Source of the DNA: Candidatus Methanophagales archaeon
Lineage (GTDB): Archaea; Halobacteriota; Syntropharchaeia; Alkanophagales; Methanospirareceae
Direction of reading: 5' to 3'
Assembly (NCBI GenBank): GCA_024699715.1
Contig: JANPRD010000010.1
Coordinates: forward strand, 39,159-103,158
DNA length: 64,000 bases
Part shown: positions 1 to 64,000 of the stretch, piece after piece
How the letters are laid out: the number at the start of each line of letters is the position of its first letter
Numbering within the stretch: the stretch's first letter is position 1
Position numbers and translations under genes: made by a program
Notes under the pieces: generated by a model
The model's database searches: none
What the model was told of the DNA's origin: nothing
Seen by the model: only the letters and a program-made list of their open reading frames with translations

Positions 1-474
1 AAGGCGAACTCATGGAAAGCTTCTCCATGGAGTTCTCTTGCCGACTTCCAAGCGAGTGCGAAAGTTTCTGATAAGTTTTCTCCCTCCTGCTCTTCCAACG
101 CATTCCTAACTGCGTGGTAAGCCATACTAAGACCGTGCTCTTCCTTCCTGCTTCCAGAAGCCCCATCCACCGTATCTTGAGGCTTTTTCACACATTTCAG
201 GTGCATAACGCTCAGCGAGAACCTTTACAGATTCCTCCATGAACTTGTAATACTTCTCAGAGGCTTGCATGTATTCTCCCTTTCTGCGTAAATCCTCCGC
301 CTCATTCAGTAAAGATGAAAGCCCGCTATGGCTTAACCTATAAAAACTCTGCCTCGGATACCTGTACAGTTCTGCCCATTCTGACCTTATCTTAAATAGA
401 GATATCTTATCAAGGCTCGTCGTATTTCTACCGATTGGGAGCGAAAACTCCGTTGTATCTTTTCTCTCCCTCAT
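1..474 (-). CDS. PaREP1/HEPN-like protein, frameshifted near 160 and running off the window start
   Basis: ORF 127..474 has AEDLRRKGEYMQASEKYYK. The shifted frame continues ...FALAWKSARELHGEAFHE, the typical PaREP1 C-terminal motif. The shift fits an extra G in TGGGG. Confidence 0.7.
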
Positions 475-803
475 TTCTCCTCTCCTTCCCCTTTCTCTTC
501 CCTTCTCCCTTTCTCTTCTTCCCTCCTTACAACTTCTGAAATGACATTCCCAATCTCCTTCAAATGTCCGAGGCTTACGAAGATTCTAGTATGCCAACTG
601 ACATGTAGACCTTCGGGAGACCCATCCTTTTCAAAGCCCTCACAGTCGACATGCCCAAATTCAAGAAAAACGCCTCTCTCACCTGCGAAACCCACTCTCA
701 TGACATCTGCAAACTTCTCTCTAAAATCTGGACTCTTTTTCCAAGGAAGTTCTCTGAGAGTTATCCTCTTTTCTACTTTTTCCCCAACCTCCTCTTTCTC
801 CAT
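471..803 (-). CDS. small hypothetical protein, DUF3467-like
   Basis: 110-aa ORF overlapping the PaREP1 start (ATGA). The pattern VFLEFG...RIFVSLGHLKEI resembles DUF3467. Confidence 0.45.
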   Translation of the reverse strand: MEKEEVGEKVEKRITLRELPWKKSPDFREKFADVMRVGFAGERGVFLEFGHVDCEGFEKDGSPEGLHVSWHTRIFVSLGHLKEIGNVISEVVRREEEKGRREEKGEGEEK

Positions 804-824
804 ATGTTGTTATATGTTGCTGTT

Positions 825-2169
825 TTATATATTGCTTTTCCTCGCTTCCTCGCCAAAAATTTCAAGAACGACGCCTGCACCGATATTTCTTCCGTTTCTC
901 ACGAGAGCGAACCTTCCAAGTGGGGGAATCTCTGAAAACCGCTCCACAACGACAGGCTCGGTCTCAAAGAGAATGACCGCTGCATCGCCTGCTTCTATTT
1001 CTTCCGGGAACTGCTCAAGCATCTCTCCGCTCTCAGAGTCTATTCGCTCCCTTATCTCAAGCACTTTCGCCTCAACAGATGCGGTGCAGACCCTTAAATT
1101 CAAAACTTCTCCCTTCTCCAGAGGCTCAAGAAGGACTGCCTCGCCCAAGAAACCGCTCACTGCGATTGGTGGCTCGTGAGCGTAACCACAAACATCCCCT
1201 CGCCTCACCACGCCACCGCCCGCTTCTCCTCTTGCCGTTTCTGCTCCTCGCTCCCGCTTCTGCTCTTGTTTCTGCCTCCGTTTCTGCTTCTGTGTCTGCT
1301 CCGCCGACCGCTTGCAAAACAATTCCGACGGAATCTCCCTTTTCAGCAGCGTTCATTTCGCCGTCAGCAGTCAATATTTTGGAAATTCTCGCTCTTATGT
1401 GCGAAGGTTCAAAAACGACTTCCTCTGCGACGCTCATTCTTCCACTCGCAACTCTCCCGACAATTACTTGCGACGATGCGACTTCGTAAATATCTTGAAC
1501 GACGAATCTGAATTTCTCCTCAGAAGATTTCCGCAATTCAACCTCATCTAATGTCTCAATCAGCGTCTTTCCTGCATACCAGCCCATATTCTCACTTCTT
1601 CTGTAAATGTTCTCGCCATTTATTGCGGAAGCGGGAATGAATGCGACATCTTCGCTCATTCCAAGTGAGCGTAAAACAGATTTTACCTGCGAGCATACTT
1701 CCTCAAACCTTTCTCTGCTGTATGCGACGGCATCCATTTTGTTAACGACAACCGCAATGACAGGAACACCTAAAAGGTGAAGAAGGAAGAGATGCCTTCT
1801 TGTCTGCTCTTTAACGCCTTCCGTAGCGGAGACGACGAGAACGGCGAGGTCAGCATGAGACGCACCCGTGAGCATATTCTTTATGAATTCCCTGTGTCCT
1901 GGCACATCTGTGAGCGTGTAAAGGCGATTTTTACCCTTGAACATCAGAGCAGTGGTGTCAATTGTCCGCTCTTCTCGCATCTCATCCTCTAATGCATCCA
2001 AAAAGTATGCAAACTCAAACCTTCTTTTGAATTCTTCCACCAATTCCTGAATCTCTGCGACCCTTTCATCGTGAATGCTCTCGCTGTCGTAGAGTAATCT
2101 GCCTATCAGCGTTGATTTTCCGTGGTCAACATGCCCTACAAACACAACTTTCGCCTCTTCCATTGCCAC
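825..2169 (-). CDS. cysN: sulfate adenylyltransferase subunit 1 (EF-1a-like GTPase), one frameshift near 1245
   Basis: GHVDHGKSTLIGRLL, DVPGH and NKMD motifs. Domain III (PPLGRFALVRNGRNIGAGVV) is in ORF 825..1322. Adjacent to cysD. Confidence 0.9.
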
Positions 2170-2202
2170 TCACGCTCACACAAACACAACACACAAACAC
2201 AC

Positions 2203-3024
2203 CTACATGTATCCAAGCGCCCTTAATTTCATCATCATGAACGCCTTTTCCTTATCTTGAGCTCTTCCAGCCCTTTCTGCCGTTTTTGTTCGCCTCAATT
2301 CCTCAACAATTTCGTCAATTGTCGCTGCGTTTGATTCAATCGGCGATGTGCATGGCTCGCATCCGAGAGAGCGGTATCGCTTTCCATTCTTTGCGAAGTA
2401 AAGCGGATTCACAGGAATGCGCTCCTTCTTAATGAATTCCCAGACATCCAGCTCCCGCCAATGCAAAATCGGGTGGACTCTCGTGTGCGTGCCTTCGCCT
2501 GTCGCCCGCTGGAAGTAATCCCAGACCTCAAGTGGCTGCTCTCGGTAGTCCCAGTGGAAATGCTGGTCACGGGGACTGTAAGTCCGCTCCTTCGCCCTAA
2601 CGCCATGCTCATCCCGTCTTATCGCAAGAATGAGTGCGTCAAAACCGTGTTCTGCAATGCATTTCATCAATGCTTGCGTCTTTAAAGCAGTGCAACATTC
2701 CAATTTGCCTTTTTCTGGTCCCATTCCTGCCTTTAATGCCTCTTCGTTTCGTGCAATTATCAGGTTCAAATCCCACTCTTTCGCCAATTTGTCCCTGAAT
2801 TCATACATTTCCCTGAACTTTCTTCCCGTGTCTATGTGAATCACAGGGAAAGGAATTTTCCCGAAGAACGCCTTTCGGCAGAGATGCAGAACCGTTGTGC
2901 TGTCCTTTCCTGTTGACCAGAGAACCGCAGGTCGCTCAAACTCCGCATACGCCTCCCTCAATATGTATATGCTCCTGTTCTCAAGCGATTTCAATCTATC
3001 GCCACTTCCTCCCATATTCCTCAC
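2203..3024 (-). CDS. cysD: sulfate adenylyltransferase subunit 2
   Basis: WSTGKDS PP-loop, HIDTG, RRDE..RAKER, YRSLGC motifs. Confidence 0.95.
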   Translation of the reverse strand: MRNMGGSGDRLKSLENRSIYILREAYAEFERPAVLWSTGKDSTTVLHLCRKAFFGKIPFPVIHIDTGRKFREMYEFRDKLAKEWDLNLIIARNEEALKAGMGPEKGKLECCTALKTQALMKCIAEHGFDALILAIRRDEHGVRAKERTYSPRDQHFHWDYREQPLEVWDYFQRATGEGTHTRVHPILHWRELDVWEFIKKERIPVNPLYFAKNGKRYRSLGCEPCTSPIESNAATIDEIVEELRRTKTAERAGRAQDKEKAFMMMKLRALGYM

Positions 3025-3139
3025 CTCTTACCGTTCTCTCCTCTTCCCTCTCTTTTCCCCTTCCTTTTTCCCTCACCTTTACACCACAACTTTACACCAC
3101 AATTTACTTTTCCCACTTCCTTTCTCACTTCCTACACCT

Positions 3140-3946
3140 TTACACCACAATTTTCGCCAAAATGGACGAACCGAGCAGTATTGTTGCGACACCGATAGCA
3201 ATTTTCAAATTTTCAGAGGATATTTTCTTCACGGTAAATGCGGAGAGAGGGGCAGCAGCAACCGAGCCAACTGTTGTTGCGACTGCGAGCTTCCAAAAAA
3301 TATCCCCTTTGAATGCAAGATATGCGATGAAGGCAACGACACAGACGAAAGTCTCAGAGACCGCTGTGGCTCCGACAGCACTCCTTGCAGAACTGCCGCT
3401 CAAAATTTGACCGCCAGTGACAAGAGGGCCATAACCGCCACCGCTCGCACCTTTGTTGAAAGAGCTTATTAAGCCGATTAAAACGAGCCTCTTCCACGAG
3501 AATTTATGCGTTTTCCTCCCTTTTATGAGAATAAATATGCCTATTGCAGTGACCATCGCACCAATATACACCTCAAGAAGCACCGTTGGAATGTTCAAAG
3601 TGAAGAATACGGCGGTCAAAGCGCCGACAATACCGCATATTGCGAGGACAAATATCACTTTTGAGTCGTGGGATTTCGGTATATATCCGAGAAAGCGAAG
3701 CCTTCTGCAAATCTCTTCGTCCCTTCGGAAGTCCAAGTGGATGTTTCCGAGCTTGTGGTGTGCAAATCCGCCGAAGAATCCGCTTGCGAGCTGCCCCAAA
3801 AGGACTGCGGGAACGACCTGCAAAGGCTGAAATCCGAGAAGAAGGAGCAAAGGCGCCAAAGTCGTGCCGTAGCCCATTCCCAGAGATGCATTCAGATACT
3901 CGCAAATGAAAGCAAATGCGGCGACTAAAAGCAACACCGTGTCCAT
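3140..3946 (-). CDS. TauE/SafE (TSUP) family sulfite/sulfur-compound transporter
   Basis: ASLGMGYGTTLAP and SGGGYGPLVT repeats; multiple TM helices. Confidence 0.85.
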   Translation of the reverse strand: MDTVLLLVAAFAFICEYLNASLGMGYGTTLAPLLLLLGFQPLQVVPAVLLGQLASGFFGGFAHHKLGNIHLDFRRDEEICRRLRFLGYIPKSHDSKVIFVLAICGIVGALTAVFFTLNIPTVLLEVYIGAMVTAIGIFILIKGRKTHKFSWKRLVLIGLISSFNKGASGGGYGPLVTGGQILSGSSARSAVGATAVSETFVCVVAFIAYLAFKGDIFWKLAVATTVGSVAAAPLSAFTVKKISSENLKIAIGVATILLGSSILAKIVV

Positions 3947-3952
3947 GCTCTT

Positions 3953-4201
3953 TCACTCCAAGTAGCCTAAAGCACGCAAACGCCGTTTCACCTCTTCCTC
4001 CTCTTCCTCGCTCAGCGAAACTTCCTCCTCTTCCCCCTCCTCTTCTTCCGAAACCGCCTTCAGCACCTCCTCAAGCACAAACGCCACATACTCGTCCACA
4101 GATTCAAAATCTGAGATGCGAACTCGCTCCTCTACTCGCTTGTAAAGCTCGGCAGGCAGAAAAACTGCCTTCTTACCTCCCTCTTCCGCACCTTCTACCA
4201 T
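3953..4201 (-). CDS. CopG/ribbon-helix-helix protein with C-terminal RLRALGYLE
   Basis: VFLPAELYKRVEERV..FESVDEYVAFVLEE RHH pattern; GGAGGT RBS upstream. Confidence 0.75.
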   Translation of the reverse strand: MVEGAEEGGKKAVFLPAELYKRVEERVRISDFESVDEYVAFVLEEVLKAVSEEEEGEEEEVSLSEEEEEEVKRRLRALGYLE

Positions 4202-4357
4202 CTGAACTCAACCTCCCTCCTTTTCTTTCTCGCTCTCTCCTCCTTTTACGCCCTCACCTCACCCTCATCTCACTACTCTCTACCCTACACACTACTCACC
4301 ACTCCGCACTACACCACACACCACTACCACACAAGACACAAACCACAAAACAAACCT

Positions 4358-4576
4358 TCACAAATATCCGAGACGACGCAGTCGCTCACGAACAGCACGC
4401 ACTTCCTCCTCCGTCAGCTTGTCTTCTTCCGTGAGTTTCCCAGTGGAGACGAGTGTCCGCATTACGAAAACGATGAACTCGGTGACGCTTGAGAATCCTG
4501 TGCCTTCAATATGCTCACGCAGTTTCTCGTAGAGCTCCCTCGGTATTTTGATTGTGACCCTGTCCGCTGCGGGCAT
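4358..4576 (-). CDS. CopG/ribbon-helix-helix protein with C-terminal RLRRLGYL
   Basis: VTIKIPRELYEKLRE..GFSSVTEFIVFVMR RHH pattern. Confidence 0.8.
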   Translation of the reverse strand: MPAADRVTIKIPRELYEKLREHIEGTGFSSVTEFIVFVMRTLVSTGKLTEEDKLTEEEVRAVRERLRRLGYL

Positions 4577-4633
4577 GACACTCAAATATCACTCAAATTT
4601 GAGTATATAAAGGTTGCGTTCGCTGCCCAAAAA

Positions 4634-7600
4634 TTAAAGATTCACCCTCACGACATTTCCATTCAAAACCGCAGATTCAGGAACTTCAACATTGCGTTCA
4701 ACATCCCACACGACCGTGTTGTTCTCAAAATGACCTCGCCGCAGATTGTATGTTGAGGCGCAAACTGTGTAATTTGTGCCGCCTTCTGCGGGGCTTATTG
4801 GGCTCGGGCATTCCGTTGAATAAGGAACAACGAAAGAGAAAGAGCCGTTTGAGAGCATTCGCTGTGCGTAAGTGAAGGTTCTTCCACGACTTGTCGTGAC
4901 ATTCGTTGAGATTTCAACGATTGAGCCTGCGGGTGCGCTGCCAACAACACGAGCACCCTTCACATATTCAAAAACTTTCACAAATTTCAGCTCATCTCCG
5001 CCGAAAGTCGCAACCGTTGAAGGCGATTCATGCACGAGTCTGTAATGCTTGAGCGGCTCAACAAACTCATTCTCGCTGAGTGCGAAGCCTCTGCCGTCAA
5101 AAAGGTGCAGTCTTATCTCCATAGACCTCCAAAATTTCGGCTTCCGCACAACTCTTGTCCCATTTTCAGTCCATACTTGCATGCAGTAGTTCGTCGTTGG
5201 CTCGCCTGCCCACACAGGATACACCCAACATGTGAAATCAATCATTCTGAAGTCAGAAATGACATAGCGAGAGCCGAGTTCATCAAGAATTTTGTTTGCA
5301 ACGCTCTCATTCTGCGCCAAGAGGAACTCGCAAGCCCCAGGTATGAACGCAAGGATTCTTAAAGTGGCATTCTTCGGCGGTGTCTCGCCCATTAAGACCT
5401 CGTCGCCATCCGTGAATCTGCTATTTCCGTCTTTGTCTGCGACAATCGCCTCACCTTTATCATATTTATAGTTATCATTGGCATCGTAATACATCTCATC
5501 TATGCTGAAACGCCTGAGTTTTGCGTTGATTGGGACTTCGCCGAACAAAGCTTCATCTTCATCCGTAAATTTACCGTTTCTGTCTTTGTCTGCGACGATT
5601 GCCTCTCCTTTTGAGTATCTGCCATCTCCGTTTGCATCGTAATACTTCACAACAGGAGGACCACCTATTCCCGCTTGGAATGGGTTAGCGTTAGGGATGC
5701 GATGTCCGATGAATGTGATAATATGCCCGTAGTCCCACCAACTCATCACACCATACGCACTTTCGGGATAATCGTAGCGCCCCGTCGTCTCATTCAGTTC
5801 GTATGTTGTGTAGTAATCAACTCCAGGGTCAGGCGTGTTATTTCGCATCCATGTCAGCGCATCATACCAGTCATCAGGGGCGCCGTGCCACCTTTCTGAC
5901 GCTATTGCGAGAGAATAATGGACACAAGCGGGCTCTCCTGCGGGAACTCCGAGCGATTCTGACGGTGTGAGGGCGTTGAGCGGAAATGGAAAGAGAATGA
6001 AAGTAATGAGGAGCAAGGAAACGAGAGACCTGCGCAAATTCTTCTCTTCTTTTCGTCCTTTCTCCCTCGCTTGCTTCCAGAAGAGCAGAAGCAGTAAGAG
6101 GAGCAACCATGGGATTAAAGCGGAGATGCCGACATACTTTATTCCTGCGAAAAGCGCTGCGAAAACGCCTGTGGTGAGAGCGATGAGTGGCAAGTCAAAC
6201 GCCTCCTTCTCAGCCTCAACTCGCCCCTTCTTCTTCACGCCACCTTTCTTCTTACGAGCTGCTCGCTGCTCCTTTCTTCGTGCCTCCGCATCCTCCGCAG
6301 CAGCACCGCTCTCTACGATTTCGTAAGTTTTCGTTGCGAAGAGTCCTGTCAGGATGGATGCGTTCACCGCAAGGTAGTAAGCGAAGCGGTTTTGACCCAT
6401 GCCAGGGATTAGGGCGCCGACTGCTGCGAGTATGAAAAGACTCCAGAGGAGCATGAGCAGATGTTCGGGGCGACGACGCTCAAAAAACATCCATGCGAGG
6501 TATGCGAGTGCGAAGTATGAAATAATCAGCGTTATCGGTTCAGCTACGAACCAAGCCCAGCCACCCTCAAAAAGCGGATGCGCCTCCGCAATCGTCAGAG
6601 CGCCGCCCCTGGGCGTGAGTGCGCCGAAAGCACCTAAAACGCTTGAAACAACAGAAGGAGCGAGAACAGAGGCAAACACTGCGACGAATGCAAGCGTGAG
6701 TAGAGGCAAGAAAGGCGTCAATTTCTCGCTGAATCCGCCCGTTCTTCCGACAACGGCACCTCCTCCGCCCGTAACTTTGCCTCCTTTGTTTGCATCTTCA
6801 CTCGCACCCAAAGCACGCTCCTCCCTGCGCCGCAGTGCGTATTTGAAAGCGAGAGGCGCTGAAAAAATAATGAAGCCGAGAGCAAATGTCGCAATATGCT
6901 TTTCGTTGTAAAAAGTGGATAGATTGAAGAAAGGAGCAAGCATTATCAGCGGAATAATGAACTCAAATGCAAGAACTTTGCACAAATAATCAACATCTTC
7001 TCCGCTAACTGCATCAATAATATACTGAATAATGCCGTAAATGAATATTATGAAACGAACATGAGACCTGCGACCCACATTAAGAGGTAAACGCCGAGGG
7101 ATATGCCTGCTGCGAGCGTGAAGAATAGTGGCTTTGCCTCTTCCCTCACGAAAATTGCGAAAAGCGGGACGAGGGCGAAGAAAATGAATGAGACGAGGAG
7201 ACCCCAAGCCCAAGGCAGAGCGAGAATCGGGATGATTGCGCCAGCTGCGAAAACGAGAACCGCCCAATCCCTGCGAGGCTCAATAAAAAATGCTGACTGC
7301 TGCTCCTTCGCATGCTTCACTGCGAGAATGAGGAAAAGCATCGCAACCGTGCTGAACAAGGACTTCGGCGACATGGTGGTCGCAGTAGCCGAGAATTGAG
7401 CGTGAGAGGAACTGACCTGGTATAATTGCAATCAAAGCGGCGGAAATCAATCCTGTTGCACGGTTATGAATCGTTTTACCGATGAAATATGCGGGGAAAA
7501 CGACGCAAGCTCCGAGAATTGCGGGATAATATGCTGCTATTGCATGCGTTAATGCAAGCGTTGGACGCCCAGCGCTTACAATCCAAGGTGCAAAAATCAT

Positions 7601-8333
7601 AATTTGGTCATAAAGAGGTGCGAAGTGCAGGTGACTACCAAACGGGAAGTATGTGAAAGCGTCGTAGAATATGCGGAAGGGGAAGTGGTCGCCGAAGAGT
7701 GCGTTCTCCACGAGACGCATGTGAAACACGGGGTCATCCGAACCGAACCTCCAGACACCGCCACGAAAAACATGCTCGTATGGAAGGAAAGCCCTCAAAA
7801 CGAGTGCAACGCCGAAAATTGACCACAATATGTTGAAAATTGTCAGACGGGACGCAAGCTCGGAAGAGGAACGCTCTGATTCATTACCACTACGCTTCCA
7901 GAAGCCCTCTCGTCCGAAGCATGAAAATTGCAGGAATGCCCGCACAAATCACCGTAACGACAACTGCAGGATTGAAATCAATGTGAAAATGCGGTGCAAA
8001 TGCCACAACAATCGGATATGCGAGGATTAAAAATTCAAGAGGAGCGAGCAGAATGGAGAGTTTCGGCTGAACGAGGCCTTTCCAGAGCAGAAAAGCGAGA
8101 GGAATGCAGTAGGCGCCGAGAATTCCAAAAAAGATGTTCAACGGCTTCGCCCCCACCACAGAAAAAAGCGATGAGATGCCACAAAGGGCGAGTAGCGAAA
8201 CTGCTGTAATATGCTTGAGTTCTTCAAAATCTTGCGCTTTTTCCTCCGCACTCTCCTTCCTCGCCGAGTTTCTTTTTGCGTTCCTTGCGTTTCTTGAGGT
8301 TCTTCCGCTCACTTTCTCTGAAGGCTTCAACAC
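4634..8333 (-). CDS. aglB: oligosaccharyltransferase AglB (STT3), split by about 3 frameshifts
   Basis: DPVFHMR, DHHVAE, TIAEAHP, QNRFAYY, SWWDYGH and NPFQAG motifs spread over ORFs 7280..7945, 7048..7431 and 4634..7267. The membrane ORF 7890..8333 is probably a fused N-terminus. Confidence 0.9.
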
Positions 8334-8405
8334 ACTCGCCCTCCTTCCCGCTCTCGCCCCTCACTTTCCACTTGAAATAAATAAGATTTGCTTCAAAGGA
8401 ATGGG

Positions 8406-9281
8406 ATGGCGTTGAAAATAGTTTCTGGGAGTGCGTCGCAGTTGCTTGCTTCTCGGATTGCAGAAGTCTTGGGCGGTGTCTTGGCGCTTTGCGAGTTCAA
8501 ACGGTTTCCAGACGGCGAACTCTACACACGAATCCTTGAGAGTGAAAGCGAAGAGACGGCGGAGGTCGTGGTCGTTCAAAGCATTCTCTCTGACAGCGAT
8601 TTCTTCTGCCTGCTTCAGCTCTTGGATGCGGTTGAGGATGTCTTCCCGAGCGCAGCGGTGGATGTCGTGATTCCATACATGGGCTACGCCCGTCAGGACA
8701 AGCGCTTCGAGCGAGGAGAGGCAATATCCGCAAGGGTCGTCGCTCGCTGCGTCAGCTCCTTCAGACCGAGGCGTGTGTTCGTCGTGAATGCGCATTCTCC
8801 AGATGCGCTTCGCTTTTTTGAGGTCCCCACTTACGAAATAAACGCCGTTCCCTTGCTCGCCTCTGCGCTTTCCTCTGTTGAGAATGCGGTCGTCGTTGCA
8901 CCCGACGAGGGCGCCACAGAGCTCGCAAAAGCACTCGCAAACGCCACAGGCTTCACATGGGATGTGCTTCAAAAGCGAAGAATAAGCGGTTCAGAGGTTG
9001 AAATTAAGCATAAATCGCTTGATGTTGATGGCAAAAATGTGATTATTGTTGACGATATTATATCAACAGGAGGAACAATCGCAACAGCAACAAAAATTCT
9101 GAAGTCGCAGAACGCAAAAGATGTCTTTGTCGCATGCATTCACGGAATTTTCGCTCAAAATGCCGTCTTAAGAATGCTGAAAGCAGGCGTCAGAGACATT
9201 TTTGCGACTGACACTGTCCCTTCGGCGTTCAGCAGGGTGAGTGTTGCCCCCGCAATTGCGTCTGCTCTGAAGGAAAAGTGA
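8406..9281 (+). CDS. prs: ribose-phosphate pyrophosphokinase
   Basis: FPDGE, YMGYARQDK, APDEGA, VDDIISTGGT. Confidence 0.95.
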   Translation: MALKIVSGSASQLLASRIAEVLGGVLALCEFKRFPDGELYTRILESESEETAEVVVVQSILSDSDFFCLLQLLDAVEDVFPSAAVDVVIPYMGYARQDKRFERGEAISARVVARCVSSFRPRRVFVVNAHSPDALRFFEVPTYEINAVPLLASALSSVENAVVVAPDEGATELAKALANATGFTWDVLQKRRISGSEVEIKHKSLDVDGKNVIIVDDIISTGGTIATATKILKSQNAKDVFVACIHGIFAQNAVLRMLKAGVRDIFATDTVPSAFSRVSVAPAIASALKEK

Positions 9282-9333
9282 GTGAGCGAGCGGAGAGGAA
9301 AGAGAGAAACAAAGAAGAAAAGGTGGTGGAGGG

Positions 9334-10365
9334 CTACCACCGCACTGTTTTCGCTGCGAGTTCGTAGGCGTTTCTCGCAGTTTCAAGAGCGTCTTCGTCA
9401 AGAAGCAGGTAAGCGGCATGCGAGTTGAAGTAAGGAGCGCCTTTTCTTGAGAAAATTGTGAGTATTCTGCCGTTGTGAAGCACTTCGACGCCATCCTCGC
9501 AAGGCTCGTGACTCCTCACGAGTGTTTTCACGCCCAAAGCCCGCAGGACTCGCTCTGAAATGTCCGTGCCGAAGTTCTTTCCTGCGCCTCGCAGTGAGAA
9601 AGTGCAGCCTTCGCCTTCAAAAGGGTCGCTCCACAGGATTTCCTCAAGCTCGCTCGTGTGCGGGTGTCTGCGGTGAGCCTCAGAGATGTCGTTGAGCGAA
9701 GTCGCATCCTGCGGTATTCCGCCGTGAGTGAGCAAGTAGCCTTCGCCTGAAAGGCATTCAATAAACGCAGCATGCGGTAAAAACTCCCAGAGGGTCTTAA
9801 CCTTCAAATATAATTCACGACCTTTCGCACCGAATTTCCTCCCGAACAGGTAGGGAAGCTCGTGAGGCGAAACTGGAAGGTCAGGCGGACCCTCGTGGTT
9901 ACCTCGCAGTAAAATTACTCTGCTTTCACACTCACTCTCACTCCCCGACTTCGCAGCAGAAGAGCATTCCGCAGCTCTTTCAAATGATTCAGAGCCTTTT
10001 GAGCCATCTACAAAGATTTTAAACTTGAAAAGTGTGTAATAAACCTCAACACTCTCATCTCCTCTGTCTCCATAGTCGCCAAGAAATATGATTTTGGAGG
10101 GATTTATCGCAAAAAAGTCTTCAATAATGCGAGAAAGACTCTCTAAATCGCCATGAATATCGCCAACTACCATTATTTTTGCCTCTCCTTCACTCTCGCT
10201 TTCGCCGCCTTTGCCTCTTCCGAATATTTCCCGAGCAGGAATGAAGACTAAACCGCTGCCCTCTCTTCTTTTCTGCTCTTCGCTGAGAATCCGCTCCACT
10301 TCACCGAGCAAAGATGCGAAATCCTCCGCAGTCGCCGAAGAAGCCTCATTTTGCCACTCACGCAT
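9334..10365 (-). CDS. PPP-family serine/threonine protein phosphatase (metallophosphoesterase)
   Basis: GDIHG, GDYGDRG, LRGNHE, HGG, LWSDP, RSHE motifs. Confidence 0.9.
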   Translation of the reverse strand: MREWQNEASSATAEDFASLLGEVERILSEEQKRREGSGLVFIPAREIFGRGKGGESESEGEAKIMVVGDIHGDLESLSRIIEDFFAINPSKIIFLGDYGDRGDESVEVYYTLFKFKIFVDGSKGSESFERAAECSSAAKSGSESECESRVILLRGNHEGPPDLPVSPHELPYLFGRKFGAKGRELYLKVKTLWEFLPHAAFIECLSGEGYLLTHGGIPQDATSLNDISEAHRRHPHTSELEEILWSDPFEGEGCTFSLRGAGKNFGTDISERVLRALGVKTLVRSHEPCEDGVEVLHNGRILTIFSRKGAPYFNSHAAYLLLDEDALETARNAYELAAKTVRW

Positions 10366-10396
10366 GCTTTCTCTTCACAGCAAGATTTAAAAAAGG

Positions 10397-11626
10397 ATGC
10401 GTGTGCAGCGAGAGCGTTCAGGCGGAGGAAGCGTAGAGCGGGCAGAAGAAAGAACGAGAGAGAGGCAGTTGCTCACATTTTCAACGGCAGTTTTCATTTT
10501 CGGCGTCGCAGGCGCAGCGGTTGCGACCGTTCAGCCGAGATACTTGGAGAGCTTCGTGCAGCGACCTGAGCTCGTAGGGTTAATTGCGACTATTGCTTAC
10601 ATCGTTGAGCTCTGCATTTGTGTTCCTGTTGGTGCAATTTCAGACAAAGCAGGCAGGAAGAAAGTGCTTTTCGCATCATTCTCGCTTTCAGCACTCGTAT
10701 TCATCGCATTTTACATCAACAAAAGCACGCTTGCACTCCTACCGCTTCAGACCGCACTCGTCGCCTTCACGACGCCACTCTGGGTCGCTGCCGAAGCATT
10801 CGTGAAGGACATTTCGCCTGTTGAACGGCGAGGGGAGTTCAGGTCGCTCTTCGGCACTTTCGCAAACGCAGGCTTCCTCGCAGGCGTCCTGCTCGCAGGC
10901 ATCCTTGAAACGCTCTTCGGGCTTCGCTCTCCTTACCTCTTCGCAGCACTGCTCTCTTTCGCAGCACTCCCGCTACTCACCACGCTTGAAGAGCCTGTGA
11001 AAACGAAATCTGCAAAAACTACAAAAGCCGCATCTGCTGTTGTGCGTGTTAATGCATCGTTAGAGTTGTATTTACTGCTATTTTGCACGATTTCCCTCTA
11101 TTTTTGGTATGCATCAAAGTGGATTTTCGGACCTTTGCTCTTGCAAGAGATGGGCTACGAGCCTTTTCACATATCAGAATGGCTGAGTATTTCAATAATT
11201 CCATTCTTACTGTTCCAAATACCTGTCGGAAAGTTCGCAGACCGCAGAGGAAAAGGAGAATTAATTTGCGTCGGTCTTTTGATTTCTGCGGTTTCTGTGG
11301 CACCTCTCGGCTTCTCTCACGCTTTCGCTTGGCTACTCGCCTTCGTTCTCTTCGCATCCTTCGGAAACGCAATTGCAGAGCCTCTTTTGGAGGCGAGGGT
11401 CGCAGATATTGTGCCTGCTGAGAAATACGGCTCTTTCTCTGGAATTTTTGAAGTGGCGAAAATAGGAGGTTTCATCGCAGGCTCCGCAGTTTCAGCCGCT
11501 TTCATCCGCTTCTTCGGAATTTCAGCCGTTTTCTTGCCCTCATTTGCCTTCCTTTTCACTTCTTTTCTGGCTTTCCTGCTTTTTCTTTGTTGCGTCGTTG
11601 GTCGTGCTTCATGCAGGCGAAATTGA
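10397..11626 (+). CDS. MFS transporter
   Basis: About 12 TM helices; GAISDKAGRK and GKFADRRGK MFS loop motifs. Confidence 0.9.
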   Translation: MRVQRERSGGGSVERAEERTRERQLLTFSTAVFIFGVAGAAVATVQPRYLESFVQRPELVGLIATIAYIVELCICVPVGAISDKAGRKKVLFASFSLSALVFIAFYINKSTLALLPLQTALVAFTTPLWVAAEAFVKDISPVERRGEFRSLFGTFANAGFLAGVLLAGILETLFGLRSPYLFAALLSFAALPLLTTLEEPVKTKSAKTTKAASAVVRVNASLELYLLLFCTISLYFWYASKWIFGPLLLQEMGYEPFHISEWLSISIIPFLLFQIPVGKFADRRGKGELICVGLLISAVSVAPLGFSHAFAWLLAFVLFASFGNAIAEPLLEARVADIVPAEKYGSFSGIFEVAKIGGFIAGSAVSAAFIRFFGISAVFLPSFAFLFTSFLAFLLFLCCVVGRASCRRN

Positions 11627-11655
11627 TTGAGGCATGTTTGAGGTTTGTTTGACCT

Positions 11656-11716
11656 TTTTCTGTCCGTTTTCTGTCCGTTTTCTGTCCGTTTCAGTCCGTT
11701 TCTGCTTGTTTCAGTC
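11656..11716. repeat. tandem repeat TTTTCTGTCCG x3 plus degenerate 10-bp copies
   Basis: Read directly between the convergent MFS and marker-15 genes. Confidence 0.85.
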
Positions 11717-12975
11717 TATTTTCTGAAAGATGAAGCGAGAAGAGCGCCGCCGATTGCACCTATGTATTGCGAGTGCGGTGGCACAATCACATCAAATCCG
11801 AGCACATCCCGCATCGCTTTCGGGACGCCAGCGACAAGCGAAGTGCCTCCGACCTCAATAGCGGGCTTTCTGACCTCAATCTCCTGCATTAGCTGCTCTT
11901 TCACCTGCTCAACGACGGAATAGCATGCTGCTGCTGCGACATCCTCCTTCCGAGCGCCTGCTGAGAGCGCTGAAACGAGGTCTTGAATGCCGAAGACGAC
12001 GCAATAGCTGTCCATTTTTATCTTTGTGGGGTCGCCTTCAAGCGCAAGTTTCCCGAGCTGAACGACATCCACGCCCATTCTCCTCGCAGTTAGCTCTAAA
12101 AATCTGCCAGAAGCGCCTGCACATATCCCGCCCATCGTGAAATTATCTGGAATTCCGTCATTTGCGGTGATTATTTTGTTGTCCATTCCGCCAATATCAA
12201 TAATCATCGCCTCTCCTTTCATTATTCCTGCGAGGAACATCGCTGCCTTTGAGTTCACTGTGAGCTCCTCTTGAATGAGTTCTGCGTTGAAATGCTTTCC
12301 GACGGCGAATCTGCCGTAGCCCGTGACGCCGAGAGCCTCAATGTCCTCTCTTTTCATGTGTGCGAGCTCAAGCACCTTCGCAAACACCTTCTCAGCAGTC
12401 GGGACAACCTCACGAGTGTGCGTCCAGTAGGCTGCGATGACCTCGTTGTCCTGCATGATTGCCGCTTTTGTCGTTGTTGAGCCCGAGTCTATGCCTGCGG
12501 TGATGCCTTCCTGCTTCTCTCGCTCTAAAATCCAGCGTCGCTTCACAATCGTGACGAGAGCCTCCATTCTCGTGAGCAGTTCGCCCGCTTTTGTCCGCTC
12601 CGAGAAAGGATACATGACGACAGGCAAGTTCTTCGCTTGAATGAGCCTCCTTATCTCTGTTCGGATGACTGCTCCTCTCGGACACTTGTGGCATGTCGCA
12701 ATAAAAACTGCGTCTGCGTCGCAGAGACCTTCAACGATTGCGTAGCCTCTTGCGAGTGCAACGCTCAGTCCGATGCTATCCTCAAAGTCGTAGCCGAAAT
12801 CCTTCTTCTTCGCCTCTACATAGTCAAGGTCAACCTCAGGAATAACAATTTCCGCTCCGACAGCCTCCGCAGCTCGCTCAATCTCTCGCTGCACATTCCC
12901 GTAAATCGTCCCGCAGGAGACTTGCGCAATCCGAACCTTCTCCGCAGAACTCTCACGCTCCCGCTCCTCTGTCAT
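11716..12975 (-). CDS. methanogenesis marker protein 15 (acyl-CoA dehydratase activase-like ASKHA ATPase)
   Basis: N-terminal RIAQVSCG; [40 protein letters not shown]. Confidence 0.85.
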
Positions 12976-13051
12976 TTGTTTATTTATTTTGCTTCTTCAT
13001 TAATGTCTTTTATGTCTTTTCGCTCCTTCGCTCCGCAAGCTCGCATGCTCA

Positions 13052-14493
13052 TCATGCAACGAGCAAAACCGCAATGTCATTCACATTCGTGCCTGTCCTG
13101 CCGGTGAGCAGGGCGTCGTTTAGCATGCTGAAGAAAGTGTAAGAGTCGTTGTTTCTCAAAAACGCTTCGGCGTCGAGGGAGGCGTCCTTCGCCCTTTTCA
13201 AGCGTGAATCCGTCTGCGATTGCCCCTGCAGCTTCGCTCACGCCGTCTATGCCGTCTGTGCCGATTGACGCAACGACGATGCCCTCTTCAGAAGCGATGC
13301 GAATAGCTGCACTCAACACGAACTCTTGGTTGCGACCGCCTCTGCCAGTGCCTACAACACTGACGGTTGTCTCGCCACCCGCAATCACCGCTGCTGGCGT
13401 CTTAATCGGAATCCCGTAGCGACGAATGTCCCTCGCAACCGCAACAAAAACCTTCGCAACCTCCCGACTCTCGCCTTCAAGATGCGTCGTTAAGAGAAGC
13501 GTGTTGTAGCCTCTCGCTCCTCGCCTCCTCTTCTGCTGCTCTCGCAGCAACGAGATTATTCCCAATAATTATGTTTTGTGCGTTGCTTATGCGTTTTTCA
13601 TGCTTGCGACGACGCTCCTCTTCCTCCGCCAAGCCTCTTTCAATAAAATTCCTCACGCTCTCTGGAATTCTCGCCCAAAGTCCGTACTTTTCAAGCACTC
13701 CCTTCGCCTCGCTGAATGTTGAAGTGTCTTCAGCGGTCGGACCTGAAGCAATCGCATCAACAGGGTCGCCAATCACATCCGAGAGAATGAGAGCAAGCGT
13801 TTTCGCAGGCATCGCAGCTTCGGCGAGCTTCCCGCCCTTCACCGCCGAAATCTTCTTGCGCACCACATTCAATTCGCTCACTGTGCATCCAGACCTCAAA
13901 AGAAGCTCCGTTACCGCTTTTTTGTCTTCAAGCGTGAGACCTTCAGCGGGCTTTGCGAGCAGTGAAGAGCCGCCTCCTGAAATTAGAGCGATGAAAATGT
14001 CATTTTTCTCGCACTTCCGAGCGATTTCAAGCGCCTTCTCCGCTGCATGCACAGAGCTCTCGTCTGGAACAGGGTGCGATGCCTCCAAAACTTCAAAATT
14101 CTTCGGATGCGAGCCACAACGCTGACCTCTCGGAATGACCACAATTCCCTCGTCAACGCTCAAAATTTCCTCAATCGCTCTCGCCATCCCAAGACTCGCC
14201 TTGCCAAAGGCAACAACCCTCACCTTACCACGCAGTTCAACATCTGCGGTGGCGTTCTCGCCTGAAACCTTCAGCTTTCTGCCCTCAACTCTCACACGGT
14301 TGCACATAAGTTCGTAAGGGTCGGCGGATTTCACCGCACTTGCGAGTATTGCAAGAGCATCCGCTCTCAATTTCTTCAACTTCCCTCCGCATGCAACGAT
14401 TTCATCGTAATTTGCGAAGAGTTTGCGAGCAGCCTCCTCATTCCTTACGCTCTCTCGCTTTTTCATCCCTCTGACCACTTCCTCTTTCTTCAA
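13052..14493 (-). CDS. glycerate 2-kinase (DUF4147/MOFRL), two frameshifts
   Basis: GKAS, HPVPD, ISGGGSSL, SDVIGD..IASGPT, GGETTV, GGRNQE, TDGIDG; a third frame ends TGRTGTNVNDIAVLLVA*. Confidence 0.9.
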
Positions 14494-14665
14494 CAGTCCT
14501 CAACAGCATACTCGTCCTTTTCCTTCTTATGCTCACTTGCGAATGCAGCTGCGAGAAGGCTCAAAATGTCGGTCAGTTATTGTGAAAGCAACTAACGACA
14601 ATTCATCTCAAATCTTCCGCATCTGCTCACCTGCTTCCTACTTCCACCTGCTGTCGCATCTCTCG

Positions 14666-15205
14666 TCACCATGCCTCTCGCTTCAAGTGCAGTTTGAATC
14701 CCAAGAAGTTCGTGAGCAAATGCAGAGGAGGCGTCATAAGAAGCACTGAAATCGCCACGGGCATCGTGAAATTTTCAAAAAACCACTCACTCTCGCATAA
14801 AACGAGAAGAAGCCAAGCGCCTGCAACAAAATCCAACTGGTCAAGCAATGGAAAAGGGTGCCCTCGCCTCAAACCCAATCTTCGCTTCAAAAATGATGCC
14901 GAGATGTCTCCGAGAAGGGCTCCTGCACTCAAGCATAAAAGCACAGCAGGCGTGAATTCAGGCATTTTCAGCAGAGGTGCGATGAATTCTTGAAGCATTC
15001 CCACAAGTAAGCCTGCAAAGACGCCTGAGAAGAAGCCTTCGTATGTCTTTCCTTCGCCAAGAATCCTTTTATTTCCGAGATTTTTGCGCATGTCAATGGG
15101 AGTTTTACCGAAAATACCGCCAAATAATGCGGCTGCGCTGTTCGCTATGTATGCAGGAAGCATGAGCCAAAACGCATTCGCAACAATATGAACGACAGCA
15201 CACAT
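14666..15205 (-). CDS. carS: CDP-archaeol synthase
   Basis: PAYIANS, GKTYEG, GDISASFLKRRLG, LDQLDF (DUF46). Confidence 0.9.
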   Translation of the reverse strand: MCAVVHIVANAFWLMLPAYIANSAAALFGGIFGKTPIDMRKNLGNKRILGEGKTYEGFFSGVFAGLLVGMLQEFIAPLLKMPEFTPAVLLCLSAGALLGDISASFLKRRLGLRRGHPFPLLDQLDFVAGAWLLLVLCESEWFFENFTMPVAISVLLMTPPLHLLTNFLGFKLHLKREAW

Positions 15206-15254
15206 TTCACTCCTTCCTTCTCTTCTTTTATCTCTTCCACTCCTAAAAAATACT

Positions 15255-15866
15255 GTGATGATTGTAGCGATAACAGGGACGCCGGGCGTTGGAAAGACGA
15301 GTGTCTGCTCGCATCTTCGTGAGTTAGGATTTCAAGTGATTGACATAAATAAGCTTGTCAGTGAGAGGTTTCACAAGGGTTTTGACAATAAAAGGAGATG
15401 CTTCGTCGCAGATTTACGAAAATTGAGGAGGCATGTGAAAAGAATACACAAAAGTGCGGCGAAAGAGAAGCAAGATAACCGCAGGAAGCATATTTTGCTG
15501 TTAGATAGCCACATATCTCACCTCTTGCATCCGGATGTTGCGATTGTTTTGAGGGCGAATCCGCTTGAGTTGGCGGAGCGTTTGAGGCGGAAAGGCTTTG
15601 AAGAGCGGAAAATAAAAGAGAATGTGCAGGCGGAGACGCTTGATGTGATTCTCGTTGAGGCTGTTGAACGCTGCAAGTTCGTTTACGAGATTGACACGAC
15701 GGGAAAGAGCGTTGAAGCGGTTGCTGAATGCGTGCGTGAGATTCTCTCTGCGTTGCGAGAACACACGGAAGAACGCAGGAAAGAAATGTTAGCGAAGTAT
15801 GAGGTTGGTGGCGTGGACTGGAGCGAATATGTGGAGGATGTCTTTGCTCACTGCGATGACTGTTGA
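15255..15866 (+). CDS. AK6/Fap7-type adenylate kinase
   Basis: ITGTPGVGKT, DSHISH, KIKENVQAE, EIDTT. Confidence 0.9.
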   Translation: MMIVAITGTPGVGKTSVCSHLRELGFQVIDINKLVSERFHKGFDNKRRCFVADLRKLRRHVKRIHKSAAKEKQDNRRKHILLLDSHISHLLHPDVAIVLRANPLELAERLRRKGFEERKIKENVQAETLDVILVEAVERCKFVYEIDTTGKSVEAVAECVREILSALREHTEERRKEMLAKYEVGGVDWSEYVEDVFAHCDDC

Positions 15867-16494
15867 TTCTTTGTTCAGACCGATTGTGGAGCGTAGTGCA
15901 TTCGCAGGTAAAATTGCGAGGTTTCTTGCGAGGCTCGGCGTAACGCCAAATTTTCTTTCTGTGCTTTCACTCATTTTTGCTGCGATTTCAGGCATTCTTT
16001 TCGCAGTTTCAAGCGGAGAGTGCGGAAACTTTAACATTTTTCTGTTTTTTGCAGGTGTTTTTGTTGCTGCGAATGCTGTTTTTGACACGCTTGACGGCGT
16101 TCTTGCTCGTGAGACGGGAAACGCAACACGCAAAGGCGACTTCCTTGAGCATGTGCTTGACCGCTATGCCGATGTTTTCATTCTTCTCGGCATTATTTTC
16201 GGTGGATATGCCCGTTGGGATGTCGGAACGGTTGCGATTGTCGGCGTTCTCCTCTCCTCTTACATCGGCGTGCAGGCACAGGCAGTCGGCTTGAAGCGTG
16301 TTTACGGCGGAGTTCTCGGCAGAGCGGACAGACTTCTTCTTATCCTCGCAGCAACAGTATTGAATGCTTTTCACACCTCACCGCTCTTCGCAAATCTTAC
16401 TGCTCTTGGCATCGCAGTCGTTATTATCGCAATATTCTCGCATTTCACTGCAATGCAACGCTTTTTTTATGTGTGGAGGCAACTGCACAATTAA
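15856..16494 (+). CDS. CDP-alcohol phosphatidyltransferase (archaetidylinositol phosphate synthase-like)
   Basis: TPN and DTLDGVLAR..GDFLEHVLDRYAD motifs. Confidence 0.9.
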   Translation: MTVDSLFRPIVERSAFAGKIARFLARLGVTPNFLSVLSLIFAAISGILFAVSSGECGNFNIFLFFAGVFVAANAVFDTLDGVLARETGNATRKGDFLEHVLDRYADVFILLGIIFGGYARWDVGTVAIVGVLLSSYIGVQAQAVGLKRVYGGVLGRADRLLLILAATVLNAFHTSPLFANLTALGIAVVIIAIFSHFTAMQRFFYVWRQLHN

Positions 16495-16533
16495 GGCGAC
16501 TGTTATTTGAACTGCAAGCTGCAACAAAAGAGC

Positions 16534-17592
16534 ATGCTTTCTGTGAGAATTCCGCCTCTGGACGAGGAAGCGATGCGAAAGGCGAGAGAGCGGCAGGAAA
16601 GGCTGACGAAACCGAAGGGCAGTTTGGGATTCCTTGAGGAAATATCAGTGCTGATTGCGGGAATGACTGCGAATGAGCGACCGAGAATTGAAAAGAAGCT
16701 TGTTTTGACGCTTGCAGCCGACCATGGTGTTGCGGAGGAGGGTGTAAGTGCATACCCGAGGGAAGTTACAGCCCAAATGGTTCGCAATTTCTTGAGAGGA
16801 GGCGCAGCAATTAATGTTCTTGCCCGCCATGTCGGCGCAAGGCATGTCGTTGTTGATGTCGGCGTCGCTGAAGATGTGCATGCTGATGCGGATGTTGCAG
16901 CGAATTTTGTCGTGAAGAAGGTCGCTTACGGCACTCGCAATTTTCTGAAGGGACCTGCGATGAGCAGGGAGCAGGCGGAGAGAGCTGTGAAGGCGGGCAT
17001 GGAAGTTTTGGAAGAGGAGTTTGAGCGCAGCAATGGCTTGGACATCGTTGCGGTCGGCGACATGGGCATCGCAAACACGACAGCATCCTCTGCGGTGGTC
17101 GCAGCACTCACGGGAGCGGAGCCTGAAGATGTCACGGGTCGTGGGACGGGCATCTCAGAAGAGCGATTACGACGCAAAGTTGAGGTCGTCAAGCAAGGTA
17201 TTGAGCGGAACAAGCCATTTGAAGATGCGTTAGATGTGCTTGCGAAGGTCGGCGGTTTTGAAATCGGGGGCATTGCAGGCGTGATTTTAGCCGCTGCTGC
17301 GAGGCGAGTTCCTGTTGTGATTGACGGGTTTATTGCGAGTGCGGGCGCTCTCCTCGCTTACAAACTGAACCCACATGCGAGGAATTACATGCTCGCAGGG
17401 CATCTCTCCGCCGAGCGAGGTCACGCATTCGTCCTGAAGCATCTGAATTTACGACCCATTCTGCAGTTAGACATGCGCCTCGGCGAGGGAACAGGCGCAG
17501 CTCTCGCAATCAGCATCGTTGAGGCAGCGTGCAAAATCCTTGACGAAATGCATACTTTTGAGGAGGCGGGCGTCTCTGGTGCGTTAAGTTAG
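16534..17592 (+). CDS. cobT: nicotinate-nucleotide-dimethylbenzimidazole phosphoribosyltransferase
   Basis: LTKPKGSLG, AADHGV, GDMGIANTT, DGFIA, MRLGEGTGA. Confidence 0.95.
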   Translation: MLSVRIPPLDEEAMRKARERQERLTKPKGSLGFLEEISVLIAGMTANERPRIEKKLVLTLAADHGVAEEGVSAYPREVTAQMVRNFLRGGAAINVLARHVGARHVVVDVGVAEDVHADADVAANFVVKKVAYGTRNFLKGPAMSREQAERAVKAGMEVLEEEFERSNGLDIVAVGDMGIANTTASSAVVAALTGAEPEDVTGRGTGISEERLRRKVEVVKQGIERNKPFEDALDVLAKVGGFEIGGIAGVILAAAARRVPVVIDGFIASAGALLAYKLNPHARNYMLAGHLSAERGHAFVLKHLNLRPILQLDMRLGEGTGAALAISIVEAACKILDEMHTFEEAGVSGALS

Positions 17593-17908
17593 GGGAGAGT
17601 TGGCTGTCAATAATTTGATTTCTTATTTTATTCTCCTTTCCCCTTTCCGCCCTCATCTTTCAACATTTGAAATCCCCTTTTCAAATATTTTCAAAAATCT
17701 TTAAAATTTAAAGAGAAACTGAATGAGCAAAATATGCAATGTTTTTCAATAAGAAAGCCATATTTTCTTCCAATTTTCATCTCTTTTGGCTCTTTCCTGC
17801 CCACTTTTAGCCATAATGCGGGATTTATTTCAAGCAATGAAAGAAGAGATGAGAGGTGCATCCGGGAAACCTTTTCTCCTTCATGCTCGCTTGTTAGGTT
17901 CACCGACA

Positions 17909-17930
17909 AAAACCGAAAAGCTTTTTATGT
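17909..17930 (+). promoter_or_regulatory. BRE/TATA promoter of the cytochrome pair
   Basis: AAAACCGAAAAGCTTTTTATG about 40 bp before the ATG; GGAGGTG RBS at 17952. Confidence 0.55.
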
Positions 17931-17966
17931 GCAAATCCCTACATACTATTGGGAGGTGATGTGCGG

Positions 17967-18740
17967 ATGAAAAGTAGCAACCTCGTTTTGATGACCGTCG
18001 CCATCGTCGCCGTCGGCATCCTCGCCATGCCGAGCACAATCTCGCTGTTCGCAGGGCAACACACCTGGTATGCTATAAATGGCAGCAATGAGCTTCCGTG
18101 CAGGAAGTGCCACGCAGATGTCTTTGCAGAACTTGAACAGAGCGCATTCCACAAATGGAATGGTTACGATTGGAGTGAGAATCCTGAGGGAAGCCCTGAC
18201 AATACTGCCTGCTACGGCTGTCACAGGGCGAATGCGAGCATTACTTATGCAAATGTAGGCGATTCGGTCACGGATGTCACACCCGGCACGAAGGCACACG
18301 CAGCTTCTACCGTCGCTTGCATGCTCTGCCACCAGTTCAATGCCAGTGAGGCGGTCAATCCGCTTGAAGGATAGAGTATGCCCGGCTTTGCCGCAGGTGG
18401 ATTCGCTCAGCCAGCAAACAGTCCATACAATTACACAAATGGCACACATCCGGGCGGTCATGCCGCTCACCAGGGGTTCATTCAGAGTGCGATAAACGAC
18501 ACAAAGATGGAGGATGCGAATGAAGCGTGCATAGCATGCCACACGCACATACCCGTTAAAATAAATTGGACGCACAGATACAGCCTTGAGTTCAGCTGTG
18601 TGCCTGAGCTTGAGTTGCCACCGACGCACTTCGATGTAAAAGACTGGACGCTTAACGGCACATACAACATCACAGTCTACGGATGGAGAAACGGAACTGG
18701 AGATACATCAGAGGAAGGCTGGCCAGGAGGCTACCCATAA
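17967..18740 (+). CDS. secreted tetraheme cytochrome c with an in-frame TAG at 18372
   Basis: Signal peptide followed by FAGQHTWY; CRKCH, CYGCH, CMLCH, then CIACH in the same frame after the TAG; homologous to the next gene. Confidence 0.85.
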
Positions 18741-18817
18741 GATGAAAGGAAAAATTTTTCCTTCTCTTCTTTTTTTCTCTTTTTTTCCTTTATAAAGGGA
18801 AATGGAGGTGGGAGGAA

Positions 18818-19725
18818 ATGAGGAGTGGTAATATGATGCTGTTGGCGGTTGCAGTAGTTGCAGTTGGCATATTTGCACTGCCAAGCACAATATCGCTCTT
18901 CGCAGGTCAGCACACTTGGTATAATCTGACTGGAAATCAAAGTGTGCCATGTGAGAAGTGCCATGCGGATGTTGCGAATGAGATGGGCGCTCTGATTGGA
19001 CCGCACACGGGAGAGACAGGCTTTCAAAGGATGAAATGCGGTTTCTGCCACAGAACATTTCCAATAGAAGATGAAGATATTAACCAGACTTACAAAAAGT
19101 ATGAATACACTTATGGTTCTGTCGGCAACGCAGTCACGGATGTAACACCGGGTAAGGAGGCTCACGCAGCTTCTACTGTTCCTTGCATGTATTGCCACAG
19201 CGGATACGAATACGGGCATGCCACGCAGGGTTATCCTGAATATTCGACACGGCTCATGATATTTGGCTTCCATGCAATAGGTGTCACGGAGAGGTGCACG
19301 GAGGAGTATTCTACGATTCTTCAGATGTGGAGACGAATGAATGTGTGATATGTCACGGAAACAGAGATACAAATGAAATTTATGAGATTCCTCCGGCGGG
19401 AGGTTTCGGTTTGACTGCTGAAAAAAATGACACGGGTGAACTTGCAGCACACAAGACATTTATTGAGAAATCAATAGAAGATACGAACATGGAGGATGCG
19501 AATGAAGCATGCATTGCATGCCACACGCACATCCCTGTTAAAATAAATTGGACGCACAGATACAGCCTTGAGTTCAACTGCACACCTGAGTTTGAAAAAT
19601 TGCCGCCGACGCACTTCAATGTCACTGCTTGGTCAATCAACGGCACTTACAATATAACAGTCTACGGATGGAGAAACGGAACTGGGAACACCTCAAAGGA
19701 AGGTTGGCCAGGAAGCTATCCGTAA
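18818..19725 (+). CDS. secreted hexaheme cytochrome c paralog, frameshift near 19243
   Basis: CEKCH, CGFCH, CMYCH; the shifted frame gives CNRCH, CVICH, CIACH. Adding one T at TATTCG restores YPEYFDTAH. Confidence 0.85.
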
Positions 19726-19758
19726 ATTTTTTCCTTCTTTTCTCATTTTTTCTTTTAG

Positions 19759-20160
19759 ATGCTTTACAGGGCGCACACACGGGTAGAAGTGGAGATTTCA
19801 GATATTGAGAGGAGGAAATTCAAAAAGGTGAAGGCATTAGTTGACACTGGAGCGAGTTTGAGCGTTCTACCGAAGAGGATAGCGGAAGAATTGGGGATTG
19901 AAGCGGAGAGTGTGGATGAAGTCGCAACGGGTGCGGGCATTATAAAAGTGAAAAGAGGAACAGCATGGATAAAACTCAAAGGAAAGGAGGGCCCGTTCAA
20001 TGTCTGGATTTCAGACATAATAGACAAGGTTTTAATAGGTGTCGTAGTTTTGGAATCTTTTGGCTTTGAAGTTGACCCTGCTACTGGAAAATTAAAGGAG
20101 AGACCTCTGCTTTTGTATCAGGCGAAGAGCAGCATAGCACTCATAGAAGCAGGAAATTGA
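19759..20160 (+). CDS. retropepsin-like (clan AA) aspartyl protease
   Basis: ALVDTGAS and LIGVVVLESFGFEVDP. Confidence 0.8.
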   Translation: MLYRAHTRVEVEISDIERRKFKKVKALVDTGASLSVLPKRIAEELGIEAESVDEVATGAGIIKVKRGTAWIKLKGKEGPFNVWISDIIDKVLIGVVVLESFGFEVDPATGKLKERPLLLYQAKSSIALIEAGN

Positions 20161-20376
20161 AGAGGATTTCAAGGGAGTAGAGAAGAGCATCTAAATGTGC
20201 GGCGGAAGAGTCTGAGGGAGACGAGTGAGTTGCGTGAGAAGTAAGTAATTTCAGGAGAACAGTAGGACTAATTTTGGTAAGCAAGCACACTCGCTCATAC
20301 CTATACATGAGATAAAAATATGACGGATGATGTAAGATTAGAGAAAATCAAGTAAAGTGTGTAGTGTTCCCTCGCA

Positions 20377-20673
20377 CTATGCCTCTTCTTTTATCTCTTC
20401 TACCATTTTAATTGCACCTTTCGGACACTCGTGAGCGCAGATGCCACATCCCTTGCAGTAGAACAAATCCGCATCAAAATATCCTTCTTCTGTCATGTAA
20501 ATGCATCCTTCGGGGCAGAAAATGTAGCAAATACCGCACTTCATGCATTTACTGTTCTCTCTCACTGGCTTTTCAGTGCGCCAATCTCCCGTTTTATACT
20601 GCGCTGCACTACCAGGTTCCGTGACAATGGCTCCAATTTCCAAATCCTTCCACCCTATTTTCTTCATCTCCAT
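20377..20673 (-). CDS. porD: 2-oxoacid:ferredoxin oxidoreductase delta subunit
   Basis: YKTGDWR, CMKCGICYIFCP, YCKGCGICAHECP. Confidence 0.9.
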   Translation of the reverse strand: MEMKKIGWKDLEIGAIVTEPGSAAQYKTGDWRTEKPVRENSKCMKCGICYIFCPEGCIYMTEEGYFDADLFYCKGCGICAHECPKGAIKMVEEIKEEA

Positions 20674-20701
20674 CCCTAACACACCTCTCCTTTTCAAGCA
20701 C

Positions 20702-21253
20702 TCACGCCTCACGCCTCACGACTTGCGTCTCCTCGTAAGCTCTGCGCATCGCCTCCACATTTTTCGCAGCGAGCCTTCCGAAGCGCTCACGCATCGGCTC
20801 TTCAAGCGATTTCAACGAAACGATGTCCGTTGCTTTGACGAGGGCGCCTGCCATTGCGGTGTTCGTGATTGGGACGCCGAGAACTTCTCTTGCGATGCCT
20901 GTTGCATCTACCGTCGCCACCGCTCTTGCGTCAATATCCAAATCCTCAGGCTTCTTCCTCGTGTTTACGACCGCAACGCCTCCCTTTTTCAGCCTTGCGA
21001 CCACATCTCCAACAGAAAGCAAGGATGCGTCAAGCACGACAAGCACATCCGGCTCCGTGATTTCAGAGCGAATTTTTATGCGCTCCTTCTCGTCAACTCT
21101 GAGAAATGCGAGGACTGGCGCTCCCCTCCGCTCAGGTCCGAAAGAAGGCATGGACTGCGCATGCTTACCCTCTGAAATCGCCGCATGAGCAACGAGTTCA
21201 GCAAGCGTAACTCCGCCTTGACCCCCCCTGCCGTAAATGCAGACCTCAATCAT
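20702..21253 (-). CDS. porG: 2-oxoacid:ferredoxin oxidoreductase gamma subunit
   Basis: GRGGQG, FGPERRGAPV, ITNTAMAGA. Confidence 0.9.
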   Translation of the reverse strand: MIEVCIYGRGGQGGVTLAELVAHAAISEGKHAQSMPSFGPERRGAPVLAFLRVDEKERIKIRSEITEPDVLVVLDASLLSVGDVVARLKKGGVAVVNTRKKPEDLDIDARAVATVDATGIAREVLGVPITNTAMAGALVKATDIVSLKSLEEPMRERFGRLAAKNVEAMRRAYEETQVVRREA

Positions 21254-21259
21254 TTTTAC

Positions 21260-21375
21260 CCACTCTCACGCTCCCGCTCACACACACCCTCTCTCCCGCT
21301 CTCACACTCCCGCTCTCACACCCGCTCTCACACTCCCGCTCTCTCATGCTCACGCTCTCTCTCGCTCACGCCCTC
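21260..21375. repeat. intergenic low-complexity repeat (CTCCCGCTCTCACA-like units)
   Basis: Several imperfect 12-14 bp copies read directly. Confidence 0.7.
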
Positions 21376-22962
21376 ACGCCCTACGATGCTGCATTTCCAA
21401 GAACTTCGTTATTTTTTTATCTGTTTCTCGCATCGCCCTCTCAATTTCACCGAGATTTCGCAGCGTCGCATTCGCATCCTCTTCAACAATCCCGCCTACG
21501 AATTCAACACCGTTCAGAGCAAAAATAGCGCTCTTTGCCGCAGAAATAACGGCGGTAGAAGCCTTCAACGCACATTTTCGTGATGCTCCCTCGCAAACGA
21601 CGCCTGTTATGTCAGAAATCATGTTGTTAATCGCTCTCTTCACCACCTCTTCAAGCACATCTGCCTTCCTCCCTCTCCGCCCTCTCCGCAGCGGCGAGCC
21701 TCCTTTCATTCCCTCTGCCTCTTCTGCCTCCTCTGCCCCTCCGCCCTCTCTGTTTCCTCTGCTTCTGACGCTGCGAGGTAGTATGCGATTCCCGCCGAGA
21801 GTCCCACGCCCGCCTTTATTGCACAGCCGCAGATGGCGGAAATGAATCTTGTCTGCAAAGATGCGAAATTCGCAACGAGATGCGAGAGAGCAAACGCTTT
21901 CAGCAGCCTCTCCTCCTTCTTTTCATCCCAAGTTTCACACGCCTTGAGAGCAACAAAAGGCAGACTCACTGTCAAACCCATGTTTCCGGAACCTGCGCAT
22001 GTCATCACTTCCATCGGAAGCCCTGACATCCTGCCTTCTACCGCAGTCCCGACCATTAAACTTGATTTTATGACCCATTCCCATGAATCCTTCCAAGCGC
22101 CCCCCGCGTCCTTCTTCTCTTTTCCCTCGCTCTCTCCTTGCCACTCTTTCGCTTCTCGCATCTCTCTTAATGCGTTGAAGAAGCATGCGGTTTGCTTCGC
22201 AGCAGCCTCTTCAAACGCCTTTCTGTTCGTCTCTAACGCATCTCTCAACCGCTTCTTCGCACCTGCGGGAAGACGCTCAACAATTGAAATGAAATCTTCA
22301 ACACGCATCCTCGCAAGCAGAGAAAGGTCTTCCTCCATTCCCGCTGTTCCCTCGTGGTTACTGCTCTCACTGCTACCACCCGCCTCAAAAAGCACATTCC
22401 CGTTTGCTCTCACGCTCACGACGGCGGAATGCAAGCGCTTTATGAGGCACTCCCCCTCTCCCTCGGAGGTGCGAACCCTCGCAAGAATGAAAATCTCCTC
22501 CTTCTCGTAATCCGGAACGACACGAACCCTTCCAGCTTTGAGCAGAGCGTCTGCGGAACGCAGTTTCTCACGCCCCCTCTCGCCTGAAAGACCGCTGAAC
22601 AACGCCAACCTCTCCTCAGGCTCGCAGAAAATGCCGAGAGCAGCAGCAAGCGAGACGCCTGAACGCCCTCCCGTGTGTGGAATACCTGCGTTCAAAGCAT
22701 TTTTGAATGTGCCTCTGTCAAGCTCCACAAAAACGCTGACGCTCCCTGTTTCCACTTCACCCTCGCTCTCCTTCCCTTCACTCTTGCTTTTCCGCTCTCT
22801 CAGCCAAGAGGGCAATTTCCCACGAATTGCGTTGAATGCGATTGAAGATGCGAGAGCGACGGCAGCAGGCTCCGTGCATCCGACGGATTTCTCAATATGC
22901 CTTTCAAAAAAGCGAAGAGCGTCAAATTCCCTCACTTGCTGCGAGTGTGCCATTTTCCTCAA
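21374..22962 (-). CDS. L-cysteine desulfidase/serine dehydratase alpha family (CyuA/YhaM-like), frameshift near 21720
   Basis: GCTEPAAVA, RMSG..VMTCAGSGNMG, SAICGC; the downstream frame has GVVCEGASRKCALK. Confidence 0.85.
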
Positions 22963-22972
22963 CCTTAATTTT

Positions 22973-23751
22973 TCATTTTATGCCATCTTCAACGCCTCTT
23001 TCGGTGATAATGAACTCGCAGGAAAGACCTTCAGGCATTGAACGATGTTTTTTAAGTATTGCTCGCCTCCGACTTTCGCCCATTTTTTCCAATTGAACAA
23101 TAATTTTTGAGAGATGTTCAAGGGCAAGCCCGCCAGAAGCACGCAACTTACCATTTTCTATGTCCATATACACTTGATTTGTGATGATTACCGCAATATC
23201 ATGCCTTCGTGCAAGTTCCAAGAGATGCAAAATCTGGTTTGCGAGGCGACGACGCATCTGCATGCTCCGCTCTTCATTCGGCTCCAAGCGGTAGAAGACT
23301 GTTGCGGAATCAAGAATGACAAGGGCAACATCGCTTTCTCCCCCGCTCTCACCCTTATTCCCGCTCTCCTCGCCCCACTCATCGTTTGCTCTTTTTTCCT
23401 TTGCCTGCTCTTTTTTCCTTTTTCTGCGATAAATCGCTCAATTTCAGCGATACATTTCTCTTGTTGCTCAAAATTGTGAGCCTCAAATACAATAATTCGT
23501 CTCGCAATTTCTTCAATATCACCACGAGAACTCGCAATCTGGAAGAATCTTTCGGGTGAAAATCCCTCGCAGTCAAGGAAAATGACTGTCTTTCCGCTCT
23601 TCGCACACTCAACCGCCGTTTGAATGCAGATGTTTGTTTTTCCGCTTCCCGCCTCGCCGTAGAGCTGCGTGATTGTGCCTGACTCAAAACCGCCACCGAG
23701 CAAATCGTCTATGCTCCTGCAACCGCTCGTGTATTTCGTCGGAAATCTCAT
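22973..23751 (-). CDS. radB: DNA repair protein RadB, frameshifted
   Basis: DDLLGGG, YGEAGSGKT, ITNQV and the RadB-specific KHR motif (LKKHRS). Confidence 0.9.
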
Positions 23752-23869
23752 TTCGCCTCCGCCAGCATTTACACTACCTTTCCCCCTTTAACCCCCTCAA
23801 ATAAAAAATCCTTGCTCACGAGAGCGGAGGATTCTGTCTTTTTCCTGTTGTTTCCATTTAGGAGTAAGA

Positions 23870-24436
23870 ATGAATGGTAGGCGAAAGGTGGTAGTGGACA
23901 CGAACGCATTTTTCATTCCAGAAGTGTTCGGCGTTGACATTTTTTCGGAGCTTGAGCGACTCGGCTACACGGAAATTCTTGTGCCTGCGGAGGTTCTCTC
24001 GGAGTTGGAGCGTTTGAGGCGGAAGCGTGGGTTGAAAGGGCGTGAGAAAAGGGCGTTGAATGTCGCTCTCGCTCTCATTCAAAAGTATGCGGCGGAAACG
24101 GAGAAGGCAGAAGAAGCGGAAAGGGTGCGTGAGAGAAGAGGCGAGGCTGACGGTGGTGCGTGTGGTGCGACATCTGGCGGTGAAATGCGGCGAAGAATTT
24201 TCAGTGTGCGGATATTGCGTGCAGGTGGAGAGCGAGGGGCGGAGAAGACAGAGCAGGTGGCAGGCGAAGTGGGCGAAAATCGCAGGAAAAGCACGGACGA
24301 GGCGATTGAGGAGATTGCACTGCGAGAGCGTGCTGCTGTTCTGACGCTTGACGAGGATTTGCGTCGTCGCCTTCGTAAGAAGGGCATCCTAACCATTCAC
24401 CTGCGAGGCGGTAGTCGGCTTGAGGAGGCGTGGTGA
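23870..24436 (+). CDS. PIN-domain protein (Fcf1/Utp24-like)
   Basis: VVVDTNAF, VLSEL, TDEAI, LTLDEDLRRRL. Confidence 0.85.
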   Translation: MNGRRKVVVDTNAFFIPEVFGVDIFSELERLGYTEILVPAEVLSELERLRRKRGLKGREKRALNVALALIQKYAAETEKAEEAERVRERRGEADGGACGATSGGEMRRRIFSVRILRAGGERGAEKTEQVAGEVGENRRKSTDEAIEEIALRERAAVLTLDEDLRRRLRKKGILTIHLRGGSRLEEAW

Positions 24437-24489
24437 AGAGGCGTGTAAGGTAGAGTAAGAGGTAAGGGGAGAGGAGGCGTGGGAGAGCG

Positions 24490-25803
24490 ATGCGGAAGCT
24501 AATTTCGCTGGGCGAGGCACTCGCTATTTTGTTGCGGACTGCACGCAATTTCACTGTTGGCGTTGAGAGAGTTGATTTTGACGCCTCGCTTGGAAGGGTG
24601 CTTGCGGAGGACATTCGCTCACCTTCGGACATCCCTCCATTTGACAGGGCTGCGATGGACGGCTTTGCGGTGCGTGGCGAGGACACCTTCGGCGCTTCTC
24701 CTGAAAATCCTGTTGTTTTGCGGAAGGCGGGGACGGCAGGAGGCAAAGAAGGCGAAGGGAGGAAGGAAGAGAGTTCGGAGGAGAGCGTGAGCGTTCAAGC
24801 GGGAGAGTATTTGCCCATTCAGACGGGCATGCGGATGCCTGCGGGAAGCAATGCGGTTCTAATGCTTGAATATGCCCGTGAGCGTTCAAAAGGCGAGTTA
24901 GAGGTCTTCAAGCCCGTTCCACCCGGCAAAAATGTCTCGTTCAAAGGTGAGGACATTCGTGAAGGCGAACTTCTGCTGAAATCAGGTAAAATTCTTAACG
25001 CTTACGACATAGGAGTGCTTGCATCAATCTCAAAAACGAGTGTTAAGGTGCGGAAGAGGGTGAAAGTTGGCATTATTGCCACTGGTGATGAGATTTTTGA
25101 CCCGAAAACGCAGGCTAAGGTGGAAGGAAAAATAGCGGATTCAAACTCTTTTGTTCTTTCTGCCTTGCTTTCTTCTGCTGCGGAAATTGCAGAACCCATT
25201 CGTTTTGGCATCGTCAAGGATGATTTAGGCGAGATAAAGGATGCAGTTTCCCATGCATTGAGGCGTTGCGATGTTCTGCTGCTCACAGGCGGAAGTTCTG
25301 TCGGCGAGAGGGACTTTTCAGAGGCGGTTGTTAAAGAGTTGGGAGGTGAAATCCTCTTTCACGGCGTCGCAATCAGACCTGGGGAGCCTGTCGGCTTCGG
25401 GATTGTTTGTGAGAAGCCTGTTTTCTTGCTTCCCGGATTTCCAGTCGCAACGATTTCCGCATTTGAACTGCTCGTAAGACCGTTTTTGTGGGAGATGCTC
25501 GGCGTTTCCTATTCTTCGGATTCGCAGACAGCTGAACAAACGAAGAGGGCGTGGCTACACGGTCGCTGCGTAGTTACTGCGGTAGCAGCCAGAAAGATTC
25601 CCTCAGCAGTCGGCAGGACGGACTTCGTGAGAGTGAAACTGAGAAAAACAGAGGAGGGCTTCTTCGCAGCGGAGCCTGTGCGAGTGAGCGGTTCAGGCAT
25701 ACTCTCAAGCATGACGAAATCAGACGGCTTCGTTGTTGTTGAGGATGAGAAGGAAGGGATTGCGAAGGGAGAGCGTGTGCTTGTCTGCCTGCACTCATTT
25801 TAA
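24490..25803 (+). CDS. moeA: molybdopterin molybdo/tungstotransferase
   Basis: PPFDRAAMDGFAV, ATGDE, TGGSSVG, LPGFPV. Confidence 0.95.
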   Translation: MRKLISLGEALAILLRTARNFTVGVERVDFDASLGRVLAEDIRSPSDIPPFDRAAMDGFAVRGEDTFGASPENPVVLRKAGTAGGKEGEGRKEESSEESVSVQAGEYLPIQTGMRMPAGSNAVLMLEYARERSKGELEVFKPVPPGKNVSFKGEDIREGELLLKSGKILNAYDIGVLASISKTSVKVRKRVKVGIIATGDEIFDPKTQAKVEGKIADSNSFVLSALLSSAAEIAEPIRFGIVKDDLGEIKDAVSHALRRCDVLLLTGGSSVGERDFSEAVVKELGGEILFHGVAIRPGEPVGFGIVCEKPVFLLPGFPVATISAFELLVRPFLWEMLGVSYSSDSQTAEQTKRAWLHGRCVVTAVAARKIPSAVGRTDFVRVKLRKTEEGFFAAEPVRVSGSGILSSMTKSDGFVVVEDEKEGIAKGERVLVCLHSF

Positions 25804-25996
25804 CGCAAACGCAAAACTCACATTCGTTTCTTTTCCTCTTCCTTCTTTTCCTTCTCACCCTCCTTTCCGCCTTCTCCTTATCTCACTCTTGCGAGCTTTC
25901 CTCACTTTCCTTCTTCTGTCCTTTCTGCTTCGGATGCTGACACACAGGAAGAAGATGGCGAAAAATTTAAGGCAAACCCTCTACTCACATCTAAAG

Positions 25997-26839
25997 ATGG
26001 ACAAGAAGGACTTGGCGATTGCGGTGTTAAGCATCCTGCTCATCCTTTCTGTTGCGTCCTCGCTCGTCACTTACCACTACCAACAGCAAATAATTGAAAA
26101 GCAACTGCAAATCATCAGAGAACTCTCAACAGGCGGAGCGACAGGCTCAGGCGTCAGCACTCCCCCCAGCACACCCTCCAGCACCAGCATACCCTCAACC
26201 CCAGCAACCGCAGGCACTTTCACACAAGAGCGCTCAGCATCCGCAAATATCGTAGCGGTGAGAAGCGACACGGAGGAAGGCGTAATCGGTAAAGTGAATG
26301 TTGAGGTTAAGAACGGAACGGGCAGGGTGCTTGCGAACACGAAGCCTTTCGTTGAGCCAGACACGCAGTATTCTGTGCGGACTGCCGTTAAAGTTGCAAC
26401 TGAATACACGCATTCAGACATGAATAGTATGGATTTCATCGTCTCTTTTGACATAAACGGCACTTTAATCGGCGGTCCTTCAGCGGGAGCTGCAATAACT
26501 GCGGCGACAATTGCAGCTTTAGAGGGAAAGAAGGTGCGGGAAGATGTCGCAATCACGGGAACAATTGAGGAGGACGGTAGCATTGGAAGGGTTGGTGCTG
26601 TCTTTGAGAAGGCAGTCGCAGCGGAGAAGAACGGCATTCGCCTGTTTTTAGTGCCGAAGGGTCAGCGTGTCGTCACTTTCTGGGAGCGAAAAGAGGTGAA
26701 GAGGCAGATAGGTCCATTCTCTTTCATTCAAGTCTACTACGAGCCGAAGCGAATTGACCTCGCTGAATACATGCGTGGTAAAATGGATGTGCAAGAAGTC
26801 TCTTCAATTGACGATGTCGTGAAATATATGATATACTGA
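25997..26839 (+). CDS. membrane-anchored Lon-like (S16) serine protease domain protein
   Basis: N-terminal TM, S/T/P linker, GGPSAG (Ser), TGTI..DGSIG.VG..EK (Lys). Confidence 0.85.
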   Translation: MDKKDLAIAVLSILLILSVASSLVTYHYQQQIIEKQLQIIRELSTGGATGSGVSTPPSTPSSTSIPSTPATAGTFTQERSASANIVAVRSDTEEGVIGKVNVEVKNGTGRVLANTKPFVEPDTQYSVRTAVKVATEYTHSDMNSMDFIVSFDINGTLIGGPSAGAAITAATIAALEGKKVREDVAITGTIEEDGSIGRVGAVFEKAVAAEKNGIRLFLVPKGQRVVTFWERKEVKRQIGPFSFIQVYYEPKRIDLAEYMRGKMDVQEVSSIDDVVKYMIY

Positions 26840-26896
26840 AACTGGTGCTGTCAGGTGATTTAATGAGAGTATTGATGAAAGAGAGGCGAAAAAGCA

Positions 26897-27776
26897 TCAG
26901 AATTCCCTGAAATTCCCCATTCTGAACTCCGCTTTATACGGGTTAAAGACCTTTTTACGCTTGAAATCAACATCAAGATGGATTGCCCAGAATCCGTAGC
27001 GACCCTCGTCGAGCAGGATTTCAATGCGATGCGTCTCGTGAACGGGAGAAGAGATGTTCGTTGCCTTGCCGTAGAAGTTCCAGAGCGGGTCAATGATGAA
27101 CCAGTTTGAGAGGTCTCGCCAGTCTCCTCCCGTGTAAATGATGCCGTAGGCGTGGACGCCTGAGGATGCCCATGCGACGCTCTTAGGTCCGAGATGCTTG
27201 AAAGCCACTCTGCAAAGGTCTCTCGTGTAATGCACGCACACCGCATTATTCTTCGGAGGCTCTATGCTCGTGTAGTGCCTCAGCCAAGAGACAACACGAG
27301 ACGCATTCCTCGGCGGAATGAACTCGTTTAGAATGAACGCACCGCTCTTCTTCCGCTCAATCGTGAAGTTCGTCAGATTCCACACCGGAATCTCCTTCGC
27401 AACACGAAATTTGTAGTCAAGAGGCACTCGCTCCGCAAAATAGTAAAAATCTCGGTAGTCGCATTTCAGGTCTGCGTTCAAATCCCAAGGCACAAAACAC
27501 GAGTATCGCTCGTTGAAATGACTCTTCAAAATATCTAAATCCGTTTGATTTATCACGCCGTCGTCGTTGAAGTCCAAGGTCCGTGAGGGATGGCTCCCGC
27601 TTGACAACAACCGCAGCTGGCTCATCCGCTCCCACAACCAACGACATCTGCTTCACATGCGTTTCTCTCTCCAGATGAATGAAGGCGGCGCCATTTCTGA
27701 CACTGGAAGAGCAAGCAAGAAGGAAGAATGCTGAAAGCAGTAGCAGCAGAATGAGGAGGATACTCTCACGCCTCAT
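26897..27776 (-). CDS. secreted dockerin/EF-hand protein with a putative transglutaminase-like domain, frameshift near 27585
   Basis: Signal peptide in ORF 27417..27806; DFNDDGVINQTDL and DLNADLKCDYRDF pair; CVHY / HAY / IIDP triad-like motifs. Confidence 0.55.
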
Positions 27777-28560
27777 TTCCCACAAGCTCTCGCACTTTAC
27801 CCTCAATGTCTTCGGATTTCATTATCGCAGTTCCGACGAGAATCGCATCCGCTCCCGCTTTGAACATCCGCTCAGCGTCCTTCCCGCTCTCAATACCGCT
27901 CATCGCCACCAAAGGCACATCCGGAAACGCATCCTTCAGCGAGGGAGCGAGCTCCTCAAACACCGCAAGGTCAACATCAAGCGTTTCCAAGTCCCTGTTG
28001 TTTATGCCGATGAGCGATGCGAAGGAGGCGTCAGCGGAGAGAACCTTCGCAACAGAGGTGCGGTCAACCTCAACAAGCGTCTCCATTCGCAGCGAGAAAG
28101 CGGTCTCTGCGAGAGAACGCAAAGCATCAACGCTCAAGAACCGTGCAATCAGAAGGACAGCGTCGGCGCCGTGAGCGAAAGCCTCAATCACCTGAAAATC
28201 GTCAAAAATGAAGTCCTTCCGCAAAACTGGAACACTGACCGCAAGCTTCACGCTGCGCAAGTCCTCTAAATCGCCAAGAAACGCCTCATCCGTAAGCACG
28301 GAAATCGCACACGCCCCACCACGCTCCATCCTCTTCGCAACGCTCGCAGCATCAGCGCCAACGCTCTGTGCGAGATTTTTCACACCTTCGCTTTCTCCCT
28401 CTCTCAGCCCCCTCCTTTTCACTTCCGCAATTACAGCTCGCTTCCCCTCGCTTCTCGCTTTTAAAATCGCACCCCTCAAACTCCTACGCTCCTTCAATCG
28501 CTCAACAATCCCCCTTTTCCTCCCTAAAATCTCCTCTACCATCAATAAATGATTGAACAT
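27766..28560 (-). CDS. trpC: indole-3-glycerol phosphate synthase
   Basis: IAEVKR, ISVLTD, LRKDFI, GINNRDL, SGI. Confidence 0.95.
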   Translation of the reverse strand: MFNHLLMVEEILGRKRGIVERLKERRSLRGAILKARSEGKRAVIAEVKRRGLREGESEGVKNLAQSVGADAASVAKRMERGGACAISVLTDEAFLGDLEDLRSVKLAVSVPVLRKDFIFDDFQVIEAFAHGADAVLLIARFLSVDALRSLAETAFSLRMETLVEVDRTSVAKVLSADASFASLIGINNRDLETLDVDLAVFEELAPSLKDAFPDVPLVAMSGIESGKDAERMFKAGADAILVGTAIMKSEDIEGKVRELVGNEA

Positions 28561-28928
28561 CCATATTTCGCCTCCTTCAAGTATTCCTTTTTCATAATTT
28601 TTCCTAATATATCATATTCACTCATGCATTTTGTTTTAAGCATGTGACGAGCAGGAGAAGGCGTTTCTATAAATGTAAGCCCGTAGAGCGTGGATGATTA
28701 AGGTGGGAATATTTAATCTTGAGAATAGCATCAGAAGAGATTAAAAGGCAGATAGATATACAGATTCGCAGCGAAGATCACTCGAAGATGCCCTGCAAAA
28801 GTATAGAGCGGAAATATAAATGAAAAAGTGGAAAGAGGAAAGGGGTATAAAGCGTGAAAATTTCTTATTTTTTCTCTCTTCCTTCCCGAAATACAGGGCT
28901 AAAAAAGGAAAAAGAAGAGAGAATGAGA

Positions 28929-30050
28929 TTAATCCACCTTTTCAAACCTGCTTTCTATTTTCTTCAGCACATCTGGTAGCGTTGTGTATTCCATTTCCTC
29001 AAGCGGAAGGCGGTGAGGCTCAAAAGGTCCGTGCTCACGCATGTAATTTGCCACTTCGTTTGCCCTTCTTCGTGCCTCTTCAAAAGCGACATCGTCAAAA
29101 AGGTCGGCAGGACCTACGAGTCTTCCGTTGCTTATTTGGAATCCTGCGGCGAGAACTCTCGGCGGTCCGTCAAAGCGTGTGCATTTTGAGTATTTGAACG
29201 GCACGGGCATTATCGGTCCATTATGAGAGCCTCGCATCCAACCGCTCACGAGGAAAGGGCGGGCGAAAGGCTCCAAGACCTCACCGAGCGCTGGAAGCCC
29301 TGACTGCGCACGAACTAAAGCGACAGGGTCATCCTTACCAATATACTTACCAGCAATAAAGAACAATTTTTCGGTGCTTATCACAGCAACAGGCTCATCT
29401 TTCGGCAAAGGACTGCCTTCCTTTGGGAATACTCGCTTTATCACATACCTACTTTTAGCGCCGATGAGTGCAAGAATCTCATGCATCTCCTCCGGTGCAT
29501 CTAAAAATACCCTGCGATGTTCCTTAATATCCCAGATTTCAAATCTGAAGCCTTGATGCATCGTCGGGTCAATTACGAGACCTGCGGTGTTGAAAGGGTC
29601 TGCGAATATGCGGAAAATCGGCAAATTGAACGCTCCAGGCTCCGTCTTGTCCATCATGAAAACAACAAGTGGCTCAGAGCCTCTCTCCGTGAACTCCATT
29701 TCTGCAATTCCTGGGCCCATTCCACGAATGTTTCCGCTGAACGCATCCTTCAGCAAATCTTGACCGGCGCCGTGCAATTTCAGCTCTTTCGCAATTTTCG
29801 TCGCAGCTTCAAATGTGTCCCACGCAAGCTTGTGAATCTCCTCTGCGTCAACCCCTTTACGATGGCTCATTAACAATTGAAGGTCGTCTCCTGCGTTCAT
29901 CACGCAGTAATCTATGAGCAGTCCTGCGTCACGAGCCTCCTTTAACCTCTTCTCCGCCTCCTTCTTCAATTCCTCACGAACCGTTGAATGTCCCGGAAAT
30001 CCGCCGACATCCGCCTTTATTAAACTCACCGTCACCTTCTCCCCCGTCAT
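28929..30050 (-). CDS. fbp: bifunctional fructose-1,6-bisphosphate aldolase/phosphatase (class V)
   Basis: KADVGG, GAGQDLL, DKTEPGAFN, GKDDP, GWMRGSH, MEYTT. Confidence 0.95.
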   Translation of the reverse strand: MTGEKVTVSLIKADVGGFPGHSTVREELKKEAEKRLKEARDAGLLIDYCVMNAGDDLQLLMSHRKGVDAEEIHKLAWDTFEAATKIAKELKLHGAGQDLLKDAFSGNIRGMGPGIAEMEFTERGSEPLVVFMMDKTEPGAFNLPIFRIFADPFNTAGLVIDPTMHQGFRFEIWDIKEHRRVFLDAPEEMHEILALIGAKSRYVIKRVFPKEGSPLPKDEPVAVISTEKLFFIAGKYIGKDDPVALVRAQSGLPALGEVLEPFARPFLVSGWMRGSHNGPIMPVPFKYSKCTRFDGPPRVLAAGFQISNGRLVGPADLFDDVAFEEARRRANEVANYMREHGPFEPHRLPLEEMEYTTLPDVLKKIESRFEKVD

Positions 30051-30185
30051 CTCACCCGCCTCTTGTGAGTCGCACATGTTAAAGGTTTCCCACTCTCACA
30101 CTCCCCTTTCCTTTCTCCTTCCTTCTCACTGCCTCCCTCCTCCTCACGCCTTCCTCCTTCCCTTCTCTCGTTCTCTCCGTTCTCC

Positions 30186-30695
30186 CTACTTCACGCTCTC
30201 CTTCCTCTGCTTCCCGTATTTTTCGGCGGGGTCAAACACCTTCTCGCTCACGATTTCGCCGTTCAGCCTTCGGTAGAAGCAAGAGCGGTAGCCGGTGTGG
30301 CAAGCACCGCCTTTCTGCTCAACTTTCAGCAGAATCGCATCACCGTCGCAGTCAATCAGGATGTCCTTCACAATCTGCTCGTTCCCTGAAGTCTCGCCCT
30401 TCCGCCAGATTTTTCGGCGACTCCTGCTCCAGTAGTGTGCTTTCCCTGTTTGAAGCGTGAGGCGTAGTGCTTCCTTGTTCATGTGTGCGAGCATCAACAC
30501 CTCACCTGTTTTGTAATCTTGGGCGATTGCATGCATCAGAACCTCTCCTTTGTCGTCTGTTTCTACACCCTCAACGCTTTCTACGCCACCTACAATGCCC
30601 TCTAATTTTTTCATTAGAGTTTTCTCGTCAAGCGTTGTTGTTTTTTGCGTCCTCTTCTCCTCCTCTTCTCGCTCTCCTTCCCCCTCACCTTTCAT
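30186..30695 (-). CDS. hisI: phosphoribosyl-AMP cyclohydrolase
   Basis: [27 protein letters not shown]. Confidence 0.95.
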
Positions 30696-30700
30696 TTCTC

Positions 30701-31735
30701 TTACTCCTCTCCTTCCCTCGCACTCCTTGCTCTCCTACTACTTGCACTTTCTACTCTTATATCTCCAGCAACATGCTCCCTTTCATTCTTTTTTGCCATT
30801 TCCCTTCGCTGACGACGCAATTCTTCAATTGTCTTGTTCTGCAAACTGACAATTAAGTCGGCAAGCATGCCAAAAATCATTATTTGAACGCCTGAAATAA
30901 TCATTAGCGATGTGAAAACGGTGAGAAGCGTGTGAGAAATCCCCTTAAGCCATTCCATTACGACATAAATACCTGAAATTATGCCTACAATGATGAATAA
31001 GAGACCGATAATGCCGAAGTAGAAGAGCGGATTATGCGTTTTAACGAGTTCGTAGAGGGTGAATGCGATTTTTGAGCCGTCCCTGAATGTGTGAAGTTTT
31101 GAGCGACCTTTGCGTTTTCCGTATTTTATCGGCACTTCAGCGATGCGGAAGCCCTTTTTCACCGTCTCAATCGTCATCTCCGCCTCAATCTCAAACCCCT
31201 CCTTCGCAAGCTCCATCTCCTCCACAAGCTCCCTGCTCAACGCCCTGTAGCCCGAAAGGATGTCGTTGAGTTTCACGCCGTATGCGAATGCGAAGAGCTT
31301 GTTCAGGGCGAAGTTACCGATGCGGTGGATGAGCGTGAAATGACCGCCGTAAGCGAAGCGGTTTCCTATCACATGCTCCGCCTCACCGCTGAAAATCGGC
31401 TCAAGCAACTTCTCAACCTCAGAAGGCTCGTAAGTCCCGTCGCCGTCAATCAGGACGAAAATTCTCGCATCCGCAATTTTGAATGCCTGCTGGACTGCCG
31501 CTCCTTTCCCTTTACCCTCCTGAACGACCACTTTCGCTCCCGCAGATTCCGCAATCTCCCTTGTGCGGTCTGTGCTATGCCCGTCAATCACGAGAATGTT
31601 CCTGAAGCCTTGCTCCTTGAAGCCTCTCACAACTTCTCCAATCGTCGCTTCCTCATTCAAAGTCGGAATAATAATGCAGACATCGTCCTTCCGCTCTTCA
31701 TTCTCTCGTCCTCGCTCTTGCTCACGCTCTCGCAT
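30701..31735 (-). CDS. aglJ: S-layer N-glycosylation GT2 glycosyltransferase AglJ-like
   Basis: IPTLNEE, DGHSTD, DGDGTY, DILSGYR, GFEIEAE, NPLFYFG and two C-terminal TM helices. Confidence 0.8.
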
Positions 31736-31800
31736 TCTTCGCAAAAAATTGAAAGAGAGAAAGAAAAGTTTCACGCACCGCAGACATGCAACTCAGCGCC

Positions 31801-32820
31801 CTAAATTCCCGCCCGCTCCATTATTTTTACCATGTCAAGCACACGACAGCAGTATCCCCACTCGTTGTCATACCACGCCAAGACCTTCACGAGAGAGGAG
31901 CCTTCCTCGCCAGCGGAGAGGACATTTGTTGAAAGTGCATCCACAACAGCGGAGAAAGGGCTTCCGATGAAGTCTGCGGAGACGAGAGGCTCCCTTTCAA
32001 CGGCGAGTATGCCTTTAAGTGTGCTGTGAGCGTAAGCTTCAAAAGCCTCGTTCACCTCTTCCGCACTTACGGTGGCTGCGACTTCCGCAACAAGGTCAAC
32101 GATGCTGACATCCGCAGTCGGAACACGAAGGGCGATGCCATCCATTTTTCCCGCAAGCTCAGGCATCACCTCACCGATTGAGACCGCTGCGCCTGTTGTC
32201 GTCGGTATTATTGAGAGTGCTGCTGCTCTTGCTCGCCTCAAGTCACGATGCTTCTTGTCCAATATGTTCTGGTCGTTCGTGTAAGCGTGGACTGTGGTCA
32301 TGAATCCCCGTTTGATGCCGAATTTCTCATTCAGAACCTTCGCAACAGGCGCCAAACAGTTCGTCGTGCAAGAAGCGAGCGAAATAATGTTGTGCTTCTC
32401 TGCGTCGTAAATCTCGTCGTTGACACCGGGGACAATCGTTGCGTCCACTCGCTTCGCAGGCGCAGTTATTATTACCTTCTTGCAGCCCGCTTTCAAGTGG
32501 CGAGACGCTTCCTCTCCACTCCTGAAAGCACCTGTCGCCTCAATAACGACATCAACGCCGAGCTCTCGCCACGGAAGCTTCTCTGGCTCCCTCTCCGAAA
32601 GCACTTTAATCGCTGCTCCGTTCACTTCAATCTCATCAGAGCCACGCACCCTTACCTCGCCATCGAACCTGCCGTGAACGGAGTCGTATTTTAGGAGATG
32701 AGCGGTTGCCCTCGCATCCGTCAGGCTGTTCACCGCCACTATTTCCAAATCTGACTTCAACGCAACCCTCAAAAACACCTTTCCCATGCGACCGAAACCG
32801 TTTATGCCCACACGCACCAT
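31801..32820 (-). CDS. gap: type I (bacterial-type) glyceraldehyde-3-phosphate dehydrogenase
   Basis: GINGFGR, ASCTTNCLAP, TVHAYT, WYDNEWGY. Confidence 0.95.
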   Translation of the reverse strand: MVRVGINGFGRMGKVFLRVALKSDLEIVAVNSLTDARATAHLLKYDSVHGRFDGEVRVRGSDEIEVNGAAIKVLSEREPEKLPWRELGVDVVIEATGAFRSGEEASRHLKAGCKKVIITAPAKRVDATIVPGVNDEIYDAEKHNIISLASCTTNCLAPVAKVLNEKFGIKRGFMTTVHAYTNDQNILDKKHRDLRRARAAALSIIPTTTGAAVSIGEVMPELAGKMDGIALRVPTADVSIVDLVAEVAATVSAEEVNEAFEAYAHSTLKGILAVEREPLVSADFIGSPFSAVVDALSTNVLSAGEEGSSLVKVLAWYDNEWGYCCRVLDMVKIMERAGI

Positions 32821-32912
32821 ACTCTGAAATTTGCATCTGAAAAAATCTCGCTTTCTCCCAACTGACCACACAGAACCCGAAAGTAAAGAAAGTGCGTAAT
32901 ATAACAACGAGA

Positions 32913-34883
32913 CTAAAAGGAGCGGTAAATTAAAGAGCGTCTGCGGCAGTGTTCCCGTATGATATCTGCTCTCGTAATTATTCCGAGCAGTTCCATCTCC
33001 CCGCTCCTCTTCTCTTGAACCTCGCCTCCTCCACTACTGCTGCTGACCATGCCTCTGCTTCCCGCTCCTCCCGCTGCTGATGCGGTAGCGTCCTCTCGCT
33101 TCACAACAGGCAGCCTTCCGACACCGTATTTTTCCATTCGCTGCAGAGCATCCTCCAAAAACTCGTCTGGGTATGCGACAACAACCTCACGCACGCAAAT
33201 TTCGCCAACACGAGCGTCAGATTTTCCCTCCTCACGAGCCCGCTCCAAGTCAGGAATGGAGACAATTCCGACCATTTTCTTCCACTCGTTCACCACAGGG
33301 TAAACAACATGTCCATGCTCTTCTGCGAAGTGCAACGCCTCCGCAACAGTCATATCTTCAGGAATCGTAATCAAATCCTTCGCCTTCGTGCATGCTTCTG
33401 CGACTCTAATGCCCTCAAGCAAATCAACGAAGAACTCCCTGCGGTGCGCTGGCGACTCCCTCCTCGTTTCTGTCTGCTCCGGGTAAATTGTCCATTTTCC
33501 GCTGAGCATGTAAGCGGGGACGATTGCAAGCAACGCAGGAACAAAAAGCTCGTAAGAGCCTGAAATCTCGCAGACAACGAAGAGCGATGTGAGCGGTGCG
33601 TTCGCAGCGGCGGCGAAAAAAGCAGCAGCGCCGACCAACGCAAAAACCCATGGTTCAGCACCCATGCCCGGAAAAAGCATGCGGAATATTTCGCCGAGCA
33701 TTCCGCCGAGAGCAGCACCAACCGTCAGCGATGGAATGAAAGAGCCACCGCTCCCCCCAGAACCGAGCGTTAAGGAAGTGGCGAGAATTTTCGCAACCGC
33801 CACACAGACAAGAACCGCAAGTGAGAGATTCCCGTAGAAAGCGAGCTGAATGAAGCCGTAGCCACCGCCGAGAATGCCTGAAGTGAGGGCGAGCTCAGCG
33901 TCTTCGTCTCCACTGAGAGCGCTCACGAAGAGGTATGAGAGGAGGAAAACGCCACCGACAGAAAGACCGCCGAGAGCGGGCTTAAAATAATTTGGCACTC
34001 TTTTCAGCCTTCTGAAGAAAAAATCCTTCACAAGCGCAGAAATATGAGCGAAAAATATGGAAAATGGAACGCATAACATACCAAGAATGAGGAAGAAGGC
34101 GAGAGGAATGGGCTTAAGCAGGAAATTTATGTCGTATTCACGCATTTCATATATGTGTCCGAGACCAAGGAATGAGCAAGAGACGATGTAAGCGGAGATT
34201 GAGCATATTAATGCGGGAATTAAAGCCTCAACTTCCATGTCTCGCCTGTAAAGCGTCTCAATGCCGAAGAATGCGCCTCCGAGCGGTGATTTGAATATTG
34301 CAGCGATGCCTGCTCCTGCACCAGCAGCGACGAGCCTGCGCCTCTCCCGCTCACTGAACTTCAATCGCCTTACTCTGCCGAATAATGAGCCTATTGTTGC
34401 GCCGAGCATCGCACTTGGACCCTCACGACCCGCACTTCCGCCTGTTGATATTGTCAGAACGCTGCATACGCCTCTCAAAAATCCCTCTTTTGCTGAAATC
34501 TCACCTCTTTTGTTGTGAAATGCATCTATGAACACGCCCGTCTCATGCAATTCGGATGCCCGTTCCGCTTCAATGAAACGAAACTTCAGGATTCCGACGA
34601 GAATTCCGCCGAATGCGGGAATTGAGGCGAGGAGAAGCAGAAGCAAAGGAGAAGAGAACGCTCCTCTGCCGAAGAGGGCGTTGAAATGAAAGAACTCCTT
34701 CTCGTGAGCGGGAGCGGGCATCTCGTAAGCGCCGAGATTACCCAAGAAGTGCAGGAAAAACGGCGAAAAGAAGTTCAACGCAAAGAAAAAGAGGACAATT
34801 CCGAGACCCACGAGGACGCCGACGAGTGCATAATGAAATGTCAGCTTGCCCCATGTCTCCAGTTCCTTCAACTCGTGAGCCAT
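32913..34883 (-). CDS. ClC chloride channel/antiporter with a CBS pair
   Basis: GREGP, GGSFIP, C-terminal CBS domains. Confidence 0.9.
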   Translation of the reverse strand: MAHELKELETWGKLTFHYALVGVLVGLGIVLFFFALNFFSPFFLHFLGNLGAYEMPAPAHEKEFFHFNALFGRGAFSSPLLLLLLASIPAFGGILVGILKFRFIEAERASELHETGVFIDAFHNKRGEISAKEGFLRGVCSVLTISTGGSAGREGPSAMLGATIGSLFGRVRRLKFSERERRRLVAAGAGAGIAAIFKSPLGGAFFGIETLYRRDMEVEALIPALICSISAYIVSCSFLGLGHIYEMREYDINFLLKPIPLAFFLILGMLCVPFSIFFAHISALVKDFFFRRLKRVPNYFKPALGGLSVGGVFLLSYLFVSALSGDEDAELALTSGILGGGYGFIQLAFYGNLSLAVLVCVAVAKILATSLTLGSGGSGGSFIPSLTVGAALGGMLGEIFRMLFPGMGAEPWVFALVGAAAFFAAAANAPLTSLFVVCEISGSYELFVPALLAIVPAYMLSGKWTIYPEQTETRRESPAHRREFFVDLLEGIRVAEACTKAKDLITIPEDMTVAEALHFAEEHGHVVYPVVNEWKKMVGIVSIPDLERAREEGKSDARVGEICVREVVVAYPDEFLEDALQRMEKYGVGRLPVVKREDATASAAGGAGSRGMVSSSSGGGEVQEKRSGEMELLGIITRADIIREHCRRRSLIYRSF

Positions 34884-35120
34884 CCCCTCGCTTCACCCTC
34901 TCGCTTCCAACGAACCCTCTGCACTCCCCTCTGCTCTCTACTCTCGCACTCCCGCACTCTTCTCTCTTGAGCCAGACCTTTACTCTCCCATCTCCCTTCT
35001 CTCCCTTTTTTATTTAAAATTTTCCCTTCTTTAATGCTTTCTGCAGACATACTGCTTTTAACGAATGCGAGGAATAGAAGAATTAAATAAGTGGAGTAAG
35101 GAAAATGAGGAGCGGATGAA

Positions 35121-36080
35121 ATGAAGTGCAGTAAGTGTGGCAAGAAAGCGGTGATTTATCAGAAGTATTCGGGTCTTTATCTATGCAAGGAGCATTTTTT
35201 GGATGATGTTGAGCGTAAAGTGAGGGCAGAGATGCGAAGATTCAGGATGATTGAGCGGAATGACTGCATTGCTGTTGCGTTAAGTGGGGGAAAGGACAGC
35301 TCAACGCTCCTTTTCCTGCTAAAAAAGATATTAGGGCATCGTGAAGACTTGGAATTTGTGGCGATTTCAATAAACGAGGGCATAAAAGGCTACCGAGAGA
35401 AAATGCTTGAGAATGCTCGCAAGTTCGCCTCTTCGCTGAATGTGCCTCACTTCGTATTTTCGTTCAAGGAAGAATTCGGCTTCTCCACCGACGACTTCGC
35501 AAATGCGGGGTTTGAGCAGGCGCCTTGCTCCTTCTGCGGTGTTTTGCGTCGCAAGCTGCTTGAGCGAAAGGCTCGTGAGCTCGGAGCGACAAAAATCGCA
35601 ATCGCTCACAACCTTGACGACGAGGCACAAACGGTCTTGCTGAATTATTTGAAGGGCGACTTTGAGCGCCTGCTTCGCCTCAATTCTCGCAGAGAAGAGT
35701 TCATACCTCGCATAAAACCCCTCCGTTCAGTGCCAGAGAAGGAAGTCGCTCTCTTCGCAATACTCAAAAACATCCCTTTCAGCGTTTCAGAATGCCCTTA
35801 TTTGCGTAAATCTCTCCGCTTTTCGGTGAAGAAATTGCTTAATGAGATTGAGCGACAGCACGCAGGCATCAAATATTCTCTCGTGAGGGGATATGAGCGT
35901 CTTGTTGAGCTCCTGCCGAAGCCTGCGTTTGAACTGCAGCGCTGTGAAATCTGCGGAGAGCCTTCCGCTTCAAAAATATGCAAGGCTTGCGAAATGCTAC
36001 TGCGTTTGCAAAAGCTCACAAAAAACAACAAAAGCAAGAGGGAATTTAACAAAGGGTCATTCAGAAGATTTGATGCTTGA
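35121..36080 (+). CDS. tRNA 2-thiolation protein (TtuA/NcsA family)
   Basis: N- and C-terminal Zn fingers, SGGKDS, CSFCGVLRR, HNLDDE. Confidence 0.9.
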   Translation: MKCSKCGKKAVIYQKYSGLYLCKEHFLDDVERKVRAEMRRFRMIERNDCIAVALSGGKDSSTLLFLLKKILGHREDLEFVAISINEGIKGYREKMLENARKFASSLNVPHFVFSFKEEFGFSTDDFANAGFEQAPCSFCGVLRRKLLERKARELGATKIAIAHNLDDEAQTVLLNYLKGDFERLLRLNSRREEFIPRIKPLRSVPEKEVALFAILKNIPFSVSECPYLRKSLRFSVKKLLNEIERQHAGIKYSLVRGYERLVELLPKPAFELQRCEICGEPSASKICKACEMLLRLQKLTKNNKSKREFNKGSFRRFDA

Positions 36081-36917
36081 GGGGCGGAAAACGAGTTTTA
36101 AGAAGTCATCTACGAAGTTTAACGCTTCAGGAAGGAAAATAAAAACAGCATAAGCGATTAGAATGAGCGAGAAAAGGACAAAAATCCTCGCAATTATGTT
36201 GTGAGCGATGTCAAAACTGTCAATAGGTGTGCTTCCGAACAAATTTAAGAAGTAAGCGGCGCAGACAAACACATTTCTCAAGAGGTTCAACGCAAGAATC
36301 GTGGGAACAGAGACAAGAAATGCCTTCACTCTACGCCTCGCAGGTGCGGAGACGCCGAGTGTCAGTCCTGCGAAGAGAGCGACGCTCTGAATCGCTGTGC
36401 ATGCCAAAATTATCTCAATTGGCTTGTAAATTTCGTGGAATGTTGCGGATTTTGAGTATATATATGCAGGGTATTCCGTATAGGTTGGGATATTTAGTGC
36501 ATTCAAAAGCGAGGATACGGCGTAAGTATTTGCATAAATTAATGCATTTTTCAGAGCAAGAATCTCAGCAAATGAGAAATACACGACGGAAGCGAGCAAA
36601 GCGACCTTCGTTAGCGTGAAGAATGTGCTTTCAGATTGAGAGAAGCGAGTGGCGAGCAGGAAGCAGACGAGAGCGGAGAACGCAACGAAGAAAAGCGTCA
36701 TGACTGCGTCAAATTCTTCTCCGCTGCGCATGTATTTAGAGGCGTCAAGAGATGCGTAAGAAGCAACAGAGAGCCAAGCGAGGGCGTTCGTGAGCCTGAA
36801 CGCAACAAAGCTTCTCCCCGCTCCTTCCTCTGCTTGTGTGGGTTGCGAGATTTGCCAGAATTTGAGCGAGAGTGCGAAAAAGAAGAAGGCTGCGAGTGCC
36901 GAAATTTGAGACCACAT
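36057..36917 (-). CDS. artA: archaeosortase A
   Basis: IILACTAIQS catalytic Cys motif, NLLRN, AHNIIAR. Confidence 0.85.
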   Translation of the reverse strand: MWSQISALAAFFFFALSLKFWQISQPTQAEEGAGRSFVAFRLTNALAWLSVASYASLDASKYMRSGEEFDAVMTLFFVAFSALVCFLLATRFSQSESTFFTLTKVALLASVVYFSFAEILALKNALIYANTYAVSSLLNALNIPTYTEYPAYIYSKSATFHEIYKPIEIILACTAIQSVALFAGLTLGVSAPARRRVKAFLVSVPTILALNLLRNVFVCAAYFLNLFGSTPIDSFDIAHNIIARIFVLFSLILIAYAVFIFLPEALNFVDDFLKLVFRPSSIKSSE

Positions 36918-36926
36918 GCTCAAGAG

Positions 36927-38243
36927 TTAAAGACGCATGTAAAAAATGATGACGGGAAGGAGCAGGACGCCCATGCAATTGCTCCTCTTGACGCCCGCAT
37001 AGATGGGCAGTAGTCCGATTGAAGTCGCAACTGCGAGGACGAGAATGCCAAGCGTTCCTGAAAGAATGAATGTGAGTGCGACAAGAGAAATTGCGGTCAG
37101 GAGAAGGAAGAGTTTGTAGGGGATGCGTTCAAGAAGCGAGGCGAAATTTTTTCCGATGAAAATCGTCAAGAAGTAAGCGATAACGCCTGCAAAAATCGCA
37201 GAAATGAGCAGAAAGCAGAGTTCAGTGGGCGGAATAAGAGCATTCCAAGCGTAAATTGGCATTATTTCTTGTATTGCTAATGCGATTCCGCTCCTCGCTT
37301 TCATCAGAATGAAGAGAGTTGCGAGGCAGAAAATTGCGTTTGCGGTATTTACGGCGCTTAATGTCAAAATCACATGCTCAGGCGAGCGCTCTTTACGGAG
37401 GAGCATCGCAAGCACGGTTGCGTGTGCTGCGGTCACGCCCGGAAGAAAACTCACGAGCGTTCCTGAGGCTGAGCCGACCGCTGCGCTCTTAAACGCTGCC
37501 TTGAGCTCTAAGGAAACCTCTTCTCTTTGCTGCTTTGGGATTTCAGGCGTGTGAGCGAGCGAGAAAAGGACAGTTGAGAGACCGAAAAGTCCTGTGAGTG
37601 CAGGAAAGAGGGCATTTGTGCTGAAATTGAAGAAAGGGCTGCGCAAGTTGAAGTTCAAAATGAGCATTCCGAATATGCCTGAAAGCGTGAATACGGCGGA
37701 AGATGCGAGAATCGCCTCAAAAGGCTCCATTATTTCTGTGAAACTTTCAGTGAGAATGAGCAGAAGGGATATTCCAATTAAAATGTAAGGCATAAAAGCA
37801 CGAATGAATTCGTAGAAGTGCATGTGCGAGAGGAAAAACTTGAAGGGCATCAGGAATAAGAAAGAGCAGATGAGCGCAAGAAAGCTTCCTGCAGCGGAGA
37901 GTCTCACTGCTTCGTATGCTCTTCCTTCAAGGAGAAGGTGGTGAGCAGGCAAAACACAGAGAGCGGTGTCGCCTTCAGGCGCTCCTACGAAAGCAGCAGG
38001 AATGAAAGAGAGGAAAGTGTGTGTGATTGATGCTGCTATTAGCAGAGATGCGAGAAGCATGGGAATATGCGTAGCGGGTAAGAAAGCGGAGAGCGGGTGA
38101 GAAAGCGCTGGCAAAAGAGAGAGCAGAATGAGAGCCACATTGTTCGGGTGGATTCCTGGAATAATGCCTGTTGCTGTTCCAAGTAGGACACCTATGAGTG
38201 AAAATGCGAGCAGCCATAAGAGTGAAGGCTCGGCGGCAAGCAT
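36927..38243 (-). CDS. TctA/DUF112 family membrane protein
   Basis: GIIPGIHPN, LPAH, LTGLFG, FLPG, MGVLLLP. Confidence 0.85.
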   Translation of the reverse strand: MLAAEPSLLWLLAFSLIGVLLGTATGIIPGIHPNNVALILLSLLPALSHPLSAFLPATHIPMLLASLLIAASITHTFLSFIPAAFVGAPEGDTALCVLPAHHLLLEGRAYEAVRLSAAGSFLALICSFLFLMPFKFFLSHMHFYEFIRAFMPYILIGISLLLILTESFTEIMEPFEAILASSAVFTLSGIFGMLILNFNLRSPFFNFSTNALFPALTGLFGLSTVLFSLAHTPEIPKQQREEVSLELKAAFKSAAVGSASGTLVSFLPGVTAAHATVLAMLLRKERSPEHVILTLSAVNTANAIFCLATLFILMKARSGIALAIQEIMPIYAWNALIPPTELCFLLISAIFAGVIAYFLTIFIGKNFASLLERIPYKLFLLLTAISLVALTFILSGTLGILVLAVATSIGLLPIYAGVKRSNCMGVLLLPVIIFYMRL

Positions 38244-38287
38244 TCCCCATATTTTTCCACCAAAATCCAAAAATAAAAGAGAGCGAG

Positions 38288-39079
38288 ATGGCTCACGAGA
38301 GTCACGAGAGCAAGGCACCCGCTGGAGCCGGGGAGGCGGAAGCGGTGGAAGTCACTGTGGTCTTGCCTGCGCATAACGAAGCGGAGAGGATTGAGTGTGC
38401 AGTGGAAGAGACCGAGCGGGCGCTTTCTTCTTTCTGCCGCAGATACGAAATAATCATTGCGGAGGACGGAAGCACAGACAACACGGCGGAAATCGCTCGC
38501 AAGATTGCTGAGAAGCGGAAAAATGTCAGATTCATGCACAGCGATGAGCGTTTAGGGCGTGGTAGAGCGCTGAACAGAGCATTTAAAAAGGCAAGAGGCG
38601 AAGTTCTCGCTTACATTGATGTTGACCTTTCAACAGATATGAGGCATCTTCGTGAGTTAATTGATGCGATAAGGGTTGAGAAATACGATTTTGCGACGGG
38701 TTCAAGGCTTCTGAAGGCTTCGCACACCCAAAGGTCTCTCAAGCGGGAGGCGATGAGCAGGCTCTACAATTTTCTTGTGCGCTTGTTGCTCCGCTCAAAG
38801 CTGCGAGACCACCAGTGCGGATTCAAAGCGTTCAGCAGGGACGCACTTTTCAGCATTCTTGACGAAGTTGAGGACAAACACTGGTTCTGGGACACCGAAC
38901 TGCTCGTGAAAGCGCAGTGGCGAGGCTTCAGCGTGAAGGAAATTCCCGTGCATTGGGAAGAGCGGAGCGGAGGAACGAAAGTGAAACTGCTCAAAGACAG
39001 CATTTCAATGCTCTCAAATGTGCTGAAAATGTGGCTCAATGAAAGATGTGGTGAGCGTGGGAAGGGGAAAGGTTTTTAA
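38288..39079 (+). CDS. GT2 dolichyl-phosphate glycosyltransferase-like
   Basis: PAHNE, EDGSTD, DVDL, DHQCGFKAF, WFWDTELL. Confidence 0.9.
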   Translation: MAHESHESKAPAGAGEAEAVEVTVVLPAHNEAERIECAVEETERALSSFCRRYEIIIAEDGSTDNTAEIARKIAEKRKNVRFMHSDERLGRGRALNRAFKKARGEVLAYIDVDLSTDMRHLRELIDAIRVEKYDFATGSRLLKASHTQRSLKREAMSRLYNFLVRLLLRSKLRDHQCGFKAFSRDALFSILDEVEDKHWFWDTELLVKAQWRGFSVKEIPVHWEERSGGTKVKLLKDSISMLSNVLKMWLNERCGERGKGKGF

Positions 39080-39101
39080 GTAAGACTTGCAAGTTTCCCT
39101 C

Positions 39102-39869
39102 ATGGAAAACAGATTTGTTGTTCTCGTTGCTTTTCTCGCATGTCTCGGAGGTTTCGCAGCAGGCATCGCATTCGGCTTCTCCTACGCAACACCGCCGCAA
39201 TCGCAGCCAACGCAGCCAACCGCAACCCCGTCGCATGTGATAAGTCCTGAAGATGCTGGAAATAAGGCTCTTGACTTCGTCTCTCGCACTTTCGGCGCCA
39301 AAGCAGAGCTAATAAATGTTTCAGAGGTGCGAAATGCCGAGCTTTATGAGGTCTCGCTGAACATTTCAGACATAAGAGGCACGCACAAAGAGAAAATTTA
39401 CATCACAAAGGACGGAAGAACCGCTTTCTTCGGCGGTATGCTCGTTCCAGAACGGGAGACAATCGGGAATTTCCTTGTCAGCGGTGAGGAAGTATGCAAG
39501 GAGGATGGGAAACCTGTCGTTTACTTTTTCGGGCACTCAGGCTGTCCGCACTGCCTCTGGGAGCATCCGATTTTTGAGAATGTCACCGCAAATTTCACCG
39601 ATTTCATTTCCGTGCATGACAACTTTGACAACTTCACCGCTGACGAGGAAGTGTTCTCGTTGTTCAGCCCTCGTGGATATGTTCCCACGATTGTTCTCGG
39701 CTGCAAATTCTACCGAGTAGGCTCTGGCGAAACTCAAGGCGAAAGGGAGGAAGAGGCGAAAGAGGAAGAGGCGAAAGTCCTCACCGCTCTTATTTGCGAG
39801 CTCACAGGCGGGAAGCCTGAAAATGTGTGCAACGCTCCCGAAATTCGTGAGTTGCGAGAGAAGATTTGA
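39102..39869 (+). CDS. membrane-anchored thioredoxin-fold protein (CPHC)
   Basis: N-terminal TM, YITKDG DsbC-like segment, CPHC, VPT cis-Pro loop. Confidence 0.75.
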   Translation: MENRFVVLVAFLACLGGFAAGIAFGFSYATPPQSQPTQPTATPSHVISPEDAGNKALDFVSRTFGAKAELINVSEVRNAELYEVSLNISDIRGTHKEKIYITKDGRTAFFGGMLVPERETIGNFLVSGEEVCKEDGKPVVYFFGHSGCPHCLWEHPIFENVTANFTDFISVHDNFDNFTADEEVFSLFSPRGYVPTIVLGCKFYRVGSGETQGEREEEAKEEEAKVLTALICELTGGKPENVCNAPEIRELREKI

Positions 39870-40182
39870 GCGGGGAACGATGACGGCGAAAGCCTGAAAA
39901 GCACCTCAACGAAAATTACTCGGTGTGTTCAGCGTAAGGAGATGAGCAATAGAAAGATGAACCTGCGGCCCTGTGCTTTGGCGTCAGCTCGCATCAAGGA
40001 GGATGTTGCATGGTAGCGAAGGTAAGGAGAGAAGACCCTGGAGAGTCCTAAATGGAGGCAGAGCATTAAGCAAATGAACATATTAGGTAAGAGTTGAGGA
40101 GGGGGATAATAAACAAGATGTCATGGAGCGGTGTAAAGTAAGGAGGTGAGGAGCGGAAGCAGTGGGTCTTCACTCTTATACG

Positions 40183-42678
40183 ATGAATGAAAATGCAAAA
40201 ATAAAGTATATTTCGCATCCTTTATTGAAGGAAAGGACGGTAGAGGAGCGGAAATATCAAATTTCAATCGCAAGAGCTGCAGAGAAGGCATCAACGATGG
40301 TCATTCTGCCCACTGGACTGGGTAAAACAACGATTGCCTTGCTCGTCATTCTGAAAAAACTTGAAGAGGCGGGTGCTTCGTTGAGCGGAGGCGAGGAAAA
40401 AGAGAGGGGGCGAAGAGGGGGCGAGTGCGGAGCGGGAAGAGGCAAAATCCTTTTCCTCGCACCGACGAGACCGCTTGTGGAGCAGCATGCCGCATTCTTG
40501 CGTAATGTATTGAATATAAATCCGAGCAGCGTGGTCGTCTTCACTGGAAGCATTTCGGCAAAGAAGCGCTCTTCGCTTTGGAATGATGCTCTTATTGTTG
40601 TTGCGACGCCTCAAGTGATTGAGAATGATTTGCTCGCTGGTCGTATTTCGCTTGAAGATGTCGTCCTCGTTGTATTTGACGAGTGCCACAGAGCAGTCGG
40701 CAATTATTCCTATGTTTTCATCGCTGAAAAATACAGAGAGCAGGCGAAGAAGCCTCATGTCTTGGGTCTGACCGCATCTCCCGGAAGCGAGAAGGAGCGA
40801 ATAATGGCTGTTTGCGAAGCATTAGGCATTCAAAGAATAGAGAGTCGCAGCGAATATGATGCAGATGTCGCTCCATATGTGCATAAGAAGAAGATAGAAT
40901 GGGTTGAGATTGATGTTCCAGATGCGATAAAGAAGCAGAAGCGAGTTTTAGAAGAACTGCTTAATGCTCGCTTGCGAGAAATTTCAAAACTCGGGTTCCA
41001 CTGTGGTAAAACGAAGACCGCACTGCTTGAGCTTGGCGAGGAATTGAAGCGCATGCTTGAAGAGGGCGAGAGGCATCACGACATATTTGAAGCGCTCTCT
41101 CTGCAGACGGAGGCGATGAAAATCAGACATGCGATTGACCTGCTCACATCAGAAGGCATTTTCTCGCTGCGAAAATATTTTGAGCGACTGCTGAACGAGG
41201 CACGCTCAAAGAAGAGCAGAGCTGCCCGCAGACTGCTCGCTGATGAGCGTTTTGTGAGTGCGATGGTCACCGTTCTGAACTACAAAGGCGAGCATCCCAA
41301 GCTGAACGCTCTCGTGGATGTCATCAGGCGAGAGATAAGGAGGAATCCTGACACGAGAATCATCATTTTCACGGAATTTCGTGACAGTGTTGAGATGATT
41401 TTAGGTGCATTTTCGGCACTCAACCTTGAAAGAGAGGGCATTAGGGCGGTGAAATTTGTTGGTCAAGCGTCAAAAGGAGACGAGAGGGGATTGAAGCAGA
41501 GGGAGCAGGTTGAAATTATTGAGAAGTTCAAGCGAGGAGAGTTCAACACTTTAGTTGCGACTTCTGTCGCTGAAGAGGGCTTGGATATTCCCTCAACGGA
41601 CTTGGTGATTTTCTACGAGCCAATTCCTTCGGCAATCAGAAGCATTCAACGCAAGGGTCGCACAGGCAGGCTCCGCTTCGGCAGGGTCGTCGTTTTGATT
41701 GCGAAAGGCACGAAGGACGAGGCTTACTACTGGCGCTCAAGGCGAAGGGAGATTGAAATGAGGCGCAGAATCGCAGAACTGAAATCGCAGTTTTCAGCGA
41801 TGCAGCGTTCTTCGCTGCGAGAAGTGCGAGAGCGTCGTGAAGAAGAGGCGAAAAATGAAATTGCGAATGGTGCTGAGAGTGCGACGGTGGCAGAGGCGAA
41901 GGAGCGGACGAACGAGTTCGCAGTGCAAAGTGGTGGATTTGAGGAGGCGGAAGAGGAAGAGGTAGAGAAAGAGGAAGAGAAAGGAAGAGGCGAGGTGAAG
42001 CAGCGGAGGCTGACGGATTTTTTTCGTTTAACGGTTTTAGTTGACCACAGGGAGCGGAAAGCGAGGGTTGCGGATTTCCTTCGCCTTTCAGGCGTTGAAG
42101 TGAAGTTCTCGCATTTAGAAGTCGGCGACTATTTGATTTCAGAGCGGCTTTGCGTTGAGCGTAAGACAGTAAGCGATTTCTTGGACACGCTTCTCAACGA
42201 GAAGAGGGACTTGCTACGCCAGATTCAGCGCCTGCGTTCAGCATACGAGCGTCCTCTGCTTGTCATTGAAGGCGATTCCGCATACGGACTGAGGGATGTG
42301 CCTGCGAATGTTGTTAGAGGCGTCCTTGCTGCGATTGCCGTTGATTTCGCAGTTCCGATTCTGCAAACAAGAGACGAGATGGACACCGCATCACTGCTCT
42401 ATGTGCTTGCGAAAAGGGAGCAGGAAGAACGGCGAAGGCGCGTCAGACAACGCCAAAAGCCGAATGCAGAGCGGGCATCGCTGAAGGAAATTCAGGAGTT
42501 CCTCGTCGCATCACTGCCGGGCGTGGGCATGCTCACTGCGAGAAATATGCTGCGACACTTCAGAACGGTTGAACGCATATTCACCGCCTCAACTGAAGAG
42601 CTGCGTGAGGTGGAAGGCATCGGAAAGGCGAAAGCAGAGCGAATAAGAGGCATAATATCCGCAGAATACGAGGAATAA
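40183..42678 (+). CDS. hef: Hef (FANCM-like helicase plus ERCC4 nuclease and HhH)
   Basis: PTGLGKT, DECH, TSVAEEGLDIP, QRKGRTGR, VERK, HhH2. Confidence 0.95.
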   Translation: MNENAKIKYISHPLLKERTVEERKYQISIARAAEKASTMVILPTGLGKTTIALLVILKKLEEAGASLSGGEEKERGRRGGECGAGRGKILFLAPTRPLVEQHAAFLRNVLNINPSSVVVFTGSISAKKRSSLWNDALIVVATPQVIENDLLAGRISLEDVVLVVFDECHRAVGNYSYVFIAEKYREQAKKPHVLGLTASPGSEKERIMAVCEALGIQRIESRSEYDADVAPYVHKKKIEWVEIDVPDAIKKQKRVLEELLNARLREISKLGFHCGKTKTALLELGEELKRMLEEGERHHDIFEALSLQTEAMKIRHAIDLLTSEGIFSLRKYFERLLNEARSKKSRAARRLLADERFVSAMVTVLNYKGEHPKLNALVDVIRREIRRNPDTRIIIFTEFRDSVEMILGAFSALNLEREGIRAVKFVGQASKGDERGLKQREQVEIIEKFKRGEFNTLVATSVAEEGLDIPSTDLVIFYEPIPSAIRSIQRKGRTGRLRFGRVVVLIAKGTKDEAYYWRSRRREIEMRRRIAELKSQFSAMQRSSLREVRERREEEAKNEIANGAESATVAEAKERTNEFAVQSGGFEEAEEEEVEKEEEKGRGEVKQRRLTDFFRLTVLVDHRERKARVADFLRLSGVEVKFSHLEVGDYLISERLCVERKTVSDFLDTLLNEKRDLLRQIQRLRSAYERPLLVIEGDSAYGLRDVPANVVRGVLAAIAVDFAVPILQTRDEMDTASLLYVLAKREQEERRRRVRQRQKPNAERASLKEIQEFLVASLPGVGMLTARNMLRHFRTVERIFTASTEELREVEGIGKAKAERIRGIISAEYEE

Positions 42679-42819
42679 AAGGGTTACGCTGCCAAAGGGC
42701 TACGCTACCCACAGGAAGCAAGTGAAACACAGCGTCTCAAGGCGGAAGAGACTGCGAGAGAGGATGCGGACAAAAGGATGCGGAACAAATATAGAGGTGG
42801 GGGATTTCTTGTTTTGTAA

Positions 42820-43953
42820 ATGCCGTCGACGATAGTTGTGGGGGGATTTTTTGGAGACGAGGGTAAGGGCAAAATCGTTGCGTATCTTGCGAGGAAGGAC
42901 AAGCCAGCGATTGTAGCTCGTGGCGGTGTCGGACCGAATGCGGGTCACACTGTCCAAATCGGCGATAAGAAATATGCGCTGAGCATGGTCCCTTCAGGCT
43001 TCGTTCACGATGACGCAAGACTCTTAATAGGAGCAGGCGTTCTCGTTGATGTGAATGTTCTTCTGCGGGAAATTTCCGAGTTAGAGCTGCAAGACAGGGT
43101 TGGCGTTGACTTTCGCTGTGCGGTAATAGAGCCAAAACACATAGAAATGGACAGGAAAGATGCGGAGTTGCGTGGTAAAATCGGGACAACAGGCACTGGA
43201 TGCGGTCCTGCAAATGCGGACAGAGCATTAAGAAAGGCGAAGCAGGCGAAAGATGTCCCTGAACTGAGGAAATTTCTCTGCGATGTTCCGCTTGAGATAA
43301 ACGAGGCGCTTGCGAGAGGCGAGGAGGTGCTTGTGGAAGGCACGCAGGGCTTCGGCATCTCCCTCTTCTACGGCACTTACCCTTTCGTGACATCAAAGGA
43401 CACGACCGCTTCTCAAATTGCTGCGGATGTCGGAATAGGTCCGACAAGGGTTGACGATGTCATCGTTGTGTTCAAATCATACCCGACGAGGGTCGGCGAG
43501 GGTCCGTTTGCGACTGAAATGCCTGCTGAAGAAGTTGAAAAGCTCGGCATTCTTGAGTTCGGCACAGTAACACGCAGAAAAAGGCGAGTAGGCACTTGGG
43601 ACGCTGAAATGGCTCGCTACTCCGCAATGATAAACGGTGCGACGATGGCTGCATTGAGCGGCGCAGACAGAATAGACCCCGCATGCAAGGGCGCTCGGAA
43701 ATACGAGGAGCTGAGCGAGAAGGTTCGTGAGTTCGTCGCAAGGGTCGAGCAAGATATTAAAGTGCCTGTCGCTCTCATTTCCACCGGTCCTGAAATTTCT
43801 GAAATTGTGGATTTGCGGGAGGAGAAAGCAACATCCTCTCAGCTGAAGCCTCTTGAGCGAACAGGACCCTCACGCAGTCCTCTACTGCGAATCAGAGCTG
43901 AAGAGCCTTTTTCACAAATGCGGGCAGGAAAAAGAGGGTATCGTGCATCTTAG
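42820..43953 (+). CDS. purA: adenylosuccinate synthetase (short archaeal type)
   Basis: GDEGKGK, NAGHT, EGTQG, TRVGEGP; C-terminal tail uncertain. Confidence 0.95.
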
Positions 43954-44828
43954 CATCGTAAAACTGCAGTTCCAGCCTTTCAATTCCGCTTAAATCCGCT
44001 TTTCTCATGTTTAAATTCCCTTTTATGCCCGCAATGAATCCCCATAGTGGTGCTGCATAGCCGAAAACAGGTGCAGAAAGCACTTCAATGCGAGGAAACA
44101 CTGCTTTCATGTTGTAGTAAGCATTCAGAAAATTGCTTGAGAGCGGGAAAATGCTCCCTGCTTGCGTCACGAGAATGCCATTTTCTTTCAAAGCGGCGAA
44201 CGCAGTTGCGTAGAAATTCCTCGCTGAAAAGCCCTCTTGCGTGTCGCACAGGGTCGGTTGAGTCCACGAGAATGACATCATATTTACCGCTATTCTCACA
44301 GCCTGTTCCTCTCACACTCCTGCTCTCCACGCTTTTTCCGCCTCTACTGCTCTCCTTTTCGCATTCCGCAGCTTTTCGCAAGAATTCAAAACCGTCCTCA
44401 AAGCATATTTCCGTGCGAGCGTCGTCAAAAGAGCCGTTGTCTATGCGAAGGAACGCCCGACAAAGCTCAACAACCGCAGGGTCAATCTCAACAAGCGTCG
44501 CCTTCTTCACATCGTGCTTTAAAACTTCTCTGAGCGTTCCGCCGTCGCCCCCGCCTATCACAAGCACACTCTCAGGGCGAGGATGTGCAAGCATGGCAGG
44601 ATGGACAAGCGTCTCGTGGTAGCTCGCCTCTCCCGCCTCCAAAACTTGAATCGCACCGTCTAAAACGAGCATTTTGCCAAAATTTGCGGTCTCATATATC
44701 TCAATATGCTGAAATTCACTCGTAAAATCTACTAATTTCCTCCTTATTTTCACGCAGATGCCATAACCTTCAGGATGCCATTCAACAAATTCCTCACATT
44801 CTGAAGAACTCTCTTCCTTTTCTTCCAT
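43892..44828 (-). CDS. speE: polyamine aminopropyltransferase (spermidine synthase), frameshift near 44200
   Basis: LDGAIQ, YHE, GGGDGG, VDSTDP; C-terminus in ORF 43892..44299. Confidence 0.9.
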
Positions 44829-44849
44829 TAATCCGCTGACCTCCGCCCC

Positions 44850-45245
44850 TCATTCCTTACGCTCATTTCTCGCATCATTAATGATACCTCGCTCCATCTT
44901 CAGAATCCTCTGCCTTTCCGACTTTAACGCCTTCACGATGTATTCGCATGCATTCATCGGCTTTGTTTTACGCCCACAGGTGTAAATATCCACAGAAGCA
45001 TACCCATATTCAGGCCAAGTATGAATGGCAATATGGCTTTCAGCAACAAGAACAACACCTGAAACGCCATGCGGATGAAACTTATAAAACTTCTTTCCTA
45101 TTATTTTTGACCTTGCAACCTTCGCAGCATCCGTAAGAATACGCTCAATCTCCTCCATATTGTCCAATAACTCCGCATCGCATTCGTATAGGTCCATTAT
45201 TACATGCGTCCCCAACGGCGTGCCTACGGTCTGAATCTTCGGCAT
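44850..45245 (-). CDS. speD: S-adenosylmethionine decarboxylase proenzyme
   Basis: AESHIAIHTWPE, DIYTCG; adjacent to speE. Confidence 0.9.
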   Translation of the reverse strand: MPKIQTVGTPLGTHVIMDLYECDAELLDNMEEIERILTDAAKVARSKIIGKKFYKFHPHGVSGVVLVAESHIAIHTWPEYGYASVDIYTCGRKTKPMNACEYIVKALKSERQRILKMERGIINDARNERKE

Positions 45246-45473
45246 CTCCCCCTTCCATCACGACACGCTCACTCTCCACTACCCTCTTTACGCACACGCC
45301 TCCACACACACTCCCTCTCTTCCCTCCCCTTTCTACTTGCTCCTCAATCCCCCCGCCTTGTTCTCCACCCACCACGCCTCTCCCACTCGCCCCCGTTCCT
45401 TTTCGCTTCTCCCCTCTACTCTTTTTAAAACTTACGCTTCCTCTCCCTACAAAATCGCCGAAGGTCTGTGGTC

Positions 45474-46727
45474 TCAGGCGTTAAGCATTTCCGCAACGAT
45501 TTTAATAAGCACCGCAGCAATCTCCCGTTTCAAACCGCAGACATGCTCCACTTCGTTGCTGTCTCTTCGCAGTATGAAAACATCGTTCTCTTCGGTGCCG
45601 ATGCCTCCTTTTCCGACATCATTCGCAACAACAACATCCAAATTCAACGCTTCCATTTTCTCACGAGAACGCTCAAGCAGTTCATCAACGGAAACATTCG
45701 CCTCCGCCTTGAACGCAACGATGAAAAGCGAGGGGAATTTCCTCCGAACTTCCTCAATTAGCTTCCTGTTAGGCGTCAAACGCAAGAGATATTCCTTATT
45801 TGAAGGCATCTTACGCTCAACAAACTCCGCTTTGAAGTCAGAAATCGCAGCAGAAGAAATTAAAGCGTCGTATGCTCTTCCCTCTGATGCTGCTCGCTCC
45901 AACTCTTCAATGCAGGCATCCGTCATTTCCGCAGCGGTCTCCACTTGAATCTCCTTGATTCCTTCAAATCCGAGCGTTTTGCTGTGAATTAGCGTGACTT
46001 CCGCACCCTGTCTGAACGCTTCCTTCGCCAATTCCATGCCCGTCTTCCCAGAACTCCTGTTCGTTAATATTCTAATGGGGTCAATAGGCTCTATTGTGGG
46101 TCCTCCTGTGATGAGTATGCGTTTTCCCTCAAGCACTCTTTCTGATAATTTCCGCTCTACTCGCAAAATAATGTCTTCAATACTTGCCATTTTCGCAAGA
46201 CCTTCCTCAATCCTAGGCTCAACGACCTCAACGCCGAGTTTCTTCAGCTTGCGAATGTTCTCTCGCAACACAGGATTCCTGTAAATTGTCTCGTGCATCG
46301 CAGGCACAATTACAATAGGGATTTGAGAGCCGAAAGCGGTTGTTGCGAACGCCGTTACTGTTGTGTCGGAGACGCCCGTCGCAATTTTGTTCAGCGTGTT
46401 TGCGGTGCATGGAGCGATTAAGAACAAATCTGCGAAGCCTTCCATGCCCAAAAACTCAACATGCTCTATTTTACCCATCAGTTTTGTGATGACCTCGTGT
46501 CCTGTCGCATACTCAAGCGTGTAAGGATGTATGATTTCCATCGCTGCTTCGCTCATAACCGCATAAACATCCGCTCCATTACGAATCAACTCTCTGGCAA
46601 GCTCTACAGTTTTCACCGCTGCAATCGAGCCAGTCACGCCTAAAACAATCGTTTTACCCCAAAGAGAACCGCTCTTCTTACCTTTTATGCGTAGAGTGGG
46701 ATGCTTCCTCTCGCCCTCCTTGCCCAT
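45474..46727 (-). CDS. coaBC: phosphopantothenoylcysteine decarboxylase/ligase
   Basis: GVTGSIAA, PCTANT, PAMH, NRSSGKTG, AAISDF, FKAE, VVAND. Confidence 0.95.
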   Translation of the reverse strand: MGKEGERKHPTLRIKGKKSGSLWGKTIVLGVTGSIAAVKTVELARELIRNGADVYAVMSEAAMEIIHPYTLEYATGHEVITKLMGKIEHVEFLGMEGFADLFLIAPCTANTLNKIATGVSDTTVTAFATTAFGSQIPIVIVPAMHETIYRNPVLRENIRKLKKLGVEVVEPRIEEGLAKMASIEDIILRVERKLSERVLEGKRILITGGPTIEPIDPIRILTNRSSGKTGMELAKEAFRQGAEVTLIHSKTLGFEGIKEIQVETAAEMTDACIEELERAASEGRAYDALISSAAISDFKAEFVERKMPSNKEYLLRLTPNRKLIEEVRRKFPSLFIVAFKAEANVSVDELLERSREKMEALNLDVVVANDVGKGGIGTEENDVFILRRDSNEVEHVCGLKREIAAVLIKIVAEMLNA

Positions 46728-46731
46728 TCAA

Positions 46732-46804
46732 TGGACCGGTCGGGACTCGAACCCGAGGCCTCTCGCACGCCAAGCGAGCGATCTTCCAGCTGATCTACCG
46801 GCCC
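46732..46804 (-). tRNA. tRNA-Ala(GGC)
   Basis: 73-nt cloverleaf GGGCCGG...CCGGTCCA, G3:U70, anticodon loop TTGGCGT, GGTTCGAGTCC T-loop. Confidence 0.95.
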
Positions 46805-46942
46805 TTCTCTCTCCTTCCTCCACACCTCTTTTTATTCTTTTCCATTGCTCAATAAGCAAACACGAAGAATGCGAAGAAGTGTTAGTCTGTGGGAGCATAA
46901 GAGGGCGATTTAAATAAGGAGGAGCGAGAAAGGAGGGACGGT

Positions 46943-48061
46943 ATGGAAAAAGTGTGGGAGCGAGGGAACTTGCAAGACTTGGAGCAAGAGGTCATTTTCA
47001 ACGGGACATGCTGCTTCTGCGGTGCCTGCGGTGCGTTCTGCCCCGAATATATTTTTTACGAGGAGGAAATGCCTCGCACTCGCCAGAAATGCTACGAAAT
47101 CTTCGGTGCGTGCTACGACTTCTGCCCTCGCACATTTCTGCCCGTTTTTGAGATTGAGCGGAAGATTTTCGGAAGCGTGAGAGAGGACAAACTGCTCGGC
47201 TTCTACCGAAGTGTTTGCATGGCTCGTGCGAAAGATGAGGAAATCCTCGCAATTTCGCAGGACGGCGGTGTCGTTTCCGCACTGCTGATTTTCATGCTTG
47301 AGCGAGGTCTTGCTGACGCTGCCGTTGTCGCTCGCAAATGCGGAGACTGGGGCGTTGAGCCTTCGGTAGCAACAAAGAGAGAAGAAGTGCTGGAATCTGC
47401 AGGCTCAAAATACACGCAGTGCCCTTCGCTTCTCGGCTTCGGCTCTGCTCTTCGTGAGGGTTACGAGAAAATTGCGTTTGTTGGTTTGCCTTGTCATGTT
47501 CAAGCGTTGCGTAAGGTTCAACTCTCGCCGTTTTTTGACTTCAACAAGGCATCAGAACGCATAAGCATCGTCATCGGTCTGCTCTGCACAGAGACTTTTG
47601 ACAGCACTCTTCTCTTTAAGAAGCTCTCAAACGAGGGAATTTCGCCATCTGAAGTGAAGAAGTTTGACATTAAGCGTGGAAAGTTCATCGCAGTTCTGCG
47701 TAGTGGAGAGCGTTTTGAGATTCCAGTGAAGGAGATGGCGGATGTTGAGCGTTCTGCATGCTCTTTCTGCTACGATTTCGCTGCTGAGCTCGCTGACATT
47801 TCAGTTGGAGGCGTTGGCTCGCCAGATGGCTTCTCAACGGTCATCGTGAGGAGCGAGAGGGGCGAGAAACTGCTTTCTGACGCTGAAGAAGCGGGTTTTA
47901 TTGAGTGCAGGGAGCTCTCTGCGGAGAAAATAGAGGAAGTTCGCAAGAATGCGCTGCGAAAGAAGCGAAGGAACTTGAAGAAAATTCAAAAGAAGGCGGA
48001 ATCGCTCAAAATCCTGAACCTGCTCGTGAAATTGGAAGATTTGGAGCGACTGCTCATTTGA
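46943..48061 (+). CDS. FrhB/FdhB-family F420-binding oxidoreductase subunit
   Basis: CCFCGACGAFCP, QDGGVVS, GSKY, VGLPCHV, ADISVGGVG. Confidence 0.9.
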   Translation: MEKVWERGNLQDLEQEVIFNGTCCFCGACGAFCPEYIFYEEEMPRTRQKCYEIFGACYDFCPRTFLPVFEIERKIFGSVREDKLLGFYRSVCMARAKDEEILAISQDGGVVSALLIFMLERGLADAAVVARKCGDWGVEPSVATKREEVLESAGSKYTQCPSLLGFGSALREGYEKIAFVGLPCHVQALRKVQLSPFFDFNKASERISIVIGLLCTETFDSTLLFKKLSNEGISPSEVKKFDIKRGKFIAVLRSGERFEIPVKEMADVERSACSFCYDFAAELADISVGGVGSPDGFSTVIVRSERGEKLLSDAEEAGFIECRELSAEKIEEVRKNALRKKRRNLKKIQKKAESLKILNLLVKLEDLERLLI

Positions 48062-48129
48062 GGGCGAAGCGGAGGAGCGTGAGATGCCTTTGCGGTTGAG
48101 GCGTGAGAGGTTAACGGGGTGAGGAAAAG

Positions 48130-50526
48130 ATGGAGGTCAAGCGAGGGGGAGAGGTGCTGACGCTTGAGGGTTTGGAGAATGTGCGGATTTTCATCGGTAA
48201 GATAGAGGGAGAAGAGGAGGAAGAGGAGGAATGGGAGCCGGTGGGACCGACGCCGATGCCCACGATTGCGACACTTCGCTCTTGGGATTTCAAGTTACTG
48301 CGTCGTTACAAGCCTTTCTATGCGCCATTCTGCGATTTCTGCTGCCTCTGCACATTCGGTAAGTGCGATTTAACGGGCAACAAGAAGGGTGCTTGCGGCA
48401 TCAGAATGGACGCACAGCAAGGAAGAATCGTGCTTCTCGCATGCATTATCGGATGTTCTGCACACTGCGGGCATGGAAGACACATGCTTCACGAATTATT
48501 GAGGAAGTTCGGTGATGTTGAAATAGATTTTGGACCTGAAATTGATATTGAAGCGCCATTAACTCGCCTTATTTGCGGCATAAAGCCTCGCAGGATAAGC
48601 GATTATGAGCAGGTTTTTGATTATGTAGAAAAGGAATTGGTGCAGTTGAGCGATGCTTTGCACACTGGTCAGGAGGGTTCTTACCTTGATTTTGAGTCTA
48701 AGGCGTTTCATGTCGGAATGCTTGACTCGCTGAGCAAGGAAGCAGCAGACATCATACAGATGGCAGCCTACGGGATGCCCTCAAGCAAAGAAGGCGGGGG
48801 TCCTGATGTTCCGCTTGTTGAAGTTGGCATGGGCGTCGTTGACACAACGAAAGCGGTCATCCTCGTCATCGGACACAATGTCGTGCCTGCAGCAGAAATC
48901 GCTGACTACATGGAAGAAAGCGGGCATGAGGACGAGATTGAGCTCGTAGGAATATGTTGCACCGCTCACGACGTCACGAGATACAAACCGAAGGCTAAAA
49001 TCATTTCAGCACTCGGCAGGCAGCTCCGTGTGATAAGAGCGGGAATCGCAGATGTGATTGTTGTGGATGAGCAGTGCATACGAGCGGATGTCGTTGAATC
49101 TGCGAGCAGAGTGCATTCACCCGTGATTGCTACGAACGAGAAGGCGATGCACGGCTTGGAAGACCGCACGGATGACCCCGCAGACGAGATTGTTGAGGAT
49201 TTGGTGAGTGAGCGAGTGCCCGGTGTTGTGATTTTAGACCCTGAGAAAGTCGGCGAAGTCGCAGTGAAGACGGCTTTGCGAATGAAGGAGAAGCGTCGTA
49301 AAATGCGAATAATTATGAGCGATGAGGAATTTCAGCGCTGGGTGAGAGAGTGCATTCAATGCGGTTCTTGCACGCTTGCATGCCCTCTCGGCTTGAGAAT
49401 CGGTGAGGCGAATGCGAAAGCAGCATCAGGAAATAAAGAGGCGCTCGCTTCCCTCTTTGACATCTGCGTCGGCTGCGGTCGCTGCGAGCAGGTATGCAAG
49501 AAGCATATTCCGATAATTGATGTGATTACGAAGGCAGCATACCCGAAAATAAAGGAGGAGAGGGGGAAAATAAGGGTTGGTCGTGGTCCTATTTGGGACA
49601 GTGAGATAAGAGAAGTCGGCGCTCCCATCGTTTTAGGAACAATTCCCGGTGTAATTGCACCTATCGGATGCGGAAATTATCCCAATGGAACGAGGGATGC
49701 GTGGCTGATTGTTGAAGAGTTCGCATCACGCAACTACATCGTCACACTTACGGGATGCATGGCGATTGACGCTGCGCTCTGGAAGGACGAAGAAGGTAAA
49801 ACGGTCTACGAGAAATATCACGGCAGATTTGACGCTGGTGGCGTCCTGAACATCGGCTCCTGCGTCGCAAATGCGCACATTCACGGCGCTGCAATAAAAA
49901 TCGCTGCGATATTTGCGAGGCGGAAATTGCGAGCGAACTACGAGGAAATCGCAGACTACATTTTAAATAGAGTGGGCGCTTGCGGTGTCGCATGGGGAGC
50001 GATGTCGCAGAAGGCTGCTTCAATCGCAACAGGCTTCAACCGTTTGGGTGTTCCAGCAGTTGTCGGTCCGCATGGCACAAAATACCGCAGAGCATTCCTC
50101 GGCAGGAGCGATATTGAGGAGGATTGGCTCATCTTTGATGCGAGGGACGGCTCTGAAGTCAGGATTGAGCCCGCACCTGAGCATTTGCTCGTCGCATGCG
50201 AGACGATTGAAGAAGCCCTGCCGATGATTGCGAAGCTTTGCTTCAGACCTTCTGACACTGACAGGGGACGCTCAATTAAACTCACACACTACATTGATTT
50301 GCACGAGAAATATTTGGGGTGCCTGCCGAAAGACTGGCATCTTTTCGTGAGAACCGCAGCAGACCTGCCGATTGCACGCAGGGACGAACTGCTCAAGCGC
50401 CTTGAGGACGAGCATGGCTGGGTGATTGACTGGAAGCGTAAGCGAATAAAGGAAGGCCCTCTGCGAGGCTACGACCCTTCTTTCGACCCGACAAACCTCC
50501 GCAGGCTCATTCGGCAGAAGAAATGA
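48130..50526 (+). CDS. cdhA: CO dehydrogenase/acetyl-CoA synthase alpha subunit
   Basis: CDFCCLCTFGKC, GICCTAHD, DEQC, two ferredoxin motifs, GSCVANAH. Confidence 0.95.
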   Translation: MEVKRGGEVLTLEGLENVRIFIGKIEGEEEEEEEWEPVGPTPMPTIATLRSWDFKLLRRYKPFYAPFCDFCCLCTFGKCDLTGNKKGACGIRMDAQQGRIVLLACIIGCSAHCGHGRHMLHELLRKFGDVEIDFGPEIDIEAPLTRLICGIKPRRISDYEQVFDYVEKELVQLSDALHTGQEGSYLDFESKAFHVGMLDSLSKEAADIIQMAAYGMPSSKEGGGPDVPLVEVGMGVVDTTKAVILVIGHNVVPAAEIADYMEESGHEDEIELVGICCTAHDVTRYKPKAKIISALGRQLRVIRAGIADVIVVDEQCIRADVVESASRVHSPVIATNEKAMHGLEDRTDDPADEIVEDLVSERVPGVVILDPEKVGEVAVKTALRMKEKRRKMRIIMSDEEFQRWVRECIQCGSCTLACPLGLRIGEANAKAASGNKEALASLFDICVGCGRCEQVCKKHIPIIDVITKAAYPKIKEERGKIRVGRGPIWDSEIREVGAPIVLGTIPGVIAPIGCGNYPNGTRDAWLIVEEFASRNYIVTLTGCMAIDAALWKDEEGKTVYEKYHGRFDAGGVLNIGSCVANAHIHGAAIKIAAIFARRKLRANYEEIADYILNRVGACGVAWGAMSQKAASIATGFNRLGVPAVVGPHGTKYRRAFLGRSDIEEDWLIFDARDGSEVRIEPAPEHLLVACETIEEALPMIAKLCFRPSDTDRGRSIKLTHYIDLHEKYLGCLPKDWHLFVRTAADLPIARRDELLKRLEDEHGWVIDWKRKRIKEGPLRGYDPSFDPTNLRRLIRQKK

Positions 50527-50534
50527 GAGCGCAT

Positions 50535-50665
50535 GAATGGGTGAGTGTGAGGTAAGTGAGAGTGAAAGAGCGTGAGAGTGAGGGTGTGAGAGTGAGAGGG
50601 CGTGAGAGTAAGCGTGTGAGAGCGTGAGTGTGAGGCGGAGAGAGGGGTGTGTGTGGAAGGTGAGA
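50535..50665. repeat. intergenic GTGAGAGTGA-type simple repeat
   Basis: Many GTGAGAG(T/C) units between cdhA and cdhB. Confidence 0.7.
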
Positions 50666-50669
50666 GGAG

Positions 50670-51203
50670 ATGCGAGCGAGGGAAGTGCCTTTTGACATTG
50701 CGAACATTCCAGGGCAGGAAACGGGCAGGATAGTCTCTGCGGAAGTTGCAGCAGCGCTCATTTCTGCTTCTCACCGTCCTTTGCTCGTCGTCGGTTCAGA
50801 AGTGATGCGAGACGAATTTTTTGTGGAGAAAGCGATTGAAATGGGCGAAAAGGGCGTTGCAATCGCCGCAACTGGAAAAAGCATCAGGGGCTTCATGCGT
50901 AAAGGCTACAAAAAAGTTCAATATTTCAACCTTCACGACATCACTAACCGCCTTCGTGACCCAAATTGGAGAGGTATTGACGGCAACGGAAACCACGACA
51001 CCGTCATATTCTTCGGCATCTTATACTATTACGCATCACAAATGCTCTCATGCCTTAAAAATTTCGCATTGAACCCTCTGATTCGCACAATATCCATAGA
51101 CAGATACTACCATCCGAATGCGAGATTCACATTCCCCAACATTGAAAGCGACGAAGAATACAAAAAAATGATAGAAAAGGTCGTTGAATTGGTGAAGCGG
51201 TGA
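50670..51203 (+). CDS. cdhB: CO dehydrogenase/acetyl-CoA synthase epsilon subunit
   Basis: RPLLVVG, W.GIDGNGNHD, IDRYYHPNA; follows cdhA. Confidence 0.9.
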   Translation: MRAREVPFDIANIPGQETGRIVSAEVAAALISASHRPLLVVGSEVMRDEFFVEKAIEMGEKGVAIAATGKSIRGFMRKGYKKVQYFNLHDITNRLRDPNWRGIDGNGNHDTVIFFGILYYYASQMLSCLKNFALNPLIRTISIDRYYHPNARFTFPNIESDEEYKKMIEKVVELVKR

Positions 51204-51421
51204 ATACCTGCTCGCAATGCTTTTTCTTCCTTACATTGAATTAATTTCCGAATTATTATTTTCTAACAAAATCCTCCTTTTTCCACCTCTTTTATTCTTC
51301 CTCTCTTCTCCTTAATTGAAGGAAGGCAATATGAGAAATGCATTTCAACAACCTCAACAACCCTAACAACCCACGAAGCTTTCCCCTCATCATGCCCCTC
51401 TTCAAAAATCGCAATCCTTTT

Positions 51422-51453
51422 ATGAATTGAAAATCTTTTTATATGCAATTCAT
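51422..51453 (+). promoter_or_regulatory. TATA box flanked by the inverted repeat ATGAATTG-N16-CAATTCAT (putative operator)
   Basis: Perfect 8-bp IR enclosing TTTTTATATG, 30 bp before the ATG at 51483. Confidence 0.55.
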
Positions 51454-51482
51454 TATAATAAAATGGAGGTGTAGAAGGAGAG

Positions 51483-52829
51483 ATGATGATGAGAAAAGAG
51501 TGGAAGACACTAATCGTAGCAATATTTATAGGTAGTGTATGTATTGGGGCGGTCTCGGCACAAGGCAGTCTCGTCAGTGATTATCCCGAACTAAAGCCGT
51601 TAGTTGACTTCGTTGGCGAAGAGGAAATATCAGTGATGGATTTAGTAGGGTATAAAGCTGCGGAGAAGGCGATGGAAGAGTTGGGATTCAGCAAAGGCGA
51701 CCCAAACATTCTGGCACTTACCGACGCAGGATATATTGCAAACATTGACAAGTATAGCACGGAAAGAGCCCTTAACGGTCTGATGATGGCTGCTGGAGTC
51801 TCACAAGGCAAAGGGAATTTGGTGAATGTGCATCGTGCGTATAATAAACCGCTTTGGTTTGCTTTCTTTGACAAAGAGACTGGCGATTGCATCTACCTTG
51901 AGGTAAACAAGAGCTACCTTAAGTCGTGGTTAGACAGGGAAGCTGCAGGCTCAGTAAATCTTTCAGCGTTCATGGAGGTCGGTGCAGATGCTTTGTTCTC
52001 GAAGATTTCCAGAGAGAATATAGACCCAGACAGGCTTATCACCGAGGAAGGGGCAAAGGCATGGCATCACAACTTTGAGGAGAAAACGTTCGGTGGAAAT
52101 GAGTTCAGCATTATCACCATAAGCGCTGTCTGGAGCAAAGGGATAAGCAATGAATTCCTGAGGAGTGCGGAACTCCACAATCATATCTGTCCCGGACTAA
52201 CGAGTGGTTACTTTATAGCGGAATACCTGAAGAAGCACTATCCGCTGGAGAAGGGCGAACAATGGGTTGTTTGGGCTGTTCCACCATGGTGCAAGGACGA
52301 TGCCTTGCAGCAAATACTTGACGCCACCGTAGGGAAGAGATGTATGGCTGTAATGTATATTCCGGGCAATATCAGCAAGAAGCTCCCTCCTGAGTACAAG
52401 AACATAGCGGGGATATACGTAAAAATAGGCAAGACAGGAGAGGCAAAAGCGATAGTTCTGGGTTGGGACTGGGATAAAGCCTGCTCCGACTGTGGAATCA
52501 CCAGGAAGGACTTCAAAGATTTTAGCAGCTACAAATGGTGGTGGACACGGCTCAGAGCGGATGTAATGCTCATGGAGCATGAGCCTGAGGAATACATCTC
52601 CGTGCTTATGGAAAAAGATTTGGGAAATCAAGGCTCGATTAAAGAGATGAATGCCAAGTGGATGGCAGTGGGCGCAAATCCGCTGGTCGAACTGGGCATC
52701 ATGCCACCTGAAAACACAGCAACACCGAAAACCCCAGAAAAAACTCATTCAATTCCAGTAACTTGCGTCATAGCAGCCATAGCCATTGCAAGTGTGCTCG
52801 CAATAGTAAGAAAAAACATGCGGAAATGA
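51483..52829 (+). CDS. secreted, C-terminally anchored FmdE-domain protein
   Basis: Signal peptide; ELHNHICPG and WCKDDA FmdE metal motifs; P/T linker, TM helix and basic tail. Confidence 0.75.
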   Translation: MMMRKEWKTLIVAIFIGSVCIGAVSAQGSLVSDYPELKPLVDFVGEEEISVMDLVGYKAAEKAMEELGFSKGDPNILALTDAGYIANIDKYSTERALNGLMMAAGVSQGKGNLVNVHRAYNKPLWFAFFDKETGDCIYLEVNKSYLKSWLDREAAGSVNLSAFMEVGADALFSKISRENIDPDRLITEEGAKAWHHNFEEKTFGGNEFSIITISAVWSKGISNEFLRSAELHNHICPGLTSGYFIAEYLKKHYPLEKGEQWVVWAVPPWCKDDALQQILDATVGKRCMAVMYIPGNISKKLPPEYKNIAGIYVKIGKTGEAKAIVLGWDWDKACSDCGITRKDFKDFSSYKWWWTRLRADVMLMEHEPEEYISVLMEKDLGNQGSIKEMNAKWMAVGANPLVELGIMPPENTATPKTPEKTHSIPVTCVIAAIAIASVLAIVRKNMRK

Positions 52830-52925
52830 CATAATAATTCCCAACTAAGAGAGAAAACGAAAATCTTAAATACCCAAAGAATATTGGGAAGAATGGTGTA
52901 AAGGTGTAAGGAGGTGATGTAAAAA

Positions 52926-53090
52926 ATGTGCGCACCGGTAAGTGTAAGTGCGGCGACAGTGGGCGGGGCGGTAGCAGCTCAGGCGATAGCGATGAGCCAG
53001 ATTATAGCCGTCGCTGTTCTCGGCAGTATCTCCGCCCTGAACTTCCTTCATCCGCTAAGAAGGCGAAATGCGGAGAAGATAGAGGGATAG
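52926..53090 (+). CDS. 54-aa peptide MCAPVSVSAATVGGAVAAQAIAMSQIIAVAVLGSISALNFLHPLRRRNAEKIEG (not in the ORF track)
   Basis: AGGAGGTGA RBS just upstream, TATA-like CTTAAATA near 52865, ATG..TAG in frame. Confidence 0.65.
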   Translation: MCAPVSVSAATVGGAVAAQAIAMSQIIAVAVLGSISALNFLHPLRRRNAEKIEG

Positions 53091-53136
53091 GAAGAGAGGG
53101 GAATACTTTCCTTCCCTTTTTCATTTTTTCCCAAAA

Positions 53137-53976
53137 ATGCTCAAACGGATGTTCAGCTACCTGACATTGCAAATAGAGCCTACGAGAGAATGCAACTTGA
53201 ACTGTAAAATCTGCATGCGGAGACATCTTGATAAGGGAGGTTCTCTCTCTTTTGAGAGCTTCAAGCGAATACTTGATGCTTACAATTTCCGCTATGTCGG
53301 ACTGCACGGCTGGGGAGAGCCGCTATTAAACCCTGAATTGTTTGATATGCTGAAATATGCGAAATCGCGTGGCGTGATAACAAATCTCACAACTAACGGC
53401 ATACTCGTTGAAGAGCATGTGAAGGACATTCTCGCATCGGGCTTGAACGATATCGCTTTCGGAATATACAGCATGCGCGCTCTCGATAAATTCAGGGCGG
53501 GTTTGGAGAAGCTTCTGAGCGAGCGGTCGCAGAGAAATTTGAAGCTTCCCAAAACTTATTTTGATATTACCATATATCGTGATAATTATAATGAAATTCC
53601 CGACCTTATTGAGACTGCCATAGATTTAGGTGTAGATGCAGTAATCCTTCATAGACTCTTCAATATATATAAAGTGGATCGTGATGTGGAATATATAACG
53701 AGGGAAGAGGAAGAGATGCTGTTCAGAAAAGTGAAAAAGATGAGTAAAGAGAGGAAATATAGGATTTATTTGCCGAGAAGACATGTATTGCCCTGCATAT
53801 ATGTGAAAAGGAGCATTTTCGTGACCTGGGATGGCAAAGTAACGCCTTGCTGCTACCTACCGGATTATTATTTGGGGGATGCACTCAAGGAAAACTTTAA
53901 AAAAATTTTGCGAGAGCGAAGTAAATTCATCAGAAACATGCACAAACATCCCATCTGTGCCAAGTGCATATGGTGA
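53137..53976 (+). CDS. radical SAM protein with SPASM/Twitch domain
   Basis: CNLNCKIC, GWGEP, TTNG, and C-terminal C..(WDGKVTPCC)..CAKC. Confidence 0.9.
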   Translation: MLKRMFSYLTLQIEPTRECNLNCKICMRRHLDKGGSLSFESFKRILDAYNFRYVGLHGWGEPLLNPELFDMLKYAKSRGVITNLTTNGILVEEHVKDILASGLNDIAFGIYSMRALDKFRAGLEKLLSERSQRNLKLPKTYFDITIYRDNYNEIPDLIETAIDLGVDAVILHRLFNIYKVDRDVEYITREEEEMLFRKVKKMSKERKYRIYLPRRHVLPCIYVKRSIFVTWDGKVTPCCYLPDYYLGDALKENFKKILRERSKFIRNMHKHPICAKCIW

Positions 53977-54043
53977 GTTGAGGAGAGCCATGAATGAGAG
54001 AGGAGGTGGCGCTGGAGCAGATTGGAAAACAGGAGGTGAAGAG

Positions 54044-54610
54044 ATGAAGCTGAAATCATATTTTGGAGTGTATGAGTTTTCCTTTATACTCTTGTCTGCT
54101 CTCGCCAGCGCTATATTGAATACTTACCTACCGATAAAAGCGGTTACGCAATTGCTCGGCATACCAGGACCTGCAGCGGGAATGGCATTGTTGGGTGGAT
54201 TTATCTTTGTTTTTTGGGTTGCTCTGGCATGCGATATTGTCAAAAAAAGATATACAGGAATCGTTACCTCGCTTTTAATCGCCTCTTTTTGCCTGCTTAT
54301 ATATCCTTGGTATGGAGTTATTTCGCCCCCATGGTTTGGCGTTTACGGAATTATTGCTCTTCTTTCAATGGGTATTCTTGTGGAGCTAACAGCATATAAG
54401 TCAAGATTATTGGCGATAACTGGAGGAGGTCTCGGGAATTTATCGTGTTTAGTGATTACATGGACTGCTATCGGAGTTCATGTTGGGGTATGGATACCGT
54501 CAATATTCGCACCAATTCTTATGCTCGCTGCTTTCATTTCCGGATGTGTTGGCTCGTTAATAGCGTATTATATTACAGATAAAATTAAAAAAGAAAGTTT
54601 CACATCGTGA
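54044..54610 (+). CDS. about 6-TM membrane protein, ECF S-component-like
   Basis: AGGAGGTGA RBS, 188 aa, hydrophobic, IPGPAAG and KRYTG loop motifs. Confidence 0.55.
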   Translation: MKLKSYFGVYEFSFILLSALASAILNTYLPIKAVTQLLGIPGPAAGMALLGGFIFVFWVALACDIVKKRYTGIVTSLLIASFCLLIYPWYGVISPPWFGVYGIIALLSMGILVELTAYKSRLLAITGGGLGNLSCLVITWTAIGVHVGVWIPSIFAPILMLAAFISGCVGSLIAYYITDKIKKESFTS

Positions 54611-54677
54611 AAACTGTCGGTTGGAAATTGGATGTGATAAGATGCGTGAGAAGCGTATGTGAGATATGAGATAATGT

Positions 54678-54745
54678 CAGCCGGGGGCGGTGTTCGGCGA
54701 CCTTCAGATTATGAATCTAACGCCCTCCAGCTAGGCCACCCGGCT
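54678..54745 (-). pseudogene. degenerate tRNA(CAT) with a truncated T-arm
   Basis: AGCCGGG/CCCGGCT acceptor, TAGCTGG D-loop, TTAGA-TTCATAA-TCTGA anticodon arm, AGGTC variable loop; no GTTCG. Confidence 0.65.
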
Positions 54746-54809
54746 CCCCACCCACTTTCATTTCCTTTTTACTTATTACGCTTTGGTAGTTTCGCCTTCA
54801 ATTTCTTCT

Positions 54810-55355
54810 TCACGCTCTCTCCTCGCCTTCGCAGGATGCGACGACGCTCTTTCTTTCCCTCCTCCTTCGCAGTAGATTCCTCCTCCACTCTTCTTCACGA
54901 AGGATGACCTCAACTGTGACGGTCTGCGTGTCAAATGGCGTTGCTCTGCCGAATGCTCTCGGAATGAACCCACGAATTGTTCTGCCTTTTTTAGTTGCGA
55001 TGTGCCAAATTCGCAAGCGATGCTCATCTAATCCCTTGTAGGAGGCGTTAGCCTTCGCATCCCTCAAAAGTTTCAGGATCGCTGAAGCTGCCTTCACGGG
55101 ATACCTGCCCGCATACCATTTCTGAAGACCTCTGCGGTGCGCAACTTTCTTCTTATGCCTCTTGAAAGGCACTGGCTTCTCCTTCGCAATCACTGCCTCC
55201 AAAAATCTCTCTGCGTCCTCAACGAGCATCCCTTTTATCGCCCTGCATATCTCAAACGCATGCTTCGGCGAAATGTGCAGCTCGTATGCCATCGCCTTCG
55301 CCGTCCTCTCTGCATCCTCCTCACTCACTTCCACCGTGAATGCAACCCTGCCCAT
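54810..55355 (-). CDS. rpl22: 50S ribosomal protein uL22
   Basis: [24 protein letters not shown]. Confidence 0.95.
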
Positions 55356-55483
55356 TTTCCTCGCTCACCTTCACGCTACTTCACTCACGCCCTCACTCTC
55401 ACTTTTCACCCTCTCCTCAACGCAGCACCACAGACGCACACAGCGAGTGCTGAAGCATAGAGCAAAGGCTGGCAAAAGCGGAA

Positions 55484-55894
55484 TTATTTCAAAGGCACAT
55501 ATTTTGATGCACGAGTTGCACCCACGCCTGCAGCTCCATGCACCACTTTCTTTCTTGTTAGTGCGAACTCACCGAGGTAATGCCCTATCATTTCGGGCTT
55601 TATCTCAACATATTCAAAATCTTTCCCGTTGTGAATACCTATTTTCTTGCCAACCATGCTCGGAAGGACTATCATCTGCCTCAAATGCGTCCTCACTACA
55701 TCCTTCTTCTTCAACTTTTCAAGCAGTTTCTCCTCCGCCTCCGTCAATCCCCGCTTCAATTTCCTGCGCTGTCTCGCAGGTAGCAACTCCGCAAACTCCT
55801 CTAAACTCATTTTCCGCAGCCTCGGAAGGGAATACCCTCGGTAGTGGAACTCAACTTCTCGCTTCAAAGTCGCCTTCTTCCTTTTCTTCGCCAT
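55484..55894 (-). CDS. rps19: 30S ribosomal protein uS19
   Basis: [26 protein letters not shown]. Confidence 0.95.
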
Positions 55895-55969
55895 TTTCCG
55901 CTCACCTCACATGCCTCGCTCACACGCCTCTCTCACACCCTTCTCCTTTCCCATTTTTAATCTTCCCGC

Positions 55970-56734
55970 TCATTTCCGCTTTTTCCTGCCTGTGCGTTTT
56001 GCTGCGATGCTACCGACCTTTCTGCCGGGTGGTGCGCCCCTGCTCACCGTCTTGGGTCTGCCGACATGCTGATGCGAGCCACCTCCGAACGGATGGTCAA
56101 CGGGATTCATCGCAACGCCACGCACCCTCGGATATTTCGCCGCTCTCGCCTTCATTTTGTGGTATTTCTTGCCCGCCTTCACGAGAGGTTTCTCCATTCT
56201 GCCGCCGCCTGCAACGACGCCGACTGTTGCGAGGCATTCAGAGGAGACCCACTTCTCCTTTCCACTGGGAAGAGCAAGAAGCGTCATGTTTTTCTCCGCA
56301 CTGTGAGCGAGCACGGTTGCGAAGTCGCCGCCTGCACGGGCGATTTTACCGCCGTCGCCGGGTCGCAGTTCAACATTGCAGACAGGTGTCCCCTCAGGAA
56401 TGCAACGCAGCGGGAGCGTGTTCCCTACTTTCAACTCTGCGGAGGCGCCGTAGCAAATCTCGTCGCCCTCTGAAATGCCCTCCGGAATAATTACAAACTG
56501 CTTCTTCACCACCTCTCCTCCTCCGCCGTTGAGAGGACGAACTAATGCAATTGGTGCGCTCCTTGCGGGGTCGTGCAGGATTTTCTCAACGACGCACCTC
56601 ACCACGCCCCCTCGTTTCTCCACATCTGCAGCGGAGACCCTCAAATGCATCAGCTTCGCCTTGAAGCGGTGCGAAGGCGCCCTGTATGTGGGAGTGCCCT
56701 TTCCCCTGCGTTGTGCGATTATTCGCTTGCCCAT
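55970..56734 (-). CDS. rpl2: 50S ribosomal protein uL2
   Basis: QRRGKG, HDPARSAP, VRGVAMNPVDHPFGGG. Confidence 0.95.
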   Translation of the reverse strand: MGKRIIAQRRGKGTPTYRAPSHRFKAKLMHLRVSAADVEKRGGVVRCVVEKILHDPARSAPIALVRPLNGGGGEVVKKQFVIIPEGISEGDEICYGASAELKVGNTLPLRCIPEGTPVCNVELRPGDGGKIARAGGDFATVLAHSAEKNMTLLALPSGKEKWVSSECLATVGVVAGGGRMEKPLVKAGKKYHKMKARAAKYPRVRGVAMNPVDHPFGGGSHQHVGRPKTVSRGAPPGRKVGSIAAKRTGRKKRK

Positions 56735-56735
56735 T

Positions 56736-57011
56736 TCACATCAATCCTAATGATGTCGCTATTTCTTTAGCCTTTCCCTCCTCCTCAAACTGAACAATCG
56801 CCTTTTTCTCGCCACGAGGCGTGAGCATCGTGTTCACACGCTTCACTCTCGCACCGAATAGACGCTCAATCTCATCCTTTATGTCTTTCTTCGTCGCACG
56901 CACATCTACGATGAACTGCAATTTGTTCTCCTTCTCCATCTGCAAAACCGCCTTCTCCGTCGAAACCACATGCTTTACCCATCTGAAGCCCTTCCCCGCA
57001 GCTTCCGCCAT
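56736..57011 (-). CDS. rpl23: 50S ribosomal protein uL23
   Basis: TEKA, NKLQFIV, VNT..GEKKA. Confidence 0.95.
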   Translation of the reverse strand: MAEAAGKGFRWVKHVVSTEKAVLQMEKENKLQFIVDVRATKKDIKDEIERLFGARVKRVNTMLTPRGEKKAIVQFEEEGKAKEIATSLGLM

Positions 57012-57042
57012 CTCACCACACACCCTCACGCCTGCTCAATTT

Positions 57043-57973
57043 TTATTCCTCAACTCTCGTTTCTGCCGCTTGTTCCTCTGAAGAAGCCTTCGCCTCCACA
57101 GACGCCGTAGCAGACGCAAATGGTAGAGATGCGAGTTTTGAAATTGCGTCTTCTGTCCAAACGGTCAGTCTGCCCGGATGCGTTCCAGGTGCGAGCAGTT
57201 CCACATTTAAAGCGGCGACACGGCAAACATCCACACCCGGCAAGTTCCTCGCACTCCGCTCTAAAGGTAGCAGTCTCCGCCTCGCTCACTCCGCTCACTC
57301 CGACCCTCTTCTCCTCTTCCTCCTTTCTCTCTTCCTTCTCTTCCTTACCCTCCGCCGCAGGCATTTCATCGCCAGAAATCACGAAAAGGACGCTCTTCTT
57401 TCTGCGGTAGCGGCGACCTCGCATTTTTCCACGCCCCGCCCTGACCTTCTTCCGCTTCGCTCTGAGGACATCCTCCCAAATGCCTACCGCTTTCAAGAAA
57501 GCCTCAACATCAGCCGTTTTTGAGAGCGTTACGAGAGCATTCTCAACAACAATCGGCAAAGAGACATCTTCGCTGAACTTGTGACCACGAGCCCTCACAA
57601 GCGAAGGGTCTGCAGTCGCAGCAATAGCAGAGCGTAGAGCCTTCCACCGCTCCTTCTTGTTTATTTTTTTGAGAATCTCCTTCTCCGCCTTCGGTGGATG
57701 CGCCCTGCGACCGCCGACGGCTTGCGGGACTCTCGCAGCTCTCCTGCCTGTTTTAATGCGAGGCACTCTTGAGACGCCGTGACCTGGACCCCAACTCTCC
57801 GCAGAAGTGTCCTTGCCTGCGAGTTTTGACGCTCCCTTCGGCTGAAATCTCCTTGACTGAAGCGATAGAACCGCCTTCTTAATCAAATCAGGGCGGAACT
57901 CCTCCGAAAATACCGCTGGTAACTCCACTTCCCGCAACACATTCCCAGAAATGTCAAGCACTTTCGCCTTCAT
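57043..57973 (-). CDS. rpl4: 50S ribosomal protein uL4, frameshift near 57260
   Basis: [25 protein letters not shown]; the shifted frame gives [21 protein letters not shown]. Confidence 0.95.
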
Positions 57974-58041
57974 TTCCTCCGCTTCCTCCGTCCCTCAACG
58001 CCCGCAACACCGAACACACACGCACAACGCCTCCTCCGCTC

Positions 58042-59010
58042 CTAACGCCTGCAACCCTGCTGTGATTCCGTGTATATGTATGAAATCTCAGGAACGCCCC
58101 AATCGGGATGATTCCTAATGGCAAAACTCATCCTTATTAGCCTCTTTTTCGGCCCAGGAACGCTTCCTTTAAGCAAAATATAATCGTTCCTGACAATTCC
58201 ATATTTAATAAATCCACCTTTTGGCGTGACTTCTTCGCCATTCTCACCGATTTTCAGAATTAATTTGTTGTATTCAGTGCGTTGATGGTAGCCTGTCTGA
58301 CCCGCTTGTGGAACGAACCACCGAACACGGGCAGGTCTCCAGGGTCCAAGCGTCCCGACATGCCGCCCTCTTCCCGCCCTCTGAGCCTTCGCAGGCTGAA
58401 TCTTGACGCCCCACCGCTTCACAGGACCCTGAAAGCCCTTACCTTTCGTAACTGCGGTGACATCCACGAAATCACCCGCCTTGAAAACATCTGAAACTCT
58501 TATCTCGCCACCGAAGTGTGCCTTCGCAAATTCAAAGTCAGCAGAGGCGTTTCCGAGACCTCCCATACGCAACTCAAAAACATCAGGCTTCTTCTTCGGC
58601 ACTCCGCTCACGAGCTTCGGTTGCGTCTCAACAATCGCACGCAGTTCAAGCTCCTCCGCAGGATACTTCGCCAAGCATTCCTCTATTCTGCTCAACTGAG
58701 CCTCTGACCACGCTTCTGTGAGCGCCTTCAAGCCGTAAAGCGTCTCTCTGTATATGCGAAGACCTGAGAACAGGAGTGGAGGCGCCTCAATCACCGTCGC
58801 AGGCACAAATATCTCCTGACCTTGCGTTGGGCTGTGCTCCCTGTTGTCTATGAGCATGACATGCGTCATCCCCGCCTTGTAGCCTGCGAAGCCCTGAAGT
58901 GGTCTGCCCTCTACGATTGTCTCACGACGAATCCTGCCCTTCTCCTGCTTCGCCCGCTTCCTCGGCGAGAACGCAAGCGAACCCCGCCTCGGTCTGCTCG
59001 TCTTTGACAT
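58042..59010 (-). CDS. rpl3: 50S ribosomal protein uL3
   Basis: GYKAGMTH, TKGKGFQGPVKRWG, GYHQRTEYNK. Confidence 0.95.
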   Translation of the reverse strand: MSKTSRPRRGSLAFSPRKRAKQEKGRIRRETIVEGRPLQGFAGYKAGMTHVMLIDNREHSPTQGQEIFVPATVIEAPPLLFSGLRIYRETLYGLKALTEAWSEAQLSRIEECLAKYPAEELELRAIVETQPKLVSGVPKKKPDVFELRMGGLGNASADFEFAKAHFGGEIRVSDVFKAGDFVDVTAVTKGKGFQGPVKRWGVKIQPAKAQRAGRGRHVGTLGPWRPARVRWFVPQAGQTGYHQRTEYNKLILKIGENGEEVTPKGGFIKYGIVRNDYILLKGSVPGPKKRLIRMSFAIRNHPDWGVPEISYIYTESQQGCRR

Positions 59011-59083
59011 TTTCCCTAAACTTCCACTTCACAAAAGTGAATAAAAAGATTTGCTCAAGCGAAGGAATGAACAGGCAAAAAAA

Positions 59084-60819
59084 CTAAAACAGCGAAAGCG
59101 GTATGTAAGGGCGAATAATTGAAAAGAAAATCAGGAAGAATATGGAAATGCTCATGACTGCGGCTATCGCTCTTGAAATCTTCTCCCTTTTCCGCTCTTC
59201 CTTTAGGAAAACGAGGGACGATTTCACAACCTCTTGAAACACATAACCGCCGTCGAGAGGGATTGCGGGGAGACAATTGAAAAGAGCGACCCAAAAATTA
59301 ATCCAAGCAGTCCAAAAGATGACATCCGCAACAAGAAATGCAACTCGCTGCGGTGCGAATGGGAATTTGTAAAAGTGCGTGAGGAGCGGGCTGAATCCGT
59401 TGAAGCCTCCCTGTGCAGGCGAGAGGAAAGGAAGAGCGGTGAGTCTTAGCCAACCCTCAGGCGAGTTCAAAGATGCGGGAATGCCTCTCAAATGATTCAA
59501 GTATTCTTCCGTGGGGAACGCAGCGACCGCCATTCCGAAAGGCATGTTCGCCACAACGACACCCAAAAATCCCTTTTTCTCGCCGTAAGGAGATGTAGTT
59601 AAGTTCACTACAACCTCTTTCGTCTCACCAGAAGCCGTCTGCACACGAATTCTCAGCGTTTGACCGGGATGCGTTTGATTCATGAATGCGAGGAACTCCT
59701 CAAAACCGCCTATTGTAGTGCCGTTTATTGCAATAATGCACATTCCTCCTCTTATTCCAGCACGCTCCGCAGGGAAAGCCCTCAAATGTTTGCAGAATCC
59801 AGACGCCTTTACTGCCACCTTCAACGGTCAGTGTGCGTTCAGTGCCATTCTCGTCTAAAACTTTCAGAGCCACTCGCTCACGACCAGAAAACGCATCTTT
59901 CAAATCCTCAACGCCTCTCACGGGAACACCGTCAACCGCAAGGACAAGCATACCCGCTTTCAACCCCGCTCGCTCCGCAGGACTCCCGGGTGCGACGCTG
60001 TAAACATAAGGAACACTCTCGCTCACAGGCTGAATCGCAGCGAGAAAAGCGAAAAAAAGCAGGAAAGCGAGCGCTGCAACGCAGAAATTAGATGTCACGC
60101 CCGCTGCGAGAATCCTCGTTCTCTCCTTCGCCGTCGCAACCTTCTCCACCGACGCCTCGCCTTCGCCGACGCCTTCACCGTCATCCTCCTTCGCCGACCC
60201 GCTCTCTCCACACTCTCCTTCCTCCTCCGCCATTCCCTGCCTTCTCAGCCTTTCTTGCCTCTGCTGTCTTCACTGCTTTTCCCGCCTTTTTACCGAAGAG
60301 TTGCTCGCTGTCGGGTTCAGCAAAGCCCCCGATGGGGATGAGGGCGAGGATAATGCCCATTGATTTCACTCTTATTCCTTCAACTTTGCAGAGAACTGCA
60401 TGCGATATTTCGTGAGCGACGAGTGCAATAACAAGACCTATCCAACCATAGAGGGGAATGAACTCGTTAATGCCGGGAATTAGGAGCATATTTCGTGGCT
60501 CGCTCAGCTTTGATGGTGCGGGAGGCGTCGTTAACATCATGAAAAAACTCAAAATCAGCAGGATGAACATTGAAATCATTGAGATAATGACGAGAGAGAT
60601 GCCGAAATTTGCGAAGCATCGCCAGAATTTTCTGCGTATGCGACCTCCTGCGAGTGTTTCGAGGAGGCGCTGACCCCTCTTCGTTCGCAACATTAAAATA
60701 GGACCGAAAGCGGAGATGTTGTGGCGTTGCAGGACGCCTCTCCGCTCAAGAATTAGCACGAGAAGCCAATACGCAAGAAATACATACAGCACCACAAGAA
60801 GCGACGACAACGCCACCAC
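59084..60819 (-). CDS. site-2 (M50) intramembrane metalloprotease with PDZ domains, two frameshifts
   Basis: HEISH, GGFAEP, AAGVTSN, two PDZ (SPAERAG), NCLPAIPLDGG. Confidence 0.9.
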
Positions 60820-60879
60820 TCTCTCTTGATTAATTTCTGATGTAAAAAAGGCATGGGTGCGTTAAAATCTTGCCTCACT

Positions 60880-62182
60880 TCAGGTTTCGCAAGGGAAACC
60901 CAGTAGTCTCGGAGGGATTATTTGATGCCTTAGGAAATCTCCGAAAGTCTCACGCTCCCGCACAAGTTCAGCTCTTCCGTTGCTCACGAGAACCTCAGCA
61001 CAGCGAGGTCGCATATTGTATTGCGAGCTCATTGAGAAGCCGTAAGCACCGACATCTAAAATTGCGAGTATGTCGCCTCGCTCTACCGGAGGAAGCCTCC
61101 TCTCTCCGAAAATGTCGCCTGACTCGCACAGCGGACCGACAATTGTGTATTCCTCCGCAGGCTCAACACCAATCTTGTTCGCAACGAGAATCTCATGGTA
61201 AGCACCATACATCGCAGGTCTCACGAGGATGTTGAAGCCTGCATCCACCGCAACAAAGTTCTTAGCAGCTCGCTTCACCGCTTGCACTTTCGTTAGCAGA
61301 ATGCTCGCATTACCGACAATTGAGCGTCCAGGCTCCAAAATAAGCTTCACAGGCTCCTTCAAGCGAGCAGATTTGAACGCAGGCATGAATGCGTGAGCGA
61401 GGTCTTTCGGCGTCGGGGCGTTCTTTTTCTCCGAAGGCGTGTAGCCGATGCCGAGACCTCCGCCCAAATCCACGAAATCAATTTCAAATTTTTGTTGAAG
61501 ATGCGAAGCGATGCGCAGCATTTTCTCGGCAGCCTCCCTGAAAACGCTCAATTCAAAAATCTGCGAGCCGACATGGCAGTGAATACCGCAAAGTGCGAGA
61601 CCTCGCCTCTCAACATAACTGCAGGCTGCGAAGACTTCCTCCGCTGGAATGCCAAATTTTGATGTCTTGAGTGCAGTCGCAATCTTCGGGTGTGTCCTCA
61701 CCGAAATCTCAGGATTCACTCGCACCGCAACCCTCACACGCTCATCCTCGCTTACAGAACCTTGCGACATCCGAGAGAGCATCCGCCTCGTCTGTGGAGT
61801 CTAAACACACGCAGACGCCTGTCTCAACCGCAAGACGCAGCTCATCCTCGCTCTTCGCATTCCCGTTGAATATAATTTTTTGCGGTGGGATGCCCGCAAG
61901 CATCGCAGACTTCAACTCAAAATCAGAGACGACATCCGCACCTGAACCCTCCGTAGCGAGTATTCTCAGGATTGCGAGGCTCCAGTTCGCTTTCACCGCA
62001 TAGCAAATCTCAACATCCTCAACAACTGCGACTTCTTCCTTGAATGCGCTGAACGCCTCCTTGTATGCTCTGAAGTTCTCTCGCACCCTCGCCTCGTCCG
62101 TAACTATTAAGGGAGTGCCGAACCTCTCCGCAAGCTCCACTACATCCACTCCGCCGAAATGCAAATGCTCGCCTCCTTCCAC
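60880..62182 (-). CDS. lysA: diaminopimelate decarboxylase, frameshift near 61760
   Basis: YAVKAN, SKFG, HCHVGSQ, DLGGG, EPGR, CESGD, GAYG. Confidence 0.95.
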
Positions 62183-62340
62183 ATCTCCTTAATTAAGAAA
62201 CAAAAGAAAAAGAGTGAGGAGAACGCTGTGTTGAGATGAAAGATATAACATGCTCGCTCATGCGCTGCGGTCGGCAAGGTCGGCAAGGGCGTTACGAAGC
62301 GCTGAGGATGTGCAATTAAGTTCCACATTTAGATTAGTAA

Positions 62341-62378
62341 GTAAACTACCCTCTCCCTAACGGAAGAGGCTTTGAAAG
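62341..62378 (+). mobile_element. isolated IS200/IS605-like terminal hairpin remnant
   Basis: GTAAACTAC-CCTCTCCC-TAAC-GGAAGAGG-CTTTG resembles the GTCAACTACCCC...GGGGCTT ends; no transposase nearby. Confidence 0.4.
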
Positions 62379-62421
62379 GCGGAAAACCCTGCGGGGAATT
62401 ATCGCATAACCTCCTGCAATG

Positions 62422-62512
62422 TCGCCTAACGTCTGGGCGTATCCGAAGTTCCAAGCGAAGTGAGGAATTTGGACGGAGCGATAGCGAAGTCGGATATTCA
62501 CCTGTTAGGCGA
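62422..62512 (-). mobile_element. attC-like integron cassette recombination site 1
   Basis: TCGCCTAAC...GTTAGGCGA perfect 9-bp IR containing the RYYYAAC/GTTRRRY cores; inner GTATCCGA/TCGGATAT L boxes. Confidence 0.75.
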
Positions 62513-62521
62513 TCTGGACAT

Positions 62522-63901
62522 TCATATGAATTTGAGATCTCCCTTGGCATTCACAATCCATTCTGAATGCAGTGGCCCCTCTTTTAAGGAGCCATCTGGT
62601 TCAAGGAAAGCATGAAGTCTAAAAGGTGCATTTTTCTCATTTAACTTAGATTGATATCGCCCAACTACCTCAATTTCTTCACTTTTATAGCCTATGGAAC
62701 CGAAGTAAGATTAACATCTTAGTTCTCACTTTTGCTTGAAGAATTTTCATGCAATCGTAATGCCAATCTGTCATTAGAGCTTCTGCCTTGTAATCAAGCT
62801 TACCTTTAAGTATAACAGTCAAATCCCCAATACTGCTATCTTTTCTTCAGCGTCTGGTACGATCAGAGATCCTTTAGCTTTATCAACCTTTATATATGCT
62901 TCAAACTCCAGTGATCCCTCTGCAATCCCATGATTTGGAAATCCTTTGTCTTCTTTAAAATTGGGTTCACTTATATGTATTTTAGCCCTGTAGGGAGCTT
63001 CACTCTCAGGTCTTAATCCTATGAGATGCATACACATCAAGATTAAGACGAAGAAATCCGCTCTGCTGTTAAGGTAGGCATATGCGGCGGTAGCTCCTAC
63101 TTCTACCATGGATCTCTTATCTCTCAGTTTTCAAGGTTTGATCGTATGAATGTCTCTCCTCTCTTTTCCGCTGTTTTCCATAACTCAATCCCTTCTCCTC
63201 AATGAGATCTGGATCGGTAAAGATTATATCTCAGAATATTCTACTCTACTCCGTTAGCTATCTGGTCAGTATTTTGCACCCCTCCTTCTCCTTATAGCGG
63301 CAGATATAGAGCGAAAAAGTTGTAGAAGGTTACTGGAATCCAACATTTAGAAGGTAAACTGATTCTTAGTTGTACCCATATAGCGAGTACGCTTCCTCTA
63401 ATAGCTTTATTGCTCTGGGTCTTACAATTCCCAAAATTCTCCCTATCCTGTCAGGATCAGCTGGTCACCCTAAGATGTTGCCGTTTGTTCCTATCATGTG
63501 CCAATTCAGTTATAGCTGTGAAGAATGAACAGCATACTCCGCTATCGTCGAGCCCTATTTAGCAATGCCAAGGTCTTTGTCAGACGCTTAATAGCACCTT
63601 CTAGGGTTACAGTCCATCATTCATCCAAAGGCGTGGCTATTTCTCCTGTAAACCATGAATTGTATCCATCAAACTCGACTGCGTCAACCTCCATTCTCTC
63701 ACTAACTCGACAGGATCCAGGATTTGTTTGCCATAAGCCTTCCATGGATAAAGAGGGCATCTTCTACGGCATGATGCGTCCGTAGGACAGAATCATTTAG
63801 AGCACTAGAGCGTCTTATCATTGCATCTTACGCGGATACATTTTACCAGCTCGAAGGGCTTCTGCTATGAGTGTACATTTTTTCCGGGTCAATTTCCTCA
63901 T
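62522..63901 (-). pseudogene. decayed AT-rich gene cassette content between the attC sites
   Basis: GGGTGA followed by ATG at 63901 just after attC2; fragment ORF 62819..63109; start-less frame 62710..62522 ending 11 nt before attC1. Confidence 0.5.
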
Positions 63902-63923
63902 TTCTCACCCATAAGAGTACATG

Positions 63924-64000
63924 TCGCCTAACAGGTAGCGGGTATGCGAAGCCCGTAAGAGTTTGGGTGAGCAATAGCAAACCGCATACATGCTGTTAGA
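63924..64000 (-). mobile_element. attC-like integron cassette recombination site 2 (cut by the window end)
   Basis: GCCTAAC...GTTAGA cores, inner GTATGCG/CGCATAC, homologous to site 1. Confidence 0.75.

Follow-up and report, generated by a model that had tools for sequence, protein, structure and literature searches.

What is the function of a 54-residue peptide that is encoded directly in front of a radical SAM (rSAM) gene in a Candidatus Methanophagales archaeon, and is it a peptide natural product, as a first, sequence-only reading had proposed? The locus was analyzed within a window of 64,000 nucleotides (assembly GCA_024699715.1, contig JANPRD010000010.1), the term window denoting this whole stretch of DNA. 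Four plus-strand genes, encoding an FmdE-like protein, the peptide, the rSAM enzyme, and a membrane protein resembling the S-components of ECF transporters, form one conserved module. We consider, with a probability of about one half, that this module consists of an rSAM-tailored, membrane-anchored cysteine peptide acting in trace-metal uptake. The features discussed below are the following:

51483..52829, plus strand: exported FmdE-domain protein, 448 amino acids (PF02663, E-value 1.9e-19)
52866..52872, plus strand: TATA-like box TTAAATA, 54 nucleotides before the peptide ATG, putative promoter element
52909..52917, plus strand: Shine-Dalgarno sequence AGGAGGTGA of the peptide ORF, 8 nucleotides before ATG 52926
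52926..53090, plus strand: 54-amino acid peptide with N-terminal M-C-x-P, predicted to span the membrane once, presumed rSAM substrate
53094..53131, plus strand: weak hairpin (53094-53121) with T5 and T6 runs in the gap between the peptide and rSAM genes, function putative
53137..53976, plus strand: rSAM enzyme, 279 amino acids, CX3CX2C (C19, C23, C26) and a short SPASM/Twitch-type C-terminal domain (PF04055, PF13186)
54031..54039, plus strand: second Shine-Dalgarno sequence AGGAGGTGA, 4 nucleotides before ATG 54044
54044..54610, plus strand: six-helix membrane protein, 188 amino acids, predicted ECF-transporter S-component fold (AlphaFold2 model, Foldseek)

The peptide gene and its coupling to the radical SAM gene

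All of the elements described in the sequence-only reading were recovered, including the TATA-like element, the perfect ribosome-binding site, the ORF that yields exactly the quoted 54-residue peptide, and the rSAM-SPASM gene, whose ATG (53137) lies 46 nucleotides past the peptide stop codon. The TATA-like box is preceded by a conserved AAAACCGAAAG and was invariant in all six aligned upstream regions (the window and its five closest relatives), and a GGAGG/GGGGTGAT-like element upstream of the peptide ORF was retained in the relatives in the same alignment. The pN/pS ratio of the ORF ranged from 0.20 to 0.41 when the window was compared with the five relatives. The 54-residue ORF is a genuine conserved gene. 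The hairpin and U-tract reported behind it were present as a hairpin with two T-runs, but not above chance: three terminator-like sites were observed against 2.9 expected, with a fold z-score of -1.1, and the hairpin was rejected as a terminator on these grounds. From the letters, hairpin and T-runs may form a partial terminator.

The best 80 of 101 confirmed genome stretches carrying an rSAM homologue were kept for locus counts. An M-C-x-P ORF of 35-100 amino acids, on the same strand and ending between 450 nucleotides upstream and 40 nucleotides downstream of the rSAM start, was found just in front of the rSAM homologue in 73 of these 80 archaeal and bacterial loci, with a chance expectation of about 0.016. 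Seven loci lack such an ORF; in one of them, L055, the contig offers no DNA upstream. A peptide profile matched somewhere in the locus in 76 of the 80, and in three of the four remaining loci (L039, L040, and L055) the flank on which the peptide would be expected is short or missing. The conserved small upstream ORF for which the sequence-only reading had suggested looking is present beside nearly all of these enzymes. Elsewhere, M-C-x-P ORFs were rare (42 in 634,182 bases, both strands), and some of them are true second copies of the peptide gene. Additional copies, some divergently transcribed, likewise begin with MC(A/V/T)P, and several peptide genes accompany a single enzyme gene in some loci.

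The 73-row peptide alignment was selected by the MCxP pattern, so that invariance inside it is circular; non-circular support for the motif includes the locus counts, the chance background, an exhaustive profile search, and database matches. The profile search returned 58 representatives, 56 of which are small proteins of 37-73 amino acids that align nearly always from residue 1. Among the small database matches, 156 of 167 begin with MCxP, ten carry it internally because their start codon was called too early, and one lacks it. No fusion was found when the profile was searched against proteins of 126-2000 amino acids, which is weak evidence. Peptides from seven lineages had no relevant match in NCBIfam or Pfam, the sole signal being the L005 peptide against mraY (17 bits, below cut-off), and a search of the ESM Atlas with the peptide gave no usable match.

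Conservation is confined to about seven residues at the extreme N-terminus, M1-C2-x-P4-(I/V)-(S/T)-V7. Position by position the motif reads C-x-P-(I/V/A/T)-(S/T/A/V), residue 6 being S, T, A, or V, and archaeal members contain a single cysteine. The remainder of the peptide is a transmembrane helix with a basic tail: a transmembrane-like 19-mer was detected in 66 of 73 peptides, lysine and arginine were more numerous after this segment than before it in 72 of 73, and the hydrophobicity of the helix with its positive-inside tail is conserved across phyla. An N-terminal motif followed by a helix and a basic tail points to an N-out/C-in topology, which was predicted for 72 of the 73 peptides. The GG motif highlighted previously did not hold up as the conserved element, which is M1-V7. 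As a leader cleavage site GG was rejected, since no more than 45 of 73 peptides retain G14 and a C39-type peptidase was not found nearby.

The pair of peptide and rSAM enzyme is the invariant core of the module. Given this tight coupling, the simplest reading is that of a substrate with its enzyme, and the peptide is probably modified by its neighbor.

The radical SAM enzyme and the nature of its presumed substrate

The enzyme matched PF04055 (5.6e-14) and the SPASM family PF13186 (2.8e-10) and contained no other Pfam domain. Seven cysteines, C19, C23, C26, C220, C238, C274, and C277, were invariant in 16 of 16 aligned rSAM sequences. The earlier assignment as a SPASM protein is borne out by the Pfam match but needs to be narrowed, as the four invariant auxiliary cysteines (C220, C238, C274, and C277) suffice for one cluster and suggest a Twitch-like domain; the distinction from a full SPASM domain was drawn by comparison with the ligand pattern of BtrN. 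BtrN was among the profile matches to proteins of solved structure, which were remote (best E-value 2.6e-8, over the rSAM core). No curated family was reached: the best NCBIfam match, TIGR04317, scored 122.7 bits against a cut-off of 380, and a further match, TIGR04311, was far below its cut-off. The accompanying tree of rSAM sequences is a quick version.

[quoted passage not shown] The small-molecule enzymes BlsE, DesII, and MoaA matched nearly as well, which counts against our reading of the module. Like SkfB and CteB, which form thioethers, and like SuiB, PqqE, and EpeE, the enzyme combines a CX3CX2C motif with a C-terminal auxiliary-cluster domain and has a cysteine peptide encoded next door. 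It differs from these maturases in its length of only 279 residues, the absence of an N-terminal RRE, its four invariant auxiliary cysteines, and the position of the motif at the extreme N-terminus of the presumed substrate. QhpD and QhpC provide a precedent for an rSAM enzyme that tailors a small structural subunit.

Two other assignments were tried and rejected. The anaerobic sulfatase-maturating enzyme (anSME) acts on C/S-x-P/A-x-R and has two auxiliary clusters. Its fold resembles that of the enzyme studied here (TMq 0.71), and the peptide carries C-x-P at positions 2-4; however, the arginine of the motif is absent at position +4, residue 6 being S, T, A, or V, and the enzyme lacks the cysteines of a second auxiliary cluster, so that an anSME-type substrate was discarded. 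A role in anti-phage defence as a prokaryotic viperin (pVip) was rejected because the PADLOC match was limited to the generic rSAM core (residues 16-119, 47 bits); PADLOC gave no match for the other three module proteins.

The sequence-only reading had taken the peptide for a RiPP substrate and the membrane protein for an immunity or uptake factor. What stands of this is a conserved peptide gene, its coupling to a SPASM/Twitch-type rSAM gene, and a maturase-like fold with sactipeptide and streptide maturases as top matches; a partial terminator behind the peptide gene, if real, would also suit a classical antimicrobial or signaling RiPP, although, as noted, the site did not exceed chance. The rest of the expected architecture is missing. 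An RRE (PqqD-like) domain was absent from the enzyme in the Pfam scan and from the recurrent neighbor families, and no protease, peptidase, or exporter family, export ABC transporters included, recurred among the neighbors in the best 80 of 101 loci. There is no leader/core layout, residues 1-7 being conserved with no hypervariable core. From Thermoproteota to Dehalococcoidia, the module was kept with the same partners at enzyme identities of 33-82%, unlike patchy and fast-evolving bacteriocin loci, and the predicted fold of the membrane protein is that of an importer, which speaks against immunity. We therefore regard a classical RiPP as very unlikely.

The partner proteins and the genomic neighborhood

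The full ORF of the membrane protein spans 53879-54610. Its start is most likely ATG 54044, judged by the second AGGAGGTGA in front of it and by the homologues, which begin there. The protein of about six transmembrane segments proposed before was confirmed in outline: the AlphaFold2 model of the 188 residues (pLDDT 93.7) shows six long helices. Foldseek matched this model to S-components with probabilities of 0.99-1.0 (5edl, TM 0.62; RibU, 0.58; ThiT, 0.56), BioY following at TM 0.45; the best E-value was 6.7e-3, none being at or below 0.001. The model thus suggests the S-component fold of an importer, an assignment made by fold alone. No Pfam or NCBIfam family was found for the window protein, a distant Methanoregula homologue falling just short of PF09819 ABC_cobalt (24.9 bits, cut-off 25.2), and the profile had no match in a PDB sequence search. 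The peptide, its enzyme, and the membrane protein all lie outside the curated families.

A homologue of the membrane protein was present in 49 loci of the best 80 of 101, and among the 44 loci with sufficiently long flanks 15 lacked it, which implies that the peptide also functions in its absence. Neither a T nor an A component (EcfT, EcfA) of an ECF transporter was found in the 64-kb window, and none recurred beside the module in the 80 loci; an energizing module shared from elsewhere in the genome may serve instead. In L068, CbiQ and an ABC ATPase are encoded close by, but the S-component there is another one, of MptD type, to which hhalign showed no relationship of the membrane-protein family (probability 0.4%).

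The gene upstream of the peptide encodes a protein that starts with a signal-like segment and ends in a membrane anchor, both read from the sequence, with an FmdE domain followed by a Thr/Pro-rich linker in between. This exported metal-binding protein had been overlooked previously, and the metal-uptake neighbors in other genomes lay outside the view of that reading. In 30 full-length homologues, H232, H234, C236, and C270 (H232-x-H234-x-C236...C270) were at least 95% conserved. They correspond to His15, His17, Cys19, and Cys55, which passages of a structural report on FmdE proteins give as Zn/Ni ligands (PMC2954224). The same passages place metal-ion transporters next to most PF02663 genes (PMC2954224). 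The window protein shares the domain and the ligand pattern of the FmdE family; in contrast to that family, it is exported and membrane-anchored, has an additional N-terminal region of about 200 residues, and lacks a zinc-finger tail. A phmmer search with it against solved structures gave no match. FmdE-like homologues were found in 35 loci (best 80 of 101).

The module is widespread: the rSAM homologues come from ANME-1, Archaeoglobaceae, Thermoproteota, Bathyarchaeota, Altiarchaeota, methanogens, Dehalococcoidia, and Desulfobacteraceae, and an ANME-1 bin may carry up to three copies of the module. Only four families were common in these neighborhoods, the rSAM enzyme, the membrane protein, the FmdE-like protein, and a TPR protein, and the last two are each missing from many loci. 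Less frequent in the best 80 of 101 loci were TonB-dependent receptors (7 loci), Fur-family regulators (5), a DUF4198 and PGF-CTERM protein family (4), and cytoplasmic FmdE + zinc-finger proteins (6), all counts coming from metagenome bins with many short contigs. Other neighbors were ExbB with DUF3450, an ECF sigma factor with an anti-sigma factor, DUF364/DUF4213 proteins annotated as "heavy-metal chelation", and CobN, which was accompanied by CbiQ and an MptD-type S-component. Matches to Fur-family regulators and TonB receptors are generic and point to no particular metal. A link to the adjacent cdhAB genes was dropped, as it is not conserved in the closest relative.

The partners also bear on whether the peptide is modified at all. 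It could be an unmodified small subunit of a transporter, with the rSAM enzyme acting elsewhere, on a small molecule or on the FmdE-like or TPR protein. Sections of the report on NikM describe small extra membrane proteins as a requirement for NikM/CbiM-type function (PMC3945884). Close fold matches of the enzyme include BlsE, MoaA, DesII, and BtrN, and its distant NCBIfam relatives TIGR04317 and TIGR04311 are putative metalloenzyme or cofactor maturases. Against this stand, for example, loci of the order TonB receptor, TPR protein, peptide, and rSAM enzyme, in which the peptide stays beside the enzyme although neither the membrane protein nor the FmdE-like protein is encoded there; the peptide tracks the enzyme, not the transporter. 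The proposed alternative substrates, the FmdE-like and TPR proteins, are too often missing themselves, and the invariant Cys2 is what one would expect of a modification site. We consider this explanation quite unlikely. The accessory membrane protein that the sequence-only reading had offered as its second choice was half right.

A possible role in trace-metal uptake

Transporter-like and metal-binding partners argue for trace-metal acquisition rather than an antibiotic-type peptide, and the module probably imports a metal. In our reading, the peptide would be expressed from its own promoter with a strong ribosome-binding site, and the cytoplasmic rSAM enzyme would modify the N-terminal M-C-x-P-(I/V)-(S/T)-V. 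Cys2 would be the most likely target, with a thioether cross-link, oxidation, or heterocycle formation as candidate chemistries; the modification is a prediction, and its chemistry is not predictable from these data. The peptide would then insert in an N-out orientation, with the basic tail on the cytoplasmic side, and stay anchored, neither cleaved nor released. On the outer face, the tailored cysteine terminus could cooperate with the S-component-like permease and the surface-anchored FmdE-domain protein with its His2Cys2 metal site, while elsewhere a TPR lipoprotein together with a TonB-dependent receptor might stand in for some of these partners. Together they would capture and import a thiophilic trace metal of the Ni, Co, or Zn class, or else a metal complex, in habitats that are both sulfidic and anoxic.

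The same neighborhood would also fit a diffusible product. The peptide could be a sacrificial precursor of a metallophore or cofactor, from which an unlinked protease frees a Cys-derived chelator after the N-terminal residues have been tailored; once loaded with metal, the product would return through the S-component or TonB receptor, its extracellular handling being left to the FmdE-like and TPR proteins. The logic is that of PqqA and PQQ or of methanobactin. Small molecules are the usual cargo of S-components and TonB receptors, the best fold matches of the enzyme include PqqE, and several peptide copies per enzyme gene would suit a consumed substrate. Methanobactin operons include TonB receptors or sigma/anti-sigma pairs, both of which were seen among the neighbors of the module. 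Parts of a report on bufferins show that cysteine-based RiPP metallophores exist, ribosomal peptides whose cysteines are enzymatically tailored for metal handling (PMC11626156). However, bufferins and methanobactin depend on MNIO/DUF692 enzymes rather than on rSAM enzymes, and they carry a signal or leader and are released, whereas the peptide described here has no leader, bears its motif in residues 1-7, and is apparently membrane-anchored. A transmembrane helix with a positive-inside tail kept across phyla is hard to explain for a discarded follower, only about seven N-terminal residues are conserved, with a single cysteine in archaeal members, and the neighbors include no recurrent protease or exporter. 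A metallophore precursor therefore seems unlikely.

A more specific form of the metal-uptake reading can be derived from NikM, in which, according to sections of the structural report, a six-helix S core is joined to an extra N-terminal helix, and the first nine residues plug the binding pocket, nickel being bound through Met1 and His2 (PMC3945884). These sections thus describe for NikM/CbiM a short, highly conserved extracellular N-terminus with a key residue at position 2 (PMC3945884). Units of this type work with small partner proteins, N or K+L. The counterpart here would be the six-helix S-like protein paired with a one-helix peptide, predicted N-out, in which M1, C2, and P4 do not vary. 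Together, these two proteins could form a split NikM-like S unit, the peptide being its detached seventh helix, with the rSAM-tailored M-C-x-P loop entering the pocket as a sulfur ligand for a thiophilic metal that the FmdE-type His2Cys2 protein hands over; in Gram-negative members, the tailored peptide would work with the TPR lipoprotein and the TonB-dependent receptor. The differences from NikM/CbiM are considerable: the extra helix is encoded by a gene of its own, no fused form having been found, and residue 2 is Cys instead of His and sits with Met1 on a 54-amino acid protein. Furthermore, a dedicated rSAM enzyme is always present here and in none of the Nik/Cbi systems, an adjacent T or A component is lacking, the membrane protein has no sequence similarity to known S-components, and the peptide also occurs in its absence. 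We put this version forward tentatively and consider it rather unlikely.

No description of the module was found in the open full-text literature. The peptides constitute a family of very short membrane proteins that is widespread and had not been described before, and the known peptide-modifying rSAM enzymes would gain a very small member that lacks an RRE and is directed at the N-terminus. One of the homologous loci comes from the complete genome of a cultured methanogen, Methanoculleus palmolei DSM 4273 (L076), which makes experiments feasible. ANME-1 archaea and their neighbors need much Ni, Co, Fe, and W/Mo, which are scarcely available in sulfide-rich sediments, and to our knowledge it is poorly understood how they obtain them. 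An rSAM-tailored membrane peptide, linked to a protein resembling importers and to an exported protein that binds metal, is a concrete, testable candidate for such metal acquisition. If the split NikM-like arrangement were true, it would be the first transporter with a substrate-binding residue made by radical SAM chemistry and a candidate answer to the supply of Ni and Co in ANME-1 and other anaerobes of sulfidic sediments.

Locus layout and the small gene

Features of the window locus
51483-52829 (+): exported FmdE-like protein, 448 aa
52926-53090 (+): small ORF encoding the 54-aa peptide
53137-53976 (+): radical SAM (rSAM) enzyme, 279 aa
54044-54610 (+): six-helix membrane protein

The elements described in the sequence-only reading were recovered. 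The TATA-like element claimed near 52865 is TTAAATA at 52866-52872, the ribosome-binding site is AGGAGGTGA at 52909-52917 with the ATG 8 nt further on at 52926, the translation of 52926-53090 reproduces the quoted 54-residue peptide exactly, the rSAM gene starts with ATG at 53137 after a 46-nt gap, and the membrane-protein ORF is present, ending at 54610. Because a second AGGAGGTGA lies at 54031-54039 ahead of ATG 54044 and homologues start at the equivalent residue, the start of the membrane protein is most likely 54044 and not 53879, giving 188 aa. Aligning the upstream region of the window with those of its five closest relatives showed the TATA-like box to be identical in all six and preceded by a conserved AAAACCGAAAG; the small gene thus seems to be transcribed from a promoter of its own. 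The proposed weak hairpin with a U-tract exists as a stem-loop (53094-121) followed by T5 and T6 runs, but it is statistically unremarkable (three terminator-like sites versus 2.9 expected; hairpin fold z-score -1.1). Since archaeal transcription can be terminated by oligo-T runs alone, this stretch may still be relevant despite its chance-level statistics.

Immediately upstream of the FmdE-like gene lie cdhA and cdhB (48130-51203, +), encoding subunits of the nickel enzyme CODH/ACS; this adjacency is absent in the closest relative, L001. Just past the membrane-protein gene, Rfam matched a tRNA (RF00005, 54678-54745, -; 36.6 bits versus a gathering score of 29) with, by eye, a CAT anticodon loop and a non-canonical T-arm; ARAGORN made no tRNA call there. 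No ECF T or A genes were found across the 64-kb window, and its remaining genes are housekeeping genes. Four same-strand ORF pairs look split, two adjacent ORFs matching two parts of a family, and may be frameshifts, assembly errors or truly split genes.

Split-looking ORF pairs in the window
4634-7945 (-): AglB/STT3
13077-14493 (-): DUF4147 and MOFRL (glycerate-kinase-like)
59084-60819 (-): M50 peptidase
60880-62182 (-): Orn/DAP decarboxylase

The small ORF is a gene, as its conservation beside the rSAM enzyme shows. The window rSAM protein was aligned with 15 database relatives, and a scan with a single genome for each species gave 180 pattern matches; an rSAM relative was encoded at 101 of them, of which the best 80 were kept. 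These 80 came from archaea (ANME-1/Methanophagales, other Methanosarcinales-labelled bins, Archaeoglobaceae, Thermoproteota, Bathyarchaeota, Altiarchaeota, Hydrothermarchaeota, Methanoregula and Methanoculleus) and bacteria (Dehalococcoidia, Desulfobacteraceae and others); the closest relative (82% identity) is in a Candidatus Methanophagaceae bin, which places the window in an ANME-1-type archaeon. When these homologues were checked for an upstream small ORF, as had been suggested, tblastn matches began at residue 1 directly upstream at many loci, and an unfiltered ORF listing displayed peptide ORFs there. A pattern search (35-100 aa, M-C-x-P start, same strand, end no more than 450 nt before or 40 nt past the rSAM start) found such an ORF at 73 of 80 loci; for L055, one of the misses, the upstream DNA is missing. 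Elsewhere in the 634,182 bases, counting both strands, just 42 ORFs of this kind occurred (chance expectation ~0.016 per site), several of them real second copies. A peptide profile matched the window and 76 of 80 loci; at three of the four misses (L039, L040, L047, L055), little if any DNA is available on the peptide side. The peptide genes of L038 and L051 follow downstream, beyond the TPR genes. The pN/pS of the window ORF was 0.20-0.41 against five relatives. In public protein sets the family comprises 149 clusters (E <= 0.001), every given name being 'hypothetical protein' and none carrying a Pfam domain. Searching 1.84 billion representatives exhaustively with the profile returned 58 matches: 56 were 37-73 aa long, nearly all with alignments beginning at residue 1, and two were long proteins with similarity confined to the hydrophobic part.

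The peptide and its radical SAM partner

MCxP opens 156 of 167 small database matches, stands behind a start called too far upstream in 10 and is absent in one. As this motif was the criterion for the 73-row peptide alignment, M1, C2 and P4 are invariant there by construction; position 5 is I/V/A/T, position 6 S/T/A/V and position 7 V (66/73). A 19-mer with a mean Kyte-Doolittle value of at least 1.6 was found in 66 of the 73 peptides (median start position 19), and 72 carried more K/R after the hydrophobic stretch than before it, which predicts a single membrane pass with the N-terminus outside. An extra CxxxC occurs in 86 of 165 database members, many bacterial peptides among them; in archaeal peptides, the window's included, Cys2 is the only cysteine. 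No leader/core layout is seen in the peptide, and the GG motif pointed out in the sequence-only reading is not a conserved feature (G14 in 45/73).

Extra peptide copies within a locus, including divergent ones in Archaeoglobaceae, begin MC(A/V/T)P. Upstream of the main gene, a second, divergent peptide gene was seen in Archaeoglobaceae loci and one Desulfurococcales locus (L050), at L070:4663-4535, L072:4675-4553, L074:1023-898 and L050:4156-4040 (all -; translations start MCTPVYV), with weaker profile matches at L054:4668-4549, L062:4647-4522 and L071:2067-1939 (all -); two types of peptide may thus share a single enzyme. In L001, a second MCVP peptide gene (5923-6072, +) follows the rSAM gene, and a TPR protein gene from 6100 onward (+) stands in place of the S-component-like gene, followed by a masked N stretch.

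The 279-aa enzyme carries the rSAM and SPASM domains PF04055 and PF13186. Its best NCBIfam matches, TIGR04317 'tungsten cofactor oxidoreductase radical SAM maturase' (122.7 bits versus a cut-off of 380) and then TIGR04311 (77.5 versus 400), fall so far under the cut-offs that it belongs to no curated family. C19, C23 and C26, and C220, C238, C274 and C277, were invariant in 16 of 16 sequences; the latter four suffice for a single auxiliary cluster, the arrangement of Twitch domains. The C-terminal region could be aligned to BtrN. The AF2 model (pLDDT 87.5) matched SkfB (TMq 0.78), SuiB, BlsE, PqqE and CteB best, followed by DesII, MoaA, NifB, BtrN, EpeE, viperin and anSME; in this model-based ranking peptide maturases lead, with small-molecule enzymes close behind. 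No RRE domain was found in the enzyme.

Because peptide and enzyme are the invariant pair, we infer as the simplest reading that they would be substrate and enzyme. The small-molecule enzymes in the fold ranking are consistent with a different arrangement, in which the peptide is an unmodified accessory subunit and the enzyme acts on something else; given the invariant pairing, we regard this as unlikely. For an enzyme-substrate pair, the target would be the conserved extreme N-terminus with Cys2, and the rest of the peptide would be a membrane anchor keeping that end outside.

Within a single ANME-1 bin there can be two or three paralogous rSAM-peptide loci (L012/L035/L048 in one bin, L004/L049 in another), which sit in different clades of a quick rSAM tree and have FmdE-like and membrane proteins as partners in some cases and TPR proteins in others.

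Neighbours and a proposed role in metal acquisition

When the ORFs of the 80 loci and the window were clustered all against all, no more than four families proved to be widely shared. Flanks of 2.5 kb or more upstream and 1.5 kb or more downstream were available at 44 loci; of these, 29 had the membrane protein, 35 an FmdE-like or TPR protein, and 14 of the 15 lacking the membrane protein had the TPR protein.

Families near the rSAM gene
rSAM enzyme: 81 sources (80 loci and window)
Membrane protein: 50 sources
FmdE-like protein: 36 sources
TPR protein, ~485-530 aa: 33 sources
TonB-dependent receptors: 7 loci, one of Cys/Sec 'FCYXU' type
Cytoplasmic FmdE with zinc-finger proteins: 6 loci
Fur-family regulators: 5 loci
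DUF4198 family: 4 loci, PGF-CTERM on the single member scanned (L005)
CobN with MptD-type S-component and CbiQ: one Desulfosarcina locus
Among other loci's neighbours: ExbB with DUF3450; ECF sigma with anti-sigma and Metal_resist protein; DUF364/DUF4213 'heavy-metal chelation' proteins

These neighbours point consistently to trace-metal acquisition. As read from its sequence, the upstream protein begins with a signal-like segment and ends in an anchor, with a Thr/Pro linker in between; it also contains an FmdE domain (E 1.9e-19). Its H232, H234, C236 and C270, at least 95% conserved in 30 homologues, are the counterpart of the Zn/Ni-binding His-His-Cys-Cys site of FmdE crystal structures, whose authors state that most family members adjoin metal-ion transporters (PMC2954224). 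The membrane protein matched no Pfam or NCBIfam family; its model (pLDDT 93.7) resembled ECF S-components best (5edl, TM 0.62; RibU, 0.58; ThiT, 0.56; BioY, 0.45), with weak Foldseek E-values (best 6.7e-3), and a distant Methanoregula homologue scored 24.9 bits for PF09819 ABC_cobalt, just below the cut-off of 25.2. The sequence-only reading had assigned this protein to immunity or uptake. Close to that proposal, a classical RiPP of antimicrobial or signalling function, with the membrane protein conferring immunity, would suit the maturase-like fold; with an S-component-like partner and no leader/core layout, we consider it very unlikely.

At L019, a TonB-dependent receptor ORF (2392-3963, +) matches NF049945 'FCYXU motif-type' (selenocysteine motif; 694 bits) and ends at 523 aa versus a 697-position model; its stop is probably an in-frame TGA read as Sec. 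A TrmO/UPF0066-like family lies near the module in four loci (L025:227-790, L037:2911-3315, L044:4376-4768, L055:1261-1665), and the single member scanned, from L025, matches PF01980 and TIGR00104. The FmdE structure paper describes FmdE domains fused to this family (PMC2954224).

Relation to known systems

The system resembles a mixture of rSAM peptide maturases, RiPP metallophores and bipartite Ni/Co S units, but falls outside the definition of each. Unlike rSAM RiPP systems it has no RRE, leader, protease or exporter, and unlike CxPxR-type substrates the peptide has no CxPxR motif. Comparison with bufferins, described as RiPP metallophores (PMC11626156), raises the alternative that a peptide-derived metallophore or cofactor is released; the metal-related neighbours would fit, the predicted anchor and missing exporter would not, and we think it rather unlikely. 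Our base claim remains a radical-SAM-tailored, membrane-anchored Cys peptide in a metal-uptake module, to which we give a probability of about 0.5.

In contrast to ECF S-components, the membrane protein has no curated S-component signature and no adjacent ECF module. NikM is reported to add one N-terminal helix to a six-helix S-core, to require small additional membrane proteins, and to plug its pocket with its first nine residues, binding Ni via Met1 and His2 (PMC3945884). Here, a six-helix protein without a Met-His N-terminus or fused helix accompanies a separate one-helix peptide with an M-C-x-P N-terminus, which by analogy looks like a split NikM with a sulfur ligand. This is the boldest reading and not the base claim, because the peptide is also found without the membrane protein, in TonB/TPR-type loci.

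Pfam, NCBIfam and PADLOC hold no family for peptide or membrane protein, with the rSAM enzyme under every curated cut-off, and no description of the module was found in the open full-text literature searched. The family is broad, with several paralogues in ANME-1 by the quick tree, and the module bears on the metal supply of anaerobes in sulfidic sediments.

Follow-up and report, generated by a model that had tools for sequence, protein, structure and literature searches.

The window analysed here is a 64,000-nt stretch of a Candidatus Methanophagales archaeon assembly (80% complete), and its right end cuts through a small array of repeated sites. The host contig is 110 kb long, carries archaeal marker genes and extends 6.6 kb past the window end; the locus file covering this extension (L002) is numbered as the window position minus 60000. 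On the left, the array is bordered by a minus-strand host gene of the diaminopimelate/ornithine decarboxylase type (lysA-like; 60880–62182), which is read as two overlapping ORFs (60880–61782 and 61742–62182) and contains no GATC. Then follow a remnant found only in this genome (62320–62418, minus strand), which has GGAGG, an ATG and an early stop and probably represents the truncated beginning of another cassette that has been lost; the site attC1 (62419–62515, minus strand, 97 nt); cassette A (62516–63920, minus strand); the site attC2 (86 nt, minus strand; 63921–64000 in the window, 63921–64006 or L002 3921–4006 in full); cassette B (L002 4007–4461); and a degenerate copy, attC3 (L002 4462–4551), 0.46 kb beyond attC2. 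All three sites share one orientation and lie within 2.1 kb. On the right, 317 nt of non-coding DNA separates attC3 from the host gene HcyBio (L002 4868–6241), followed by the ordinary archaeal genes CutA, S24e, RpoE′ and PEP synthase. The preliminary description had placed the continuation of an integron beyond 64000, with intI and attI on that side; one more cassette and the degenerate attC3 were indeed there, but intI and attI were not, and the host genes came next. In the 10.6 kb examined at the locus, neither a recombinase gene nor a tRNA (ARAGORN) was found, an attI-like block was absent at the window's own array, and an Rfam search (E≤1) returned only a chance snoRNA-like match of 23.3 bits. 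A CALIN was defined as two or more attC sites spaced by less than 4 kb, IntI being absent nearby. With three sites, two cassettes and no integrase, the array is thus a CALIN between lysA and HcyBio, and the earlier placing of attC1 as the last, distal site of an array carried by an archaeal chromosome is supported.

The sites were compared with attC sites, taken as imperfect inverted repeats of ~57–141 bp with the outer cores R″ RYYYAAC and R′ GTTRRRY. On the ORF strand, the cores GCCTAAC/GTTAGGC of attC1 and GTCTAAC/GTTAGGC of attC2 both fit this pattern, and those of attC3 are degenerate (GCCCGAC/GTT-GCGA). Read on the ORF-sense (minus) strand, R″ and R′ of attC1 are the complements of 62504–62512 and 62422–62430 respectively, and its inner stem pairs 62439–62446 with 62490–62497; in attC2, R′ is the complement of 63924–63932 and R″ starts at 63995. 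The outer arms consist of TCGCCTAAC (62422–62430 and 63924–63932) with the partners GTTAGGCGA (62504–62512) and GTTAGACGA (63995–64003). The inner arms are complementary in both sites, GTATCCGA with TCGGATA(T) and GTATGCG with CGCATAC, and differ by a compensatory change from C-G to G-C. Both elements begin with ATGTCGCCTAAC, which has exactly two occurrences in the window (62419 and 63921), and end with CTGTTAG (62502–62508 and 63993–63999), and the motif pairs GTATCCGAAG/GTATGCGAAG and GAGCGATAGCGAA/GAGCAATAGCAAA are found in attC1/attC2. With up to two mismatches allowed, ATGTCGCCTAAC had 11 matches in the window; 100 shuffles averaged 3.14 matches, and none of them reached 11. The shared starts and ends, the common inner motifs and the compensatory change, all read earlier from the same DNA, were confirmed. 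The conserved element ATGGCAAC before R″ was considered as part of the site and rejected, because it belongs to the retropepsin cassette, whose 3′ end it forms, and is missing from most copies.

The cassettes at the locus are foreign. The GC content of the island is 0.40–0.41 (0.414 in cassette A, 0.40 in cassette B) against 0.52 in the flanks. GATC is avoided genome-wide (observed/expected 0.06) and does not occur in 12.2 kb of flanking DNA, where 44.9 sites would be expected, whereas the island holds 12 of the 16 GATC sites of the window, ten of them within the 1405 nt of cassette A; the AT-rich, GATC-tolerant character ascribed to the DNA between the sites was thereby borne out. Cassette A has no intact long ORF and is a decayed ClpP-like SDH-type serine protease gene, of which an intact version of 292 aa lies at the same locus (L038) of the close relative Ca. 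Alkanophaga volatiphilum. The two match by blastn in two stretches (184 nt at 81% and 208 nt at 77%), and tblastn with the L038 protease against the island gave no match. The cassette geometry proposed for the minus strand holds, with an ATG (63901–63899) located 19 nt past attC2 and preceded by GGGTGAG, although the frame is only a short remnant. Cassette B carries a retropepsin-like aspartic protease gene (PF13975; ORF L002 3905–4393), the frame of which reads through attC2.

Comparison with Ca. Alkanophaga volatiphilum, whose HcyBio is 94% identical, showed that the cassette content differs at the same chromosomal locus. There attC3 is conserved (L038 7685–7776); next comes the intact SDH-type protease gene, then a degenerate site, then MNT with a truncated HEPN-like ORF. 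The homology of the flanks stops at the GTT of attC3 and resumes at 62319, with the shared junction TTAATTGCAC. Further copies, which the preliminary description had proposed to seek, were found in addition to attC3 elsewhere in the Methanophagales genome, in small clusters on C15, C1 and C13, with a cargo that includes ApeA, a RiboL-PSP-type HEPN protein, an HSDR_N protein and two more retropepsin genes. Copies thus occur at six or more loci of this genome and do not form one array. In metagenome contigs from four runs (each covering less than half of the stretch), we observed joints that skip cassette A (2498 to 3938 in X2; 2433 to 3938 with two letters added in X5) and a joint that skips cassette B (3972 to 4527 with eight letters between, in X1 and X2). 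Because these joints have sides of only 29–35 letters, matched at 90% likeness, and involve multi-copy sites, paralogous sites may have given rise to them, and they were not counted as evidence of recombination. Beyond these short-sided joints, no recombination product was seen in the metagenome contigs.

To follow the sites across the lineage, we used a covariance model trained on 13 copies, attC1 and attC2 among them, on which these two scored 78.7 and 67.1 bits. Two copies left out of the training set were recovered, attC3 at 53.8 bits and C15:38577 at 61.6 bits. At a threshold of E≤1e-7, the family was present in 69 of 101 related genomes, and in the complete genome G079 copies lie at 12 or more loci. 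A plain pattern search with TCGYCTAAC-N45-110-GTTAGRCGA found 13 sites in nine of the 101 genomes (the Methanophagales genome included) and none in the reversed control. For covariation, loop and folding statistics, 37 copies were aligned. Pairing was observed in 88.4% of the cells against 74.9% in shuffles (0/500 reached the observed value), and fell to 20–44% when the partners were slid. The three AAC/GTT pairs are retained in 30, 35 and 37 of the 37 copies. Double (compensatory) changes occur at five of the nine R-box pairs and at seven of the eight inner-stem pairs (9/10 in the extended stem), a covariation score matched by 0/500 shuffles, the alignment being fitted to the model, which tempers the figures for the inner stem. 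Each copy has an outer R box with the invariant AAC/GTT, an asymmetric loop, a covarying inner stem of 8–10 bp and a variable tip, the last consisting of two small hairpins joined by the conserved CTTCGCCCAAAT and ACTTC.

Folding is more stable for the complement of the ORF strand in 33/37 copies (by a mean of 2.1 kcal/mol with DNA parameters), and in all 37 the ORF strand has more C than G; better folding and nucleotide skew are both traits that PMC5027507 describes for attC bottom strands. Each copy follows a different ORF on the sense strand of that ORF, and in most of the 37, judged by eye, a GGAGG-type motif and a start codon follow about 10–30 nt after the site. The cores, covarying stems, size and better-folding strand support the earlier naming of these sites as attC-like. 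They resemble bacterial attC sites in being imperfect palindromes (86–97 nt) with RYYYAAC/GTTRRRY cores and an invariant AAC/GTT, in an inner L pair kept as structure and not as sequence, in the variable tip, in the better folding of the strand complementary to the ORFs and in standing after each ORF. The arrays likewise resemble bacterial CALINs in their cargo of toxin–antitoxin, defence and unknown genes, and in having two or more sites within 4 kb while the integrase is absent nearby.

We asked whether the copies could be repeats of another kind, either REP/MITE-like palindromes or structured 3′-end RNA elements or terminators behind accessory genes. Their dispersal over several loci of the Methanophagales genome and at least 12 of G079 would agree with this, as would their strong structure and constant position at ORF 3′ ends on the sense strand. 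However, the copies differ widely, none being near-identical to another, no target-site duplications were seen at their flanks, and each bounds a different gene, in contrast with MITE or REP repeats. Nor does a terminator or RNA element account for the lack of a T-run after the hairpins and of an Rfam match. The invariance of AAC/GTT within an R box that otherwise covaries, the 3′ half of R′, which varies according to the cassette that follows, as it does in chimeric attC sites, the stop of interspecies homology at GTT, and the attI-like block beside recombinase genes that ends in the same 12-mer (see below) all argue against this explanation, which we regard as highly improbable.

The preferred reading of the copies as attC-type sites has to accommodate their geometry. 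In the alignment, the two arms of the internal loop that separates the R box from the L box differ in length, with model columns of 3 nt (29/37 copies) on one arm and 7 nt (28/37) on the other, or 1 nt and 5 nt when two further supported pairs are counted. In canonical attC sites, on the other hand, the loop has 5–6 nt per arm according to PMC5027507, and the aadA5 attC sequence that we inspected has 5 and 5 nt. Canonical sites have two or three extrahelical bases on the L″ arm, opposite the AAC of the bottom strand, whereas the extra loop bases here are on the arm that carries AAC in the strand that folds better. The 37-copy alignment, in which the loop asymmetry is the only consistent one, revealed neither a conserved single-base bulge nor a conserved extrahelical G/T, and the tip with its two joined hairpins is a further difference from bacterial attC sites. 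This non-canonical L–R spacing makes the suggestion of a distinct attC class a fair reading. Run on a class 1 integron, the family model found neither of its two canonical attC sites at a meaningful score (best 9.2 bits, out of register); the model is specific to the family and says nothing about whether canonical models miss the present sites.

The preliminary description had named the lack of an IntI in the lineage as a result that would count against its reading. This result was obtained, as no IntI above the TIGR02249 cut-off (265 bits) was found in any of the 101 related genomes, and a TIGR02249 search together with tblastn using a relative's recombinase detected in the Methanophagales genome no integron integrase, only a 27-residue recombinase remnant on C13. 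The 0/101 result points to a different, IntI-like recombinase and not to spurious sites. In G049, G065 (3–4 sites), G079 (2), G099 (3), G051 C75 (3–4), G051 C3 and G028, attC-like sites follow a tyrosine recombinase gene on the same strand. No attC-like site was found upstream of the recombinase genes. In four of six aligned loci, the stop codon of the recombinase gene is immediately followed by an attI-like repeat block that ends in (A/G)AGTTAGGCGAAAT or GTTATATGAAAT and shares its terminal GTTAGGCGAAAT, the attC core 12-mer, with the attC-type sites. A degenerate copy of this block also follows the C13 remnant.

The recombinases have the N-terminal SAM-like domain PF13495 and the catalytic domain PF00589, preceded by an extra HARP-like domain of 65–90 residues. 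Their best solved relative is VchIntIA/IntI4 (PDB 2a3v; 169.5 bits against 137 for XerA in PDB), and the identity with IntI1 is 34.3% over residues 71–345. All seven fall below the TIGR02249 cut-off (168–243 bits), and six of the seven pass the NCBIfam model NF040815 (XerA_Arch) at 207–257 bits; the bit scores therefore leave the placement between IntI and Xer ambiguous, PDB favouring IntI4 and NCBIfam favouring XerA_Arch. The IntI-specific insertion is absent, the recombinase having 25 residues where VchIntIA has 67 and aligning gap-free with XerA across this region. Thus they resemble IntI in the closest solved structure and in domain content, but differ from it in the missing insertion, the HARP-like N-terminus, the sub-cut-off TIGR02249 scores and a gene oriented as the cassettes are. 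They share with archaeal XerA the NF040815 match and the ungapped alignment, but unlike XerA/dif they are multi-copy and adjoin cassette arrays, with hairpin sites of ~90 nt instead of the 28-bp dif. The recombinases are often located at contig ends and are 60–87% identical across distant taxa, a bacterium among them.

The matches to the XerA model allow the reading that an Xer-driven integrative element of the IMEX kind, in which the recombinase and one hairpin move together, left the other copies behind as scars. Xer enzymes with folded-hairpin substrates are known, as in the hairpin attP of CTX phage, and among the records listed there is one in which a bacterial-plasmid relative of the recombinase adjoins an IS91 transposase. 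Such an element would not explain why three to four sites with unrelated one- or two-gene units stand behind one recombinase gene, why an attC-like site upstream of these genes was not found, or why cassette content varies at a fixed chromosomal locus between close species, and we give this possibility very little credence.

A more serious alternative is that the array is an ordinary CALIN of a classical integron, whose canonical IntI is unassembled, lost or supplied from other organisms, the neighbouring recombinases without the IntI patch being unrelated Xer-type enzymes. The canonical cores would fit, and the genome is only 80% complete. Archaeal integrons, first reported in 2022 by Ghaly et al. 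(75 MAGs, six integrases; PMC9668308), are mostly CALINs, and bacterial IntI1 can recombine archaeal attCs (PMC9668308). In addition, G051 contains an IntI fragment, interrupted by a frameshift, in which the typical insertion sequence is present. That fragment, the sole one of IntI type, is however broken and located on a 1.8-kb contig without an attC-like site, in a MAG with 3% contamination. The contrast of sites in 69 genomes with IntI above the cut-off in none of the 101, the insertion-less recombinase that repeatedly heads arrays and has beside it an attI-like site sharing the attC core, and the departure of the loop from canonical attC geometry make this explanation unlikely.

Taken together, we consider it highly probable that attC1 and attC2 are the distal two of three structure-specific, attC-type recombination sites that frame two foreign cassettes between HcyBio and lysA in the chromosome of an Alkanophaga-like archaeon of the alkane-oxidising type, that the array is a CALIN and that the enzyme of the family is most likely IntI/XerA-like and not a classical IntI. 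Judging from adjacency to the arrays, the enzyme for these sites would most likely be the IntI/XerA-like tyrosine recombinase that lacks the IntI insertion and has a HARP-like N-terminus. By analogy with integrons, the window plus strand, complementary to the ORFs, would fold when single-stranded; a tyrosine recombinase would then bind the R and L boxes and cut between AA and C of AAC, and exchange between sites would excise a cassette as a circle or insert it at the attI-like site. In the Methanophagales genome, where only a remnant of a recombinase gene is left, the array is probably inert unless the enzyme is supplied in trans. Within the present array, one site (attC3) is degenerate and one cassette (A) has decayed to a pseudogene. 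The observations themselves cover the anatomy and covariation of the sites, the foreign make-up of the cassettes, their differences between species and the adjacency of recombinase and array; recombination, the strand used and the acting enzyme are inferred.

Compared with the archaeal integrons of Ghaly et al. (2022), the present arrays are similar in occurring in archaeal MAGs, mostly as CALINs, with a cargo rich in toxin–antitoxin and defence genes, and the attI immediately 3′ of intI in that study has the same geometry as the attI-like block in the relatives analysed here (PMC9668308). The same study found archaeal attCs to be more similar within an order (PMC9668308). The IntIs of that survey, however, were required to match the IntI-specific domain profile, whereas the array-head recombinases described here lack the insertion; the present array also differs in lying on a 110-kb contig with archaeal marker genes. 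The main text of PMC9668308 does not name Halobacteriota, ANME, Syntropharchaeia or Methanophagales, and an overlap through its supplementary genome lists is possible. [quoted passage not shown] Literature searches by title and abstract on ANME-1 integrons and on an Alkanophaga integrase returned nothing on these sites, and nothing relevant on HARP-bearing archaeal tyrosine recombinases was among the listings.

A broader reading, which we put forward tentatively as somewhat short of probable, is that of a lineage-wide cassette system in Alkanophaga, ANME-1 and Syntropharchaeales relatives, with outliers elsewhere in the phylum and close relatives of the recombinase in a bacterium. It would rely on an integrase that either lost the IntI-specific domain or never acquired it and that has instead a HARP-like domain, a DNA junction-recognising fold, with an attC loop asymmetry opposite to the classical one. 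If this is true, cassette recombination would not depend on the IntI insertion, tools in standard use that require the insertion would wrongly label complete platforms as CALINs, and the system could be an ancestral or a parallel form of the integron. The association of the arrays with an insertion-less enzyme suggests that the accepted definition of the integron integrase may be too narrow. It also provides a testable case of how a tyrosine recombinase without the IntI patch chooses a folded strand.

Contamination is a standing concern for archaeal integrons, and the array described here lies among archaeal housekeeping genes on a 110-kb contig. Cassettes that carry GATC in a host that avoids it to an extreme degree, with other cassettes at the same place in a sister species, provide clean evidence that cassettes turn over in an archaeal chromosome. 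The spread of the sites over 69 of the 101 genomes, together with an IntI-like enzyme that lacks the insertion, suggests that cassette platforms in anaerobic alkane- and methane-oxidising archaea may far outnumber survey counts, and they offer a possible route by which defence and toxin–antitoxin genes move among uncultured sediment archaea.

On the forward strand both elements start ATGTCGCCTAAC (at 62419 and 63921) and end CTGTTAG, they have GTAT(C/G)CGAAG and GAGC(G/A)ATAGC(G/A)AA in common, and their inner arms differ by a compensatory change, which confirms the preliminary description of the pair. Its reading of them as attC-type sites of an unusual class at the distal end of a cassette array in an archaeon was upheld, but its expectation of an intI gene and attI beyond 64000 was not. 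Contig C14, whose positions 39159–103158 make up the window, extends 6.6 kb past the window end, and on the far side of the array it contains neither an integrase nor attI; it holds one more cassette and a more diverged third site (attC3), followed by host genes. Window and downstream contig together thus contain three sites and two cassettes. The third site lies 0.46 kb beyond the window end, at 4462–4551 of L002, the locus around the array (L002 position = window position minus 60000). After it come ~320 nt of non-coding DNA and then, all on the minus strand, a homocysteine-biosynthesis gene (HcyBio, PF01837) and genes for CutA, ribosomal protein S24e, RNA polymerase subunit E' and PEP synthase. 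The left flank carries a minus-strand lysA-like decarboxylase gene (window 60880–62182), which reads as a pair of ORFs (300 and 146 aa) that overlap and cover successive portions of PF02784; the split reflects a frameshift, an error of assembly or pseudogene status. The non-coding stretch between attC3 and HcyBio (317 nt; L002 4552–4868, window-equivalent 64552–64868) is single-copy in the genome, is also kept in Ca. Alkanophaga volatiphilum, contains one GATC, shows strong structure on each strand (z −3.0 and −3.7, central 230 nt) and has no Rfam match. In all four metagenome runs, contigs include forms that skip 214–218 nt of it (L002 4600–4605 to 4818–4820), and the stretch may represent a small insertion of some kind.

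Read on the minus strand, which is sense for the cassette genes, every site runs from R'' (TCGCCTAAC or TCGTCTAAC) across a short spacer and one inner arm to a variable tip, then through the complementary inner arm and a longer spacer to R' (GTTAGGCGA). The cores match the integron consensus RYYYAAC/GTTRRRY (canonical attC as described in PMC5027507). The pattern TCGYCTAAC-N45-110-GTTAGRCGA was found at 13 sites in nine of 101 related genomes, with no match to the reversed control in the same genomes. A covariance model trained on 13 copies (R1) gave 18 matches in the studied genome at E≤1 and seven at E≤1e-7; copies recovered from outside the training set included attC3 (53.8 bits), two on contig C15, three on C1 and three on C13. 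In an alignment of 37 copies, fitted to R1 and therefore biased toward the structure, 88.4% of cells were paired, versus 74.9% in shuffles (0 of 500 reached the observed value) and 20–44% with slid partners. The AAC/GTT pairs were retained in 30, 35 and 37 of these copies, and two-sided changes occurred at five of nine R-box pairs and seven of eight inner-stem pairs, the inner stem lengthening to 10 bp via two further pairs. Despite the model-fitted alignment, the controls with slid partners, together with R-box variants visible by eye (CACTTAAC/GTTAAGTG versus CGCCTAAC/GTTAGGCG), argue that the pairing signal is real. The better-folding strand was the complement of the ORF strand in 33 of 37 copies (mean 2.1 kcal/mol), and C exceeded G on the ORF strand in all 37, a skew of the kind described for the attC bottom strands of integrons.

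The sites depart from canonical attC in their spacers. The R–L spacer is strongly asymmetric: in model columns the R'' side has 3 nt (29/37 copies) and the R' side 7 nt (28/37), or 1 and 5 nt with two further pairs counted. Canonical attC has 5–6 nt per arm (5 and 5 in attC of aadA5 from a class 1 integron), whereas the archaeal sites have a one-sided loop; the earlier view that the spacers are longer than canonical was therefore right for one arm; the other is shorter. In canonical sites the extrahelical bases face the bottom-strand AAC from the opposite arm, but the archaeal surplus lies on the AAC arm. The tip is formed by two small hairpins linked by conserved CTTCGCCCAAAT and ACTTC.

Cassette A (window 62516–63920) lacks an intact long ORF, and matches a 292-residue ClpP-like SDH-type protease gene in two stretches, one of 184 nt (81%) and the other of 208 nt (77%); another genome has an intact copy of that gene at this locus (L038). 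Cassette B, beyond the window, carries a retropepsin-like aspartic protease gene (PF13975) whose frame continues into attC2. The island has a GC content of 0.40–0.41 against 0.52 in the flanks. GATC is nearly absent genome-wide (352 observed versus 5807 expected), and of the 16 copies in the 64-kb window, 12 fall in the 2.1-kb island, ten of them in cassette A, with none across 12.2 kb of flanks. The island is foreign by composition. Genome-wide observed/expected ratios were extremely low for several palindromes (GATC 0.06, CTAG 0.02, GTAC 0.02, GGCC 0.04 and TCGA 0.11). Roughly half of the genome's 352 GATC sites sit in 23 clusters, mostly without a nearby attC-like site (for example C2 2–37 kb, C9 9–15 kb and C7 87–89 kb), which are probably other foreign islands.

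The nearest records by HcyBio protein were Ca. Alkanophaga volatiphilum (94% identity, matched part) and Ca. Methanoxibalbensis ujae (69%). In the Alkanophaga locus (L038), HcyBio and the shared non-coding stretch are followed by the same attC3, the SDH-type protease gene in intact form and a short degenerate site; next come an MNT gene accompanied by a truncated HEPN-like ORF, the shared junction and lysA. DNA identity was 95–97% in both flanks, and on the HcyBio side it ends inside attC3 at GTT, the position expected of an integron-type crossover. Thus different cassettes lie between the same anchors in two close species. Distally, the variable region ends in both species at an identical junction (TTAATTGCAC; window 62310–62320 and L038 9445–9455). 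To one side of it each species has a truncated cassette gene, namely the HEPN-like ORF of L038 and, in the studied genome, a stub of two codons; this suggests deletions anchored at one point.

Further clusters in the studied genome carry one cassette with an ApeA-type gene (C15), a retropepsin followed by a RiboL-PSP-type HEPN gene (C1), and a retropepsin remnant followed by an HSDR_N-domain gene (C13); single site copies are also present elsewhere. The three retropepsin-like cassettes (L002 3905–4393; C1 58432–58809, L054 1433–1810; C13 136922–137158, L056 2923–3159) are each the first of a small array, with a frame that enters their own attC site, and attC3 is preceded by the final ~15 nt of a retropepsin-like gene. 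With R1 at E≤1e-7, the site family was detected in 69 of the 101 related genomes, including 53 of 60 from the same taxonomic family and all sampled members of four neighbouring families, and was missing from many other families of the phylum. G079, from the same phylum, is a complete genome of 1.1 Mb; of its 18 R1 matches, 16 lie on the forward strand, chromosome-wide, a marked strand bias on a single contig.

None of the 101 related genomes passed the cut-off of TIGR02249 (integron integrase), and the model picked up a multi-copy recombinase, often at contig ends. Seven such recombinases scored 168–243 bits against the cut-off of 265, and six of them passed the archaeal XerA model. Among solved structures, the integron integrase of Vibrio, 2a3v, comes closest (169.5 bits); its IntI-specific segment has 67 residues, whereas the recombinase has only 25 there, and XerA aligns with it across this region without a gap. 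Identity to IntI1 is 34.3% over residues 71–345. Integrases were accepted only with an IntI-specific profile match by Ghaly et al. 2022 (PMC9668308), and Smyshlyaev et al. 2021 give the insertion as incompletely conserved in their 'integron-like' subgroup. The recombinase has an extra N-terminal domain of 65–90 residues, which scored above the Pfam HARP gathering score in one of four sequences scanned (27.0 versus 25) and more weakly in two others. The family is large, with 60–87% identity across archaeal groups and one bacterium. Plasmid relatives in Chryseobacterium and Clostridium (41–47% identical) are annotated 'site-specific tyrosine recombinase/integron integrase'; those of Chryseobacterium contain the N-terminal domain. 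One of the listed plasmid matches adjoins an IS91-family transposase.

These recombinase genes stand at the head of arrays, with same-strand attC-like sites within 0.4–1 kb, and also farther downstream, in G049, G065, G079, G099, G028 and on two contigs of G051. Sites lay downstream in six of the seven genes with enough downstream contig (five genomes); the seventh, lower-scoring recombinase is probably a different enzyme. At four of six aligned loci the stop codon is immediately followed by a block of GGTATATAC/GGATATACC repeats ending (A/G)AGTTAGGCGAAAT or GTTATATGAAAT, and the terminal 12-mer of this attI-like site is the one that ends attC sites. The same geometry, attI directly downstream of intI, is described by Ghaly et al. 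2022. Among the cargo of the arrays are MNT/HepT, DUF2283, a TIR protein, superoxide dismutase, a radical SAM enzyme and an acetyl-CoA synthetase. C13 of the studied genome retains 27 residues of a tyrosine recombinase, sharing 81% identity with the C-terminal end of the enzyme in a relative. Behind this remnant lie a degenerate block of repeats that ends AAGTTAAGTGAAAT, a pair of AT-rich ORFs and a site with R' = GTTAAGTGAAAG; the whole looks like a wrecked complete platform. A frameshifted integron-integrase fragment with classical IntI-specific sequence, the sole one among the 101 genomes, occupies positions 1–700 (minus strand) of L032, a tiny 1.8-kb contig (G051:C339) without an attC-like site; the fragment may stem from contamination or belong to a second, genuine system.

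The sequences establish how the sites are built and that they covary, that the cassettes are foreign and turn over, and that arrays adjoin an IntI-like recombinase with an attI-like site. The mechanism is proposed by analogy with integrons: the single-stranded complement of the ORFs would fold, its R and L boxes would be bound by recombinase monomers, and the folded strand would be cut between AA and C. Exchange between two sites would free a cassette circle, exchange with the attI-like site would insert a cassette, and replication would resolve the product. Whereas a patch of classical IntI holds the extrahelical bases, the recombinase here lacks the patch, and the sites lack those bases and have the one-sided loop; speculatively, the HARP-like domain is a candidate reader of this junction. 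Outside the supplementary genome lists of Ghaly et al. 2022, we found no paper describing the archaeal sites or the recombinase–array link in this lineage. Because no intact recombinase is present in the assembled 80% of the studied genome, the array in the window is probably a frozen remnant. Cassette arrays of the integron kind are already in print, and the sites described here are a variant of that kind.
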